A stretch of 63,181 bases of DNA, the filler included, from Reticulomyxa filosa (Eukaryota; Protista; Foraminifera), in NCBI GenBank assembly GCA_000512085.1. It is 23 parts of 23 records of this genome, joined end to end, with 100 filler letters (N's around TTAATTAATTAA, not from the genome) between each part and the next. Parts side by side here need not be neighbours in the genome. Positions count along the whole stretch, not along the records: positions 1 to 4,078 come from ASPP01002749.1; 22 more parts are not named here. One strand, given 5' to 3'. Numbering within the stretch: the stretch's first letter is position 1; every line of letters starts with the position of its first letter. The translations under genes were made by a program, and so were the position numbers. The notes under the pieces are model-generated. The model ran no database searches, was not told the origin of the DNA, and saw only the letters and a program-made list of their open reading frames with translations. Positions 1-63,181 of this stretch are shown here, piece after piece.

Positions 1-423
1 AAACTTTTTTCCTCTTGTTTTTTTTGGATCATACGCTTAATATTTTTTTCAAAAAAGTACTGTTTACAACAAATTCGAATTCGTTTGTGCATTCAAATGG
101 CAGTTAAAATTTGTTTTTCGCAATAAAAAAAAATTTAAGTGTGCTGTTAGGGAGAACTTTTTCTTCCCTTTTTCTACAGTTTCACAGAAAAGTTCGTGTC
201 CAGTGCAGTGCCAGTGGTGATAATACAGATAGTCCCTAGTCAATTTCGCGCCAAAAGAGTTAAATAAACAAGCTGTTTCTTTTTTTCTTTGTTTATTGAA
301 AGCCCGCAAGTTTGGAGCTTAGAAGCAAAACATTAAAAAAAAAGGAGTCGAAGATGTGTTCGAGATTGAAAGTATGATTTCGAGTTCCGGCGCATTTTAG
401 TTATGAATTCCTGTGTTATTTTG

Positions 424-499
424 GTTGTGGATATGTTTCGTGGTGGTTGTGGACATGTTTCGTGGCGGTTGTGGATATGTTTCGTGGTAGTTGTAGATG
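424..499 (+). repeat. 22-bp tandem repeat, ~3.5 copies
   Basis: GTTGTGGATATGTTTCGTGGTG / GTTGTGGACATGTTTCGTGGCG / GTTGTGGATATGTTTCGTGGTA / GTTGTAGATG, contiguous with no spacers. Confidence 0.9.
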
Positions 500-544
500 G
501 GTTCCTGTGTTGCATATTCCAGTATTAATGTTTTTGGGAGCCAA

Positions 545-841
545 GTCAGCCGTCAGCGCACTACAGCGCTTACTACGATCGCGATTTATTCGCGACAAAG
601 TGCGTGCAAGAGGCGCGTCGGTGTTTTGCAGGCAAGCCAAGGCCACATTACAGGCTTGCATCAAGTGCATCACCGACAATAATATTACTTGCAGGACTGA
701 GGTGGCAATGTCCATCTGTGGATGGGCATTAGATGAAGTCTCCCTCCTTGATGTTACCGGCTGTGACCGTGTTAACATAGGGACGAAGGAGACATTATGA
801 CAGCATTGCGCCTACATTCTTGGGCTGACGACGGCCGTGAC
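545..841 (+). ncRNA. Candidate structured RNA, domain 1 (unassigned family)
   Basis: Nested helices: GCCGTC 549-554/GACGGC 830-835; AGGCGC 611-616/GCGCCT 808-813; GTCGGTG 617-623/CACCGAC 671-677; GCAAGCC 632-638/GGCTTGC 653-659; AATGTCCATC 707-716/GATGGGCATT 721-730; GTCTCC 738-743/GGAGAC 788-793; ATGTTA 751-756/TAACAT 773-778. Confidence 0.55.
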
Positions 842-1421
842 GCGACATTGAACCGCATTTTGGAGTTAATTCTATTTAATTAATATTGGTATTCTTATCT
901 TTCTTAAATACTTGTATTTTTTGTAAATAGATTGGCATGGTATTATTTATCGAGATTACGTGTAGTCGATTATTGGTATTTTAATGATCTGGATTATTAT
1001 TTTTTTTTTTTTGTTTGTTCATTTTTTTTTTTTCAATATCGTCCTCTTTGCACCTTTTGCTCCCGTTGCTCATTTTTCCCTCTTTGTATGTGCACTTTGC
1101 TCACGTTGTTCATTGCAAATTGTTTTCCACGTTTATTCACTTTAATTTATTTTGATTCACTTTTTTTTTTGACTGCCTTTTTTTTCAAAATCTTTTTTAG
1201 TACTTTTGTAAACAGATAGAGGAGGGGGGGGGAGGGGACCATCACTTGTTTTTGCTTGTTAGGTTTGTGTCTTCAATTACTTTTTTTTCACTTATTTTTT
1301 TTTTTTTTTTTTTTTATGGATTCATCGGATGTTGGATGGTGATATTCTATTACTATTGTTATCGGATTATGTTATTCCTGCTTATTGTCTCCTGTCCTGC
1401 AATTGGCTCCTCACTAACTTT

Positions 1422-1736
1422 GTGTTGTCCGGCACGCCCGTAGGCCAATGATTTGATGCAGTGTGCATCACGTGTAGTCGCTTGCCACCAGTCCTGCAAG
1501 TAAATAAGTCCACTGATGTGGACAAGTTGAAGATGGCGACTCCGATATACGCGATTTATCTACTGCCGGCCATGTGGCTTGTGTCAGTAGATATTTATGC
1601 GTTTGGGGCTGCGTTGCACCCCCCATATTATGGTCTACGATCTTAATGCGAGCAGCCACTTGTATTGTGGAATTGCTCGCAATACGCTAAAGTGGCCAAC
1701 AATGACAACACCAAAAAATCACGGCCGTCAAAGCGC
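1422..1736 (+). ncRNA. Candidate structured RNA, domain 2 (unassigned family)
   Basis: GTGTTGTC 1422-1429/GACAACAC 1704-1711; CGTAGGCCA 1439-1447/TGGTCTACG 1631-1639; TGATGCA/TGCATCA; AGTCGC/GCGACT; GTCCAC/GTGGAC; ATCTACTG 1558-1565/CAGTAGAT 1585-1592; TGCGAGCA 1647-1654/TGCTCGCA 1674-1681. Confidence 0.55.
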
Positions 1737-2454
1737 GATGCTCCGCTTGATTAAGTTTTGTCTACATCTTTGCCATTTTAATTTTGTTTGCCATAATACT
1801 TTCATTTAATCACACGATCTTGTTTGATTGATATAGTTGGCATTCCATTCGTACAAGTTCAAGATTCCTGATCTTTATTATTTAATGTTGTTGTTTTTTC
1901 TTCTTTTAAATTTTTTGTGTTTGCTATTTGAAGTTTGTTAAATTATTTAATTTTTAATTAAATTTAATAATATTAAAAATAAATCTCTTCACTAGACTCA
2001 TCATTTTCTTCGCTATCAATAAATGATCCATTCAAGTTTACTTTTTGATATTGCGAGTATAACTTCAAATCGAATATAATAATTTACATTTCGTTTTGAT
2101 ACATTTAAATATCAAATATGTCATTTTTATTCTTCTCCAGCCTTCAGAATTCGATATGTTAATATATATATTTGAACCAACAGTGCGTACGTACTCATTG
2201 ATAATTACATGTGCGCAATAACGTGTTCAAACACTTACTGTTTTCATTCAAATCAAACAAATGTATCAAACTTACTTTTTCGTATTTAAATGAATTTGTC
2301 TCAAACGAATGAGAAAAAAAAAAAAAAAAAGCATAAATGTGTACATTGAAAAGCACACATATCATTTGCATATGATACCATATGTGCTGCGTGCGTAGAA
2401 AAAGGTGGATTATTCATTTGGATATATAGATAAGCGAAAGTAAGCTTCATTTGA

Positions 2455-3514
2455 CTACTTTAAAACAACTATAGGCAATATCGTTTCAAATATTAAATAT
2501 ATTGTTATTGACCGTTCATCTTTGTCAAATTTAGTATATGCTTTCCAAGGTGTAGTCTTGCCATCAATGTTTCTGTCGACTTTCAGTTCTGCGCCATGTC
2601 TTCCAAACGTTGGAATGTTTTTCAACATCATCATCTCGCTTACTATTATTATTATTATTATTATTTCTATCTTGGACTTTCTTGGATCTGTTGTTTCAAA
2701 TTTTGTGTGTTGTTTTTTTCGTGATTGTCCTCTTGCGATGACTTTGGCCTGATTGAATCTCACCCAAATGCAATGCGATATCGTCATGATCCAAGGCCAG
2801 TTTGAGCAGTTTGTGATGGCAATTGACATGTATATTGTCAGGATCAATATTGGCGATTTGCAAAAGGATATTTTTGTGGTGTTGCCATAGTGTGTGAGGC
2901 TCATATCAAACTTGACTCGAAACTTGGCAATTTCAACCAATCTAACCAAGTCGAAATCAATACAATAGACTAGATCAACATTCTCACTTACACTAATTAA
3001 TGAATTTTCCTGCTTCATGCAAGCGCACATTCAACACCAACAAATTGCCAGACTATTCGTCTTCATTATGTTCCAAATATAGTATGAAGTGTGGTTGATC
3101 TCTTTTTTTTTTACAAGTAGCAATGTCACTGAACTACCCACTCACCAGCCATTTCTGTTTTTGGCTCGAACGCGAATGTCGAACAAAACCGCACAAATGA
3201 ACGTATTTGTTGACAATGTGTTTACACTTTCGAACTGCATCATCTTGTTCGCTGCTATCGAACGTGGTTTTTTCGTGAAGACTTTTCGTCTTGTCTTTAT
3301 TTTGGCTTTTGTCATTTCCCCATTCTTGTCTTTGTTGTGATACTCGCAGTGGCTGCTTTTGTTGTAAATCGCGAGAGGACAGCATGAACACGCTGTTAGT
3401 AGAAGACGCGTTGCGCTTGAGAAACACATGTGCAGTGCGATCATTAACATACTGAGACGGTCCAGGACATGATGGTGAAACAATTTTGAAAAAAGATAGT
3501 GAACAATTTTCCAT
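2455..3514 (-). pseudogene. Decayed or unrecognised protein-coding gene
   Basis: Coding-like ORF pieces (3134-3550, 2455-3030) with plausible protein text switching between frames; no recognisable domain. Confidence 0.3.
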
Positions 3515-4078
3515 TGAAAAAATTGAAAATTCAAAAAAAAAGTGACTCACGAGATTTTATATCAGGTAACCGGACAAGGCCGGGTGAGGGTAGCAAGGAT
3601 GAGACCGAGCTGGAGCACTGGTTGGGAATGACCTCACTTTGGCAGACACATAAATTTTTTTATCAAAAAATATCAATTTGCCGATTTTTATTTTTCCATC
3701 AGATAAAAATTTTGTGCTAGCTTCATTTTGTCAAAGAAAAACTCGGATTATTGCATAGCCATTTTTATTTTATTTTTGTGTAAAAACTGAGCATTGTCAA
3801 ATCTTAGAAGTGAAATCTGCCTTTGCAATTTTGTGGAAAACAAATTTCGCTATACATTGATAACGTAAAAAAACTCAGTACAAGCAAAAAGATCAAAATT
3901 TGATTGATTTACAGTCATCGATTTTTTGAAAACTGTAAACACAACCAAAGCAATCAATTGACTTTGTTGCGTCTTGTCAAAAAAAATCCATCTAACCATG
4001 TTTGACCTGGATGGTATCTACAGCCCTCGATTGGGGATTAATTTTGGTGAGGAATTGTTCGGGGATTGGAATTTCAAC

Positions 4079-4178
4079 NNNNNNNNNNNNNNNNNNNNNN
4101 NNNNNNNNNNNNNNNNNNNNNNTTAATTAATTAANNNNNNNNNNNNNNNNNNNNNNNNNNNNNNNNNNNNNNNNNNNN
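4079..4178. other. Artificial contig-joining linker (first of 22)
   Basis: N44-TTAATTAATTAA-N44. Identical linkers start at 4079, 6790, 18804, 20779, 23029, 24129, 33473, 35287, 36507, 38202, 39702, 41009, 42768, 43936, 45429, 46818, 48648, 52396, 53880, 55132, 56854 and 60721. Adjacency across them is meaningless. Confidence 0.98.
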
Positions 4179-4229
4179 TACGATGCACATCACATACTTC
4201 ACACACACACACACACACACACTTCACAG

Positions 4230-4499
4230 GAATGGCCTCGTGCGGAATGGGAGCAGGCACCGTGTTTGCTGCGCCAGCTATCGACCGCCTCATAACCAAA
4301 TGCTTTCGAGCCCCACAAACACTCGACCCGCAATTGTACGGCAACATTACCATGGACGACAAAGGACAGCACTTTATCAATGGCTCCCAACAAGTTGTCC
4401 AATTGCAACCTGGAGACTTGTTAACTAGCGGTTTCAGTGACACTATTGTCCAATCGTTACAAGAAGGCCAATGGTATTTAAGTGGAACTGGTACGCTAC

Positions 4500-4531
<32 letters not shown>

Positions 4532-5858
4532 TTATTATTATGTATTATTATGTACATATACATAATACATATGTATATAGTTGCATATATTGTACTGAAT
4601 AATTAACATTAAAAAAAAGAGGTCTAACCTTCCTTGCACAAATAAACACTGAGTTTACAAAGTCGTAAATTACAATCCACAAATGAATGAACACAAATCA
4701 AAACAAAGGACAAACGGGCGCGTCCACGGCCATATTTTCTTTAGGTATCACTTATTTGTTAACGATTGGCTGCGCCTCGATATTTAGTAAAGTACCTCAT
4801 CCGCAATGGAAACCATCAGAGGATTCGTCTTCCAAAACTAGTACTGGTCAGTTTGGCCGATAATTTAATATACATGATAACATTTGTTTGGTGTATTTGT
4901 GGTAATATATATATACATATATATATATATATGTATGTATATGTATTATGCATGTATATGTACCATATGCATATGTGCATATATGTTTGTGCTTAAAACA
5001 GACCAAAAACAGCCAAAAGTGATATTGCCATCCCTGACAGTGGAGGAAACTCTTCGAACACCTCACTTTTGGCTGATGTGGGTCGCATTTTTCAGTGGGT
5101 CTACGGCCGGTATGGGTGTGATATCTACTGCCAAAACAATGATGAGCCAATCGTTTGGACCCTTGCTTCCCAATGTGGTCACGGCCGGGTTTGCAATGAC
5201 GTATGTGATGGCCATTTCTGCCGCTAACCTTACCGGAAGATTCGGATGGGGAGCAATCTCAGATAAGATTGGACAATTTGCGACGTTCACTATCTTTGGT
5301 TCGATGGGATGTGCTTTGTATATCAGCTTGCCTTATTGCGTGGAATGGATGGCTGCAAATCCGTCTGTTTTGCCTTTGGCCATGTTTTATGGGTCTTCTT
5401 TGTTGTTAATTAGTTTCTTTGGTGGAAATTTCTCGGCTATGCCGGCATATGAATCCAATTTGTTTGGAAGACAAAACGTCGGCGCTATTCATGGACGTAT
5501 GATGACTGCTTGCGCATTGTCGGGATTGGCAGGGCCCAGAATTGTCACATACTTCAACCAGCGAAAAGAACAACAGTCCATTCGTGAATTAGCACAAACC
5601 ATTGACTCAAATACTTTCGTTGAACATTTTGGTTCGCCAATCCAAGACATTGACAAATTGATCCAAACCAAAACTGTCACTATCAATAAACTGTTGAACA
5701 TTATTCCTCCTGATGCCCATGCCATTGATCCCACGCCTTTCTTGTATAATGACACTTTGTATGTCATGAGCATTATGATGGCTTCTTGTGCTGCTGCTAA
5801 TTTTGGCGTCCGATTTTTGGGAATGCCCAAAAAAAGACTACAAAAACCAATTGTTTGA
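4230..5858 (+). CDS. MFS transporter, oxalate/formate antiporter (OFA)-like; 5' partial, spliced (exons 4230-4490, 4709-4846, 5002-5858)
   Basis: In-phase GT-AG introns; motifs GMASCGMGAG, LRTPHFW, NLTGRFGWGAISDKIG, FGGNFSAMPAY..LFG..NVGAIHG; multiple TM helices. Confidence 0.88.
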
Positions 5859-6406
5859 AAAAGGAAAAATTCATCGGTCTTTTGATTACTAATTTCACTA
5901 TATGGATGTACAAAAACATAATAATAAAATCAATGAAAGACAATTTTCTTTCCCCTAGCTTTTCAAGTATTGTTTGCAACCAAAAAAAAAATTGTTCTTT
6001 CAAAAAAGCTAAACCAATATTAAGTTTTGATCAATATGAAAAAAACAAACACACCGTATTGCATCTTGTTTTCATAAGATGCATTTAAATAGTAACTCGT
6101 GCAAAAAAATAGTTAGGTTAGCTGAATAACATACGTACAGATTTGTTTTGGTTTACTCCACTAAAACGACTTAAGAGGATATTTATCATTTAAAAATGTT
6201 TATGTTTGTTTGAATTAGAAGTCCATGTCCAGTGACGGACTTGGCACAATTACTACAATAAACACAAAGTGTTTCTGTACGGGGCTTTTCAATGGGAGAA
6301 AAAAAAGAACCCCGTCAAGCAACCTCACCAACTTGGTGTGAGAGTTGGAACGATTTTGAAAAAAGAACCACAACCACAGAGTAAAAAGAAAAAAAGAAAA
6401 TCAAAG

Positions 6407-6583
6407 TTATGATCTAGCACACTGAAGCATTTCTTCAATGGAAACAATTTTTTCTCGTATCCTTCCATTTTTTTTCCCTCGTTCCACCTCTTCTTTGTCA
6501 ATTTTGAACCATCCATTTTTATCAACAAAAGCAATATTTTTTTTCTTCAACTCGTTTTCAAAGAGTTTCACGCTGTTTTCTCC
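6407..6583 (-). CDS. Last exon of NADPH:adrenodoxin oxidoreductase (FDXR/Arh1-like)
   Basis: GWFKIDKEEVERGKKNGRIREKIVSIEEML matches the family C-terminal motif W..ID..E...G...GR/KPREK.....EML; AG acceptor at 6584-6585. Confidence 0.75.
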   Translation of the reverse strand, partial: GENSVKLFENELKKKNIAFVDKNGWFKIDKEEVERGKKNGRIREKIVSIEEMLQCARS

Positions 6584-7109
6584 CTTTTTTTTTGGATGTG
6601 TAAGCAAATGTGTATTACGGATAAAAAAAAGACACACAAAACAAGCATGTTAATATTTGTTATGAAGGTAGTATACGTTAAAAAAAGATTTACAAAGAGT
6701 GCAAAAAAAAAAAAAAGGAAGGCTATACACAGAGTCATATAACAAGCACATTATTTTCATACATGCACATCCATACATAAAGACAAAAANNNNNNNNNNN
6801 NNNNNNNNNNNNNNNNNNNNNNNNNNNNNNNNNTTAATTAATTAANNNNNNNNNNNNNNNNNNNNNNNNNNNNNNNNNNNNNNNNNNNNTTGATGTATTT
6901 ATTGTTATTTTCCAAAAATACGACATGTCGCACCAAACATCCTTGTCGAAACAGGTCTTTTTTAAATGTTCTGCTTGTTTGTATGAATGTTGCAAATTGT
7001 AGAGTACTCTCTCTCTCTCTGCTCACTCTCTATCTTTGCCTCTGTCTCTCCACAACACTTTCTTTTATTACTATTATAATTATCTTCATTGGAGGGGGGG
7101 GGTGGGGGG

Positions 7110-10100
7110 TGGGAATGACATTCGCAGCATCATATCGTGCTTTCTGAATCAATATGAACTACTGGATCCCGACAGTCAACGAAGAGTGACTGTAATGTCA
7201 ATTCTCGATAATATCTTTGATATGCTGGTGAAGCAATGCCCTGAAGTGCTATCGAAACAATTGCAAATTTATGACAAACAAACGCAACAGTATAAATACA
7301 TAAGTGCAGGTGATGGCAATGCGATTACTGTGGAGCCAAGGAGAAGAGACAGAGACAGAGACAGGGATAGGGATAGAGATCGAGATCGAGATCGAGATCG
7401 AGATAGAGGGCGAGAACATGCGTGGGACGAAGGAGAATCCAATCCAATGTTGTCGCATTCCGTATTTGGACAGCACAATTCAGCAGATAGGTGGGGTCCT
7501 CGGGAGCATCGACGCACTCTGTCGACCTTAACTTTTGATTGGGATTTCATTTCTCTGGAAAGTCGTCCGGAATGGGGTTTCGATCCTGAAGATAAAAATA
7601 AAGATCAAAGTGCCAACACAAATAAGGATGTATCAAACATTAATAATGACCTATTTTCACTCATTGGTTTGTTTTTGTCTCCTTGTCAAACCTTTGTTTA
7701 TTTTTAGTCCTTTCAAAAATTAGGCGACTTTGCAAGTTAATTTTACAATAAATGACAGACGACGTGGAGGACACTGGGGTAATGAGTTCGAATGATCATA
7801 GACACACTCACAAAGAGTCGACCGAACACAAATGGTCGAAATCAAACAAAGAGAGAAAATTCAAATACGTGCCAATGGAAGACAGACAAGGGAATATCAC
7901 AATGTCTGATGAAAAAAAAAAAGAAGAAAAGACTCGATCTTCTTGTAAGTCACTTGGGTGGTTCAAATCATTCATATTGCAGGATTTGATGACCGACATA
8001 ACACAATATCAATTTGTTTTGTTGGGACAATTGGAATATCATACTAACACGCCAGCTGCTCTTATTTCTTCTACTTATGTGGATACTTTGAAACACTGTT
8101 GTAATTTTTTATTGCATTTCACTTCTCTTCTCATTCAACAGTTTGGGACATTTTTTTTTTAAAAAAAAATCTTATGTGCATTATATGCATATGTATGTAT
8201 ATGTATTGTATGCTCTTGCATGTAGAAACGCATATGAGGCAGTCAATTTATTGTTCAGCAAGAAAATGATTGAAGGCGTTTTAAGAGTACTGTTTTCAAT
8301 GTATTATCAATGGCTCATGTATTGCAATTGTTTGTCCAGCAATAATGAACTTAGTGCATTTGATAGTGAAAAGAAAGAAAACGAAAGTAAACATGACAGT
8401 TTCGGTGCGGAAGAAAAAAGACTTTTTCCTGAACCAACAGAAGTTGAGCTTGGATCTTTTGCAACACAAAAACAAACGTACTTTGTGCATGTATGAATAT
8501 ATCTATGTACGTGTGTGATTTTTTTCTCCTTCCTCCCCCTCTTTTTAATGGCAATGTTTGCATTTATTGAAATGACGGGACTGCAAAAAAAAAAAAAAAA
8601 AATACGAATTAGATAAGTCCGACCGAAGTCACGTTTCGTTATGCCAACTCAATGATGACCTGTCTACGGATGGTAGATTTGCTGTTGGAAGTTTGCCAAA
8701 CGAAACAAAATGAATCACTCACATCCGGGCTATTGCAATCATTGCTGACGAAACCAGTACAAATGGACCCGCGCAACCCAATGTTTGCAAATAAGTGTCA
8801 TTGTTTGTGCGAATTAATTACATTGTTTCACACCCACGCTATTCCACTATTGTCAATCCCACACGACGAAAAACGCGAAATCGCGGATGTCGTGCATCTC
8901 GTGTTATCGATTGGATCACGAATCATCACTTTGAGCGATATTGCCATTGCCTCCTCCGCGGTTATCATTGAAGATAATGATCAAAAGGATCCAGTGCAAG
9001 AGTCTTCGATTCACGACAAGATACATGTTTCGTCTTTCTCATTACATTCACATACATACATATACATATATATATGTATATAAATATATAATATGTATGT
9101 AATTGCATACACTGTTCTGTTCTGCGATACTTGGAATGTTGGATAAGGGGTGCGTGTATGCGATGATTCGGATATCTTGCTTGCACGGCAACATAAGTTT
9201 GAATCCAAATGTGCGAATTGATACGCTTAATCATTTGTATGAGTGCCTTCGTATTACCACGGTTGACACCAATTGGAAATGGGATTATGACAAATTGGCA
9301 AATTACAATTCAAGCATGGTCGGCTGTATTGCCAGTCTTTTCGACAAAAAAATTGAAGTCAAAAATATTTACATTCATTCGCAGTGGTTGACTATGGCAT
9401 TGCAGATTACAATTCAATGGATTGCCATTTTGAAACCAGCACCCATCATGTAAAACCATAACAATAACAATAACAATAACAATAACAATGACAATAACAA
9501 TCATTATAATGACAACGTCCTTTGATATCTAATCCAAATAACATTACATAATTCAAATAAAATAAATAAATAGATTGGACGAATTCCGCAACATGTTGAT
9601 ACTGTACGGCTTTCTGGCGACATTGAAACGAATCGAAAAATATGGAATTCACAAAAATTACAAATATGCCAAAACGTACACCAACTTTATGCAGAAATTG
9701 AAGGGCGGCAAAGAAAAACATGAGCACACGCCAGACGATGGCATAAAGACAGACGACAAAGGGAAGCAACCCTACCGTCTCTCGTTTTCCAATGACCTCG
9801 CTTTGAATCCTGTTTCGCGACGGACGTTCCAGCCCGCTAGGTTCTCCCATCAAGGGAATATCAGACCTCGTTCAAGGTGGGCAATTGGTCCAGAACACAT
9901 GCCCAAAAGAAGCGAATCCGAAATTGCAGAACAAAAGTGGGTGGAAAAAATCATCACTTTGATTCTCGAATTGAAAGAAGAATTAAAGAGGAAAAAGATT
10001 AATACCAATGAGCCAATAGAAATTGATAGTGATGTCGACAATGAATTGTCGGAGCAGTCGTCTGCAGAGAGCGTTAATAACCCGGATGATAAACCAATCA

Positions 10101-13100
10101 GTTTGGATTTATTCTCTTTCTGTACGTACGTATACATATATGTACAACCAAATTTTGTTTATTTCTTTTATAAATGCAATGCTTAGCTCCGGAGGAAGTA
10201 AAATATTTGGACGAACTTTTGAAAAGCTTTTGTTCAGGCAATGACAAAAAACATGGTGATACGTCATCGCATTTGAAACGATTGACACATTTGTTGCGAC
10301 GGTGTGTAATCGAAGATGACCTGTTGTCGTCAAAAATCAAAGATAATCAAGATCCTCAATTTCAACAATTATTTATATCTGTAAGTGAAAATGAAGCCAC
10401 AACGACACAGTTTCGATATTGGAACGATTTGCCGGCGAGTGTTCATCGCATTCTATCGAATCAAGAAAGGGACCTGGCTTTGCATTTGAAGATTTTAATT
10501 GTGATGAAGTTTTTATTGGCTGGTACGTCATCACGAAATATCAATTTCAAAAATCCAAAATTGTTCGGGAGCTGTTGTTTTATTTGACCATACAGGCACT
10601 TAATTCATTCAACCAAAAAAAATTTTTGTAAATACAAAAAGAAGAGATTGCAATTAAATCAGGATATCAATAAATTCTGTTTGTTAAAATGGGTTTGGTT
10701 TAGGAAGAAGAAAAAGGTGATATGAGATCCCTTTATCTCGGCATGGATTTGATGCGCGATCGTCAGCGATTGTTTGGTTTAATCTTTTTTAGTGATTTCT
10801 TTGAAAAGCATTGCCAACAGAATGATCAATGGTCACAAACCGAACATTCAAATATGTGGCGTGTCAAGTCGATTGAAGATTGGTTCCAATTGCACGTCTG
10901 CACTCCGAGCATGTGGCTCACCGTTCAACAATTGTACCAAAAGTACAAACCAGCAATGAAAACAATTGGAAGCGATGCCATGGCCAAAGTCGTGAAAATG
11001 CTATTGAATTTGCTTAATATGGACATGTTCCCGATCATTTCTGTCAGAACAAGTTATCTTCATATCGCAATATCAATGATATTATTTTGTGTGCGTAGTT
11101 TGTATCAACTTGTTGATAGCTCTATTTTTTTTAAATGTTTAATAAAGAACCCAAAGATGCGACGACTCACGCAGAACACGAGGATTTCTTCTCCGGGTTT
11201 CGAATGGATCCCACAACGAGAGGCAGAAGCGAAGGAGTGAACTTTGTTTCGTCAAAATCGTCGGGCAAAACAAAGGAAGAGACACTGCAAGCAGAATCGA
11301 ATGATAACATCGTCCAGCAATTAGAGTTGTTGTCGAAACATTTGATATCATTGGGACTAGAGCACAAACAGGACCGATGTGTGGTGTCGTTGTGTCTCCG
11401 AGAGAAGTATGAACGATACCAAGCCCAAATGCGACAATACCAAGAATTCCAGCGTAGACAAAAGGCATCATCTCCGACCGGAAACGACCCTGACAAAGCC
11501 GATTCAAAAACAGGCAAGTCATCAACGAGATCCAGTGGTCGCGCTTTTCGTGCAAGACTAGTGCAGGTTCCATCCAAGTTAAGAGAAATTCCTTCCAACT
11601 GTGATATCTGTCTGTAACTATTGAAAAAAGGAAATTCTTTTTTTTGATTTTTCCTCCTCTATTTCTTTTCTAACGAAATAATATTTTTTTAAAAAAATAG
11701 TCGATTTGCGGGACTTGAACATGACGAAATCCTAAACCGATTTGCAGCTCCAACGGAAGCAGAAAGCAGTGAATCATCGCCCTCGCATGGGTATGATAGT
11801 AGAGGGTCATTTGGAGGCTACGACGAAGATATGCCTTCCGCGCCGCTGCCACATCAACGCTGGAATGTGAAGTTGCCCGCGCTGCGGACCGTTGGCGATT
11901 TGTGCGACATATTTTTGGAGCGATACACCAATTTACGACAAATTGTACACACCAATCCTATGGATGTGCTTAAGGAAATTCACAAGCTATTTGAAACCAC
12001 TACGACGTCTACGGACAATGCCGACATTCACTCTCTTCCTAACGAACCCCCACTGAAAAAGAGGAAACACACTTCCGAGGACGAGCTGCTGCAAATTCAA
12101 AGCAATCGAATAGTAAAGGAAACAGGTACTATTTTGTTTGATAAAGGGGAGGAAGAGGATGTTATAACACTTTGATTTTTTAAATTTTTAATTTTATTTT
12201 GTTTCGTTTCGATTTAAAAATGAAAGAGCCATTCAAGGGTAACGAAGACTATCAAGAAGTGCAAGACCTTACCATTGAATCACAAGATACAGCTAAAGCG
12301 ACCAGTACAAGAATGCCTCCGGCCATCGAGAAACCAGTGTACAATAAAACGAAAGAGTTTGATTTGCTGTGGGGAGGCGACCAATTGATAATGAATTGCG
12401 ACAATACACATATGGCCCATCACTTATCGAATGCTCGTTTCCTGTCCCTTTGAAAATGGAAGACCATTTGTCCGCATCTGCGCAGTCCATTCGAGCCGCT
12501 CAATTGTTACAAGTGAGACAAAACAAAATTATTTAAGTGCAGTTATTTGTTTCTTTTTTTTTTTTTTTTTTGTTGTTGTTCGTTTGTTTGTTTGTCTGTT
12601 TTTGTTTTTGCGATTTTATTTGTTGCACAATAAATATTCGAAAAGTACGCGCCATTGCAAACAACATTTGTTTGTTTGTTTGGTTGATTGGTTGATCGAA
12701 TGTAAATGTAACATGGTAGAATGGGCTGGAGTTGGTGGTGACTTTCAATGGCGTGGAACTCCCCAAATACTTGACACTGTTGGAAGTGCTGATGATTTTG
12801 GAATACGGTCATTTGTTTTATGAAAAAAATAAAGAGACAAACAACACTTTCGTGTCCACGTGGTCGGGCACATGGATGTGGCAAAAATATCTAGACGACC
12901 TCTTCTCCAAACCTAAGCATGGTTTGGAAGGACGCCACGTTGTTCATCAACCCAAGTATTTATTTATTTCTTCCATATATGTATGGATATGGTAACTAAA
13001 ATAGCAATGGCACTTTTTTTTTTTTTTGCAAATTGAAAAGGTTTCAACTCTATTATCGTTGGAGACAATCGCAACGAGGATCAAACACATTGACGGACTC

Positions 13101-16100
13101 AAAGCCAACGAGTGCATCAAATTGTGCGGAAAAAGCAAACGGCCACCAAATCTTCAATCTAAGCAAGAGTCGTGCGTTGGACGGCTTCTCTCGCGTTCAA
13201 ATGAAGCGTCGGGCGAATGTGGCGGAATCCAAGCAGATATTGGAGCAAAGAGCAAATGAAAAAGAGATGAAAGACTTGGAAAGACAAGACACCGACGACG
13301 TGGACATTATTTTGACTTCATCGAAAGACCACAGCCGAACTCGCAGTCGAAGTCACAATCAAAGTCGAAATCGGAGTCGAAGCAAAAGTAGTGGTCATGT
13401 TACCACAAGTGACAACTATGAACACGAACGAAAAACAAATGAGCCTTTGTATTATTCGCAAAGATCTTTTTCACCTTCCTTCACTCCTATCGAACATGCG
13501 AGCACAGACACATTTTCGCCGTGGCGTGTCGACTCTGTTCATGCGGCCATGACAGGCGTGAAACGCAATTACAGAGAAATGATTTCGGACAAAGATATAT
13601 ATGACCATATCCATCAGTTAAAAAAAAAGACTTACAGACAGTTGGACATCCTTGCGCACATATCGCCATCGCTTAGACGATGCACAAAGTGGTGCTCTAT
13701 TAAGAGCGAAAAGTGCAAGTCTGCTTTCCCACAGAGGGAGGACACAGGCTTTGAGGATGAATACAAGACGCTCAGAACAAATGCAGAAGCAGAGGCAGAG
13801 GCAGAAGCAGAAGCAGAGGCGACGATGCCCATCTATAAAAAAGATAAGCATACGCAACATGTGCTGAAGCTGTTGAAATGGATTCATTTGTTCAATGAGG
13901 AGTGGTATACGTTATTTGAGTTTGACGCTAATGTCAAAATGGACGATACGTTAAGTGAGGAGGAAAAAAAAATGTGGATAATTTTATAATGATATGTATA
14001 CGTGCATGTATATATGTGCGGACCTGTGTGTGTGTGTGGAAAGGATGAATGTAGAGCAGATATCATTGATGAAGTTTCCAAAAATGCATTTATTTGAAGA
14101 GAAAAGTGCAGAAGTGTTTTATGATACGCAGTTGATTTCTCGGGTGCAAATGCAACTGCAAGAACCAATTCCGGTGCTATCTGGCTATGTGTTTGGCAAC
14201 AGTAGCAAGATTAGTCCGAGCGTTTCGAATGAACATTGGTGTGCATCGCTGTTGTGCGAATATTCGTTTTTGTTTCCTTTGAAGATAAGACAACTGTCAA
14301 TTGATTTAAATACCGGATTCAATGGAGCGAAGCAGTGCTATGCCAACCTATTGGAATACTTGGGAATGAATGGAAGAGGGATATTGGGTCCACCACGAGG
14401 ATTGCAACGTATGTTTTGTCTACACTGATCCCCACACAAAACATCAAAATTTGTCGAACATTGTATATAACATAAACGAAACGAATGAATAAATCATACA
14501 AACCACAAAAAGGTACGACGAGCAGCGCATCACTAATTGACATGCACCAGACGCAACACAGTATCAGTGAATTTGACCCAGAGCTGGAAAATGTCTTGCT
14601 AGGTAGGCCTGGAGTGAAATCAATTGCCGTTCCGAGGGATAATTGTTTGGAATATGCCGTGCAATTGTTTATGAACTTGAAGAGATTGTCGCCCCATTTG
14701 CGTGAGTTGCATCAACCTGGATCTTCGTTTTCATTTCGCAATACATCAGAAAAAAAGCGAAGAGAGGGATTGTTGGTGGTTCCGGCATTGTTCCGAAAGG
14801 ACCAATATGGAGATGATATGGGGGACGAGTTAATTCGATTTATTTGCAATACACATTGAAATAAAAACAAATAAATAAATGAATGAATGAATAAATAAAC
14901 AAACATCAGACATCCTCGGTCCGTCACACAAGGTGTGAGCGATCAACATTACGACTTCGATGCGTTTACATCTTATTTTCGTGACAGTCAGTTGCGAATT
15001 CAATTTGAAGGTGACGACGGAGTTGGAACTGGGCCAACCATGGAATTTTTCACGATTACGGCGAATGAATTAAGCCGATGTGATTTTCAATTATGGCTCG
15101 ACAATGACACACACAATACTAGTCACAGGGAAGATATGTTGGCGATAATTGACGATGTGGTTACTAAGAGCAATCGATCGCATGGACCGAAGAAATCTCA
15201 GTCGGGAAGGAAGAGCAGGTTCGATGTTGGTCCAGATTCGGCAGATAAAGCCAAAGAGATCAATAACGATTATGAATTGGTTGTATTTGGATTGCTGCGA
15301 TGTGAGGAATGCACGTTGCTCCAAGAGTGTCTGACCTGTCCTACACATCCAACTCAACTGCTCACAATGTATACTTGTGTCAATGACCAGAAAGATAAAG
15401 TGAGGCCATATGTTTATTTGTGTTGATATATATATCTTTATGCCACGGTTGTATTTCATTTCACACATTAACAAAATGGACAATTAAAACATTTGTTGTT
15501 TGTCGCATCACTCAAGGCTAGAGTCATTGGTATTCATGATGCCAGTCAAGGATTTCATTGTCCACATCCAAGTGGATGCAATTTCGTTTATAATTACTCC
15601 AAAAAAAGTATGCTTTGCTTATGTATTTTTTTTTTCATATACTTCTCTCTCTTTCTTTGTGTTTGAAGCGTCCTTTTTTTTCCGTCGCACAGATTGCGCA
15701 TTTTGCGGCCATATATTGCAGCAATGGGTCCTGCCAACGCCCCGTGGAGCGCTACTTCGTGCAACGAATAGTTTCCCGTTTGACAAAGTTAGCTGTTTGC
15801 CCCATTGCATTTTGCAATGCCGTTGCTGCCACACAATGAATTTTTCAGTGGTGAATTCCGCCAATGACTCGACGATGCGCTCTGCTGTAAACAGTGGGCA
15901 AGCGCAATGCGAATTTGTTTTGTATTGTCATGGTGGATTCTACAATGGAAATGGCGACTATTTGCCCAATCAAGTGATTCGAAGAGAAATCTTTTCTCCC
16001 TTTCATGCTCTGCCATGGTATACTGTCTTTTCCATACGTCTTGTCCGTTTTGTTCACAATGTCTTGTACCAACTAAACTGACTCTTTTTTTTTTTTTTTG

Positions 16101-17818
16101 TAATATGTATGTGATGTGTTGTGTTGTATATGTGCATATTTTGATTGTTGTTGCATAGCTGTAGCAGTGATGATGTCCAAATTGTGCCTGTATTGCTGAC
16201 ATCTCAATTCATGAATCAACTCAAAACTTTGGCGGCAGTTTTCTATCATTTATGTGTTTATTTATTTTGAAATAGTGCATATATACTTTTGGATGGTGTG
16301 TTTGCATTTGTATTTTTGCGAATGGGACCAAGTCCTTGCCGACCACAAATATTCGCAATTATCAAGAGTTGTTGGCATTAACAAGCGCTCGCACGCGTAT
16401 GGATCGAGAGAAAATGACGCATTTGTCGTCCCACAACGAGATCGTGCCGTTCTTACACTCTTCTTTGTCGCAAAAAGATGCGATGGACTTAGATTGCAAA
16501 TCGGAGCTGGAACATAAAGAAGAGCCAAAGCCAAGTCCAATGGAAATAGACGATGCCAAGGACGTGACCGGCAGCAAATACGTTCGAAGTGAGAGCATAT
16601 ACGTCCGTCCAATCGATAATGAGTTTGTGCCATTCAATAGTGTGTTGCAATGCGACGACGATTTTTACGAATTTTTGGGGAAACTCTCTGTGATGTCATT
16701 GACAGAAAATAAGCGATTGCATTTGCCAATGTCCCCCATTTTGTTTAAAAAATTGTTAAACACGACCTCGTGCAACAATGTGTGTCAAGCCTCTCAATTT
16801 GGATTTGAGGACTTGCTTTACATTCATCCAAATATTCATTATGTCTCGTTATTTTATCGTTTGTTGAAAATTGCCCAAAAAAAAAATCACTATGCAATGT
16901 ATTGCGGCGCTGACAGCAACCGCGGAAGTCACAATGACACGAGTGAACACGTGCAACTGAGAGACTCGTTTCCTAATTATCAGGACAATTACTTGACAAA
17001 ATGGTACGAAAAAGCAAATGCATGGATTGAATCGCTGTACTTGATGTGTGACACCCCGTTGCTTGGCCTTCCGTTGCGTGAATGCCGCAGTCAAGGCCTT
17101 TCCAATTTGAACTTGCAAAGTTTGGAGCCATACCTCCACGGAATTATTGAATTTTATTTTGGTTATGGAGTTGAAAAGCAAGTACGTATTCCCATCTTGT
17201 TTTTCATTTCTATATTGGAATACATAACGTTATCACATTGCCAAATACATATGAAGAAACACCTTTTTGCTTTGTGTACTGCTTTTTTGATAGATATCTT
17301 CAATCATTCACGGTATGAAAACACTCTGGTTGGCAAATTCCTTTGATCCGTGCTTTGTGCCATTTACTCACAAAGAAATGCATTTGATGGTAAATGGTGA
17401 ACTGTTTAAGCCTTGGAACATCGATTATTTGCAAAAAAACGTACGCATTAGAAGTTCACAACTTTCCAGCGACGCATTACCGAATCAAAAAGATACACTG
17501 CTCAACAAAACCATACAACTTTTATTTGAAATTTTGTCGGAATTGAATCAATCCCAACAAAGCAAATTTATCCGCTTCCTGACCGCGTCACCTTCATTGC
17601 CAATTGGAGGATTAACTGCCTTGGATCCGCCATTTACAATAAGTGTTTCACAAATTAGTAGCAACAATAACACCAATGAAGCAAACATGGAATGGCCCAG
17701 CACCAGTACTTGTCAGCATACCCTAAGATTAACCCACATGTTCCAAAACAAAGAAATTTTAAAAGAGAAATTACTGAAAGCCATGGACATCTGCCAAACA
17801 GGGTTTTTCTTGTCATAA
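7110..17818 (+). CDS. Large multi-exon HECT E3 ubiquitin ligase, TRIP12/UFD4/UPL3-like; 5' partial
   Basis: EYSFLFPLKIR; LRIQFEGDDGVGTGPTMEFF; EFLGKL..MSL...KRLHLPMS; FIRFLTASPSLPIGGLTALDPPFTI; catalytic WPSTSTCQH; ends GFFLS*. Upstream same-strand exons (7.1-14 kb) are assumed to belong to the same gene; the 5' coordinate is approximate. Confidence 0.85.
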
Positions 17819-18903
17819 TTGATATTGTTTTTGTTTGTTTTTTTTGGCGCTTTAAAAAAAATTAAAGTTTCATTAGTATTTTCCACGTTTGGGATACTGT
17901 CCCGTTTGCCAAAAAAAGTCTTTTTTGTTTTGTTAATTTAATCATAAAGACTACTGTTGGGCCAAACAAAAACTACCAATATAATGACATGTTTGTGATT
18001 CAAAAAAATCTTGACCCAAACCCAATTTGATACAAAATATTATGTTTAGAAATTGTGGTTAAGACAAACTTCTTGAAGATTGACTTGAAAATTCAAGATT
18101 TGATCATCAAAATAGATTAAGCAGTTACCAGAAAAATAAGAATTTTTATGACAATATTAAAATGAAACCTTGTGAAGGTCAACAATTTTCTATTTGAAAG
18201 TCAATAACAAGTACCAAAAAAAGTATTGGCAAATTTATATAATAAATTCATTCCAACAATGAACAAATAAGATTTAAAAGTAAAAGAACTGACACCAATT
18301 AAAAAAAATTAACTGTGCAGGACAAGGCCATACTGTCTTTGACAAGTTTCAAATGAACATTAGAATTCACTTCTCACAAACTTACTAACTATCTTTACTT
18401 ACTTTGTGACTTTCTGCTTCGTTTCTTTTTCTCTTTAATTTAAAAAAAATTGGGACAAATTAGATTTCGATGACAAGTCGAAATATGTCAGTGTAAAAAT
18501 TGGCGAGACAAAGACAGGGGATTGCCAACCAATATGGGGAATGTCAGTGCAAGAGCATATCAAAAACATGAGAATTACACGTGCTTTCACGATCTCCCTT
18601 TGTCGTCGTTCGAATTAGAATTTCGAGACAAGTGTCCATCAATCATCGTCTTAAATGTTCAAATTAAACATATTAATATATACATATATGTATATAAATA
18701 CTTGGAAGCAATAATAATTTGCTATTAATTACTAATTATTAGCGTATTTAATTTAAATAAATTTCAGATTAAATATACTTTAATTGCTTTGCATCAAAGC
18801 CAGNNNNNNNNNNNNNNNNNNNNNNNNNNNNNNNNNNNNNNNNNNNNTTAATTAATTAANNNNNNNNNNNNNNNNNNNNNNNNNNNNNNNNNNNNNNNNN
18901 NNN

Positions 18904-20052
18904 GGGGTTTTTGTGTTGTCCATATCAACATCCACATAATTTGACCAAAAGATATCCAGAGACCCATAGCACTGAGATTTGAGGACCATGTGCACCTGGT
19001 TAGCCATTAATTTCAACGTAGCGGTATTCTGTTCCAAGGGCAAGTAAATAAACTTCTTTTTATTTCTGGAGTCAAATGACACGTCATATTCGGGGACATT
19101 TGGAGTTTGATTTCGACATTAGAGCCAAGTTCTTCGATTAGAGACTAGCTGTTATTCACCGGTGCCTTGCCTCCAATGGCTTTATCATCGTATTCGGAGT
19201 AAGTCGAAAATATTGTGCCATTCCCTTTGTTTTGCATTTCCTTCGAAAGAATAGCCAGAGACGTCACTCTCAAATATTTTTGGAGTTTCGAGCGTCCAAA
19301 TCATTTCTTTCTTTCCAGGATTGTATAATCTATATTCTCCCCCCAATAGTTCAACCATCCATTCAAATACAAGCAAAGAAATTTTTTTTTAAAGAAAAAA
19401 GTTTGAAGCTCCTTTTTTTTTTAAAAAAAAGTAAGAGTGTACACACATGCATATATACAAATATAAATATAAATACAAATATATTTATGTTTATGTATGT
19501 ATATATTATACGCACAATGATCTTTTTCGGCCAGCAAAACACTGGACTGGAAAGGGACAGAAATATTTTGGACAAGATCGGAACTGTGAAGAATACTTTG
19601 AACATTAACAGGCTCCATTTTTTATTTTTTTATTTATGTTTTGAAATGGTTTCGCCGTTTTCACTTGGTTTTTAATGCAAACACCGCAATTGATTCAAAG
19701 TATATCTTGTCTTCCACCTCTTTTTTTGGCTTCACAAATATTATTTTCATTGCCTCTTCCAATGCTCGTTGGTTCATTTTGTGCTCTTCTTTTTGCTCGC
19801 TGTAACTTATCTCTTGCACTTGTCCATCCTTTCACTTTGCGCCCGTTTCTTCTCTCGACTCCATATAAGTCTTTGAAAGGCCAGAAATTCTTGATGTACC
19901 TTCGAGTCACTTGCTACCAAGTCATTAAAAAATTGCCGTACGTCCGTGTAATGCTCTTAGTTTTGCTGTCAAAAAAGATTAGATAAGACAGTCAATGCAT
20001 TCTTTCTGATGATGATGAGTCTGTTTTCTTAATGTTCAATAGATTTTCCATG
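18904..20052 (-). pseudogene. Intron-containing pseudogene of unknown family
   Basis: ATG near 20052 followed by coding-like segments broken by in-frame stops and frameshifts, with intron-like AT/TA tracts between them. Confidence 0.35.
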
Positions 20053-20878
20053 GTGATATTTGTTTTTTCGAAAATGAAGTTGAATTTTAGAAATGAGTTT
20101 TTCTTTGTCAGTTTTAAAGACTGATTGACCAAAAAAGATACACCAAAAAGAAAATGTAGCACAATGTCAAATAAAACTCTTCAAAGAGATGAATTCCTAA
20201 TATACAGAAGCACACAAAATATTTCAGAAAAAACTAGACTTGAAAGCAATGTGGCAATACAAAAGGCGGAGTATTGATATGTTTCGGAAAAAATATCGTA
20301 CTTCTGTGTTTAAAATAACAGACGTAAGCTGGTAAATATGTACTACTGAAGATAATCTGAACACAGCAGGAGGGGACAAGAAGGAAAAAAAAATGATATT
20401 GATAATCATCAAAATGAAATTTGGCAAAGAGACTCCATCTGAATGATGATACTTCTAATATATCAAAGTTGGAACTGTCATTTCTGGTAGTTATTTTAAG
20501 TGAAAAGAGGGAGAGATCACTAGCCACAAGGTGTTCAATACTAAGACGGACCACATTGTTGGTTATCATTCGTAAAGTCTTGGCGCCACGTGATATATTT
20601 TTTTTTGTTTTCGGGATGCTTGATCAGAATCAGTACTTATTCCATCATTCAGAAGCCATTGTATTATTTCTTGATTTTTTACAAACCTTTTTTTTTGTTT
20701 TTCCCCTTTTTGCAATACATGACCGATGTTAACAGTTGGCCGATCAAACGGTCACAATTTTATTGTGTATTACAATGANNNNNNNNNNNNNNNNNNNNNN
20801 NNNNNNNNNNNNNNNNNNNNNNTTAATTAATTAANNNNNNNNNNNNNNNNNNNNNNNNNNNNNNNNNNNNNNNNNNNN

Positions 20879-20915
<37 letters not shown>

Positions 20916-21014
20916 ATTTAATGTTACACTAAATCACAACCCTAAAAAAAAAAATGATGAAAAAGATCTTGGTGGTGGTGTTGGGGGGGGGGACACATGG
21001 GGTGAATGAAATAG

Positions 21015-21576
21015 ACAAAAAACTGGTGGTGGTTGTATCAGTTTGCTGTTAGGGCCTTAGATGATCAAAACCGCGTGGAATATATGAATGATTTATTTGA
21101 CGAAATCGAACGCAACAATTGGACCGAGAAAGATTTCGCTAAACTAATTCTCACGTATACTCCAGCGGTCCGCGGCCCCACCCTCAAACGTTTAATTGCT
21201 CGCAGAGACAATACAGACATTTTTGCACTTGTTGATAAAATGTTTGACGATTATGGCACCAAATTGATCAAAATGCCTCTGGTTACTCTTTCTCTTTTTT
21301 TTTTTACATTAAAACATTTACCTTTTTTTTTTTCCTTCCATGTGTGTGTGTGTGTGTTTTTACGTGCCGTGGGAACGACGGACTAAAATAAAATTACAAT
21401 AAACTTGTTTGTATTAGAATTGGTTCGAGGAAATCATAAGACTGGAAAAGAGAGATACGGAACTTGTTAGATATTTGTGTGATATCCTGGAACCATCTCC
21501 AATGAAGAGTCATCACGAACTATTGAACAAGGTCAAGAAATACTGCAGCGGCAGTCTTCGAACTGCCTCAGTATGA
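21015..21576 (+). CDS. 3' two exons of a hypothetical protein (21015-21281, 21418-21576)
   Basis: In-phase GT-AG intron gives ...KLIKMPL|NWFEEIIRLE...RTASV*. Confidence 0.6.
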
Positions 21577-22334
21577 AACAGCGTAGATTTTTTTTTTTCC
21601 CGTTGTAATGCCACCTTATTGTCAATAAGTTTTACTTTTTGGCTGAATTGTGAAATGTCCATCCCCTACAAGATCTTAGAATGTCACAAACTACCCTCAT
21701 CTTCTTATTCTTCTCCCCTTTCTTTTCCTTCTTCCCCCTCCTCCCCTTTTTTTCAATAATAACAAATTTGTAATAAAGCTCTGGAACACTTCATCGAAAG
21801 AATGCATGTGTGAGTTCAAGAGACAAAAATGGGGAATATCTCCAGTTCTTTGAACTTCTTTCAATCCTTCGGAAAAAGTGCAATGTGTTTTTGTAGTGAC
21901 CAGCTTTTTTTTCCCCCACATTTTAGATATTTTTAATCCACAGCTATTGCTTCAGTCTGGTGAAGCTTTAGGAAAAATAATAAATGTTCTCCCTTGACGA
22001 TAGTTGTCCCTATTGAATTTTGTTAGATAGATTTTTTTGCAATGGGAATATTCTTATTTTTCTTTTTATGAGATTGTCTTGTTTGTAATCGATATTTTGA
22101 TCTATCTTATGTCTCTTGTTAAATTGTGTGGAAATCCCTTAGAACATTTTTCAAATTGTGTTTTAATAGGATTGTAAAGTACATTTGATTAAAACACATA
22201 TTTTTGCTCGACCGTAAAGCTTTTATTTTTACTCCATTTAATTTGCACAAAAAAAAAAAAAAAAAAAACAAAGAATTCGACAGTGATTTTAGACACACTA
22301 AAGTTTAAACTATATACATTGTCTTTGTGTGCAA

Positions 22335-22919
22335 TTAATCTGTCGCTTCTTGTATCCATTGAATGGCAGCATGGAACACAGCCAAATAATATCCTGGCTC
22401 TGCATTTTGTTGAGTGGGATCGACTAAGCCTTCCAACAACATCAAATCACTAGCCTTCAAAACCAAAGATTCGGAAGATGCTTGGACTACTACATATGTC
22501 AAAATCTACCATAATCGCAAAAGCAATACCAAAGTTGCAAGAACAAAAAAAAAAAGATGTAATAATATTATATATATGTATATATATATATAATATGTAT
22601 ATGTAGTAACTGGTAGGATATCGTCTCCTCCAATGTAAGTATCATCAAATTTTTTGTCCGAGTCATTTTTGATTCTTTCTTGCAATTCTTGTTGAAACGA
22701 AATATGAACTGCCTTAGCCGTGCTTACAAGAGCAAGAAGTTTTTCTAAAGGTAAATCGCATTTTCTCACAGCAGATAATTCGTATACAGCAGTTGCCCAG
22801 TTTTCAGCACTTTGCAGTTCATCCTTGATGCCAAAGTAAGATTGAGAAAACGTACTTAGTCGCATTGCTTTGTCTTGAATTTTTTCATTTTCCGTCTTTG
22901 TTTGGGTCTCGCAAATTTG
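22335..22919 (-). CDS. VPS9-domain Rab5-family GEF, 3' exons (22611-22919, 22335-22505)
   Basis: AVYEL..V.KCDLPLEKL, IGGDDILP|ILTYVVVQA, EPGYYLAVFHAAIQWI: the VPS9 catalytic D and EGYY motifs. Confidence 0.88.
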
Positions 22920-25215
22920 CTGAACAGAGAAGCACACAATATTTATATATGTATATATATATAGTGTTCTCACAAAAAAAAAAAAAAAAAAAAAGTGAAC
23001 TTAAGACCCTTCCCCTCCGTTCCACCCCNNNNNNNNNNNNNNNNNNNNNNNNNNNNNNNNNNNNNNNNNNNNTTAATTAATTAANNNNNNNNNNNNNNNN
23101 NNNNNNNNNNNNNNNNNNNNNNNNNNNNAAAAACGGAATAGGATCCAACTCCGTCTCCGAAAGGAGCAAAAGAGGTTTGTTAATCTTTTTTTTTAATAAA
23201 AATATATCGATCTGCTGTGTGTTTGTGTATAGGAATCCACCGTCCACCAAAAAATGTTAACTGTTTGCCTCATTCATTCACATACAAAAAAAAATACTGG
23301 GGTTGAAGACCACTCTGCATATGATAAAAAAAAATAGCGGTATGCTGTGTTTATATATTTATATTTTTCTTTTATTAAAATAATGTGATTGTGTATTTGT
23401 GTAATAAATAGGAATTCCCCCGCACAAAGAAAAAATTATATTTGTATTTTCTTTGTCCCATCCCTTTACACATAAACAAAAAAAAAAGTTTGAGTGTTAA
23501 CAGGAGAAAAATTTGAAATGTGAGCTTGAACTCCACATCACAGTTATGTTTTTCTTTGCTGAACTTAAAAAATTAAAAAATAATTTGTGTGTGTTTGTAC
23601 AGATGAACACGATCCAAAGATTTTGAAGAAGAAATTGGAGAATGAGGGTGGTGAAAAAAAAATGGTGAATATTGATAAAAAATAAGATGTGGGAAAAAAA
23701 ATATGAATAAAAAAGAGTGAGGAAAAAAAAAGTAAGAATAAAAAAGGGGAAAAAATATAAAGAAATAAGAAAAATTTTATTATGATTATAAAAAGAAAAA
23801 AGTAGTTGAAATAAAAAGAAAATATAGAAAAAAGATTGATAAAAAAAAGAAAAAGATGAAAAAAAAAATGAAAACTTTTTTAAGTATTGGAGCCATAACT
23901 CCAAAAATGTTAGATCCAGTGGATGGAAGGCGATGGCATCAGACTCAACAATAAGTTCAGAATCAAAAATAATAATTTCACATCCTACGTTTTCTAACTT
24001 TCTATGATATATGTATTTCTTTTTTATGGCAATAAAATAAAAATTTTTTTTACATATAGGAGGCAAATCAAATATGTATATGTGAATGCGATTTAAGAAA
24101 TTGAAATGGGCAGTTCGAACTTCCCGAANNNNNNNNNNNNNNNNNNNNNNNNNNNNNNNNNNNNNNNNNNNNTTAATTAATTAANNNNNNNNNNNNNNNN
24201 NNNNNNNNNNNNNNNNNNNNNNNNNNNNTATTAACATATGCTTGATACTTGTTGTGTCTACAGGCAATTGAACAAACACATGGTAGACAAGAGGATAGTT
24301 GTCAATTGCACGTTACGTGGCAATGAGACATTTCATCCTGCTCTTTTTATTTTTTCTACAGCTATTGTCCAATTTTTGTTTTTTTTTTGTTTTCTTCTTT
24401 TTGCTGTTTCTTGTTTTCTCCTGTGCTTTTCAATCCCTTTACAAATTTTTAAAAGTCTCAAAAATTTGTTTTTGTTTTTACGCTCTGTGACACCAATAAT
24501 CTGTTTATTTATTTGTTTTTTTTTTTTTTTTTTTTGTGGGTAAAAACCAGGAAAAAAAAGTGAAGAAAAAGACTGTTGTTCATTGAAACACAGGCTTGTT
24601 TTGTTTCCTACCCAATATAGTGGTTATTGGTGCTTCTTTGCAGTCTTTGAGCGAAATTTGTTTGTTCTTTTCTTAGGGGAAAAAATTATGCTTTTTCTTT
24701 TATTTTGTTTTGGTTTCTTCACTGGTCAGATCACAGAAACAAACAAGGAAAATGTAGTAATTTTTTTAATAAAAAAATAGGGTGGCAAAAATACTTTCTC
24801 TGGTTGTGAGTATGTGTGGAGTTTTTTTTTGTCCGATCAGACAAAGCAAATTGTTTTTTTTTTGGTCAAAGTTCTGCTTTTGTGTTGGATTTTTTTTATG
24901 TTTTAATCGTTTCAAATATGTTTGAAATATTTGCAATTACAAAGTGCTCTTCGAAATTTTCATGCAACACTTCATCATCTGGTAATTGTTAATACAGCAA
25001 TTTCATTCATAAAGCTTTTTCTTTCGTTTATACCATCAGAGGAGGGAAAAAAAATGCCTAGAACCATTGACACTACATGCAAATAGACCAATCAAATTCG
25101 GACTCTACTTGGTAAAAATCGCAAACGGACACAAATTTTTTTAAAATAGAAACAAAAAAAAGAAGTGATGCATTGAATTTTAGTAGGCGTATACAATCAA
25201 TTATTATACCGGCGT

Positions 25216-25358
25216 CGGTACTACCTCAAGCAACACTTGGTGGTAGGGTGTTGTGGTAGTACCGTTTTTGTCTGCGGTTGTGAGGAAAGATTTCGATGTG
25301 GACCCGTTTTACGGCTGTGTCAATCGATGTAAACGGCGTGAGCGTCTTTCTTTTTTTT
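25216..25358 (+). ncRNA. Candidate small two-hairpin ncRNA ending in a T8 run
   Basis: CGGTACTACC/GGTAGTACCG 10-bp stem plus GCAACACTT/GGGTGTTGT; second hairpin GAGGAAAGA/TCTTTCTTT with CCGTTT/AAACGG. Confidence 0.35.
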
Positions 25359-25732
25359 ATCTTCGAAGTAATGCGTAGTCATTTTGTTTTTCTGTATGAC
25401 GAATGGTTATACTTTGGAAATAGCGTTGTAAAGTAATAATTTATTCCAATGTGAAGTATCACTTCTTTTTTTTTTAAATGAAAAAAGTTTACAGATAGTA
25501 TTTGGCCAGAACGTGCAATATTAATACAAACACAGTGAACGTTTAGAAGTTTGAAAACTCAATTATTTGCAATTTTTATGGGAAAAAAAGCAATTGTAAG
25601 TATGTAAACATATTTGCAGCAGACAAAGAAGAGAAGAACCCTCTATCTCGTCTCACGCCATTCAACTCTATTTCATTCGATTTCCCTCCCTCCTCATAAA
25701 AAAAGAAAAAGAAAAAAAAAGGGATGTATGTA

Positions 25733-26941
25733 TTACTGCAAAAGCCTTTCCGACTCCCCTCCTAGTTCAGTGTTCCCCTTTAGTGATTGTTCCTCCCCGC
25801 TTTGGAAGTCACTTTCATCGTCACTTCTCTCCCCTGATTTCTGAAAAGTGTGATACATAGGCTTCGTGCTGCCGCCATTGTGAGAGTTGTCACTATCCAA
25901 AATGTGTTGTACGTATAAAGTGAGAATATGTTTTACCAAGGAAATGCAGTCCGATTTATCTTTGCCTGAAATTTCAAAGCAATCTTTGATCCATCCATTA
26001 GTTTTATTATTATTATTACATTTGTCATGCAGAGGAGAACAAAGACCATTTTTATTCTTTGTTTCGGTTGGATTATTTGCGGCGCAGAGCGCTTCAGCCT
26101 CGCGAGGAGTTACCTTGCGCTTATGATTGCGATCCAATTTGTTGCCAACGACAAAGGCCATCACATCTTTATACCTTTGGCTCCCCTTTTTCGAGGCATT
26201 CAAGCTGCCCCTGTGGTGTGTCTTCTTTTGCTTCCCATCCTCCTCCTCGCCAACGGTGCTTGTCGCCTCATTTTGGTAACTATTATACGTGTGTGAATAG
26301 GTTTCTATAAACTGCGGCACCCATCGTGTTTTTATATGTTCGAAACTTGAATGATCCGTTATATCATACATAAACAACACAATATCGCAATCACGAATCA
26401 TTGAAGTGGACAACATCGAAAAACGTTCTTTATATTTGTACCAAAAAAAAAAGAAAGAAAACACAGAAGCAAAAAAAAAAAAAAGAAGAAAACACAGAAA
26501 CAAAAAAAAAAAATCATATGCATTTTTTTTTAACCTGGCCACTGCAGTCCCAAAGTTGCATATTCAATGGAAAGTTTTCATGGACGATGGACTTGGTGGC
26601 TGTGTTCGCACCGACCGTTGGACGATATCTTTTTGGAAATTCTCCATTCACAATTTGCAAAAAAAATGCAGACTTTCCTACACCTGCGTCGCCTTGCAAT
26701 ATCAATTTGATCGTTTGGGGCTTCATTGGTGCGGTTCCCGTCTCCTCTCCCCCACATACACACAACATTTGCTCTCTTCAATTGACTATTTCAATATCAA
26801 ACGCATTTTATAAAGTCTTAATACTGTCTCCCTTTCCTCTTCTCTGATATCAGCGGAGAAGAAGTAGTAATTTACCTCCTTGGAAGGATGTACTGAACCA
26901 CCCTTTGCACAACAATTCATGGAACTCCAATCTACACCCAT
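25733..26941 (-). CDS. Divergent Rab/Ras-superfamily small GTPase (exons 26876-26941, 26535-26744, 25733-26428)
   Basis: G1 GDAGVGKS, G2 PTVG, G3 WDCSGQ|ERF, G4 VGNKLD, G5 EISGK. Confidence 0.88.
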
Positions 26942-27293
26942 TGATTCGTAAATATTAATGATGCATTCAGATGAAGGATATCCACAAAAAGTTTTATAGT
27001 TAACGTCATTTGACAGTGCTTTGATAAAATACATTTTTATACAAAGAAACCGTTTCATTTACAAATAGTTTTAAGTATTCTCGGATACAATTGCAAAAAG
27101 ATGATACTGTCCACTTACTTACAGCATAATTCAAAATTTATATTTTACCATAAAAAAACATCTCTAAAAAAGGTTTCAGTGAAAGTAAAATATGAACTAA
27201 ATACAATCCTTGAGATCGGTGCTTTTTGTTGGAATATAACAAGTGAAGCGACGGGGGAAAACCTGTAAGAAAAGTTCAAATATTATTTGAAAA

Positions 27294-28653
27294 ATGACGG
27301 CTTTGGCTGAAGATTCGAAAATCACGACAACCGAAAAAACAGAGACATCTGCAAAAAATCTCTTAACAGTGATTTGTTTTTCAAAAGATAGGCCGTTTCA
27401 GGTGAGAAAAGTAGGAAAAAGGGGAAAAATGTACGTAACTTTTTCAAAAACAAACTGAAAAAAAAATGGTTTAAGCTCAAAGAATTACTGCGATCAGTAT
27501 CACATTTTTGGAAAGGTATATATATTCCTTAAATTTCCTAAGCAAATTTAGTGCAATTGCAAATTGGAAGTTGGGGACAATAAAAAACAAACGAACAAAC
27601 GGAACGGCGAACGGCGGAATGATACGGCAAACGAAGGAAAGTACGTATACAAAGTACTGTACACATTTAGCGAAGCAAAGTATGAAAAATGTTACGAAAA
27701 GATAAAAGCCGCGTTTCCAAAAATCGAATTTGTGGTTGAAAGAGAAAAAAAGTTTGCGAGTGATTTGTTGAGTTTGCTGTCGAATGTGAAAACCCCGTAT
27801 GTGTGTTTCCATGTGGATGACATGTTTTTTTATCGGTCGTTGGATTTGGATTCCATTTGCAAAATGTTGGATGATGATAATTCCAAAATTTTCGCATTTT
27901 TTCCGAAATTGAACTCGCAAATTAATTTTTGGTATAATTTTTTTTTAATAAATTTTTAAAAAAAGTGCGAAAAATTTAACTAGTAAAACTTAAAAATTCC
28001 TTTTTTTGTTTTTTTTTAAAAAGCCACCCGGCCAATGAAAAAGCACCCACCCCTACATTTTTTCGAAAACCGATTTATCCGGGATTATTGAGTTGGATGC
28101 CTCGTATGTGTGTGAGCGATTGGTGTTACTTATTTGATTTGTGTGGCACCATTTATCGCACGGGTAATGTGTTGCTGTTGTTTCAGGCTATTCAAACGAA
28201 ATATGGCACAATGGGTTTGTCCAGGTAATTCATTTGTTTTTAAATTTTATATTTGTTTGTTTGACTGGCCCATTGATAATTGTTTTAATGAATTGTGGTA
28301 AACAAAGTCCAAATCGTTTTGAAGTCCATGGCAACAATTGCGTTGATCAAATATATCCCGGAAAACATATGCGACTGTTTGCTGGTTGCGTTGAGGATAG
28401 CGTGATGTCGGTGATTACAATCAATCGTGTTCAAAAAGATTACAATGTCCCCATTTATTCCGAACAAGAGTTAAGCACCGAAAAACTGCTCGAGTTTTTT
28501 GAAAAAGATTACGAATTGGATTGGAGCAAATACGCAGATCAAACTTTTAATTCGGTCCACATTGGACATTGTTTCTTTTGTCACGATAAACGCAATCTTG
28601 CTTTTGGTTCTAACACGAAGTCTGACGATGTATCTCAACAAAAAACCGATTAG
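27294..28653 (+). CDS. Putative GT-A fold glycosyltransferase-like protein, multi-exon
   Basis: VICFSKDRPFQL..LL.S N-terminus, YVCFHVDDMFFY (xDD motif), YLFDLCGTIYR, SPNRFE, ITINRVQ; the 3' introns checked are in phase. Confidence 0.65.
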
Positions 28654-29852
28654 TTTTTTATTTTTATATATTTTTGCGTTCAATCGTCTACACCTAAAAA
28701 GTAGCAAACAATAAGCCATTTCTTCGTTATAAAATATCGCAACCTTTTCTTGCGATGCATTTTGTCAATGTATTGAATTTTTTTTTTGCAGCGTTTTGAA
28801 TTTTGGTGGATAAGTTCTCAATGAAGTACGTATCTTCAAATATTATCAACTGTAAACCCGATATCGGTTAAAAAGTGTTGAAATTCGTTGGACAGTACTA
28901 ACACCAACTTTATTATATTGTGATCATAGTCATTAATCTCCAGATTGTTTTAATACGTCGCATCAACATTCATTTTTGTCAGTTTCAGATAATAAGTATT
29001 TAATTGTCATGATCAAATACACTTGGCGTTGATACGTACAAGCTGAAATTTCAAAATTCCGTAAAGTTGATATTTTGAAAACACTCGAAGTAAGCATAAC
29101 CAATTTACTTAAATGTGTAAATACAAAAAAATTTTTAGCAATAATGATTTCAAACAAAATTAATTACGATAGCTGCCAAAACATCAACTTTGAAATTGAT
29201 TTTTCATTGAGAAATGATTATTTTAAAAGTTAACATTTTACTTGCACTTTTTTTTGCTAAGCTACAAAATATATGATAGCAAGAACGAAAGAATAGTGTT
29301 TTGTGTTTGCACACAAGAACGTAGTTTTTTTTAGTGAGCTACGCCGTGTAACGGCTGCGTATTCAATACATAATGTGGGAAGCGTGTATAGCTTTAGAAG
29401 TGAAATACAGAGATTTGTTTAAAAATAATAAATGAGAAATTAGAAAAAAAAATCAAAGACCCCTTAACATCTCTTCACAGTAGCTCTTGCTTTGCACTAA
29501 TTTGGATATTACTTCGTTATCCTGCTTTTAATTGCACTATATTTTTCTTCTTTTTTGTTAAAAATTTGTTATTGTGCACACATAAGCAATTTTCTTTCTG
29601 TTGTATAAGTATAATATATTATAGCTGCTAAATCTTATTCAGAAATGTTGGATTGTTTATTAGTACTTTTGGAGCCTCAACAATCAAAAATTTTTTTAAA
29701 TTTATTGTTGATTTTTCTGTGCTGTAAAGCTGCAAGTAGCAAGGGACAAAAAATAAAAAGCTCCTGCTGGATGTTTTCTTTTCGCATTGCGATTGTTTGA
29801 AAGATTTTCTTGAAGCCGTGGAATTTCTCTGCTAACAAATAATTTTGGACTT

Positions 29853-31997
29853 ATGTTTTTGAGTTGTGAAGGATGCATTGACAACCGCAGACGGCTGTTT
29901 CGAGCGAAAGGCTTCTATTCTAGCAGTTTATATGGTTTTATATGGGTTGTTATTGGTATCGTATGCGTTTTTTTTATTGCTTCATTCCCGGTCCGCTACT
30001 ATCCCAATGACATTCCCAAAATATCCATAACTATGCCCATTCCAGTTCAAGCAGTAGAACTGCCCGAGTTTCTCAGTGTCTTCGAGAGTGCAGATATGGA
30101 CAACGAAGATATAGTCAATGACACTCTAACTTCCGGAATGGCTCAAGTGAGCGACTTCGAGAAAGCAGTGTTCACTGAAGTGGAGCACTATTTTTCTACC
30201 AAAGAGAATTCGACCCTTTTTCCAATATTGAGATATGATTACGAATTATTTTGGTGGACAAACACACGGGCTTCAACCAAAAATAAGTGGTTTCCAAAGC
30301 AGAGTAATGACCGCAGCACAAAACATGCACATAAAAACGGTACCAACCAACAAGACAGTGGCTACATTAGCATTATTACCCAATGTACCATTGATCGATT
30401 GCCTATGCTTAAATCCATGTTGTTGAGATGGACAGGTTCGTTTGTCAAATTCAAATTTTTTTTTTTTTTTGAAAAGGTATACTTTAAAAAAAAAAAAAAA
30501 AAAAAAATTGTACATTTTTTTTTTTTGATTGACACCCATTGGAAGGTGGCGTGAACGTTGCAATATATCTGTTTCCTGAACAAAATACCAATGCAACAAG
30601 AGGATATTTGGAAAGGTACTTTGACTTGTTGTATCGAAAGCATTTGGCAAAGCAAATAAACAATCGAGAAATCAATGTTGCATTAGTGTACCCCCCAAGA
30701 CAACCCAAATGGTCTATTGATACTTGGATTGACCGCGATGGGGTAAAACACATTTTGCAAACTTTGCACCCGTCCATGTTTCACTCCTTTCAACCCGCCT
30801 ACCTTAAGCTACAAACAAATTCCAGTCACATTGCAGAAATGGACAAACCACAGGTTTATCAAAATCCAAATTTCACCGCGATTAGAGAACGTAATAATCA
30901 AATTTATACGTTAAAAGTACTTTTTTTTTTTTTTTTGAACAAAAAAAAAAAAAAAAATAGACAGAACACAAAAAAAAAAAAAAAAATCATAGTGTAAATC
31001 GTTTGCAATCGGCGACAGCAATAATGACTAGGTTTGTAAAGAGGACGTTTCACCAGTATACAATGTATCCAATAAATACACTGAGGAATATTGCATTGTC
31101 AATGTGTCGGAGCGACTACGTATTCCTAGTGGACGTAGACTTCATTCCGTCCGCAAACTTGCACAACAATGTGATGAAGAGCCGTTTTTTTGGGAAATAT
31201 TTTTTGAGACGTAATGAATCTCGGAATATCACTCTTATTTCGAACTCGAATTCTTCTTCTGTTTCTGCTTCTTCTTTCTTGCGCAGACAGGATAATGTTG
31301 CATTGGTCCTCCCAGCGTTTGAATTGATTGACTCGGTTGTCAAGAATGTACATATACGTCCTCAAGGCTCCAAATCCGTCGTGTGGAACATGAGCGATGA
31401 TCACAGTATTCCACAAGAACCCGCAGATCTTTGGCTACTGTTTCGCAAGGAACAAGCAAGACCATTTCACGGCCAGATTTGCAAGCATTGGTATTTTTTT
31501 TTTATTGTTATTTATACTAGACAAGTTCTTTTTTTTTAAAAAAAGAACGTGACTCTTTTTTTTTTTTTTGCGTAATGCATACTCCCTTTTTTCCCTCCCA
31601 ATCAACTGGCGATTTCAATAGTCATGAACCAACAAACTATAAGGAATGGATGAACTCAATTTTATGGAGCGAATACAAGAGTGAATATTATGCTGTGGAA
31701 TATGACAAAAATTACGAGCCATATATAATAACAAAAAGGAAAGGTTTACGGAAATACGACGAAAGATTTCGAGGTTATGGACTTAACAAAGTAATTCATA
31801 TAAAGATGTTGGCCAAATTGGATTTTTTTCGTTTTTTTGTGTATGGCAACGGCTTTGTTATTTCAAAAGAACATAACAAAACACAAGATGGCATTAGTTG
31901 GCGAACAGATTTGAAAAAAAGAAAATGTATGCAATGGCTAGGCGATCGTATCAATGAAGAAATTGCAGCTGGGATTGGTACTCCAACAATCACTTAA
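29853..31997 (+). CDS. GT49 (LARGE/B4GAT1-like) glycosyltransferase, type II membrane protein, spliced
   Basis: N-terminal TM; ISIITQCTIDRL, YPINTLRNIA, VFLVDVDFIPS (DXD), ALVLPAFE, YEPYII, YDERFRGYGLNKV. Confidence 0.9.
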
Positions 31998-33572
31998 CAA
32001 TTTAATTTGCCTTACAACAAAAAAACATCAACTTGAACAACTTTTGTCAATTAGTAGTTTTCAAATATTGCAATTTTTTGTTTTTTAAATCAAGATGTCG
32101 TCATCACTGTCTTCTTTTGTGTTAAAAATAAATAAAAATAAAAACTAATCCCAATCAATTTAGCACATATTCTTCAGATATATTTAACAATTTTTTAAAA
32201 TAATCGATATTATGCCAGATAAAAAAACGAAATTGCTCCTAACAAAACTATTTAAATTAAAAAAACACTTAAATTTCATTAAAAAATTAAAATTCAAAAA
32301 AATTTTAATATTCCAAAAATTAAAAACAAAAAATTTTGCACAACAAAAAAAACAAGTAAAAAAAAACTAAAAAAAAAGCACATGAGCACGTGCAAATGTG
32401 AATGTACATATGCGTGAAAATATTGGTTATGTGGATAATAAATAAATGAGAAGAAGATGCGGATGATGATAGCCTCTTAGTGTTGATGGGAGGCGCACTT
32501 GAATAAAAGTTTTAAAGAATTTTCTTTCCAATCAAAGAGCTGTTCATCATGATCAGATGTCGCGAGGTAACAGTAAAAATGTTATACTACTTAACGACAA
32601 CGTCAAGTACCAAATCAAAAATAAAATGGAATAAATAGAAAAGCATTTGCACCAAGCTGTGAAATTTATGATTATAACTGAATGTTTGAGAAACAAAGTT
32701 TTTGATTACAAAGCAAATGGCGAACCACTAGCAATTATCATTTACTATCTTATTCAAATCAAAGATAAAAATAAATATTCGAAATATTTACTAGTGTTGT
32801 TTACTATATCAAAAATTTTTGCAAAACAGCTTCGCATACCAAATTGCAAAATCATTATCGCGAAAACTGTGGTAGAAATGAAGCGTTTTCCTGCTACAGT
32901 ATAATTTCAAATGATATGTTGGTCCATTTACCGAAGTTGACCGTAGTTATCAATACACTCTAACAATTGTTGATCGATTTACCCTTACGTAGCAGCAGTA
33001 CCTCTCAATACAAACATAACAAAGGAAAATATTTTATCTTTTGTACAAGAATGGGCATGCTGGCGAGTAATTCCTAAACAATTATGTAGAATAGTGAGAC
33101 TACTAACTGTAATACGAAAGGAACTTAGTTCCAAAAAGCAACTTCAGTAAAAGGAAATTAAATTAACAAAAATAATTTTAACACAATAAAGGAAAACAAG
33201 CAAAGAATGCACAAAAGTGAAGATGGTTTTAACCCACGTTCCATTAGTATTTGAGATTGTATAATAGGACTTGCCCTACAATTATAACAGACAATTGTCA
33301 ATTCACAAGTAGAATTGCTAATCTAATAGCACAAAAGTTGACTATAAAACAGCTACAGTAGATTGAAAAAAAAAACCGCCATACCTAAATGGCACTATAT
33401 AAAGAGAATCGATTTTCTCAATGAAAAATAAAGATTTAAACCTAATTTTAAAAAAATATCTATTAATCTTGTNNNNNNNNNNNNNNNNNNNNNNNNNNNN
33501 NNNNNNNNNNNNNNNNTTAATTAATTAANNNNNNNNNNNNNNNNNNNNNNNNNNNNNNNNNNNNNNNNNNNN

Positions 33573-35023
33573 GATGATATCACATACAATGACTTTTTGT
33601 TCAGTTTGCAGAAGCTGGTATTGCAAACTTCTTTTTCGACCAAATAGAGTTTCAACAAGTGGTGGCAAGACAAAATCTTCAAAATGGTGCACATTGTCGC
33701 TTTTGTGAAAAGGATATGTTGACCGAAACGAAAGACCAGACTGCATTATTTTCAAAGATAAACAGCGCTATGATGCAATCCAACAAGCATTGGAGAACTC
33801 AACAGTATTGTCGCCGAAAGTTAGCGTAATCGAACAAATGCATTTTCTACCACTCAAAATGCAAACTCTGCCTCTACTGAACAAAAGGCAGTTGTTGTCA
33901 ATGATATGCAAATCCATGAAAATATGGATTGTAAAGAGTCTAACATTTGCAAAACGTTACTTTCACGAACATAAATATGAATTTATTATATATGATATAC
34001 ATATATATTATTTACACTGATAATATCCAAAAAAAAATTTTTTTTTGATCATAAAATGCACCAATTTAAGTAGCGTCGTCGGCAATTAGTGGTGTCCCAA
34101 TATAGGTGGACGAACTGGCGTTGTGTGTGTGACTGATTTGGAGGCGCTTGCCAGCATCAAGGTCAACCAAATGCTGCTGACAGTGCAAATGCATGCGACA
34201 CTGCCACTGCAAAACAACAAGTGCTTGTGGCGAATACTCAACAAAGATATTAGCGAATGTCATGTCTAGTGTGTTTTGTGTTTACTTCGTGTTAGCATGT
34301 GTTGTTGTTGTTGTTTATGTGTGTATAGTATACGTACTTCTTTTTGGAATGATTACGTAAATACTTTTTTTCTTCTTCCTTAAAAAAAAAAATTAAGATG
34401 AACAATTGTTGGAAGATGTAAATGCAATAGTCCAATCGATGATAGACTGACACAAAGACATTTAATCAAAGATCGAAGAAAACTTGATAATCGTGATCAG
34501 TGGCAATTGGAAAGAAGCGCTCAAGTCATAAGCATCCGAATCTGGAACAGTCGCAGAGATTCGAATTGTGAATTAGTCGGACGACATGAAGATAAGTGAG
34601 ACGTACATTAATCGTGTGTTTTGCAGCCCAGAAGAAGGTCTAATACAACACTCGTATATTCAGATAAAATTGAACGGAGATTGCAAGTTGGATAACTATC
34701 ACATTTTAGCGACCGTATACAATGGCGCAATGTTGTGTTATTTGCTAGGCAAGACACAACTCAAATTTTTGGACGTCAGTGTCATTCACTTGACAAACTT
34801 GGAAGATCACATTCTATTGGAATCTCATCAAGTCGAAGAAAATGCCAAACTGTTCTTATTCAGTGCCAAAGCTTTGGGAATACGTCTTTCGAGAGAAGAT
34901 TTGGATCAACAAAAAAGTTGTGGTCGAAATTTACAGATATATAACAATGTCAATAAATATACATGCTCATTAAACAAACTTGTTATAAAATCTTTTATTT
35001 GTTGTTATTGTCAACGTCGTTGA
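33573..35023 (+). pseudogene. Fragmented gene of unknown family
   Basis: Coding-like ORFs (33790, 34586) with stops and frameshifts between intron-like tracts. Confidence 0.3.
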
Positions 35024-35449
35024 TGGCCAATGTCTAAATTCAATCGATTCAACAAATATACAAAATAAATAAACAGAATTGATTCGTTTGGCTGCCGATA
35101 ACGAAGACAATAAAGCCATTGAAAAATTGACTGGATTCCACTATTGATGAACATAATCCAAAAAAGACACTTAAATAAATAAATTGAAAACTTTAATTTG
35201 GAAATGTTAACACAGCGGCCGAAATTAATAAAGACTTTCTGCCGAAAGTCCTGTCAAAAAATACGCGGAAAATCCCGATGCGGCATNNNNNNNNNNNNNN
35301 NNNNNNNNNNNNNNNNNNNNNNNNNNNNNNTTAATTAATTAANNNNNNNNNNNNNNNNNNNNNNNNNNNNNNNNNNNNNNNNNNNNTCCAATGTCTTGTT
35401 TTATATCTATTTAAAATGATTGGTTGTATCATTTATATATTTATATCAT

Positions 35450-36218
35450 TTATTTTATTAACAACAAAATAAACACATACATGATCTGTTGATTGATCCA
35501 ATATTTGTAACATTCCCACAGATGTAATAATTGAATATGATGATATTGATAATACCAATTATCATCATTTTTTTTTTTAAATCCAAAATTTTGTAAATTT
35601 TTTTCCACATCTATGAGTACTTTCTCGAAATTTGCACATAATGCACGACATTTTGTTGATAAATAGTTGTATAAAGCTTGTTTGTGAATTTGACGATATT
35701 TGACATGTTTACGATATTTCAAAATATTCCACAAAATATGCAAACACATTTTTCGAATTATTTTTAATTCATTTTCTTCTTGAAACCTATTACAATCATT
35801 TTTTGTTTTAGTCTGCAGTAATGTATACATTTTATACACTTAACTCATTCAAGTTGGAAGTTGCACATATCTCTAGTAATTTCCACCTTGTATCAACAAG
35901 AATTTGATTGCAATTTTTCCATGTTTGTGATATTGTTGTTTTTTCAAGCTTCGTGCCAAAAGATTCAAATAAATTAATTAAATATTGTTGTTGTTGTAAA
36001 GTTGTGCTGTATTAAAATATATAATGCAATAATTGTCAAAAAAAACATATAATTATTAAAGAGAAGAGAAAATATGTAGAAATCTATTGTTACGTGTTCT
36101 CTGTTAGCCAAGTTAAGATATCCTTTGTCTTGTCAACATTTTCCTTACACTGCTTCCATGCCTTTAACACAATCTCTTCACCTATCTTGGGAAACGTTTG
36201 TTGAAGTTGTGCAAGCAT
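35450..36218 (-). CDS. CUE-like plus PUB-like domain protein, partial (possibly pseudogene)
   Basis: MLAQLQQTFPKIGEEIV (CUE-like L...FP) and HILWNILKY..HVKYRQI...LQNFGF (PUB-like NI...KYR.I...L...GF). Confidence 0.55.
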
Positions 36219-36606
36219 GATGACGATGATGATGTAAACTTTAAAGTAAACTTTTTTTTTATTTTGAAGACTCAGAAGCTTGCTTTAGAAAGTTACAAAA
36301 TAAAAAAATTTGATTTACATTGAAAATGTTTTTTTCCCAAACAAAGATGGCATACGAAGATCAATATTTATTTTTTGTAGTTATCTGTGAAATGGGTATT
36401 ATAATCATCATGCGAAATGTGCAAAGTCATATATAAAGTAATTATTTCCATTTGTTTTAAATTAAAAATTATGTCAATGTTACTGAGCAATTATAATAAA
36501 CTTATTNNNNNNNNNNNNNNNNNNNNNNNNNNNNNNNNNNNNNNNNNNNNTTAATTAATTAANNNNNNNNNNNNNNNNNNNNNNNNNNNNNNNNNNNNNN
36601 NNNNNN

Positions 36607-37231
36607 TAATATTATTATAATAATAAGTAATAAATAACAAATGATTGTTGCTTCCGCCAATCACTGCACGCATTCCTTCATAATTATCATTATCTCTTCC
36701 AATAATAATTGGATGATTGTGATTGTCTGTGAAAGGAATCCATTGATTGTGATTATCATTATCATTTTTATTATTATCATTTTCATTACTCCAAACACTT
36801 ACATATTTCATCACCAATGTATGTCTTTTTGTATATGCATCTCCACCAAAAGATACCAAAGTGATTTGATTGCTATCTTTGTTGTTGTCTGCCAGTTTCA
36901 CTACACAGTGTCCATATAATTCAACATTACTTGGAAACTTACAGATAAACTTGTATTCGTTTTTGAGTGTATGATAGGAATAGCAAGCTCTTTGAACATA
37001 ACCTCCACAAATGAGGAGTTCGTGTTTGTGTAGCACACATTGAGAATTATCAAGTGGAGTGGGTAAATCCTTCAAACTTTGAAAAAGGGTTGAAGTAGTA
37101 ATATGTTGGCTTTGTCCAGACTGTTTTTCAATCTTATTAAGTGGAGTGGAAAGCTCGTTGAAACCTTGAAAAGGAGTTAATGTAGTAAGATTTTTTTGGT
37201 TTTGTTCAGTAGATGAATTTTGATGATCCAT
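36607..37231 (-). CDS. Kelch-repeat protein, N-terminal part
   Basis: FQSLKDLPTPL..SQCVLHKHELLICGGY..RACYSYH; GHCVV; VSFGG; W..F repeats. Confidence 0.8.
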
Positions 37232-37559
37232 GTTGGTATTAATTTAAAAAAAGGGAGATGACACGACCCTTTTGAATGTTTAGTTTTAGGTGGAAAAAAT
37301 GAGTTGCACATTTGAAATTTGAAAAGTTTTTTAAATAGAAATCTAATTAGGATAATAACAAAGTTTGATATTAATTGATTGTAGATTATTTTATTTAAAT
37401 AATTGAACAGTGATTTGTTTTGCAAAATAATGATTGTGAATTAAATAAAAAGACAATGCTTAATAAGAATCTATTTGTTAATGGATATTTGTAAAAAATG
37501 TAAATAAATACTCAATATAACAAATATAACAAGTATGACACCATTTTCATTATAATTAA

Positions 37560-37990
37560 TTTGTATTAATTAAATCACACAAATAACCATTCTTTATTAC
37601 TTCATGTAACAGTTTCTGCAAATCACATTTATAATCGATACATGATTTGTTTATAACAATTCCACATAATGTAATAATTTAATAATTTTTCCAATATATT
37701 TTAATTCATTTTTTATTTTTCGAAAATAAGTTATTGTTTCGACATGTTACTATAATTTTTGCATTCCATTCATTTAAATTGAATTGATCATAAAAATATC
37801 TTTTGTCATTGTCATTTTTATTGTATTTGTCAAATATTTCATCAAATCCATCCAAAATAAATACAAATGAAATATTTTTACGAATAACATCAATTATCTC
37901 TTTGTTAATTTGTTTCATTTGTAGTGTTTGAGAGATAATTTAGTTCATTATAACATTTTGGTAATGAAATATAAACAGGAATTGATATTG
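37560..37990 (-). pseudogene. NACHT-type NTPase fragment
   Basis: Walker B FVFILDGFDE and KIIVTCR, with flanking stops; boundaries approximate. Confidence 0.65.
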
Positions 37991-38329
37991 AAGAATCATT
38001 TGCACATAATTCCCATAATGTTTCTTCTAAATGACGACAAAATAAAAATCAAAATCATGTTTGTAACAGATTTTCTTCACAGCGGCATATATGAAAGTGA
38101 AAAGAAAAACATTGATAAAAATGAAAGAACAGACATTTGAAGAACTCTTTTGTCAAAAGTATTATTGTTTGGAATGGAGAGACATTCAAAAAATTAGAAA
38201 TNNNNNNNNNNNNNNNNNNNNNNNNNNNNNNNNNNNNNNNNNNNNTTAATTAATTAANNNNNNNNNNNNNNNNNNNNNNNNNNNNNNNNNNNNNNNNNNN
38301 NATCTCAATAATAAAAAAAAAAAAAATAG

Positions 38330-38898
38330 GAGAATTGTTATTGGAATTTCGAATATTGTCAACATTTTTTGGTGTATTGGGTTTACTGATTTTTTTGGAT
38401 CGCATATGGGCTGGGATTATTGTATATTTTTTGTAGTTGAAGCTTCTGCATTATCGATGACAGCAATGGGTTCTATTGCAACTTGGTGGTTGTTAGGCAA
38501 ATCTCAATTGTTTAATTTACCTATATTAATGGAAAGAAAATTAGAAAAATTAGGAATAAAAGAGGAACAAAAAACTGAAAGTTGTAAATTAATTCTATCA
38601 CTTCGAACAGTATTAAATGATAGAACAGCTTTCAATTATTTCTTGGAACATTTAATTCGTGAATTGTCATTAGAAAATGTATTTTTCTTGGCTGATGTTA
38701 TGGATATAAAAAATCTTTTTTGCGACAATCACAGTTTTGCTTTTTGAATAATATCTTTTTTTGTTTTTAAAAGAAATATCAACAATATTTTTTTTTTCTG
38801 TTACAACAAAATAGATACTTATTCAAATGGAAGACTTTGGAAAAATTGATGGTCGTGATCGAGCCTTGACATCAGAGATAACTAAAGCATTACGTTGA
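38330..38898 (+). CDS. 3' part of a membrane-anchored RGS-domain protein (7TM-RGS-like)
   Basis: Two TM segments followed by LRTVLND..AFNYFLEHL.RELSLENVFF, the RGS helix 3-4 signature (E.S.EN+.F). Confidence 0.7.
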
Positions 38899-39423
38899 AA
38901 AAGAACCACGAATGGTGTACACAAGAAGCAGATACAAAGAGATAGAAAAGGAAATTTTTTTTTTGTGCCTGATGTTTTGTTAATATGTTTCCATTGGCAC
39001 AATTTTTTGTGAAAGTTTATTTCAATTTTTTTTTTTGTTCAGTATTCAGCATGATGACATGTTGAATCTGAAATAATTTGTTTGACACAAAGCAAATAAA
39101 TGTTTGATAGTTTTGTCAACATATTCTAAAAAAATTCGTAAAACATAAGCTTTTTCTGCCAAAATAACATATTACATGATGATTCTCCTTTAGTTTAACC
39201 GATATTGACTTATTTATCATATCATATATTCATTAATATCTGTATTATTATTTTTTTACAAAATTTTGAAAAAAATATCAAGTCGAAACAATATCTTAAC
39301 TTTTATATTTATTTATTAAAATTATAAATGACGAAAAATATTATTTTGCCATAAAAAAATTATTGATAAAGAAATTTGATATAGTCCCCGAGTTTGACAT
39401 ATATTAAATAATAAGAATAATTC

Positions 39424-39588
39424 GGTTCAGCTTGAGGAAGCTAAGAGAAACTAATGAAAAAATCAATAGATTGGTACTTATGTAAATATGATCCGGAACA
39501 CATTTACAATAAGGTAATCTAATTGATTTTAGCTAATATTGTGACCTTAGTAGCGATTTAGTAGCGGGTTCGACTCCCGCCTGGACCA
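39424..39588 (+). ncRNA. tRNA-like RNA with a long internal insertion (not a canonical tRNA)
   Basis: Acceptor GGTTCAG/CTGGACC plus discriminator A; perfect T arm GCGGG-TTCGACT-CCCGC; long internal hairpin; T10 run at 39598-39607. Confidence 0.55.
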
Positions 39589-39801
39589 TTATATATATTT
39601 TTTTTTATGAAATTTACATTTAAATAATAATACAGTAAGTTGCAAAAAAACCTAAATAACTAAAATGCCACCTTATGAAGATGATATATTTTCTTAATGA
39701 ANNNNNNNNNNNNNNNNNNNNNNNNNNNNNNNNNNNNNNNNNNNNTTAATTAATTAANNNNNNNNNNNNNNNNNNNNNNNNNNNNNNNNNNNNNNNNNNN
39801 N

Positions 39802-40263
39802 CCAGCCGATGCGCTTGGCCGGCGTACCCACCATCAGCGCGTAGGGCTTCACGTCCTTGGTGACCACGGCGCCGGCGCCGATGAAGGCGTACTCGCCGAT
39901 GGTGTGGCCGCACACCACGGTGGCGTTGGCACCGATAGTGGCACCGCGCTTCACGATAGTGCGGCGGTATTCGTTCTTGCGGCTAACGTGGCTGCGCGGG
40001 TTGTTGACGTTGGTGAACACCATCGACGGGCCGCAGAACACGTCGTCTTCCAGCGTCACCGCGTCGTAGATGGACACGTTGTTCTGCACCTTCACGTTGT
40101 CGCCGATGATGACATCGTTGCCGACAAACACGTTCTGGCCAAAGGAGCAGCGGGCGCCAATGCGCGCCTGGCCGCAGATGTGTACCCAGTGCCAGACGCG
40201 GGTGTCAGCGCCGATTTGCGCACCGTCATCGACGATGGCGGTGGGGTGAACGGTGTAGCTCAT
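39802..40263 (-). CDS. wbpD: Bacterial UDP-2-acetamido-3-amino-2,3-dideoxy-glucuronate N-acetyltransferase (WlbB/WbpD), 3' truncated
   Basis: [18 protein letters not shown], hexapeptide repeats, [24 protein letters not shown]; GC-rich. Confidence 0.9.
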
Positions 40264-40283
40264 TGTTTTGCCTTTTTTCTTTC

Positions 40284-40311
40284 GCCACGAAAACCACAAA
40301 AACCACAAAAA
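40284..40311. repeat. Left arm of inverted repeat (3 x 9-bp CCACRAAAA units)
   Basis: GCCACGAAAACCACAAAAACCACAAAAA; inverted partner at 40744-40771. Confidence 0.85.
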
Positions 40312-40381
40312 AATAAACGCGCAGCCATGACGGGCACTATGTCAGATAGCCGTCCAGAGCAGGTAGGCGTAGCCGCGCGGT

Positions 40382-40743
40382 TTATAGCACCAAACGCACA
40401 ATATCCGCCTTGGGATAGCTAAAGTTTACTAGCAGCCCAACCCGGATACCGGTTGCCCTCAGGTAGTTCAATACCTGGGCTTTATGCGCTGGGGTCAGTT
40501 TCTCCTGCGCTTTTAGCTCCAGCAGAACACGCCCCTCCACGATGATGTCAGCCACATAATCGCCAACCACCTCGCCTTTGTACCGCACCGCTACCGGGCA
40601 TTGTGCATCTGCACTCAAGCCTTGACGCACCAACTCCAGCAACAACGCCCGCTCGTACACTTTCTCCAGAAAACCGTGCCCCAACTCACGATAGACTTCG
40701 AACACACAGCCTTGGATGCGATAGCAAAGCTCTTTTCCAGCAT
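40382..40743 (-). CDS. GxxExxY protein (PD-(D/E)XK nuclease superfamily); one-base frameshift near the start
   Basis: LGHGFLEKVYERAL, ADIIVEG.VLLELKA, QVLNYL..TG..VGLLVNF. The ATG at 40743 reads MLEKELCYRIQG only if one A is added to the A4 run. Confidence 0.9.
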
Positions 40744-40771
40744 GTTCGTGTTCTTTCGTGGTTTTCGTGGC
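40744..40771. repeat. Right arm of inverted repeat
   Basis: Reverse complement GCCACGAAAACCACGAAAGAACACGAAC; its first 14 nt are identical to the left arm. Confidence 0.85.
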
Positions 40772-40781
40772 TAATACAACA

Positions 40782-41008
40782 TCAGTACTCCAGCGGCAGG
40801 TTCACGCGCTGGCCGTCGCGGGCGGAGCGGTAGATGCCTACCAGCAGCTCCAGCGACTTCAGGCCTTCGCGGCCGTCTGTTTCCGGCTCGGCTTCGCCGC
40901 GCATCACGCGGATCACATTGTCGTAGTACAGCGGGTGGCCAAAGCCGTACACACTGGTGGTGGCGTAACTGACGTTCTTGATCTCGTCGTCCATCGTGTG
41001 CGGCTCGG
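40782..41008 (-). CDS. wlbA: C-terminus of a Gfo/Idh/MocA oxidoreductase (WlbA-like UDP-GlcNAcA 3-dehydrogenase)
   Basis: SYATTSVYGFGHPLYYDNVI..MRGEAEPETDGREGLKSLELL..IYRSARDG.RV.LPLEY*; upstream of wbpD. Confidence 0.8.
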
Positions 41009-41199
41009 NNNNNNNNNNNNNNNNNNNNNNNNNNNNNNNNNNNNNNNNNNNNTTAATTAATTAANNNNNNNNNNNNNNNNNNNNNNNNNNNNNNNNNNNN
41101 NNNNNNNNTTCACATTTACCAAAATCAGGAAATTGCCAGAGTATCTGACAATATAAAATCCAAAACAGTTTCAATCCGAAAAAGAACTCAACTCATTCA

Positions 41200-41760
41200 A
41201 ATCCATTCTTCAACGCGATAATACTGCTCACAGCAACAACGCTTCTGTGCGTGCGCATTTTCACTATTGACCGACACGTACAAAATAACAGTCCCAGTTA
41301 GCATTCAAAGTATCTTTTTTTTTTTTTATTCAATCATATAAGATTATCTTGTTAATACATCATATACATCCTATATTAACATTTCTCTTCTCTTCTTTTT
41401 AAAATAAAACAAAAAATTTTCAGTATTTGTACCTTTGTCCTCTGAGTATTCCATCGCCACCGTTTGCAATAGGCTCAAGTTGCTCCAATCCTATAATTGG
41501 CACATCTACATGTTGGTTTGTCCAATGTAATGCCGAACCTATCTTCTTCCCCAATGTATTTGATCATACCATAAAAAATTAATAGATTTTTTTTTAAGCT
41601 GTCAAAAATCGGTATGCGATTCAACATGTACGTATGCTTAAAAAAAAACACCGTCGATGTAGCGTATCCGTCACTGGTTGCAATTGTGATACCATATCTT
41701 TCTTTTCGAGGATCTTTTCTTTCGTTGAATCTGCTTTGGAAAATCTTAACTTCAAAAATA
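41200..41760 (-). pseudogene. CAP-Gly domain gene remnant
   Basis: IKYIG followed by IIGLEQLEP.ANGGDG.LRGQRY in a different frame; stops present. Confidence 0.5.
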
Positions 41761-42109
41761 ATTGCAAACTTTATTGATGATCATTAAATTTATTTCTTTT
41801 CACTGTTGAGAATTCTATAGAAGCGTCATTTTTTTTTTTAATTGTATTTTTTTGATAAAGATCAAATCTTTAAAAAAAGATGGGTATACGTTGTTTCTCC
41901 CCTTAGCGACTACTTTATTGTCATCTACGCAAAAAAAAAAATTATTCCCACCCCTGGAATGTTCAAAAATTATAATTTTGTTTAAACGTTTTTGTTGAAA
42001 TGGCAGCAAGTCGATTTTTTTTAGTGCTGCCGAAGATTGATCATTCAGTTGATTGTGTATACATTTATTTGTGATTTTTCCTCTATTTTCTTGTATTCTG
42101 TATCAGATA

Positions 42110-42767
42110 TTTTCCCACTGATGATAATTTCAACAAAGAGGAACTTTTCAACTTCATCTCAAATTGAACCATTGCTAATTTTGTTGTGCTTTGTTTTTTA
42201 GAATCCTTTTCTATAAGATAACCAATGTTCTGGATGGTCAATGTATGTTTTGGAGATTGGTCACAATGAAGTGATAACAAATACATAAAAACGTGCTCCT
42301 GCTAAATAGATTGAATGAAATAACAAAAAAATTATTGCTCTCTCTTGACTGTGAAGATAGATGTACACTGTCAACCTGCATGTTGCCAATGTCAGGAGAG
42401 ACCACAATAAGAAAGCGTATTGTTTTGATCGTGATGACAGCGTCTTTTTTTCGAATGGTGTTGTTGTTTTGGGTCACACTGATTATTTTCTTTCTTTTCG
42501 ACAACTGTTGCGCTTTGCAGAGGAGAGCATTAGTGAAGGAACTCTCAAAAGCGAGTTCCATGTTGTAGAAGTTTGCTTTGTTAGGTTGTGTGAAGAGAAG
42601 AGCCAAAACCACAGTTGTAATGTCCAAGAGAGTTTTTCTAAAAAGGGAAAAGTTTTTCTCTTTAACAGAAAAATCATTACTCAATGAAAAATAATGAATC
42701 ACAATTTTAATTTTCAATTTTCTAATTAATCCGTTTTTTGAAATCACAATTGTAGAAATACAATACA
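42110..42767 (-). repeat. Dispersed repeat copy A (~650 bp)
   Basis: Reverse complement aligns with 47976-48647 (shared CTCTTGGACATTAC, TCACCAATGCTCTCCTC-like, TCTTCACAGTCAAGAGAG, ATTGTGACCAA). Confidence 0.85.
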
Positions 42768-42969
42768 NNNNNNNNNNNNNNNNNNNNNNNNNNNNNNNNN
42801 NNNNNNNNNNNTTAATTAATTAANNNNNNNNNNNNNNNNNNNNNNNNNNNNNNNNNNNNNNNNNNNNTAATATAATACATATATATATATATATATATAT
42901 GTATTATATTATTATTATAATTATTTGTTATTATCAAAAATAAAATAATATATAAAGTCAAAACAAAAC

Positions 42970-43935
42970 TTGCGGCAAAAAGTTGTTCATCTTTGATTAG
43001 AATCAAGAAATTGGACAGAAATGATCGCACGTCGAAATTCATGCAAAAGGAGTCACTACTCAGACTGGCGTCTCCCATCCATCCCAATCGCTCGTCTCTT
43101 TGCGGACAGTCTGTCGGGATGGACTGCAAGTTGCTCAGTTGCGCGACGATGCAATGCTGGTCGACTTCATTCAACACATCGCTGCTCGAGCTCCAATGTC
43201 CTCGACTCGACACGTCGGCGTGGATCTCTACTTTTTTAATGTCATCTTTCGTCAAGTTGTATGGGTATCCAAACACCTCCACGAAACGAAACCCATGGAT
43301 CGTGAAGTAGGGCATATGGATACCATTGAACGCCTTCGGCCCTTCGTTTGGATTGTATATGATCGTATCCGTCGCTTTGGCCGACCGTAGGTTTTGATAG
43401 TACAAACTCCCTTTGCAATTATTATCATTATTTTGTGTGTGTGTGTGTGTATGTGTGTGTATTTGTTTGTCTCTAGCGTCGAAAGGACATTAATGCAATA
43501 CATATACATATATATATATATATAAATATATATATATGTATATGTATATGTATATGTATATGATTTTAGAACCATCCATGTTTCCATAGGGCGGATGCAT
43601 CTTGATTTCGGCATGTTTGATAGTAATGTTAATTGTATCTGGCAAAGTGTGATTATCACTGGAGAAGGGCAAGACAATTTGGATCAAACCTGCGGAATTG
43701 ACTCCAAAATCGACGATTTGCGAGTCGTGAGAAGCGAGAAAATAAATGTCTTGTGGAGTGATGGTATCGATGATGGACACATAAGGCTGGACATTTGGAT
43801 ACAACACGCCAGGAGGTCCTTGTCCTTCGTTTCCGTCCAAAATCAGCACGTTGTAGTACTCAGGAGGCTCATTGACCGGCACAATGGTATAATCCCAATA
43901 CTCGCCGTTATAAATCGAGTCGGAGATTATCTCGG
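42970..43935 (-). CDS. Alpha-L-rhamnosidase (GH78), internal fragment with intron 43411-43572
   Basis: VDFGVNSAG, IKHAE, NLRSAKATD, PYFTIHGFRFVEV, SIPTDCPQRDERLGWMGDA. Confidence 0.92.
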
Positions 43936-44035
43936 NNNNNNNNNNNNNNNNNNNNNNNNNNNNNNNNNNNNNNNNNNNNTTAATTAATTAANNNNNNNNN
44001 NNNNNNNNNNNNNNNNNNNNNNNNNNNNNNNNNNN

Positions 44036-44219
44036 CGAAACGCGGCTGGCCATGGCGATCGGACGGGGCGAAAGCGTGGTGGACTACGCCGGGGCGAACG
44101 GGCGCTCGATCAACACTGTGCGCGCCCAGGTCCAGTCGATCCTGGCAAAGACCGGGCTGCACCGGCAATCCGATCTGGTTCGCCTGGTCTGCCGCCAGGC
44201 GAGCGCTTTGGTGCGCTGA
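44036..44219 (+). CDS. C-terminal LuxR-type HTH of an upstream bacterial regulator (5' truncated; absent from the ORF track)
   Basis: ETRLAMAIGRGESVVDYAGANGRSINTVRAQVQSILAKTGLHRQSDLVRL; its TGA abuts the next ATG. Confidence 0.85.
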
Positions 44220-45359
44220 ATGACGACGCTGAAAATCGCCTCCGAAGATCAGATCTTGGGTCTGATCGAAGGGGCGTATCGAGCGGCCGTCGACGCGGCA
44301 ATGTGGCATCACTTCCTGACCGAACTCGGCACCGTCTGTCACGCGCGGACCTCCCTGGCACTGCAGGACGACGCGGCCAACAGCCCGATTGCGCTGACGA
44401 CAGCCTGCTTCGAGAGCAGATGGGTCGAGATCTATGCCGACCATTTCACGACACAAAATCTGTGGCTCGCCAACCTGCATCGCGCGCCGGTCGGCATTCC
44501 CTGCGACGACAAGTTACTGGTCCCCCGGGACGAACTGTCCCGCACTGCCTTCTACAACGACTGGCTGAAACCGCAGGGGACGTGCGGCGGCACCACCATC
44601 AGCCTGTATCGGAGCGAAGGTCGGCTGTTCAACCTCGGTCTGCATCAGCAGACTGATGCCAGCATCGACGAAACCCTGCCCCTGCTCGCCGTTCTCGCAC
44701 CGCACATGACGCGGGCGGCGCAACTGCATCGCCGGCTCGCGGAGGCAACCCGGCAACAGCGGTTGGTCGAGGCGGTACTCGATCGCCTGCCGGACGGCAT
44801 AATGCTGGTCGATCGGCGCGCGATCGTGCGATTCGCCAATCAATCGGCGCAGCGCATTCTTCGGCGGGGCGATGGCCCGCGTCTCGACGCCGCCGGGCGC
44901 TTGCGGGCGGTGCATCTCGACGACTCGCAATTGCTGGAATCCTTTGTTGCGGGAGCAACGCGCCGAGACGGGTCGACGCAGGCAGCCGGCGGCACCATGG
45001 CGCTGCGGCGACAGGGCACGGCCCCACCCTATGCGGTGATGGTGGCACCGATCGCGGCCGACGACCCGAATTTCCTATGGTCTCTTGGTACAGCCGCGGT
45101 GATCTTCATCCACGATTCCCAGGTGGCACGCCGCGTCCCATCGGGCGCCATCGCTTCGCTGCTCGGCCTTACGATGGCCGAGGGGCGTATCGCCGCCGCC
45201 ATCGCGGCAGGACGGACCGCGCAGCAGGCGGCATCAGAGTTCGACGTCTCGGTAAATACGGTGCGCAGCCAGATCCGCGCGGTCTTGGACAAGCTGGGAC
45301 TTCGACGACAGGCTGATCTTGTACGGCTCCTCGTGGATATAGAACGGCTTCTGATTTGA
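44220..45359 (+). CDS. Bacterial LuxR-family HTH regulator with GAF-like and PAS-like sensor regions
   Basis: IEGAYRAAVDAAMW, FYNDWLKPQG, LAPHMTRA, DGIMLVD..AIVRFANQSA, GLTMAEGRIA...SVNTVRSQIRAVLDKLG..RQADLVRL; architecture common in Alphaproteobacteria. Confidence 0.9.
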   Translation: MTTLKIASEDQILGLIEGAYRAAVDAAMWHHFLTELGTVCHARTSLALQDDAANSPIALTTACFESRWVEIYADHFTTQNLWLANLHRAPVGIPCDDKLLVPRDELSRTAFYNDWLKPQGTCGGTTISLYRSEGRLFNLGLHQQTDASIDETLPLLAVLAPHMTRAAQLHRRLAEATRQQRLVEAVLDRLPDGIMLVDRRAIVRFANQSAQRILRRGDGPRLDAAGRLRAVHLDDSQLLESFVAGATRRDGSTQAAGGTMALRRQGTAPPYAVMVAPIAADDPNFLWSLGTAAVIFIHDSQVARRVPSGAIASLLGLTMAEGRIAAAIAAGRTAQQAASEFDVSVNTVRSQIRAVLDKLGLRRQADLVRLLVDIERLLI

Positions 45360-46360
45360 GACCGCCCCTGGCTTGATCTCCGGCCATTGACTTCCGTACC
45401 ATCCTTGTAATCTTGGCGTTCTTAAGAANNNNNNNNNNNNNNNNNNNNNNNNNNNNNNNNNNNNNNNNNNNNTTAATTAATTAANNNNNNNNNNNNNNNN
45501 NNNNNNNNNNNNNNNNNNNNNNNNNNNNTTTCTTAATTTTAATAAAAGTGCAAATGATACGTATTCTCGCAGGATTTTCAAATCATTTGAAAGAATGTTG
45601 ATTTCATCCAACAAAAAAAAAAGTTATTAAAAAACCAATATCATATTTAAAAACTACAAGATTTGTAGATATTTTAAAAAAAAAAATTAGGTATAAATGT
45701 TGATTTTTCATGGAGAAAATTAATTATCGTCATATGATATCGTTTTAGGCGTTCAGTTTTCTTTGCAACTTACTGTAGTTGAAAACTTTCATATATCTGA
45801 TATTGAAATTTTGCGCGAGATCAGATATACAAGATAACAAAGTAACACCTAAAATGAGTCGAAAAAAAATAATATTAACAAGAAAGAATGTCGAATAAAA
45901 GTTAGGCACTTTTCTATTAAATAAACCGAAATGGCAATATTAACATTCACATGCTTCTTTAATAATAAGTGTTTAAATTTTATTTTTTGTTTTAGTTTGC
46001 TTTAATTTGTTAAAGGAGGTGAATTAAATCTCAATATTTCTATGAGACTTCAACACTTCGAAAACAAGGCTAAAAAAAATATTATCATCATCGTGAAAAA
46101 TCGTCAAGATTATCTCGAGATCAATTCAAGTAAACTTAGAACAACTAGATATATCGATATATCTCAAAATCGTCGGAAAAATCAACACAACAAGAATCTT
46201 CAAGTCAAAGTCCGAAAATTTTTTTTACTAGTAAAATTAATTTTTATAGTGATTAAAAAATTTTTTATAGTTGAATTTTTGTGATATTGTTATTTTATTG
46301 TTTTTAACCTTTTTCACCATTTGGCAACGTTTTTGTTGCAATTCATTTCGGATGGCTATA

Positions 46361-46740
46361 GTCGTCGGTTCTGCGTCTTGTGTGTTGTGTGACTGTGAGA
46401 GGTGGAAGTGCTTTAAAACTTACAGCGTATGTTTACCTCAGTTGCCTTAAGTGTACCGAGGTGCAAACTACTGGTAATTGAGATAGTAACTCATTTACGG
46501 CAACGGGCGGCTTGTGTGAGAGGGTATCGATCCTAGCTAGCATTAAGGGTGTTTGACGCCTTTCGGGTAATTGGAATCTCGAGACAAATAGCAGTCTTTT
46601 GTTTTTGGCAGAACTCCGAGGATTGGGTAACTTCTACTGAACCTCGGGCAAAACAGAAACACACTTGCTGATAACAAGGCTTGTGAAAGCGTCCGAACGG
46701 TCGAGGCAAGGTGTCTTTACCTCAAGTTGTTCACAACGAC
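46361..46740 (+). ncRNA. Candidate ~380-nt structured RNA (unassigned)
   Basis: Closing helix 46399-46414/46708-46723 rich in G-U; GTTGCC/GGCAAC; GCAA tetraloop hairpin; AAGGGTGT/ACGCCTTT; CCGAGG/CCTCGG. Confidence 0.45.
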
Positions 46741-47975
46741 GAAAAGAAAGCTAATGAGATTACATTCGAGAAGATGTGGAAAAAGAATATGAAAACTTGA
46801 CGACAATTTCTTTGCTCNNNNNNNNNNNNNNNNNNNNNNNNNNNNNNNNNNNNNNNNNNNNTTAATTAATTAANNNNNNNNNNNNNNNNNNNNNNNNNNN
46901 NNNNNNNNNNNNNNNNNATATTTTTTTCCAATTGTCATTTTTTTTTATTTTTCATTTTCCAATCTTTTCTTTTTTTTTTTTAATTCTAATTCTTTTTTTT
47001 TTTCTATTCTCAAATAAAATTTTTTTCTCTTTTTTTTCCATTTTTTTCCAATATCTTTTTTTTTCTTCAAATTTTTCCAATATCTTTTTTTTTCCTCAAT
47101 TTTTCCCTCCCTTTTTTTCCCTCCACCACTTTTTTCCCCCCATTTCTCTTCCCACAAATTCTCCCCTTCTCAAATAAAAAATAAAAATAAAAAACAAAAA
47201 AACTTTCAATCTTTTGCTATTGTTCCTATGAACATACACAAATTAAAATAAATTTTTCATTTTTAAAAAACAAAACAAAAACATACTTTGATCGTGGGGC
47301 TTGAAGCTCCAATTCCAATATATCTATTTTTTTATTTCTTGTCACAAGGGGGGAGGGGGCATAATTTTTTTTTTGTGGGGGCATGCCTATTCACAACACA
47401 AACAAGCATTTGATAAAAAATTAAAAAAATAAAATAAAAATGGACCTTTTCATTTTTTTTTGAATGCAGGGGTGGCTTCAACCCCGATATTTTTCTTTGG
47501 AGTGGGGACGTATAATTTTTTTTTTTTGACATAGGGCTGCGGCTGTAATGGAAAAAATACATAATATCATCATGTCAAAAAAAAAAATAGATAACAAACC
47601 ATATTTTCTCCTTGCGGAGACGGGGGGCCTTACCCCATTTTCTTTTTCTTTTGTTGAATGATGCACAGCATCCGAATAAAAACACCATTTTTTTTTTCAA
47701 ATGGACTGTCTGTTGAAAAAAGAAAACCACTTTTCTTTAAGTTGCAAAATTATTTTAAAAAACAAAAAAGAAATACCAGTGGAAGAGGGTGTAATCACCC
47801 TAATTGCGAGCTGGTACTGTATAGAGACGACAACAAAAAAAAAGACCTTTTTTTTCAATTAAAGCGTAAACGCACAACTCATAAATGTCATAAAAAAGAT
47901 GCAAATTTTGCAATTTTTTTTGACGTTTTGACATTTTTGACAAAAAGATTTGAAAAAAAGAATTGTTAAAATTTT

Positions 47976-48647
47976 TGTATAGTATTTCTATAATTGTGAT
48001 TCCAAAAAATGGATTAATTACAAAAAATTGAAAAATAATTAATCATTACAAAAAAACATTTTGATTTTCCTTGAGTAATGATTTTTCTACTGAAGAGAAA
48101 AAGTTTTCCCTTTTCAGAAAGAATTCTCTTGGACATTACGAATGTGGTTTTAGCTCTCTTCAAACAATCTAACAACCCAACGTAGATAACATGGAGAGCT
48201 CCTTCACCAATGCTCTCCTCTTAAAATGCAACAGCTGCCGAAAAAGAAAGAGAACAATCAGTGTAAGCCCAACACACCCAAAACAACACATCATCGAAAA
48301 AAAGCTGTCATCACGGCCCAAGCAAATATGCTTGCCTATTGTGGTCTCTTCTGACATTGACAACATTCAGTTTGACGTGTACATCTATCTTCACAGTCAA
48401 GAGAGAACATCAATTTTTTGGTTTCATTTAACTTGTTTAGCAGGGTCATGTTTTTATGTATTTTTTATCGCCTTATTGTGACCAAACTCATTTCAAAACA
48501 TTTCAAATTTAATATTTTAATACACTGACTATCCAGAATACTCGTTATCTTATAAAAAAGGATTTTGAAAAGCGAGTCATAACAAAATTGGCAATGATTC
48601 AATTTGAAAAGTTTCTCTTTTTTGGAATTATTATCAATGAGAAAAAG
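47976..48647 (+). repeat. Dispersed repeat copy B
   Basis: Homologous to the reverse complement of 42110-42767. Confidence 0.85.
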
Positions 48648-49189
48648 NNNNNNNNNNNNNNNNNNNNNNNNNNNNNNNNNNNNNNNNNNNNTTAATTAAT
48701 TAANNNNNNNNNNNNNNNNNNNNNNNNNNNNNNNNNNNNNNNNNNNNAAATAAGAAAATCTTTTCTAGTTTGACTGTCACATTAAAGACTGGATTTTGTT
48801 GATCAACACATTGCAAAAACTAATTTGCTACCTTCTTTCATTGATAAATGTATTTGTGTTTTTTACACACAAACAAATAACATGCTTTAGCGATTGTTGA
48901 ATCTTTTTATTTATTCTTTCTTTTCTTTTGTCATGTGCAAAAAAAATTTGAAAAATATTCTTGCCTATTGTCGTTCACGCTTTTATATTTTTTCGAAATG
49001 GATAAATAGCATTTCAATGACATACACAACAAAACACAAAATATTACAACGAAGCAACGAAACCATTTGCATTCATAACACTAAATATTTCTTTTGTATT
49101 TCAAAAAAAAGAAAAAGTATTTTACTCCAATTTGCACCAAGTTTTTTTTAGTATGTTTTGGGGGAAAGTAGATTACAAAATTTCATTAC

Positions 49190-49412
49190 AAAGTGTCCAT
49201 TTAAATAAATATCACTTAAATACTTACAGATAAACTTGTATTTGTTTTTGTATGTAAGAATAATAACCTCTTTTCTCAAGACATCCATAAATGAGAAGTT
49301 CATTTGTAGAAAGTAGAGTGAGCAAAATCTTCAATTTTTGAAAGTGAGTCGAAGTAATAAGAATCTGACAATAACATCTAATTGAATAAATTTGAACGGG
49401 TTTTGGAAGCAT
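49190..49412 (-). pseudogene. Kelch-family pseudogene fragment
   Basis: TSTHFQKLK...ELLIYG...RGYYSY..YKFICKY, a degenerate copy of the 36607-37231 family. Confidence 0.6.
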
Positions 49413-51599
49413 GAGTCTAATGGCAGATACGTCGAGTCAGAATCTATTTCAACATTGTAAACGATATATATATCCACCATTACCAATCCCTAAGAGGGGT
49501 AATTAATATAACACCACTTGAGCATTATTGTGTGGCAAGACGTTGTACAAAAGTGTGGCCACTACGAACACCATTTTCCATTTATTGACGACTTGCACAC
49601 ACTTTAAAAAAAAAGGACTCCAAAACTCTACTATTTTATGTAAATGTTTATGACACACGAATGTATATACAACAGTATTTCTAAACATTTGATTCGCAAA
49701 ATTAATGATGCCGTGGATGTTGTTAAAAATCTAACAATCAGTTTTGGCTCCAAATTGGACATCAAAAATATATCCACTGACATCACTCCAAAATTAGCAA
49801 ACAAGTATTGCACATATGCACTCCTTTTGTCTTTATTTGTGTGGCATTCCTCTACTATTTTGTAACTTTTTAGTTTTTACCATTTACACAATCTTATTTT
49901 TTATTTTTTTTTAAGAGCTTAAGACGACTTTCCATTGAATAGTAAATTAGCTTGAAATATATTATCAATACTTAGTTTCAAACGATCTGAAGAATCGATT
50001 GAAGAACTAGATTTGTATATTGCATGCAAATAACAAGTGTCAATTAATTACTAAAAAAATTTACATTTCCTAATCATTCTGTTTGCGTTTGAAGGAATAT
50101 TCTCTTATTCACAAAAGAGACTGTCTTATTTCATTGATATACCTGAAAAGCATCTTACACAAATTCATTATTTTCTAATGAAATTGAAATTATTGTATAA
50201 GCTGTGATATCAATTTTTCTAAAACATGACTTGTGCATAACAATTTTTTAGAGTATAGAAAAACGAATTCTCAGCAAATATAGAGTAGTTTTTGTGCATT
50301 CTGGAGTGAAAGATAAAAATCTTTGTCAGCAAAATTTTTTGAACTTAATTGGAAATAAAAAATAAATTCCTTGGAAAATCTAGTGATAAATTAGCTCTAG
50401 TTAAAAGTCAAATTATTTAGGTTTTTACTTTGTTAACAATTCATTTCATCAAACGAAGTTGAAAATCTATTAATTCTTGTAGTATTTAGGAAGAAATCTA
50501 GTATTGATCATGTTATCAACTCCATTTTTTGTAAAGTGCTGAATCTTCAAAAATATTAGAAATAAATGTTGTATTAATTTTCATTCAAATATTTATTTGC
50601 TGTTATTATTTTATACAGGTAACTACATTCTTCATACTTGATATAGTTCGTTTATCATCCAAATTTCAAATGTGTTGAAATTCAATCATTTCAATATTGT
50701 AATCATCGTCATCAAGTCATTTATTCAATATCAATTAACACAAATATTCGTTTTTGTTGTTTCAAAGATAGTCATCCATTACAAACACTAATGGACATAC
50801 TGATGGTATTTAATTTTCACAATTTGATTGTGGTCAATATATGTTCTGGATCATCTCACAATACTGTTTGTGGATCATTCATTAAATGAAAAAACGCATT
50901 ATGTTTACTTGAATTGCAAATGAATAAAAAATGATATTCTTTACATTCATTAGTGAATTAAAATAGATCTTATTCAAATGAAAAAAACAATGTTCTATTT
51001 GCATTAATTTTTTAATGCACATTTTTATTTTTTTCTTCGTTGTTTGACCATCTGGAAATACTAATTGTTTTATTATTTGATGATTATACAATCATTGTAC
51101 TTGTATATCTTGATCATTACACCATCATAAAATTGAAAGGTGTTATCTTCATCATATTTGATTAATAATACTATATTACCACAAAGCAATAAAACTATAT
51201 ATTATTATTAGTTGGTAACTTACAATATTTAAAAATTGAAATGAGTTTAAATTAAACACAGTAATATTATTTCGAATGATTGCCACTTCAACCGATCACT
51301 ACAGGTACTCATTTATAATTATTTTCTATCTTCCAATGTGATTGAACAATTGTGACTATTATGGAAGGAATCCATTGATTCCATACACTTATGTCTTTTT
51401 TCTCCGTTTTAGTTGAAATTTTAGATACGCTCCAGTTTTTTTGGAGTAGGAACATTAGAAAATATCTTTTGTTAATAAATGGATTTGGTGCAATATTTGT
51501 ACATAATAATATATTTTAGGTAAGAATTCGATCCTGAAAAAAATACTTTTTATTTAATATTCAATGGCAAAGCTTATATAATTTAAATTCATATCGATA

Positions 51600-51903
51600 T
51601 ATTAATCACAATATCTTACCAACAAATTATGATTGGATATTATACCGTTCTTTTATATCAAATATATATTATAAAGATAGAATGTATTTATTTTATAAAC
51701 ACATAGATCTAATCATTGATTATAATGAAGGTACAAATACATTTCAATTTCATAAAATATCTCCTTTTGATGATATTCTATCTTTTAATGAATATTCATG
51801 TTTATGTATCAGTAATTCTATTTTATTTTTTGGTGGATCAAAGAATTGTATTGATTCAAAGAAAATTATTTCAAATAATGTATATAAAAAAAGGATATTG
51901 TAA
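51600..51903 (+). pseudogene. Kelch-family fragment
   Basis: IDYNEGTNTFQFH...FNEYSCLCISNSILFFGG. Confidence 0.5.
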
Positions 51904-52159
51904 TGACACATAAGAAAACAAAATTAGAAATATGGTCGAATAAAGGACAAAATGAACAAATTAAAAAATATCATCAACAAGAAAAATTATTACACGTAAA
52001 AGAAAATAATATAAATAATTTAGATTTTACAAAACATAGTAGTGAAGATGGATAAAATCAAATGCAGAAGCAGTTTTACTTCAACTTCAAAATAAACAAC
52101 AATGTCCTAAAACAAAACTATTTGATTATACAATTAATTATTTTCAAGAAAATTTACAA

Positions 52160-52395
52160 TTGTTTATTAATATGTTTGGATTTATTCATTCTTTTAATGT
52201 TATTTTATATAATTGGTTAGGATTTATTTATAATGATAGACAAGAATACAGTAAAGCAATTGAATGTTTTGAAATGGCATTAAAAATAAGTTTGGATATT
52301 TTTGGAATAAATCATATTTGGGTGGATAATATAAATGTGTATTTAGCAGTTGTGAATAGTAGTAAACGACAATATATTAAAGCTATACAATACAG
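52160..52395 (+). CDS. TPR (kinesin-light-chain-like 42-aa repeat) fragment
   Basis: YNWLGFIY.DRQEYSKAIECFEMALKI.LDIFGINH. Confidence 0.65.
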
Positions 52396-54740
52396 NNNNN
52401 NNNNNNNNNNNNNNNNNNNNNNNNNNNNNNNNNNNNNNNTTAATTAATTAANNNNNNNNNNNNNNNNNNNNNNNNNNNNNNNNNNNNNNNNNNNNATTAC
52501 TTAATCCCCAATTGTATACGATAAATTGAATCTTTTCTTCTTCACAAAAAATAAAATAATAAAAAAAGTGAAATACTTTCTGAAAGCTTGTAACTTTACA
52601 AAAGTCTACTTATTTATCTTTTTTTACAAATGCAGTGGAACAACGATCTTGATAATTTTTCTTCTAATATGTTGTAAATAGCAATTCTACTTTATGGTCA
52701 ATTTCTTTATGATTATTAGACATTTTTTGATTTTTCTGCTGTTGATTCAATGAAATAACAAAATACGAATTTTAATCTGTACAAAAAAAATCCTTTGAAC
52801 GTGATTGATTAAATTAATTATGTAAAACTAGTTTTACTTTCTTTGGCATCATTCATTTCATAAGGTAGACTATCTTTGATGTGCCAATTCCAAATCAATA
52901 ACTATTTGCAAAATTCTTTTTTACGTTGCATTGCATAACTACAAAACAAATATTTTTTGTGTAAAATTACTGCAAGACTATCCGGGAGCGGGGATAATAT
53001 GCCAACTAGTTTTGGAGCACTTAATCGAAACAATGTGAAAGAAAGTGATAATATAAAATAATAAATAAAGAAAGTTATGCGAAGACGCATGAAAAATTGT
53101 ACAAATGTTGACTTAAATGGCTTCTAATATCACAAAAACATTTATGGTTAAATTCATTAATGATGCAATTGTATTAATTATATCGTCATAAACTAATTTT
53201 TTGACTGTAACAATTTTTTTTTTAGAATTGATGAAAACATGTTTGTAAATAGTGTTTTATTTTTTAAGTTATTGTGCTTTTGCAAGTAAATGTTTTTTTA
53301 ATTTAGCAATGGAAAAAGTTTTGCTTTTTATTTATAAAAACTTTTTTTGTGTCATTATCATTTTTGATTTTGTAATTTAAAATGGAGCTTAAACCTAAAA
53401 TTTGAATATTTTATTGATTTTTGAAAATTTTCGAGAAAAAGTTTATAACTTTTTTTAAAAGCTTTTTCAGAAAGTACGTATACATAGATATTTTTTGAAA
53501 TAAAAAAAAGATTATGTGTAAGAAGAAAATTGATCATATATATAAAGTGATGTTTCATTTGTCAAATTTCTTTTTCGAATGAAAAATCTTATTTAAAACT
53601 ATTATTATGTAATTAGTCATAACAATTTGTAAAAAGATCATAACATCAATTTTCTTTTAGTAAAACTCAGGATCCAGGTAAAACTAATTTGTCGAATCCT
53701 TAAAATCAATTATATATGATTTGTGAAATAATAATTATAGTATAGAAAAGCAAAATTGAGGACATAAAGTTTAATTAAAAAAATGAAAATTGAAAAACAA
53801 ATAAAATAATATAAAAACTGATTATTAGTATTTTAAAAAGTGATATGTTTAAATCAATTAATTTTGAAAAAATTTTTTGNNNNNNNNNNNNNNNNNNNNN
53901 NNNNNNNNNNNNNNNNNNNNNNNTTAATTAATTAANNNNNNNNNNNNNNNNNNNNNNNNNNNNNNNNNNNNNNNNNNNNTTGGATTTAATTCTTCATTAT
54001 TATGGATTTGTAAAAAAAAAAAATGGAGATTCTTGATCATAGAAATCCAATGGATCATCATGACAATCTAATGGCTGATCGTAAAAAGGTCAGAGATGAT
54101 TGTTTTCTTTTCGGATATGTTATCGTTCATTCAGCTTTGACAGAGAGTTATAATTGCAGGAAAAATTTGAAATTTAAAGCGCATGGCGCTCCAGAATGCT
54201 TCTTTGAAATATCAAAAACAAAGAAATTTTGCAAAAAACAAAAGCGAGAAAAATGTATTGAAAAACCCTATCAAACTCGTACTTTTCATGGAAAATCAAA
54301 CGACATAAAATTGAGATCCAATCATCAAACATACGCGCGAATGAGACTACGCATTTGAAATTAGATACAACCATTTGAATATCATCTTTCTGTGTAGTTA
54401 ATTGCATGTGGTTTATTATACTCTAAAAAATTGTTACTAAAGTCGTTTAAAATTTTTCCTAATACTGTCATTCATATGAATTCTATAACAAACTTTTCAT
54501 TTTCAACTATTATTAATTTTATGTTGAAAATATCTGAAACTGTTACTAAATGGCAAGCAAATGTCGAAATTATTTTCCTAAGGGGTAAATGTACATTAAA
54601 AAAATTTCTCAACCTGTAAATTATGGCGCTATTCTAATGTTGGAAGCCGTTCAAAAAAAAAAACTCTAAGATAAATTTTTATTCCCCATAATACTTAATT
54701 ATTTGTTTAAAAAAGAAAGAAACAATATTAGCTATAAATA

Positions 54741-55131
54741 TCAACTTCCATTTTTAGAAAAGGATATATAATTTGAAACATTGTATAACGTCAAAGTATT
54801 TTTTTTAGACTCCCATGTTTTCTCTTTCATTGAATATTTATACATATTCTTTGTTCTTTGCGATGTGTTATCGTTGTATCCTCCAAATAAAAATATAAAA
54901 TCGTAAAGATACATAAATGCATAACCATTGAAATTATTCAAAGCAGTACAAATTGGTAATTTTGATAATGAAATGATTTGTTTTGTTCATCATATTTTAT
55001 TAATAATCCTGTGTTTCGACAAAATAATATGAAATTATTCACCAATTTTTCATCATTCATTGCCAATGGCACAAAACAATGATAATTAATTCCAAATTTA
55101 TGTTTTTCTCTTGGAATAATGTTATCTTTGA
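54741..55131 (-). pseudogene. Kelch-family fragment
   Basis: FNGYAFMYLYDFIFLFGGY...MYKYSMKEKTW. Confidence 0.55.
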
Positions 55132-55231
55132 NNNNNNNNNNNNNNNNNNNNNNNNNNNNNNNNNNNNNNNNNNNNTTAATTAATTAANNNNNNNNNNNNN
55201 NNNNNNNNNNNNNNNNNNNNNNNNNNNNNNN

Positions 55232-56853
55232 AAAGCAAAGACGAAGAAGAAGACGAGCTTTTTGTCAGTTCTTTGAACCCTCTGCTCATTGGCACGAATA
55301 AGCATAATACTTTTACTGTTATTGCTGTTTGTGCTGCCGGTACGATGAACTCACCAAACAAGGCAAACTTGGCAACAAGCAAAGTCACGCAGATGGGTTC
55401 TGGCACAATTAGAGGACAGACTTCGAGACATACAGTCTGGCGAACCTACTACCAAGGGTTTGATACTGCGTTGTTTCGTTTGTTTCCTCTATCTCTTGTT
55501 CGCTGTTCTTTCAATATAATAATATGATATATTCATGCATATATAATGTATAGTTGTATGTGCATTTGCATCGATAAAACAGGCCAATTACAAGAGATAT
55601 CCCGAGTGTTATGGGCACTTTGCCAAAAGAAAGAACAAGAATGTCAGACGCCTCAAGTGACCTTTGACTTGGCGGAATATCAAAACGAGTGCTTCCAAAG
55701 AGCGATTTTTGACTACATTTCCAAACCGTCACGTTCACAGCATCCAAAAGGCGTGATTACCACTTTGCTCAAAAAGCCGATTTCAAGCGACGCAAGTGCA
55801 AATGCAAATATGACAGCAGGCAGTTATTTGAGATTGGCGTTGGCCGTCTTGGGCTCGCAAAAGGAACGATCCGTGACCACTGTTAAAGATATCCTTTATA
55901 ACGATCAAACTGTGCCAGTGTCAATCGCTGGTTCCAAGAAATGAACACCTATGCACATGAGACGCAACACAAAAAAATTATTTGTGGCTTGGTTGCTTTG
56001 ATGCATTACAACTTTGAAGAAAAGGTTGATCCTGTTATTCAAACTTTGATCAAATATTTATATATACGTATATATGTATGTCTTTTTTTTCCTCCTTCCT
56101 TCAGACGACGGTGTAACCATTCGCTACGGCGGGTGCTATACCATTGGCTTGGCCTATGCCTTCACTGCAAATAACCAAGACATTTCCAAACTGCTCCACT
56201 TGGCCGTGAGCGATGTCAGCAACTCGTATAATACCAATATGGTGCCGCTGCCATTGACATTGACTGTGCATGTATTTATTAATACATATACAATTACATA
56301 TTTACATATGTATATGTACATTTATATACTTATCATAATGTAATGTTTATTGATATATTGTAAAAAAAAGGAACTGGAGATCCTCAGGACATATCGATAA
56401 TTCGCAAGACAGCTGATGAAGACCAGCAAACTATATGAAGCAAGAGGCAATGATCAACTTGGGAATGCTGTTACAGCAACAAAACGAAAAGGAAGCCCCC
56501 AAATTAAAGCCATTCTCAACGAGGTGTTAATGAAGGCAATCCAAAGCAACCACGAATCTTTCATGACCTAGACCGGAGCCATTTACAGCCTGGACATTAT
56601 GGACGCATGTGGTCGAAATGCCACCATCTCTTTGTGCGCAAAAGGAACTCAGAAAAAAGTGAATGTCATTTTAGTTTTGATCTTTATATACACATCATTG
56701 GTCGAAATAATAATTTGATTTGATTTGTTTGTTTGTTTTGCATGCAGGTATGACAGTGTTTTGGTAACATTAGTATTGGTATCCATTGGTACCATTCATC
56801 AGCTTAAGTTTTGAGCCGACAATGGTAATGGCATTGAATAGTGACTTGGCGAT
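55232..56853 (+). pseudogene. RPN2: Unprocessed pseudogene of 26S proteasome subunit RPN2/PSMD1
   Basis: TYAHETQH.KII.GL, IRYGGCYTIGLAY..TANN..I.KLLHLAVSDVS, GAI..LDIMDACGRNATISL, YWYPL..FISLSF.PT; internal stops, frameshifts and deletions; introns retained. Confidence 0.8.
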
Positions 56854-56953
56854 NNNNNNNNNNNNNNNNNNNNNNNNNNNNNNNNNNNNNNNNNNNNTTA
56901 ATTAATTAANNNNNNNNNNNNNNNNNNNNNNNNNNNNNNNNNNNNNNNNNNNN

Positions 56954-59900
56954 AAAGGAAGACGACAAGACAAAACAAGACGAGAACTGGTATGACAAAT
57001 TTCTAGAAAAAACACAAAAAGGAGCGAAGACAGCAAAGAAGACCCAACGAAAGCATCGCGGTCGTGTATGCTACGTTGACCCGAACGAATTATTTCCGCA
57101 AGCGACGTATTATGTATCCCAACAAGTGCAACGGCCAAACTACTACGCAGAAACCCACGAACAAGAGGAGATATCGGTGTCTTCGACAATGGAGAAAGTC
57201 GTGCACTCGGAAGATGGTATGAAATGAAGGAGAAAAAAAAAATTTCCTTCACTTCTATCACTTTTTTTCCTAAAACAGTTATACGTATTAACTTTCTTAA
57301 TAAATAAAATAAAAAGAAGAGGAAGAAGCAATAACAACACCAATAATGGAAGCAAAAGCAGACGACAAAGGAACGGATAAGGTGGATGCACCATTGTTGG
57401 TATTAACGGACACGTTGATTTCGGACGCAAAAGGATCGATGGATACGCATGAAACGAAGGAATCAGCAAATCAAGGCGACACAATCCAGTCTCAAGCAGT
57501 CAATACTGTAACCGAAGACGACTTCGGAAGTCAGAAGAGTTTAAATTATTTTTTTTTTGTGTGTGCATTCTTTTTTTTTCCTTCGTGATCTAATCAAAAC
57601 TTTGTATACGTAAATTAAAAAAAAATGAAAAAGAAAAAGAAAAAGACAAAGACAAAGACAAAGAAAAAAAGACACCAAAAAAAATATGGCACGTGGGATG
57701 GTGTATTTGTGAACGTGTTGATTAGCATTCTTGGTGTGATAATGTTTCTACGACTGGCGTTTGTAGTTGGAGAAACAGGGCTGCCGTACTTTATTCTGAT
57801 TTTATTTTTGTCCACGCTTGCAATGTGCTTGACGACGCTGTCGTTGTCCGCTATTTGTAGCAATGGGCTTCAAAAGGGCGGGGGTGCGTATTACATGGTC
57901 AGTCGTACCATCGGCCCACACATTGGCACGGCGATTGGTCTACTCCTTGGTATCGGTATGAGCATCGGTACTGCATCCTACATCCTCGGCTTCGCCGAAA
58001 CCATGCAATCCAGCATTGGAGTGGTTACAGATTCAGCTATAAATGGTATTTTTTTATCCGTGTGTGTTTATGAGTAGGTGTTATACGTATCTTTTTTTCC
58101 TTCTTAAAATAAAAAAAAAAATCACATAAAAAAAAAGATATTCGACTTTACGGAGTAATCTTGTCGATCATTACGTTGGTGTGGACATTGCTGGGTGTGG
58201 ATTTGTTTATGCAGTCGATGTACTGGTTGATCTTGGTGTTGTTGATATCAATATCGTCGTTTGTGATTGGGTGTTTCCTGCCTCACGAAGATAAAACAGG
58301 ACAGTTGGTTGGCATTAAAGGCTGGACCAATGGCAACTTTCTTGAAAACATGAAGCCGCATTACAACGTTGATGGTGGCATTCGATACGATTTTTGGCAG
58401 GCATTGGCGCTTTTTTTCCGTTTAGATATTTTTTTTAATTATTAAAAAAAAACTCTAAAAAAAAAAAAGAAAATAGACTTTCTTTTTCTGTGTGCGTGTG
58501 GACTTGTACATGTATTTGAAACACAGCCGCTTGCTCTGAGATTTTGGCAGGTGCAAATATTGCTATGGATTTGGTGGATCCTGGAAAAAACATTCCAGAA
58601 GGTAATTTTTTTTAATATATCCTCAAATATGTGTGCACGTATGTTGTGTTGCTATATACAGACGTCGACAACATAAATAAGTAAGTAAATGCAATAATAT
58701 AACGGGATAGGCACATTGGTGGGAATTCTGATAGCATCGTTTATTTATTTGATAATGGGGACCGCTGCCGCCGGTGCGGTTAGTCCGGAAGGGCTGTTGC
58801 ACAATTACTTGTGCATGGTAGACATTGCAGCGTCGCCAGTGTTAGTGTACATTGGAATCTATGCGGCGACGTTCAGCAGTGCACTGAGTGTCCAGTTTTG
58901 TGCTCCGAGAGTGTTCATGTCTGTTGCAAATGACAATGTCTTGCCTTCGCTCAAAATCTTTGGCAAGACCAATTCCAAAGGGGAGCCTGTAGCCGCTGCA
59001 ATCTTGTGTTTCGGTATTTCCGTTGTTTTTGTGCTTATTGGAGATTTGAATATTGTCGCACCTTTAATCACACAGGTTTTCTTCATGCCTTTTATATCAT
59101 CAATCGTATGTGTGATTTTTTTGCAATTTCTTGAAATATTTTTCAAATAAGTTTTTTGTTATCCCTACCAGATGTTCTTAGGATCGTATAGCCTCATATC
59201 GCTGGCTTGTTTTATAATGAGTATCAGTCACTCACCGGGATGGCGTCCGTCTTTCCAATATTCCAACAAATATACAGCTTTCGCGGGGTTCGCACTTTGC
59301 TTGGGCATGATGTTCGCGACTTCGTGGTTTTATGCGTTGATGTGTATCAGTCTGGGCGTGGGCATTTGTGCCTATGTCATACATAAGAAGCCGAATATTT
59401 ATTGGGGATCGGCTTTGGACACCAGAGCCAAATACATAGTGCGATTTTTTTTTATTTTTTTTTAAATGAAAGTGTCCATAAAGATATAATCCATATACGT
59501 ATAATATGTACGTGTAAACAGGCCAATGAGTCAGTGCTAGATTTAGTGGACTATAGATACCACGTGAAAAATTACCAACCTTCGTTTTTAGTGCTGTGCG
59601 GCAATCCGGAGCTGCGGTTGCCTTTGGTAAAGTTTTGCCATACATTGCGACGAGGTAATGGTACGATTGTGTATGGCGATGTGATTTGTGGAAAGTTCCA
59701 GGACAAACTCACATTGCTAAACAATCGCGCCAGTCATTACTTGCCAAAGTATATGAAGATGCGCGCGTTTTATGAGAGATCCATTTCTCCCGATTTGAAA
59801 ACGGGAGCTGAGTCGTTGATGCAATTGGCCGGACTCGGAAAATTGAGATGCGATGTTCTGGTCTTGGGATTTAAAAAAAACTGGAGCGAGTTGCGAAAGC

Positions 59901-60690
59901 AGAAATTGGACATGACTCCAGAAGAGCAAACACAACACACTGACCCTGCGGACGAGTTTTCCAATGAGTCGTATGTCGCATTGCTTACTGAATGTCTTGT
60001 TACGTATTTTTTAAAAAAAAATCATTATTGCTATTAAGTATACGTTTCGTTGCAAATGCTTACATTTTTTTTTTTGAATTGAATTGGGGGAAAAAAAAAG
60101 CAATTGAAAATGGGATTTATGTTGTGCCGTGGATTGGAACACATCCCATTTGGCAAAATGAAATCCAACAATGTGTTGGTCGATACAACAAGCGAACATC
60201 ATCCCTCTCCGACTGGCAGTGAGATAATCGACGTGTGGTGGTTGCTAGACGACGGGGGGCTGTCGTTGCTGGTGCCACATATATTGAGCATTGATCGCTT
60301 TTGGAGAAAATGGAGCGCACAGTACGCACACGAAGAAGAAGAAGAAAAACATAAGACTGGGCAACAAGAAGACAAAGATAGTGAAATAAAACCCAGAAAA
60401 GGAAAACACAACATTGATCGAAAAAAACCAAAGCATATCATTCGACTTTTCCTAGTCGCAGATGCCAACATTGGAGGGGAGATTTCAAAAGTGGATGGTG
60501 TCGACAACACAAATGCAAGTGTTCTAACCTTTCCGTTTTATCGTCGCAAACCTGAAAGAAATAACTTGGACGTTGTGACCTCCACTTTGACACCCAGAAG
60601 TGCGCAGATGCATCTGGAGGAGTTCACCAGAATTACTTCGCAAGGATTGGTCGATCAGAAGACATTGAAGAATGTTGAAGATACTACAGG
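56954..60690 (+). CDS. SLC12 cation-chloride cotransporter (NKCC/KCC/CCC), multi-exon, partial at both ends
   Basis: GTWDGVF...ILGVIMFLRL.FVVG, GGGAYYMVSRTIGP, YILGFAET, FFPA..ILAGANI..DL.DP.KNIP.GTL, SPGWRPSF.Y, HVKNYQP, QLAGLGKLR, IDVWWLLDDGGL. Confidence 0.95.
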
Positions 60691-60820
60691 TTTAATTTGT
60701 GTGTATTTTTTTTTTTTTTTNNNNNNNNNNNNNNNNNNNNNNNNNNNNNNNNNNNNNNNNNNNNTTAATTAATTAANNNNNNNNNNNNNNNNNNNNNNNN
60801 NNNNNNNNNNNNNNNNNNNN

Positions 60821-63150
60821 GATAATAACAATGATAATAACAATAATAATAACAATAATAATAATGCTAACCTGTGGGTACATGTGGCATGTGCCAAAGT
60901 GATCGGTCTATTTCCTCACCACCTAAGTTTGAAAGTCCCTAATTATCGCTTTGACTCTGCCAAGCCAATTGTCTTTGACAAGTTTCCAATCATCCCCAAA
61001 AAAAATGCTGACAAGCTCTGTCATATTTGCTCCATTTCTAATGTCGGTGCTTGTGTCAAATGCAGTGCTCAAAAGTGCATGCAATGGTCACATGTCATGT
61101 GCGCCTTACAAGCAGTTTTGCTTCCTTTTTATTTTGCTTATTTCGTCACATGATGCAACGTGCGAAAGGCGAACAACAAAGGGGGGGGGGGAGGAGGGAA
61201 GAAATCATTTTTTTAAAAAAGCAATTGCAATGTACTTTTTTTTTTTAAAAAATATTGCAAATGATTCAAGTCACATGTCGTATTTATTCCTTCCGATCAA
61301 ATGAAAGTTTAGCAAAAAGTCATTGATATATGTATTGTTTGTTTGTAATGGCATTGCAAAAAAAGTGCGTGTACATATACATGTATGTATGTTTTTGTAT
61401 GTATGTATAATGGATGGATGCCTGATGCGAGAAGGCTCAAGTGTTTTGTGGGAAACATAGCCAAGCGATGATGGAAGAATTGTTTGAGGAAGGGCACATA
61501 AAAAAAAAAGGGAGCCAGTCGCACATGTACATGGACACGAATGAGGACAAGGAAACAAAAATCAAACATCGCCGAAATACACCGGCCAAACTCTTGACAA
61601 GTACAAAAAAAAGAAAACATATACGACAGGACGGTGAGACCACCAAGCAATCAAAGATGGACGACTATCTACTCACTCCAAAACTCAAACACAAGAAAAC
61701 TGAAGGCGATGGTGTCGGAGTGGCAGGAGGGGAGGCACAAACACAAGTGCAAGTGCAAGCAGGAGCGTCTGAGCCTGTATCGACAAAAAAAAAAGGTCGT
61801 CCTCGCAAACGCAATTTGCGAGATGTAGACAATGGCAGCGGCAATAACCACGGTTTGCCGCCAAAGCCGTTTACACCGAGACTTTATGACTACAGTGGCA
61901 GTGTAGATGTCGCGTCGCGCTTGCACGATCCCGATGCACCTCCACCACCGCTGAAAAAACGCAAAAAAAGCACCACTGATGTGTTGTCACGAAGCAGTTT
62001 TTTTTTACGACGCTCGTCCACCAAGACTTGGCATGTGGATACAAAGTGGCATTTGTATCCTAACAAATGCGTCTTTTTAGGTAATTACCATATTTTTCTA
62101 TAATTTTTTTTTAGATAAAGGGAAAGAACACTACGAATATTATGTTATTATCTGTTATACGTGCATACGTACATATACGTATATACATACATATGTATAC
62201 ATATGCACATATATAATATATCTATATGGTGTACAGAGTCGTTATGTTTGTGCGAGGATGTAAACGATAAAAATGGATGGACAATTGAAACAACAACGAC
62301 GTTACACTCTAGAATAGCGCAGGAGACGATAGAAACGATAGAAGACTTGTGGAGCCATCGACAAAGTAATATCGTGGCAATGAATGACACACAGCGTATG
62401 TATCGCAAAGCCATTGGCTTTTCGTTGCTACGAAATCCGAATAAAGAAACGATGACTGCCGCACAATGGTCTTTGTTCGAAATTGGAGTGGATACGTACG
62501 CGTTGTTGATCAAATTGTTTTTGACAAAGACAGTCAATAGCAAATATATCACTCAAAGACGTAAAAAAAATGGAAGTATCTTGGCATGCCATTTGTTGGA
62601 TTTGGCGTTCAGTCCCTATTATTCTCATAACAAAAGTGCAAATCAACACATCGGTTATGTGGTCATTTGCAGCGAAAAAGGGATCGCTTACCAATTTTGG
62701 AAATCACTTGGATTCAAAGAATTTGAAGCACGTGAAAAAAATAATTTCTGTCGTGCTTCCATTCAAGATTTAAATCAATTCAATGATACTTTATTACTAC
62801 GAATGACCGAAGACGAATACTTACATCGATATTGCGATACAGAAGGAAAGATTGTCAAATTGAATGATCTCAAGTGGTTTGACCCAAATAACGCTAAACG
62901 GTTAATCACTGACAAGGAAATATACGAAAAAGAAAAAGATATGTCAGCGCCTTTCATCCGAGTAGGCGATATCCCGCTTTTAGAAGCTAGCAAATACACA
63001 GATCCAAATAATAATACTTGTGAATTATGTCTGAGTGCTACCGGCGTTATGTTTGAGGAATGGAAAGCCCATCATCAATATTGTCACAAAAATATTGTGT
63101 GGAAGAATCATGGAGAAGTACAACACGTGTCCACCGTTGCCATGTTTTAA
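60821..63150 (+). CDS. Chromatin protein: extended PHD finger + AT-hook + GNAT-like domain + C2H2-like tail; 5' partial, spliced
   Basis: WVHVACA...CHIC....GACVKCSAQKC..WSHVMCA...FCGKH; KKGRPRKR; RRKKNGSIL...AYQFWKSLGFKE; CELC-x13-HHQYCH. Confidence 0.72.
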
Positions 63151-63181
63151 GAAAAATTTTTTCCTTGATGTTGTGTTGGCA

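Follow-up and report, generated by a model that had tools for sequence, protein, structure and literature searches.

What are two GC-rich, hairpin-dense islands doing in a gene-free part of a foraminiferal genome, and why do they carry, about 800 nt apart, a perfect complement of 15 + 7 nt? To our knowledge, almost no non-coding RNAs or characterised repeats have been described for foraminifera. The first-pass annotation of this locus read it as one plus-strand RNA of about 1.2 kb, in which a selected helix of 22 bp spans a U-rich spacer and locks two domains together. The anatomy that it described stands (GC-rich, hairpin-dense islands, a perfect 15 + 7 complement, no known family), but the single RNA locked by a selected helix now appears very unlikely. 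We tentatively favor a different reading, in which one hairpin-dense non-coding unit occurs here in two copies with the same orientation, the islands, and these may act as separately folding RNAs of about 300 nt. Positions below count along the window, the whole stretch of DNA (63,181 nt) to which this locus belongs. Positions 1-4078 are the whole 4078-bp contig ASPP01002749.1, reversed, from assembly GCA_000512085.1 of the freshwater foraminifer Reticulomyxa filosa (PMC7744380). Foraminifera are represented by one annotated genome only (PMC7744380).

The locus has three parts:

545-845, no strand assigned: island 1, GC 0.52, hairpin-dense, with a terminal stem pairing 545-554 with 832-841
846-1421, plus strand: unstructured spacer, rich in T, holding the runs T13, T12 and T21 and a G-rich run at 1221-1240
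1422-1740, no strand assigned: island 2, GC 0.50, hairpin-dense, with an 8-bp terminal stem pairing 1422-1429 with 1704-1711

As first described, two islands of elevated GC interrupt the contig. Windows of 200 nt reach 0.49-0.50 GC inside them, against 0.20-0.35 around them and about 33% elsewhere in the piece, and the islands as wholes (0.50-0.52) lie far above the two called genes of the contig (0.35-0.37). The ratio of observed to expected CpG is about 1 everywhere, islands included, and a CpG island was rejected on this ground. The strong folding that had been proposed for the plus strand is borne out against dinucleotide shuffles (z = -4.28 for island 1 and z = -3.96 for island 2), and the minus strand behaves similarly (z = -3.85 and z = -5.11). 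In a sliding 200-nt fold scan, the islands were the sole regions of the contig that beat shuffles, with z about -3 in window 601-800 and z = -5.75 on both strands in window 1501-1700; outside the islands, called genes included, |z| stayed below about 2.7. Folding beyond shuffles, which is a generic criterion for structured non-coding RNA, is found in the islands only, at z = -3.9 to -5.8, and consists of many short hairpins and not of one foldback. The spacer between them is T-rich, as had been claimed (AT skew -0.4 to -0.6, lowest -0.62), and its fold z lies between about -0.9 and +2.7, no better than shuffles or worse. Homopolymer-rich and unstructured, it resembles intergenic DNA and not a functional RNA linker.

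The islands are real, statistically solid, and outside any described family. A search with Rfam 15, which covers rRNA, snRNA, SRP, RNase P/MRP, U3, ribozymes and introns, gave no match at E <= 1 over 1-4078, in keeping with the first reading of the sequence, and at E <= 10 over 400-1900 it gave two noise matches only, both outside the island cores. Likenesses to U3, U2, RNase MRP, SRP and telomerase template motifs picked out by eye are weak, have no Rfam support, and were set aside. A tRNA or tRNA-derived SINE was rejected as well: ARAGORN predicted no tRNA genes, no A or B box with fewer than two mismatches was found, and no plus-strand poly(A) follows either island. The case for a hammerhead retrozyme or viroid-like repeat fails for lack of an Rfam ribozyme, the core pattern having one isolated 7-nt match, at 825-831. 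The nonamer of rolling-circle (CRESS/geminivirus-like) origins occurs once, at 680-688, where no short stem encloses it in any fold, and the contig, a nuclear foraminiferal one, carries neither a Rep gene nor a viral gene; we reject such an origin and take the canonical nonamer as a chance occurrence. Positions 540-1745 have no BLASTN match among plasmids and phages, which speaks against contamination from a vector or a bacterium. In retarians the mitochondrial rRNAs are fragmented, and the authors of the study that describes them found no mitochondrial genes in the R. filosa assembly (PMC10127745). We set aside a fragmented mitochondrial rRNA on the strength of that finding, the absence of an rRNA-like match, and the homopolymers and microsatellites of the piece.

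Could the islands instead be coding? Two genes only are called on the contig:

2455-3018, minus strand of the window: called gene, no Pfam family, with its own entry as sole relative
3134-3999, minus strand of the window: called gene, no Pfam family

Positions 1-2454, about 2.4 kb, are without any called gene. The piece also carries long homopolymers and microsatellites. In the R. filosa genome the median intergenic distance is 426 bp and the mean intron length 87 bp (PMC13746701), so the gene-free stretch is long for this species, and the islands could be exons of a protein-coding gene that annotation missed. Moreover, the earlier statement that there is no credible ORF needs amending, since island 1 has a 117-aa ORF on the plus strand and a 120-aa ORF on the minus strand. 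What stands is that neither has relatives. A phmmer search of the plus-strand ORF against 1.84 billion representative proteins returned no matches, and word-indexed protein searches of the minus-strand ORF and of the ORF in island 2 returned none either. Pfam gave noise only for the island ORFs. The predicted proteins searched include the R. filosa set, so by this indirect route no further copy of the islands was seen elsewhere. The frame in island 2 that corresponds to the island 1 ORF contains a stop, and the gaps between the island copies, aligned as described below, are mostly 1-2 nt and not multiples of three, which fits non-coding sequence. The GC content of the islands, far above that of the called genes, also speaks against exons. 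We consider it unlikely that the islands are protein-coding, and a missed gene with the islands as its exons is scarcely credible.

If the islands are not coding, is there any sign that one strand is read as RNA? The first-pass annotation had taken G-U pairs at helix mismatches as the signature of selection on a plus-strand RNA, a claim that does not survive counting. G-U pairs number 9 and 10 in the plus-strand folds of the two islands and 10 and 6 in the minus-strand folds, and A-C positions within helices, each of them a G-U on the opposite strand, occur about as often as G-T positions; the preference for G-U over A-C at wobble positions that would mark one strand is absent from the island folds. 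That both strands fold equally well undercuts the claim of a strand-specific RNA. A perfect Watson-Crick helix, for its part, is uninformative on strand. The T runs do differ between strands. On the plus strand, T4 runs lie 16-45 nt beyond each terminal stem, and on the minus strand neither island is followed by a T run; one T4 run lies within island 1 (624-627). A promoter element shared by the islands was not found.

The stems of the islands are composed of self-palindromic hexamers and of short direct and inverted micro-repeats. Several of the loops are only 3 nt long, and none is a GNRA or UNCG tetraloop. Variants of one 8-nt palindrome lie near 547, 831, 1434 and 1721, motifs at the island edges recur in both orientations, and 7-11-mers are repeated there.

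The complement that drew attention to the locus joins two blocks:

685-708, plus strand: conserved 24-nt block, copy 1, with an exact 15-mer and 8-mer matching 1482-1503 on the opposite strand
1482-1503, minus strand: second copy of the conserved block, 22 nt, inverted with respect to its own surroundings

The inverted match is as had been reported, and it is far beyond chance: 15 nt match exactly and, past a 2-nt bulge, so do another 7-8 nt. In shuffles of the piece the chance expectation for the 15-mer is 0.01, the local alignment score of the inverted match is 37 against 19.8 +/- 2.4 for shuffles, and BLASTN gives it E = 4e-4. In the minimum-energy fold of 545-1736 the proposed long-range helix is also present, its pairs having probabilities near 1. 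The accompanying description of the block as a mostly single-stranded junction is not confirmed, since the block pairs locally in folds of single islands. Between the two copies there are 0 substitutions in 22 nt, while the aligned flanking columns are 72-75% identical with many gaps. It is possible that the block is constrained, either as a pairing partner or as a site in double-stranded DNA, that it reflects a recent flip or conversion, or that its invariance is due to chance. The 22-nt block was also sought as an exact pattern in collections of metagenomes, prokaryotic genomes and viruses; it had no matches there, an outcome that says little about foraminifera.

The surroundings of the block bear on its origin. 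Both islands contain one and the same 9-mer, equally oriented, 10-11 nt to the left of the block (665-673 and 1463-1471), and to the right of the block both islands have a hairpin with the same five starting bases. We therefore flipped the block in island 2, aligned the islands locally in direct orientation, and compared the score with a null of shuffled flanks. The aligned stretch is:

620-831, plus strand: part of island 1 that aligns directly with 1422-1640 after flipping of the 22-nt block

This direct-context alignment scores 80 against 47 +/- 7 for the null, a value reached by 1 of 1000 shuffles. The result holds in three permissive scoring schemes; under a strict scheme, 26 of 1000 shuffles reach the observed score. 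Designs with the whole island inverted (the mirror layout that transposon ends or an inverted duplication would give), or with the flanks swapped, reversed, or reverse-complemented in place, gave null-level scores, with 51 for the mirror. With the block left out, the islands have 7 direct 8-mers in common against 1.5 expected, which 5 of 500 shuffles reach. The direct-context design was chosen after inspecting the sequence, and in BLASTN only the 24-nt inverted match is significant, the direct blocks having E of at least 0.45, so that the argument for paralogy is a chained and post hoc one. Neither the stretches to the right of each island nor those to the left show significant similarity to each other, and thus only the islands are related. 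BLASTN found no other copies of the islands on the contig. Common descent of the islands in direct orientation is probable on this evidence. If the block was flipped in one of two same-orientation copies, the copies are complementary by construction and no pairing function is needed to explain it. The 22-nt complementarity is thus likely to be a by-product of common descent and local inversion.

This context also bears on the single 1.2-kb RNA. The perfect helix in the minimum-energy fold, the good folding of both domains, and a block with 0/22 substitutions between flanks of 72-75% identity speak for such a molecule. However, the direct-orientation context accounts for the complement without a pairing function, and the plus-strand signature is missing. 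The proposed linker consists of homopolymers (T21, T13, T12 and a G run) and folds like shuffles or worse, and its T runs would stop RNA polymerase III. The analogy that had been drawn with the 5'-3' cyclisation elements of RNA viruses captures the perfect long-range complement between structured regions. Unlike those elements, the islands lie on a nuclear foraminiferal contig with no viral gene, are separated by a homopolymer-rich spacer, and lack a strand signature.

Alternatively, the inverted 22-24-mers might be the terminal inverted repeats of a non-autonomous DNA transposon of 819 bp (685-1503) inserted in a GC-rich target, and the element might also be removed as an intron from an unannotated plus-strand ORF. 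The inverted match (22/24 nt) is sharp-ended on both sides, and it is flanked by a 3-bp direct repeat (682-684 and 1504-1506), or else contains a palindromic TA, in AT-rich flanks. Removing 685-1506 joins the plus-strand ORFs 447-684 and 1507-1646 in frame, and the inner arms are weakly similar in inverted orientation, to a degree that 13 of 500 shuffles reach. The locus resembles MITE and foldback transposons in several respects: a sharp inverted repeat of 22-24 bp with its arms about 800 bp apart, an AT-rich interior, and a possible flanking duplication of 3 bp or TA. Yet the flanks of the repeat are related in direct and not in mirror orientation, and the interior is strand-asymmetric (T-rich) and not self-complementary, which is unlike such elements. 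Sequence to the left of the block in island 1, which would lie outside the transposon, aligns directly with sequence to the left of the block in island 2, which would lie inside it, and the mirror design scores at null level (51) where the direct context scores 80. A 3-bp repeat in AT-rich flanks and a one-in-three frame match are weak evidence, the ORFs, searched as separate pieces, are without relatives, and removal as an intron would imply a length of about 800 nt, some tenfold the mean of 87 bp that has been reported (PMC13746701). We regard a transposon with these ends as extremely unlikely.

If the islands are copies of one unit, its structure can be compared between them. Four predicted hairpins lie to the right of the block:

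708-729, no strand assigned: hairpin of island 1 next to the block on its right side, 9 bp with a 4-nt loop, which aligns with the loop of 1508-1523
733-798, no strand assigned: long stem-loop of island 1, its loop aligning with the loop of 1549-1602
1508-1523, no strand assigned: hairpin of island 2 next to the block on its right side, 6 bp with a 4-nt loop
1549-1602, no strand assigned: long stem-loop of island 2, a predicted fold

The hairpin and the long stem-loop thus align loop to loop between the islands. To the left of the block, the large stem-loop of island 1 has no counterpart in island 2, and more than half of the pairs of each island are without a counterpart in the other. When the pairs of each island were mapped onto the other by sequence alignment, 27 of the 41 and 30 of the 46 mapped pairs could still form, against 12-21 in slid controls; 22 of the 41 and 25 of the 46 were unchanged, and 0-1 had changed on both sides, a count that comes from two diverged copies only. 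MAFFT with RNAalifold gave a weak consensus, and the structure conservation index is 0.26-0.27. A different kind of evidence comes from simulation. With neutral substitutions at 10-15% per lineage, the fold z falls to about -1 to 0 and remains at z <= -3.9 in only 2-5% of the simulated sequences. Because neutral decay would erase the fold signal and both copies stand near z -4, the hairpins appear to have been maintained, if the islands are paralogs. Granted shared ancestry, the retained folding argues either for selection on the hairpins or for a process that regenerates palindromes.

The most serious rival of an RNA is a reading at the level of DNA. The same anatomy might be only palindrome-rich repetitive or mobile DNA, with no RNA function and a complement that has no role; the islands might be, for example, products of template switching that happened repeatedly, or relics of a non-autonomous element with hairpins that count at the DNA level. 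Repetitive DNA does adjoin island 1 on its left:

422-498, no strand assigned: tandem repeat of 3.5 copies of 22 bp (repeat family D2), with 89% matches at period 22 in Tandem Repeats Finder

The R. filosa assembly is reported as 30.5% repeats and highly fragmented (PMC13746701), which speaks for such DNA, as do several traits of the islands: folding and wobble counts that are alike on both strands, stems built of self-palindromic hexamers and direct or inverted micro-repeats with 3-nt loops, and hairpins that mostly occur in one island but not in the other. That the block is kept whichever way round it lies points to a site recognised in double-stranded DNA, or to an origin by mutation alone. 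Against this, neither island is bounded by a terminal inverted repeat and a target-site duplication, the contig has no transposase and no further copy, and the three island ORFs match no predicted protein, the R. filosa set included. Dead relics, moreover, should have lost the fold signal by the measure of the simulation. We consider repeat DNA without RNA function possible, though rather unlikely.

The same symmetry between strands would suit cis-regulatory DNA, such as a promoter, an enhancer or an origin-like module. The 22-nt block would then be an orientation-independent protein-binding site, which its conservation in either orientation would allow, and the many self-palindromic hexamers would be sites for dimeric factors, with the repeated 7-11-mers at the island edges as further candidate motifs. 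But no called gene lies within 700 bp, and the nearest one points away, with its 3' end towards the islands. The islands are not CpG islands (CpG observed/expected about 1), and binding sites leave a fold z of -4 to -5.8 unexplained. A regulatory module is very improbable on this balance.

Our preferred reading, two direct copies of a folding unit, accommodates these observations as follows. The islands would be two diverged copies of one GC-rich non-coding unit of about 220-300 nt, and the 22-24-nt block its best-kept piece. In one copy the block would have been turned round in place, as a template-switch micro-inversion could do, and this flip alone would make the copies perfectly complementary over 15 + 7 nt. 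Each island, with its own terminal stem and several short hairpins, would be a self-contained folding unit acting as a separately folded single strand, most likely a structured RNA of about 300 nt from the plus strand, on which each island is followed by T runs. Genes for structural RNAs are typically GC-rich in AT-rich genomes, and the GC content of the islands is like theirs; the terminal stems, the T4 runs of the plus strand and a folding excess made of short hairpins also point to RNA. It is possible that each island separately has such a role. Counting against it are the likeness of both strands in fold energy and G-U counts, the T4 run inside island 1, and 3-nt loops with no GNRA or UNCG, which resemble DNA palindromes more. 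Counting against a shared RNA unit in particular are the 0-1 changes on both sides of a pair, the conservation index of 0.26-0.27, and the large share of private pairs.

In the preferred reading the two RNAs might, as a secondary possibility, also pair with each other through the complementary block. A bolder version makes this pairing the point: two paralogous RNAs of about 300 nt, of no described family, that pair with each other, or within one read-through transcript, through the 22-nt block that the micro-inversion made. Pairing through the block would explain why it is unchanged amid diverged flanks. We nevertheless think this version unlikely.

GC-rich structured non-coding RNA genes are known from other AT-rich protist genomes, among them the RUF6 elements of Plasmodium falciparum and the small non-coding RNA classes of Dictyostelium. 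The islands resemble these in being short GC-rich stretches of AT-rich intergenic DNA, non-coding, with a strong folding excess and related copies. They differ in having no Rfam match, no A or B box or other promoter element, and no strand signal, and they are known from sequence alone. If expressed, they would be a new structured RNA family and an example of RNA-RNA complementarity made by local inversion between paralogs. If they belong instead to a repeat family, they would represent a palindrome-rich type of element that contributes to the fragmentation of the R. filosa assembly.

Template-switch micro-inversions, short in-place inversions that arise during replication, have been described in human and other genomes, and template switching is known to produce them in quasi-palindrome-rich regions. 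The block fits this pattern well, with about 20 nt replaced by their reverse complement in a collinear sequence that is full of quasi-palindromes. It should serve as a caution that descent and a flip can together yield a perfect long-range "helix" between structured regions. Unlike the described cases, which compare orthologs, the comparison here is between two old paralogs, and the event is neither polarised nor dated. Unlike the product of a purely neutral template switch, the block is better kept than its flanks, which a neutral event leaves unexplained.

Each of the four edges of the two GC-rich, hairpin-dense islands of the contig (545-845 and 1422-1740) has, on it or close by, a variant of the same 8-nt palindrome, and the flanks of these variants are similar. 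The left edge of island 1 is directly adjoined by a 22-bp tandem array (422-498). The repeats and runs that we recorded are as follows.

422-498: G/T-rich tandem repeat, period 22 bp, 3.5 copies, 89% matches
547-559, 830-840, 1434-1441 and 1719-1737: variants of the 8-nt palindrome with their flanks, on or close to the island edges
1221-1240: G-rich run in the spacer
1295-1315: T21 run in the spacer
2314-2330: A17 run

The 11-mer at 830-840 has an inverted copy at 1719-1729, and 12 nt of the tandem repeat unit recur with one mismatch inside island 2 (1517-1528; repeat family D5). The T-rich spacer between the islands carries repeat family D3, T-run motifs at 1003, 1141 and 1280 (span 1003-1309) that are spaced 138-139 bp apart.

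Positions 680-688, overlapping the start of the 24-nt block of island 1 (685-708), spell the canonical geminivirus/CRESS origin nonamer. This is probably a chance match, because the nonamer lies outside any stem-loop and the contig has no Rep gene. R. filosa is reported to carry Rep-like genes (bioRxiv 10.1101/2022.12.15.520654).

Inside the second of the contig's two called genes (3134-3999, minus strand), a short patch of raised GC (3560-3645) matches neither an Rfam family nor a tRNA and is probably intronic. Neither this gene nor the first (2455-3018, minus strand) has a Pfam family on record. The 187-aa product of the first has no relative but itself among 5.8 billion proteins, and an isoleucine run in it is encoded by a (TTA)n microsatellite (2640-2665) within the coding sequence.

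Follow-up and report, generated by a model that had tools for sequence, protein, structure and literature searches.

A frameshifted GxxExxY gene between inverted tandem-repeat arms: a probable copy of a widespread nuclease-repeat DNA cassette

In this study, we describe a 488-bp segment (40284-40771) of the analysed window, a stretch of 63,181 nucleotides made up of 23 joined parts of the Reticulomyxa filosa assembly GCA_000512085.1. On balance, the segment is probably a copy, inactivated through the loss of 1 nt, of a compact DNA cassette that is widespread and in which a nuclease gene of the GxxExxY family and two repeat arms are partners at the DNA level. Comparison of loci shows that GxxExxY genes and such arms are associated throughout the family, that gene and arms have been acquired, lost and exchanged jointly at a fixed site, and that the cassette is foreign in composition with respect to its surroundings.

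All three genes of the corresponding window piece (39802-41008) lie on the minus strand. On one side is the 3' end of an oxidoreductase gene of the GFO/IDH/MocA type, wlbA/wbpB-like (40782-41008; PF02894, 3.8e-9), which is truncated at the edge of the piece and ends with a TGA codon at 40782-40784; full-length orthologues of 352 aa with the same neighbours are present in L083, L085 and L086. On the other side is the 5' part of a wbpD/wlbB-like gene for a hexapeptide-repeat N-acetyltransferase (39802-40263; PF00132, 5.6e-19), with its ATG at 40263-40261 and also truncated at the piece edge. Its close homologues are annotated as UDP-2-acetamido-3-amino-2,3-dideoxy-glucuronate N-acetyltransferase, that is, WbpD/WlbB. 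Reading along the coding strand, an outer left flank of 10 nt (40772-40781), which ends in TTA, leads into the 5' arm (40771 to 40744), formed by the three tandem 9-nt units GCCACGAAA, ACCACGAAA and GAACACGAA. The inner end of this arm abuts an ATG (40743-40741), which together with a run of four A (40736-40733) constitutes a frameshift site (40733-40743) having one A fewer than its relatives. The frame of the GxxExxY/PDDEXK_3 domain (40382-40732) covers model positions 1-116, contains the catalytic E, D and E-x-K in its translation and is closed by TAA at 40384-40382. A spacer of 68 nt (40314-40381), also found in L081 and L082 and missing in C. vaccinii, separates this stop codon from the 3' arm (40313 to 40284), in which the units are inverted and read GCCACGAAAA, CCACAAAAA and CCACAAAAAAA on the plus strand. 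The outer right flank of 20 nt (40264-40283) includes the ribosome-binding region of the downstream gene, and this stretch is missing at empty sites. The earlier note had placed the arms 10 nt from one stop codon and 20 nt from the next ATG, which was confirmed in both sequence and coordinates. In addition, the sequence at 40766-40774, like the arm termini in general, has the form TTA-GCCAC-A/G, which would be one base off the DnaA-box consensus (TTATCCACA).

The first 14 nt of the arms pair perfectly, as had been claimed, and RNA folding of the minus-strand transcript reproduced the proposed stem, with 19 contiguous pairs, a small internal loop and 6 further pairs that close the cassette (z -3.1). 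In the plus-strand transcript just 14 Watson-Crick pairs are kept (z -2.0). The stem score of the window is 30, against a median of 15 and a 99th percentile of 23 in displaced controls from related loci (n = 251). These controls, together with the family-wide recurrence of the arms, rule out a chance inverted repeat; an integron cassette is also ruled out, since there is no integrase and arms stand on both sides. Neither a sigma-70 promoter nor an intrinsic terminator was found in the window piece. The reported lack of a transposase within the cassette and of a target-site duplication was borne out at this site, where the alignment of filled and empty junctions revealed no direct duplication; an excision junction was likewise not found. 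An Rfam search with the window piece and ten arm loci returned sub-threshold generic miRNA-hairpin models only.

The window ORF matched TIGR04256 (GxxExxY) over model positions 1-116 with 139.9 bits (4e-41; cut-off 35), and covered the whole PF13366 model (PDDEXK_3) with 139.2 bits (1e-40; cut-off 22). Residues E27, D66, E76 and K78 were invariant in 60 relatives and are also present in the window translation. The AlphaFold (AF2) model had a pLDDT of 94.7, and the nearest solved folds retrieved by Foldseek were Cas4 SSO0001 (E 2e-4, TM 0.63), lambda exonuclease, LHK-Exo, MGME1 and the archaeal Holliday-junction resolvase Hjc; for Cas4, lambda exonuclease and Hjc, TM-scores ranged between 0.45 and 0.63 and sequence identities were 13-24%. 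The substrates of such fold relatives are DNA ends, single strands and branched DNA. On the basis of the model, GxxExxY is probably a minimal, active PD-(D/E)XK nuclease. It shares with Cas4, lambda exonuclease and Hjc the PD-(D/E)XK core with E...D...ExK, and Hjc, which cleaves branched DNA, is of the same size; however, GxxExxY has neither the Fe-S cluster module nor the toroid-forming parts, and the likeness to these enzymes is one of fold only. A sequence search of the PDB gave no relative of the protein, PHROGs gave no match, PADLOC gave only a weak Cas4 match, and a low-sensitivity scan of viral contigs with two peptide patterns detected no GxxExxY relative. In a word-index search, 1612 close relatives were scored. 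PF13366 has been listed as a family of unknown function with multiple transfers (Steczkiewicz 2012). Between close GxxExxY copies dN/dS was 0.16, which shows the signature of purifying selection while the gene is intact.

The presence of the nuclease gene in this segment was confirmed with one correction: the GxxExxY domain is there, but this copy is frameshifted, which had been missed. In the DNA alignment, the window has four A at 40733-40736 and L081 and L082 (95-97% identical) have five. With one A missing, translation from the ATG at 40743 leaves the domain frame after codon 3. The frame of the domain has no ATG, GTG or TTG upstream of model position 1 and is open back into the oxidoreductase gene, and the window copy has no intact reading frame from a start codon. 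Relatives that are 83-97% identical encode 120 aa with the N-terminus MLEKELCYRIQG. To judge from the alignment, the frameshift could be either a real mutation or a homopolymer sequencing error. Another relative, L218 (805-820), has TAG in place of GAG at codon 5. Taken together, the deletion in the window and this stop codon suggest that copies of the window lineage are being inactivated independently, with sequencing error possible for the window, and that the gene is dispensable where it is located. For such copies, gene callers give a 107-aa product that starts at an internal GTG (P0008, P0012 and P0015).

The association of the gene with arms was evaluated in at least 80 GxxExxY loci from a genome scan (46-66% identity), and Chromobacterium loci were obtained by protein look-ups. 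The listed loci belong to Desulfobacterota, Gamma- and Betaproteobacteria, Acidobacteriota, Planctomycetota, Nitrospinota, Chloroflexota, Bacteroidota and one Methanosarcinales archaeon. When long flanks were compared by raw RNA duplex energy, displaced controls scored as low as the real loci; a stem score was used instead, based on a stringent local stem alignment of the 110 nt before the start with the 200 nt after the stop. Its median was 28 versus 15 in displaced controls, and 80% of the 80 listed loci exceeded the 95th percentile of the controls, so that the predicted GxxExxY homologues with flanking inverted short-unit repeats were indeed found across phyla. About 20% of the genes in these 80 loci were without clear arms. 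An arm consists of 2-4 tandem units with the core CRCNRA (CACGAA, CACGGA, CACAGA, CGCAGA and others), spaced by 10 nt in 116 cases and by 9 nt in 35. The outermost unit, RCCRC, is preceded by TTA, with a conservation of 67-80% per position in 92 arm ends. Arm polarity was fixed in 50 of 61 loci, and in 16 of the 61 the inner end of the 5' arm touched or included the ATG; the median distances were 21 nt between arm and start codon and 13 nt between stop codon and arm. In 45 of 64 loci both neighbours were transcribed in the same direction as the gene, the median gaps being 80-90 nt. Given this orientation, and that no promoter- or terminator-like site occurs in the window piece, the gene looks operon-embedded and transcribed by read-through.

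Several loci depart from the simple arrangement. At L027 (1767-1770) and several other loci the arm often begins a few bases from the upstream stop codon, or includes that codon as the TAG within TTAGCC, and the element fills the entire intergenic gap. L035 has an amplified arm array, in which a complete arm of 29 nt is repeated in tandem about 12 times, at a spacing of about 42 nt, upstream of the GxxExxY gene (3455-3954) and about 7 times, inverted, downstream of it (4360-4722). Two Planctomycetota loci, L062 (3916-4882) and L079 (3918-5078), hold two-gene cassettes in which GxxExxY is followed by a second ORF (146 and 227 aa, respectively, with no Pfam match) and a single outer pair of arms encloses both; in L079 a further arm separates the two genes. 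In the Methanosarcinales archaeon MAG, a GxxExxY gene with arms of the CGCAGATGAA type in reversed arrangement (L078, 638-1036) lies beside a gene-less pair (1087-1629), and the system reaches archaea if the binning is right. Inverted pairs of other tandem units with a period of 7-9 nt were also seen (L005 1029-2092, L014 5866-7181, L032 333-689, L074 6651-6764 and L009 5536-6858), two of which bracket small toxin-type genes (L005, DUF5615/PIN-like; L014, an MNT-HepT fusion). The design of a gene between tandem-unit arms may not be limited to GxxExxY.

The type of unit follows the protein phylogeny. On a tree of 80 proteins the dominant unit type changed 22 times, compared with a mean of 38.5 and a minimum of 33 in 300 shuffles, a test that is inflated by shared ancestry; the tree itself is short (128 columns) and many of its forks are open. 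In one well-supported clade (SH-aLRT 98), CACGAA was found in 13 of 14 rows, although its members span Acidobacteriota, Planctomycetota, Betaproteobacteria, Omnitrophota and Actinomycetota. Paralogues of the same genome carry different units, CGCAGA and CACGGA in L072 and CACAGA and CGCAGA in L075. As a pattern in sequences, this match would fit recognition of the units by the protein, and would equally fit plain co-transfer of the cassette, as transfer of gene and arms together would yield it with no recognition at all.

The wlbA|wbpD junction is polymorphic. It is filled with GxxExxY in the window, L081, L082, L218, C. vaccinii (L083/L084) and other Chromobacterium genomes (L215/L216), the protein of C. 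vaccinii being 78% and that of L215/L216 63% identical to that of the window. It is empty in L086/L087, L091 and L093/L094. In L086/L087 the two genes are 1 nt apart and WbpD is 93% identical to that of L082; Crenobacter and Paludibacterium have gaps of 10 and 13 nt, respectively. The existence of these empty sites agrees with the initial description of a discrete unit, a nuclease gene plus its own repeat arms, between operon genes that normally abut. Among Chromobacterium relatives, three gene-plus-arm variants occupy the junction, with proteins 60-76% identical and pS values of 0.76-0.84, which under NG86 are saturated for the cassette, whereas their flanks are 81-94% identical (pS 0.33-0.44). 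For instance, L083 and L215 share flanks that are 94% and 88% identical (pS 0.33) versus 62% for GxxExxY (pS 0.84), and their arm units differ (CACGAAA/CACTAAA versus CACGGAA, respectively); between L082 and L083 the flank pS is 0.34-0.41 and that of the cassette 0.78. The flanks of L215 and of C. alkanivorans (L090) are 98% and 95% identical (pS 0.14-0.19), and the 34-nt gap of the latter consists of the left flank, an arm stub of about 9 nt and the right flank CTAAAGGTTT common to L083 and L215. From its composition, we read this gap as a probable deletion scar. Furthermore, GC3 was 0.51-0.64 in the cassette versus 0.82-0.93 in the flanks. The polymorphic junction and this foreign composition together show a foreign DNA unit, whose gene and arms are acquired, lost and replaced jointly. 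Since the cassette persists at one site across the genus, movement, if any, is rare. Other inserts without arms occur at the same junction, a low-GC ORF of 238 aa with no Pfam or PADLOC match in L085 (1788-2504) and a DUF4337 gene in L088/L089 (L088, 1944-2480), and in this O-antigen-type operon the junction seems to be a hotspot for small inserts.

The same arms are far more frequent without the gene. Within the 8-kb loci, gene-less short-loop arm pairs were found in neighbouring gaps (L001 1301/1372, L046 3703/3798, L068 3872/3948 and L074 4405/4467), and between accC and prmA L003 has a gene-less pair where L002 has a GxxExxY cassette. Two gene-less pairs of the window-type GGCCACGAAA occur in the same operon of L085, a contig of 3.9 Mb that encodes a WbpD with 97% identity to that of the window lineage; one pair lies before wlbA and the other between wbpD and the next gene. 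Arm-first sampling with the pattern GCCACGAAANNCACNAAMNNACAC in metagenome contigs gave at least 80 loci (476 kb examined), almost all of them gene-less hairpins of 70-110 bp. In approximately 55 of the 80 listed loci a plus/minus pair lies 44-200 nt apart, typically as a clean palindrome that measures about 75 bp and has three units in each arm. A GxxExxY gene was found in one of these 80 (L119), exactly between the arms, and in L095, L104 and L106 a second hairpin of another unit type is nested in the loop. The solo repeat pairs that had been predicted were accordingly recovered in large excess, as counted in the loci and metagenome contigs. That 80% of the genes have arms and very few arms have a gene makes their relation resemble that of RAYT and REP.

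An RNA-level role had been proposed for the stem, on the grounds that three differences between the arms are G-U wobbles on the coding strand. The wobbles are present in the window; they lie at positions common to its relatives, and represent one or two events rather than three independent ones. On such a reading, base-pairing of the arms within the operon mRNA would lead to RNase III-type cleavage that removes or processes the cassette, as in the intervening sequences of 23S rRNA. Those with an ORF (S23p of Leptospira and Coxiella) contain a small ORF between long-stem inverted repeats in a transcribed region, the S23p product being of a four-helix bundle family. Both share a small ORF bracketed by stem-forming inverted repeats; nevertheless, the cassette lies between two protein genes, has no rRNA or Rfam match and encodes a protein of a different family. 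The 19 + 6 pairs of the sense transcript in the window, compared with 14 in the antisense, and the mostly co-directional placement of cassettes with operons would suit such an element. Over 61 loci, however, selection for a single-stranded stem of the mRNA strand was contradicted, as G-U-type mismatches numbered 79 in sense and 82 in antisense (p = 0.87), with 203 arm mismatches being G-U-type on neither strand. Orthologous cassettes show uncompensated arm changes, such as AACC to ATTC in L082 and G/G and T/T in C. vaccinii, the hairpins without a gene form perfect palindromes in DNA and are equal on both strands, and a cut in the mRNA would not rejoin the flanking genes. We consider excision or processing at the RNA level very improbable; the lack of strand bias, the inherited wobbles, the uncompensated changes, the strand-equal palindromes and the absence of an Rfam match place the function at the DNA level.

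In the DNA-level partnership that we favour, a GxxExxY (PF13366) gene for about 120 aa would occupy the loop enclosed by two inverted arms, whose outer terminus is TTA-RCCRC, and would be transcribed through read-through of the host operon. GxxExxY would recognise its cognate units in DNA, either as duplex or as extruded or single-stranded hairpins, and the 9-10-nt period of the units may provide one binding site per helical turn. The arms would pair as a hairpin or cruciform, and GxxExxY would cut at the conserved termini or in the loop; by this cutting it could spread or maintain, in trans, the hairpins that lack a gene and, in cis, its own cassette, following the logic of REP/RAYT with a different enzyme class. 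Binding and cleavage of the arms by the protein, and any movement of them, are what we infer from the patterns described above. A more specific form of this reading, in which GxxExxY proteins are the dedicated enzymes of pan-prokaryotic hairpin mobile elements, cutting the TTA-RCCRC termini or loops and moving both themselves and the gene-less hairpins between operon genes, is put forward tentatively, as a possibility that we hold somewhat doubtful.

It must also be considered that the hairpins could be REP-like elements of the host, kept for reasons of their own or by another enzyme, and GxxExxY a free-standing gene of the homing type that cuts their loops and is copied in by repair but does not mobilise them. 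Enzymes of this kind exist, since I-Ssp6803I is a PD-(D/E)XK homing endonuclease. The gene is always within the loop, hairpins exceed genes by about 50 to 1 or more among the arm-first matches listed, and one site can be occupied by different variants, all of which would suit such a gene. Filled, empty and scarred alleles of the site were observed. Nested hairpins show that loops also take other hairpins; loops being favoured for insertion suits this model and the nuclease-repeat partnership alike. We regard homing, the main alternative, as rather unlikely, because a unit type that tracks the protein clade across phyla is unexpected for hairpins owned by the host, arms of about 30 bp offer marginal homology for repair-mediated copying, and the variants swapped at one site differ in arm type. 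Improbable, too, is that the units bind a host nucleoid or regulatory protein such as IHF/HU and that GxxExxY is an unrelated small gene tolerated in gaps. A period of 9-10 nt suits a protein on one face of the helix, and IHF/HU binding has been proposed for paired tandem-repeat sites between adjacent genes (Aklujkar 2009, PMC2700814). This would leave unexplained why 80% of GxxExxY genes in the listed loci, from many phyla and one archaeon, lie exactly between arms of fixed polarity, why the unit type follows the protein tree and why gene and arms are swapped jointly.

The paired sites in question were described in Geobacter metallireducens, as three classes of opposite-strand pairs, each with three to five tandem units of 7-9 nt, at variable distance between consecutive genes, in one genome only and with no gene linked to them (Aklujkar 2009, PMC2700814). 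Compared by description, the class 2 unit (TCTCCGTS[Y]) reads CACGGAGA on the opposite strand, near the CACGGA units of this study; the Geobacter pairs differ in that they enclose no gene and were not linked to GxxExxY. MITEs and their parent insertion sequences (e.g., Correia elements) resemble the present system in being short, gene-less, intergenic inverted-repeat elements, sometimes nested, with rarer coding versions. Unlike them and other TIR transposons, the cassette has no DDE or other known transposase and no target-site duplication, and its ends consist of tandem sub-repeats.

The nearest concept is REP/RAYT (REPIN; Bertels and Rainey 2011, PMC3116915; PMC5581495), and the analogy drawn in the earlier note fits well. 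In both cases the enzyme gene lies between inverted copies of a dispersed repeat, as was found here, L119 included; the same repeat is far commoner as gene-less, hairpin-forming doublets in intergenic gaps; the repeat type is matched to the enzyme lineage; and the system persists for long within a lineage. The differences are also clear. RAYT is an IS200-like HUH Y1 transposase, whereas the protein studied here is of the PD-(D/E)XK type with a match to PF13366 only and its activity is predicted. A REP repeat is short, imperfectly palindromic and headed by a conserved tetranucleotide (GTAG/CGTC), whereas the arms consist of tandem direct units of 9-10 nt that are not individually palindromic. 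Moreover, in the present system paralogues with different arm types share a genome, and there are clear horizontal exchange and foreign composition. In the literature searched, we found no publication linking GxxExxY/PF13366 to repeats, other mentions of the family being incidental. The cassette is apparently an undescribed kind of mobile DNA, best called a repeat-associated nuclease system.

With these results PF13366/TIGR04256, a large and sporadic family, is tied to a specific and recognisable DNA partner, which had probably been noticed once before and was then interpreted as sites for nucleoid proteins. If the nuclease acts on the arms, the system would be a second, independent invention of the REP/RAYT lifestyle with another catalytic fold, and the arms would offer a ready biochemical assay for the family. 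If GxxExxY proteins are the dedicated enzymes of these elements, they would add an enzyme class to those known for DNA transposition or homing, and a large family would gain a function. Regardless of how the system works, genes with otherwise coupled translation are set apart by the hairpins, which also introduce a new ribosome-binding region, and which may therefore affect operon expression, variation of the O-antigen locus, genome annotation and repeat-based typing.
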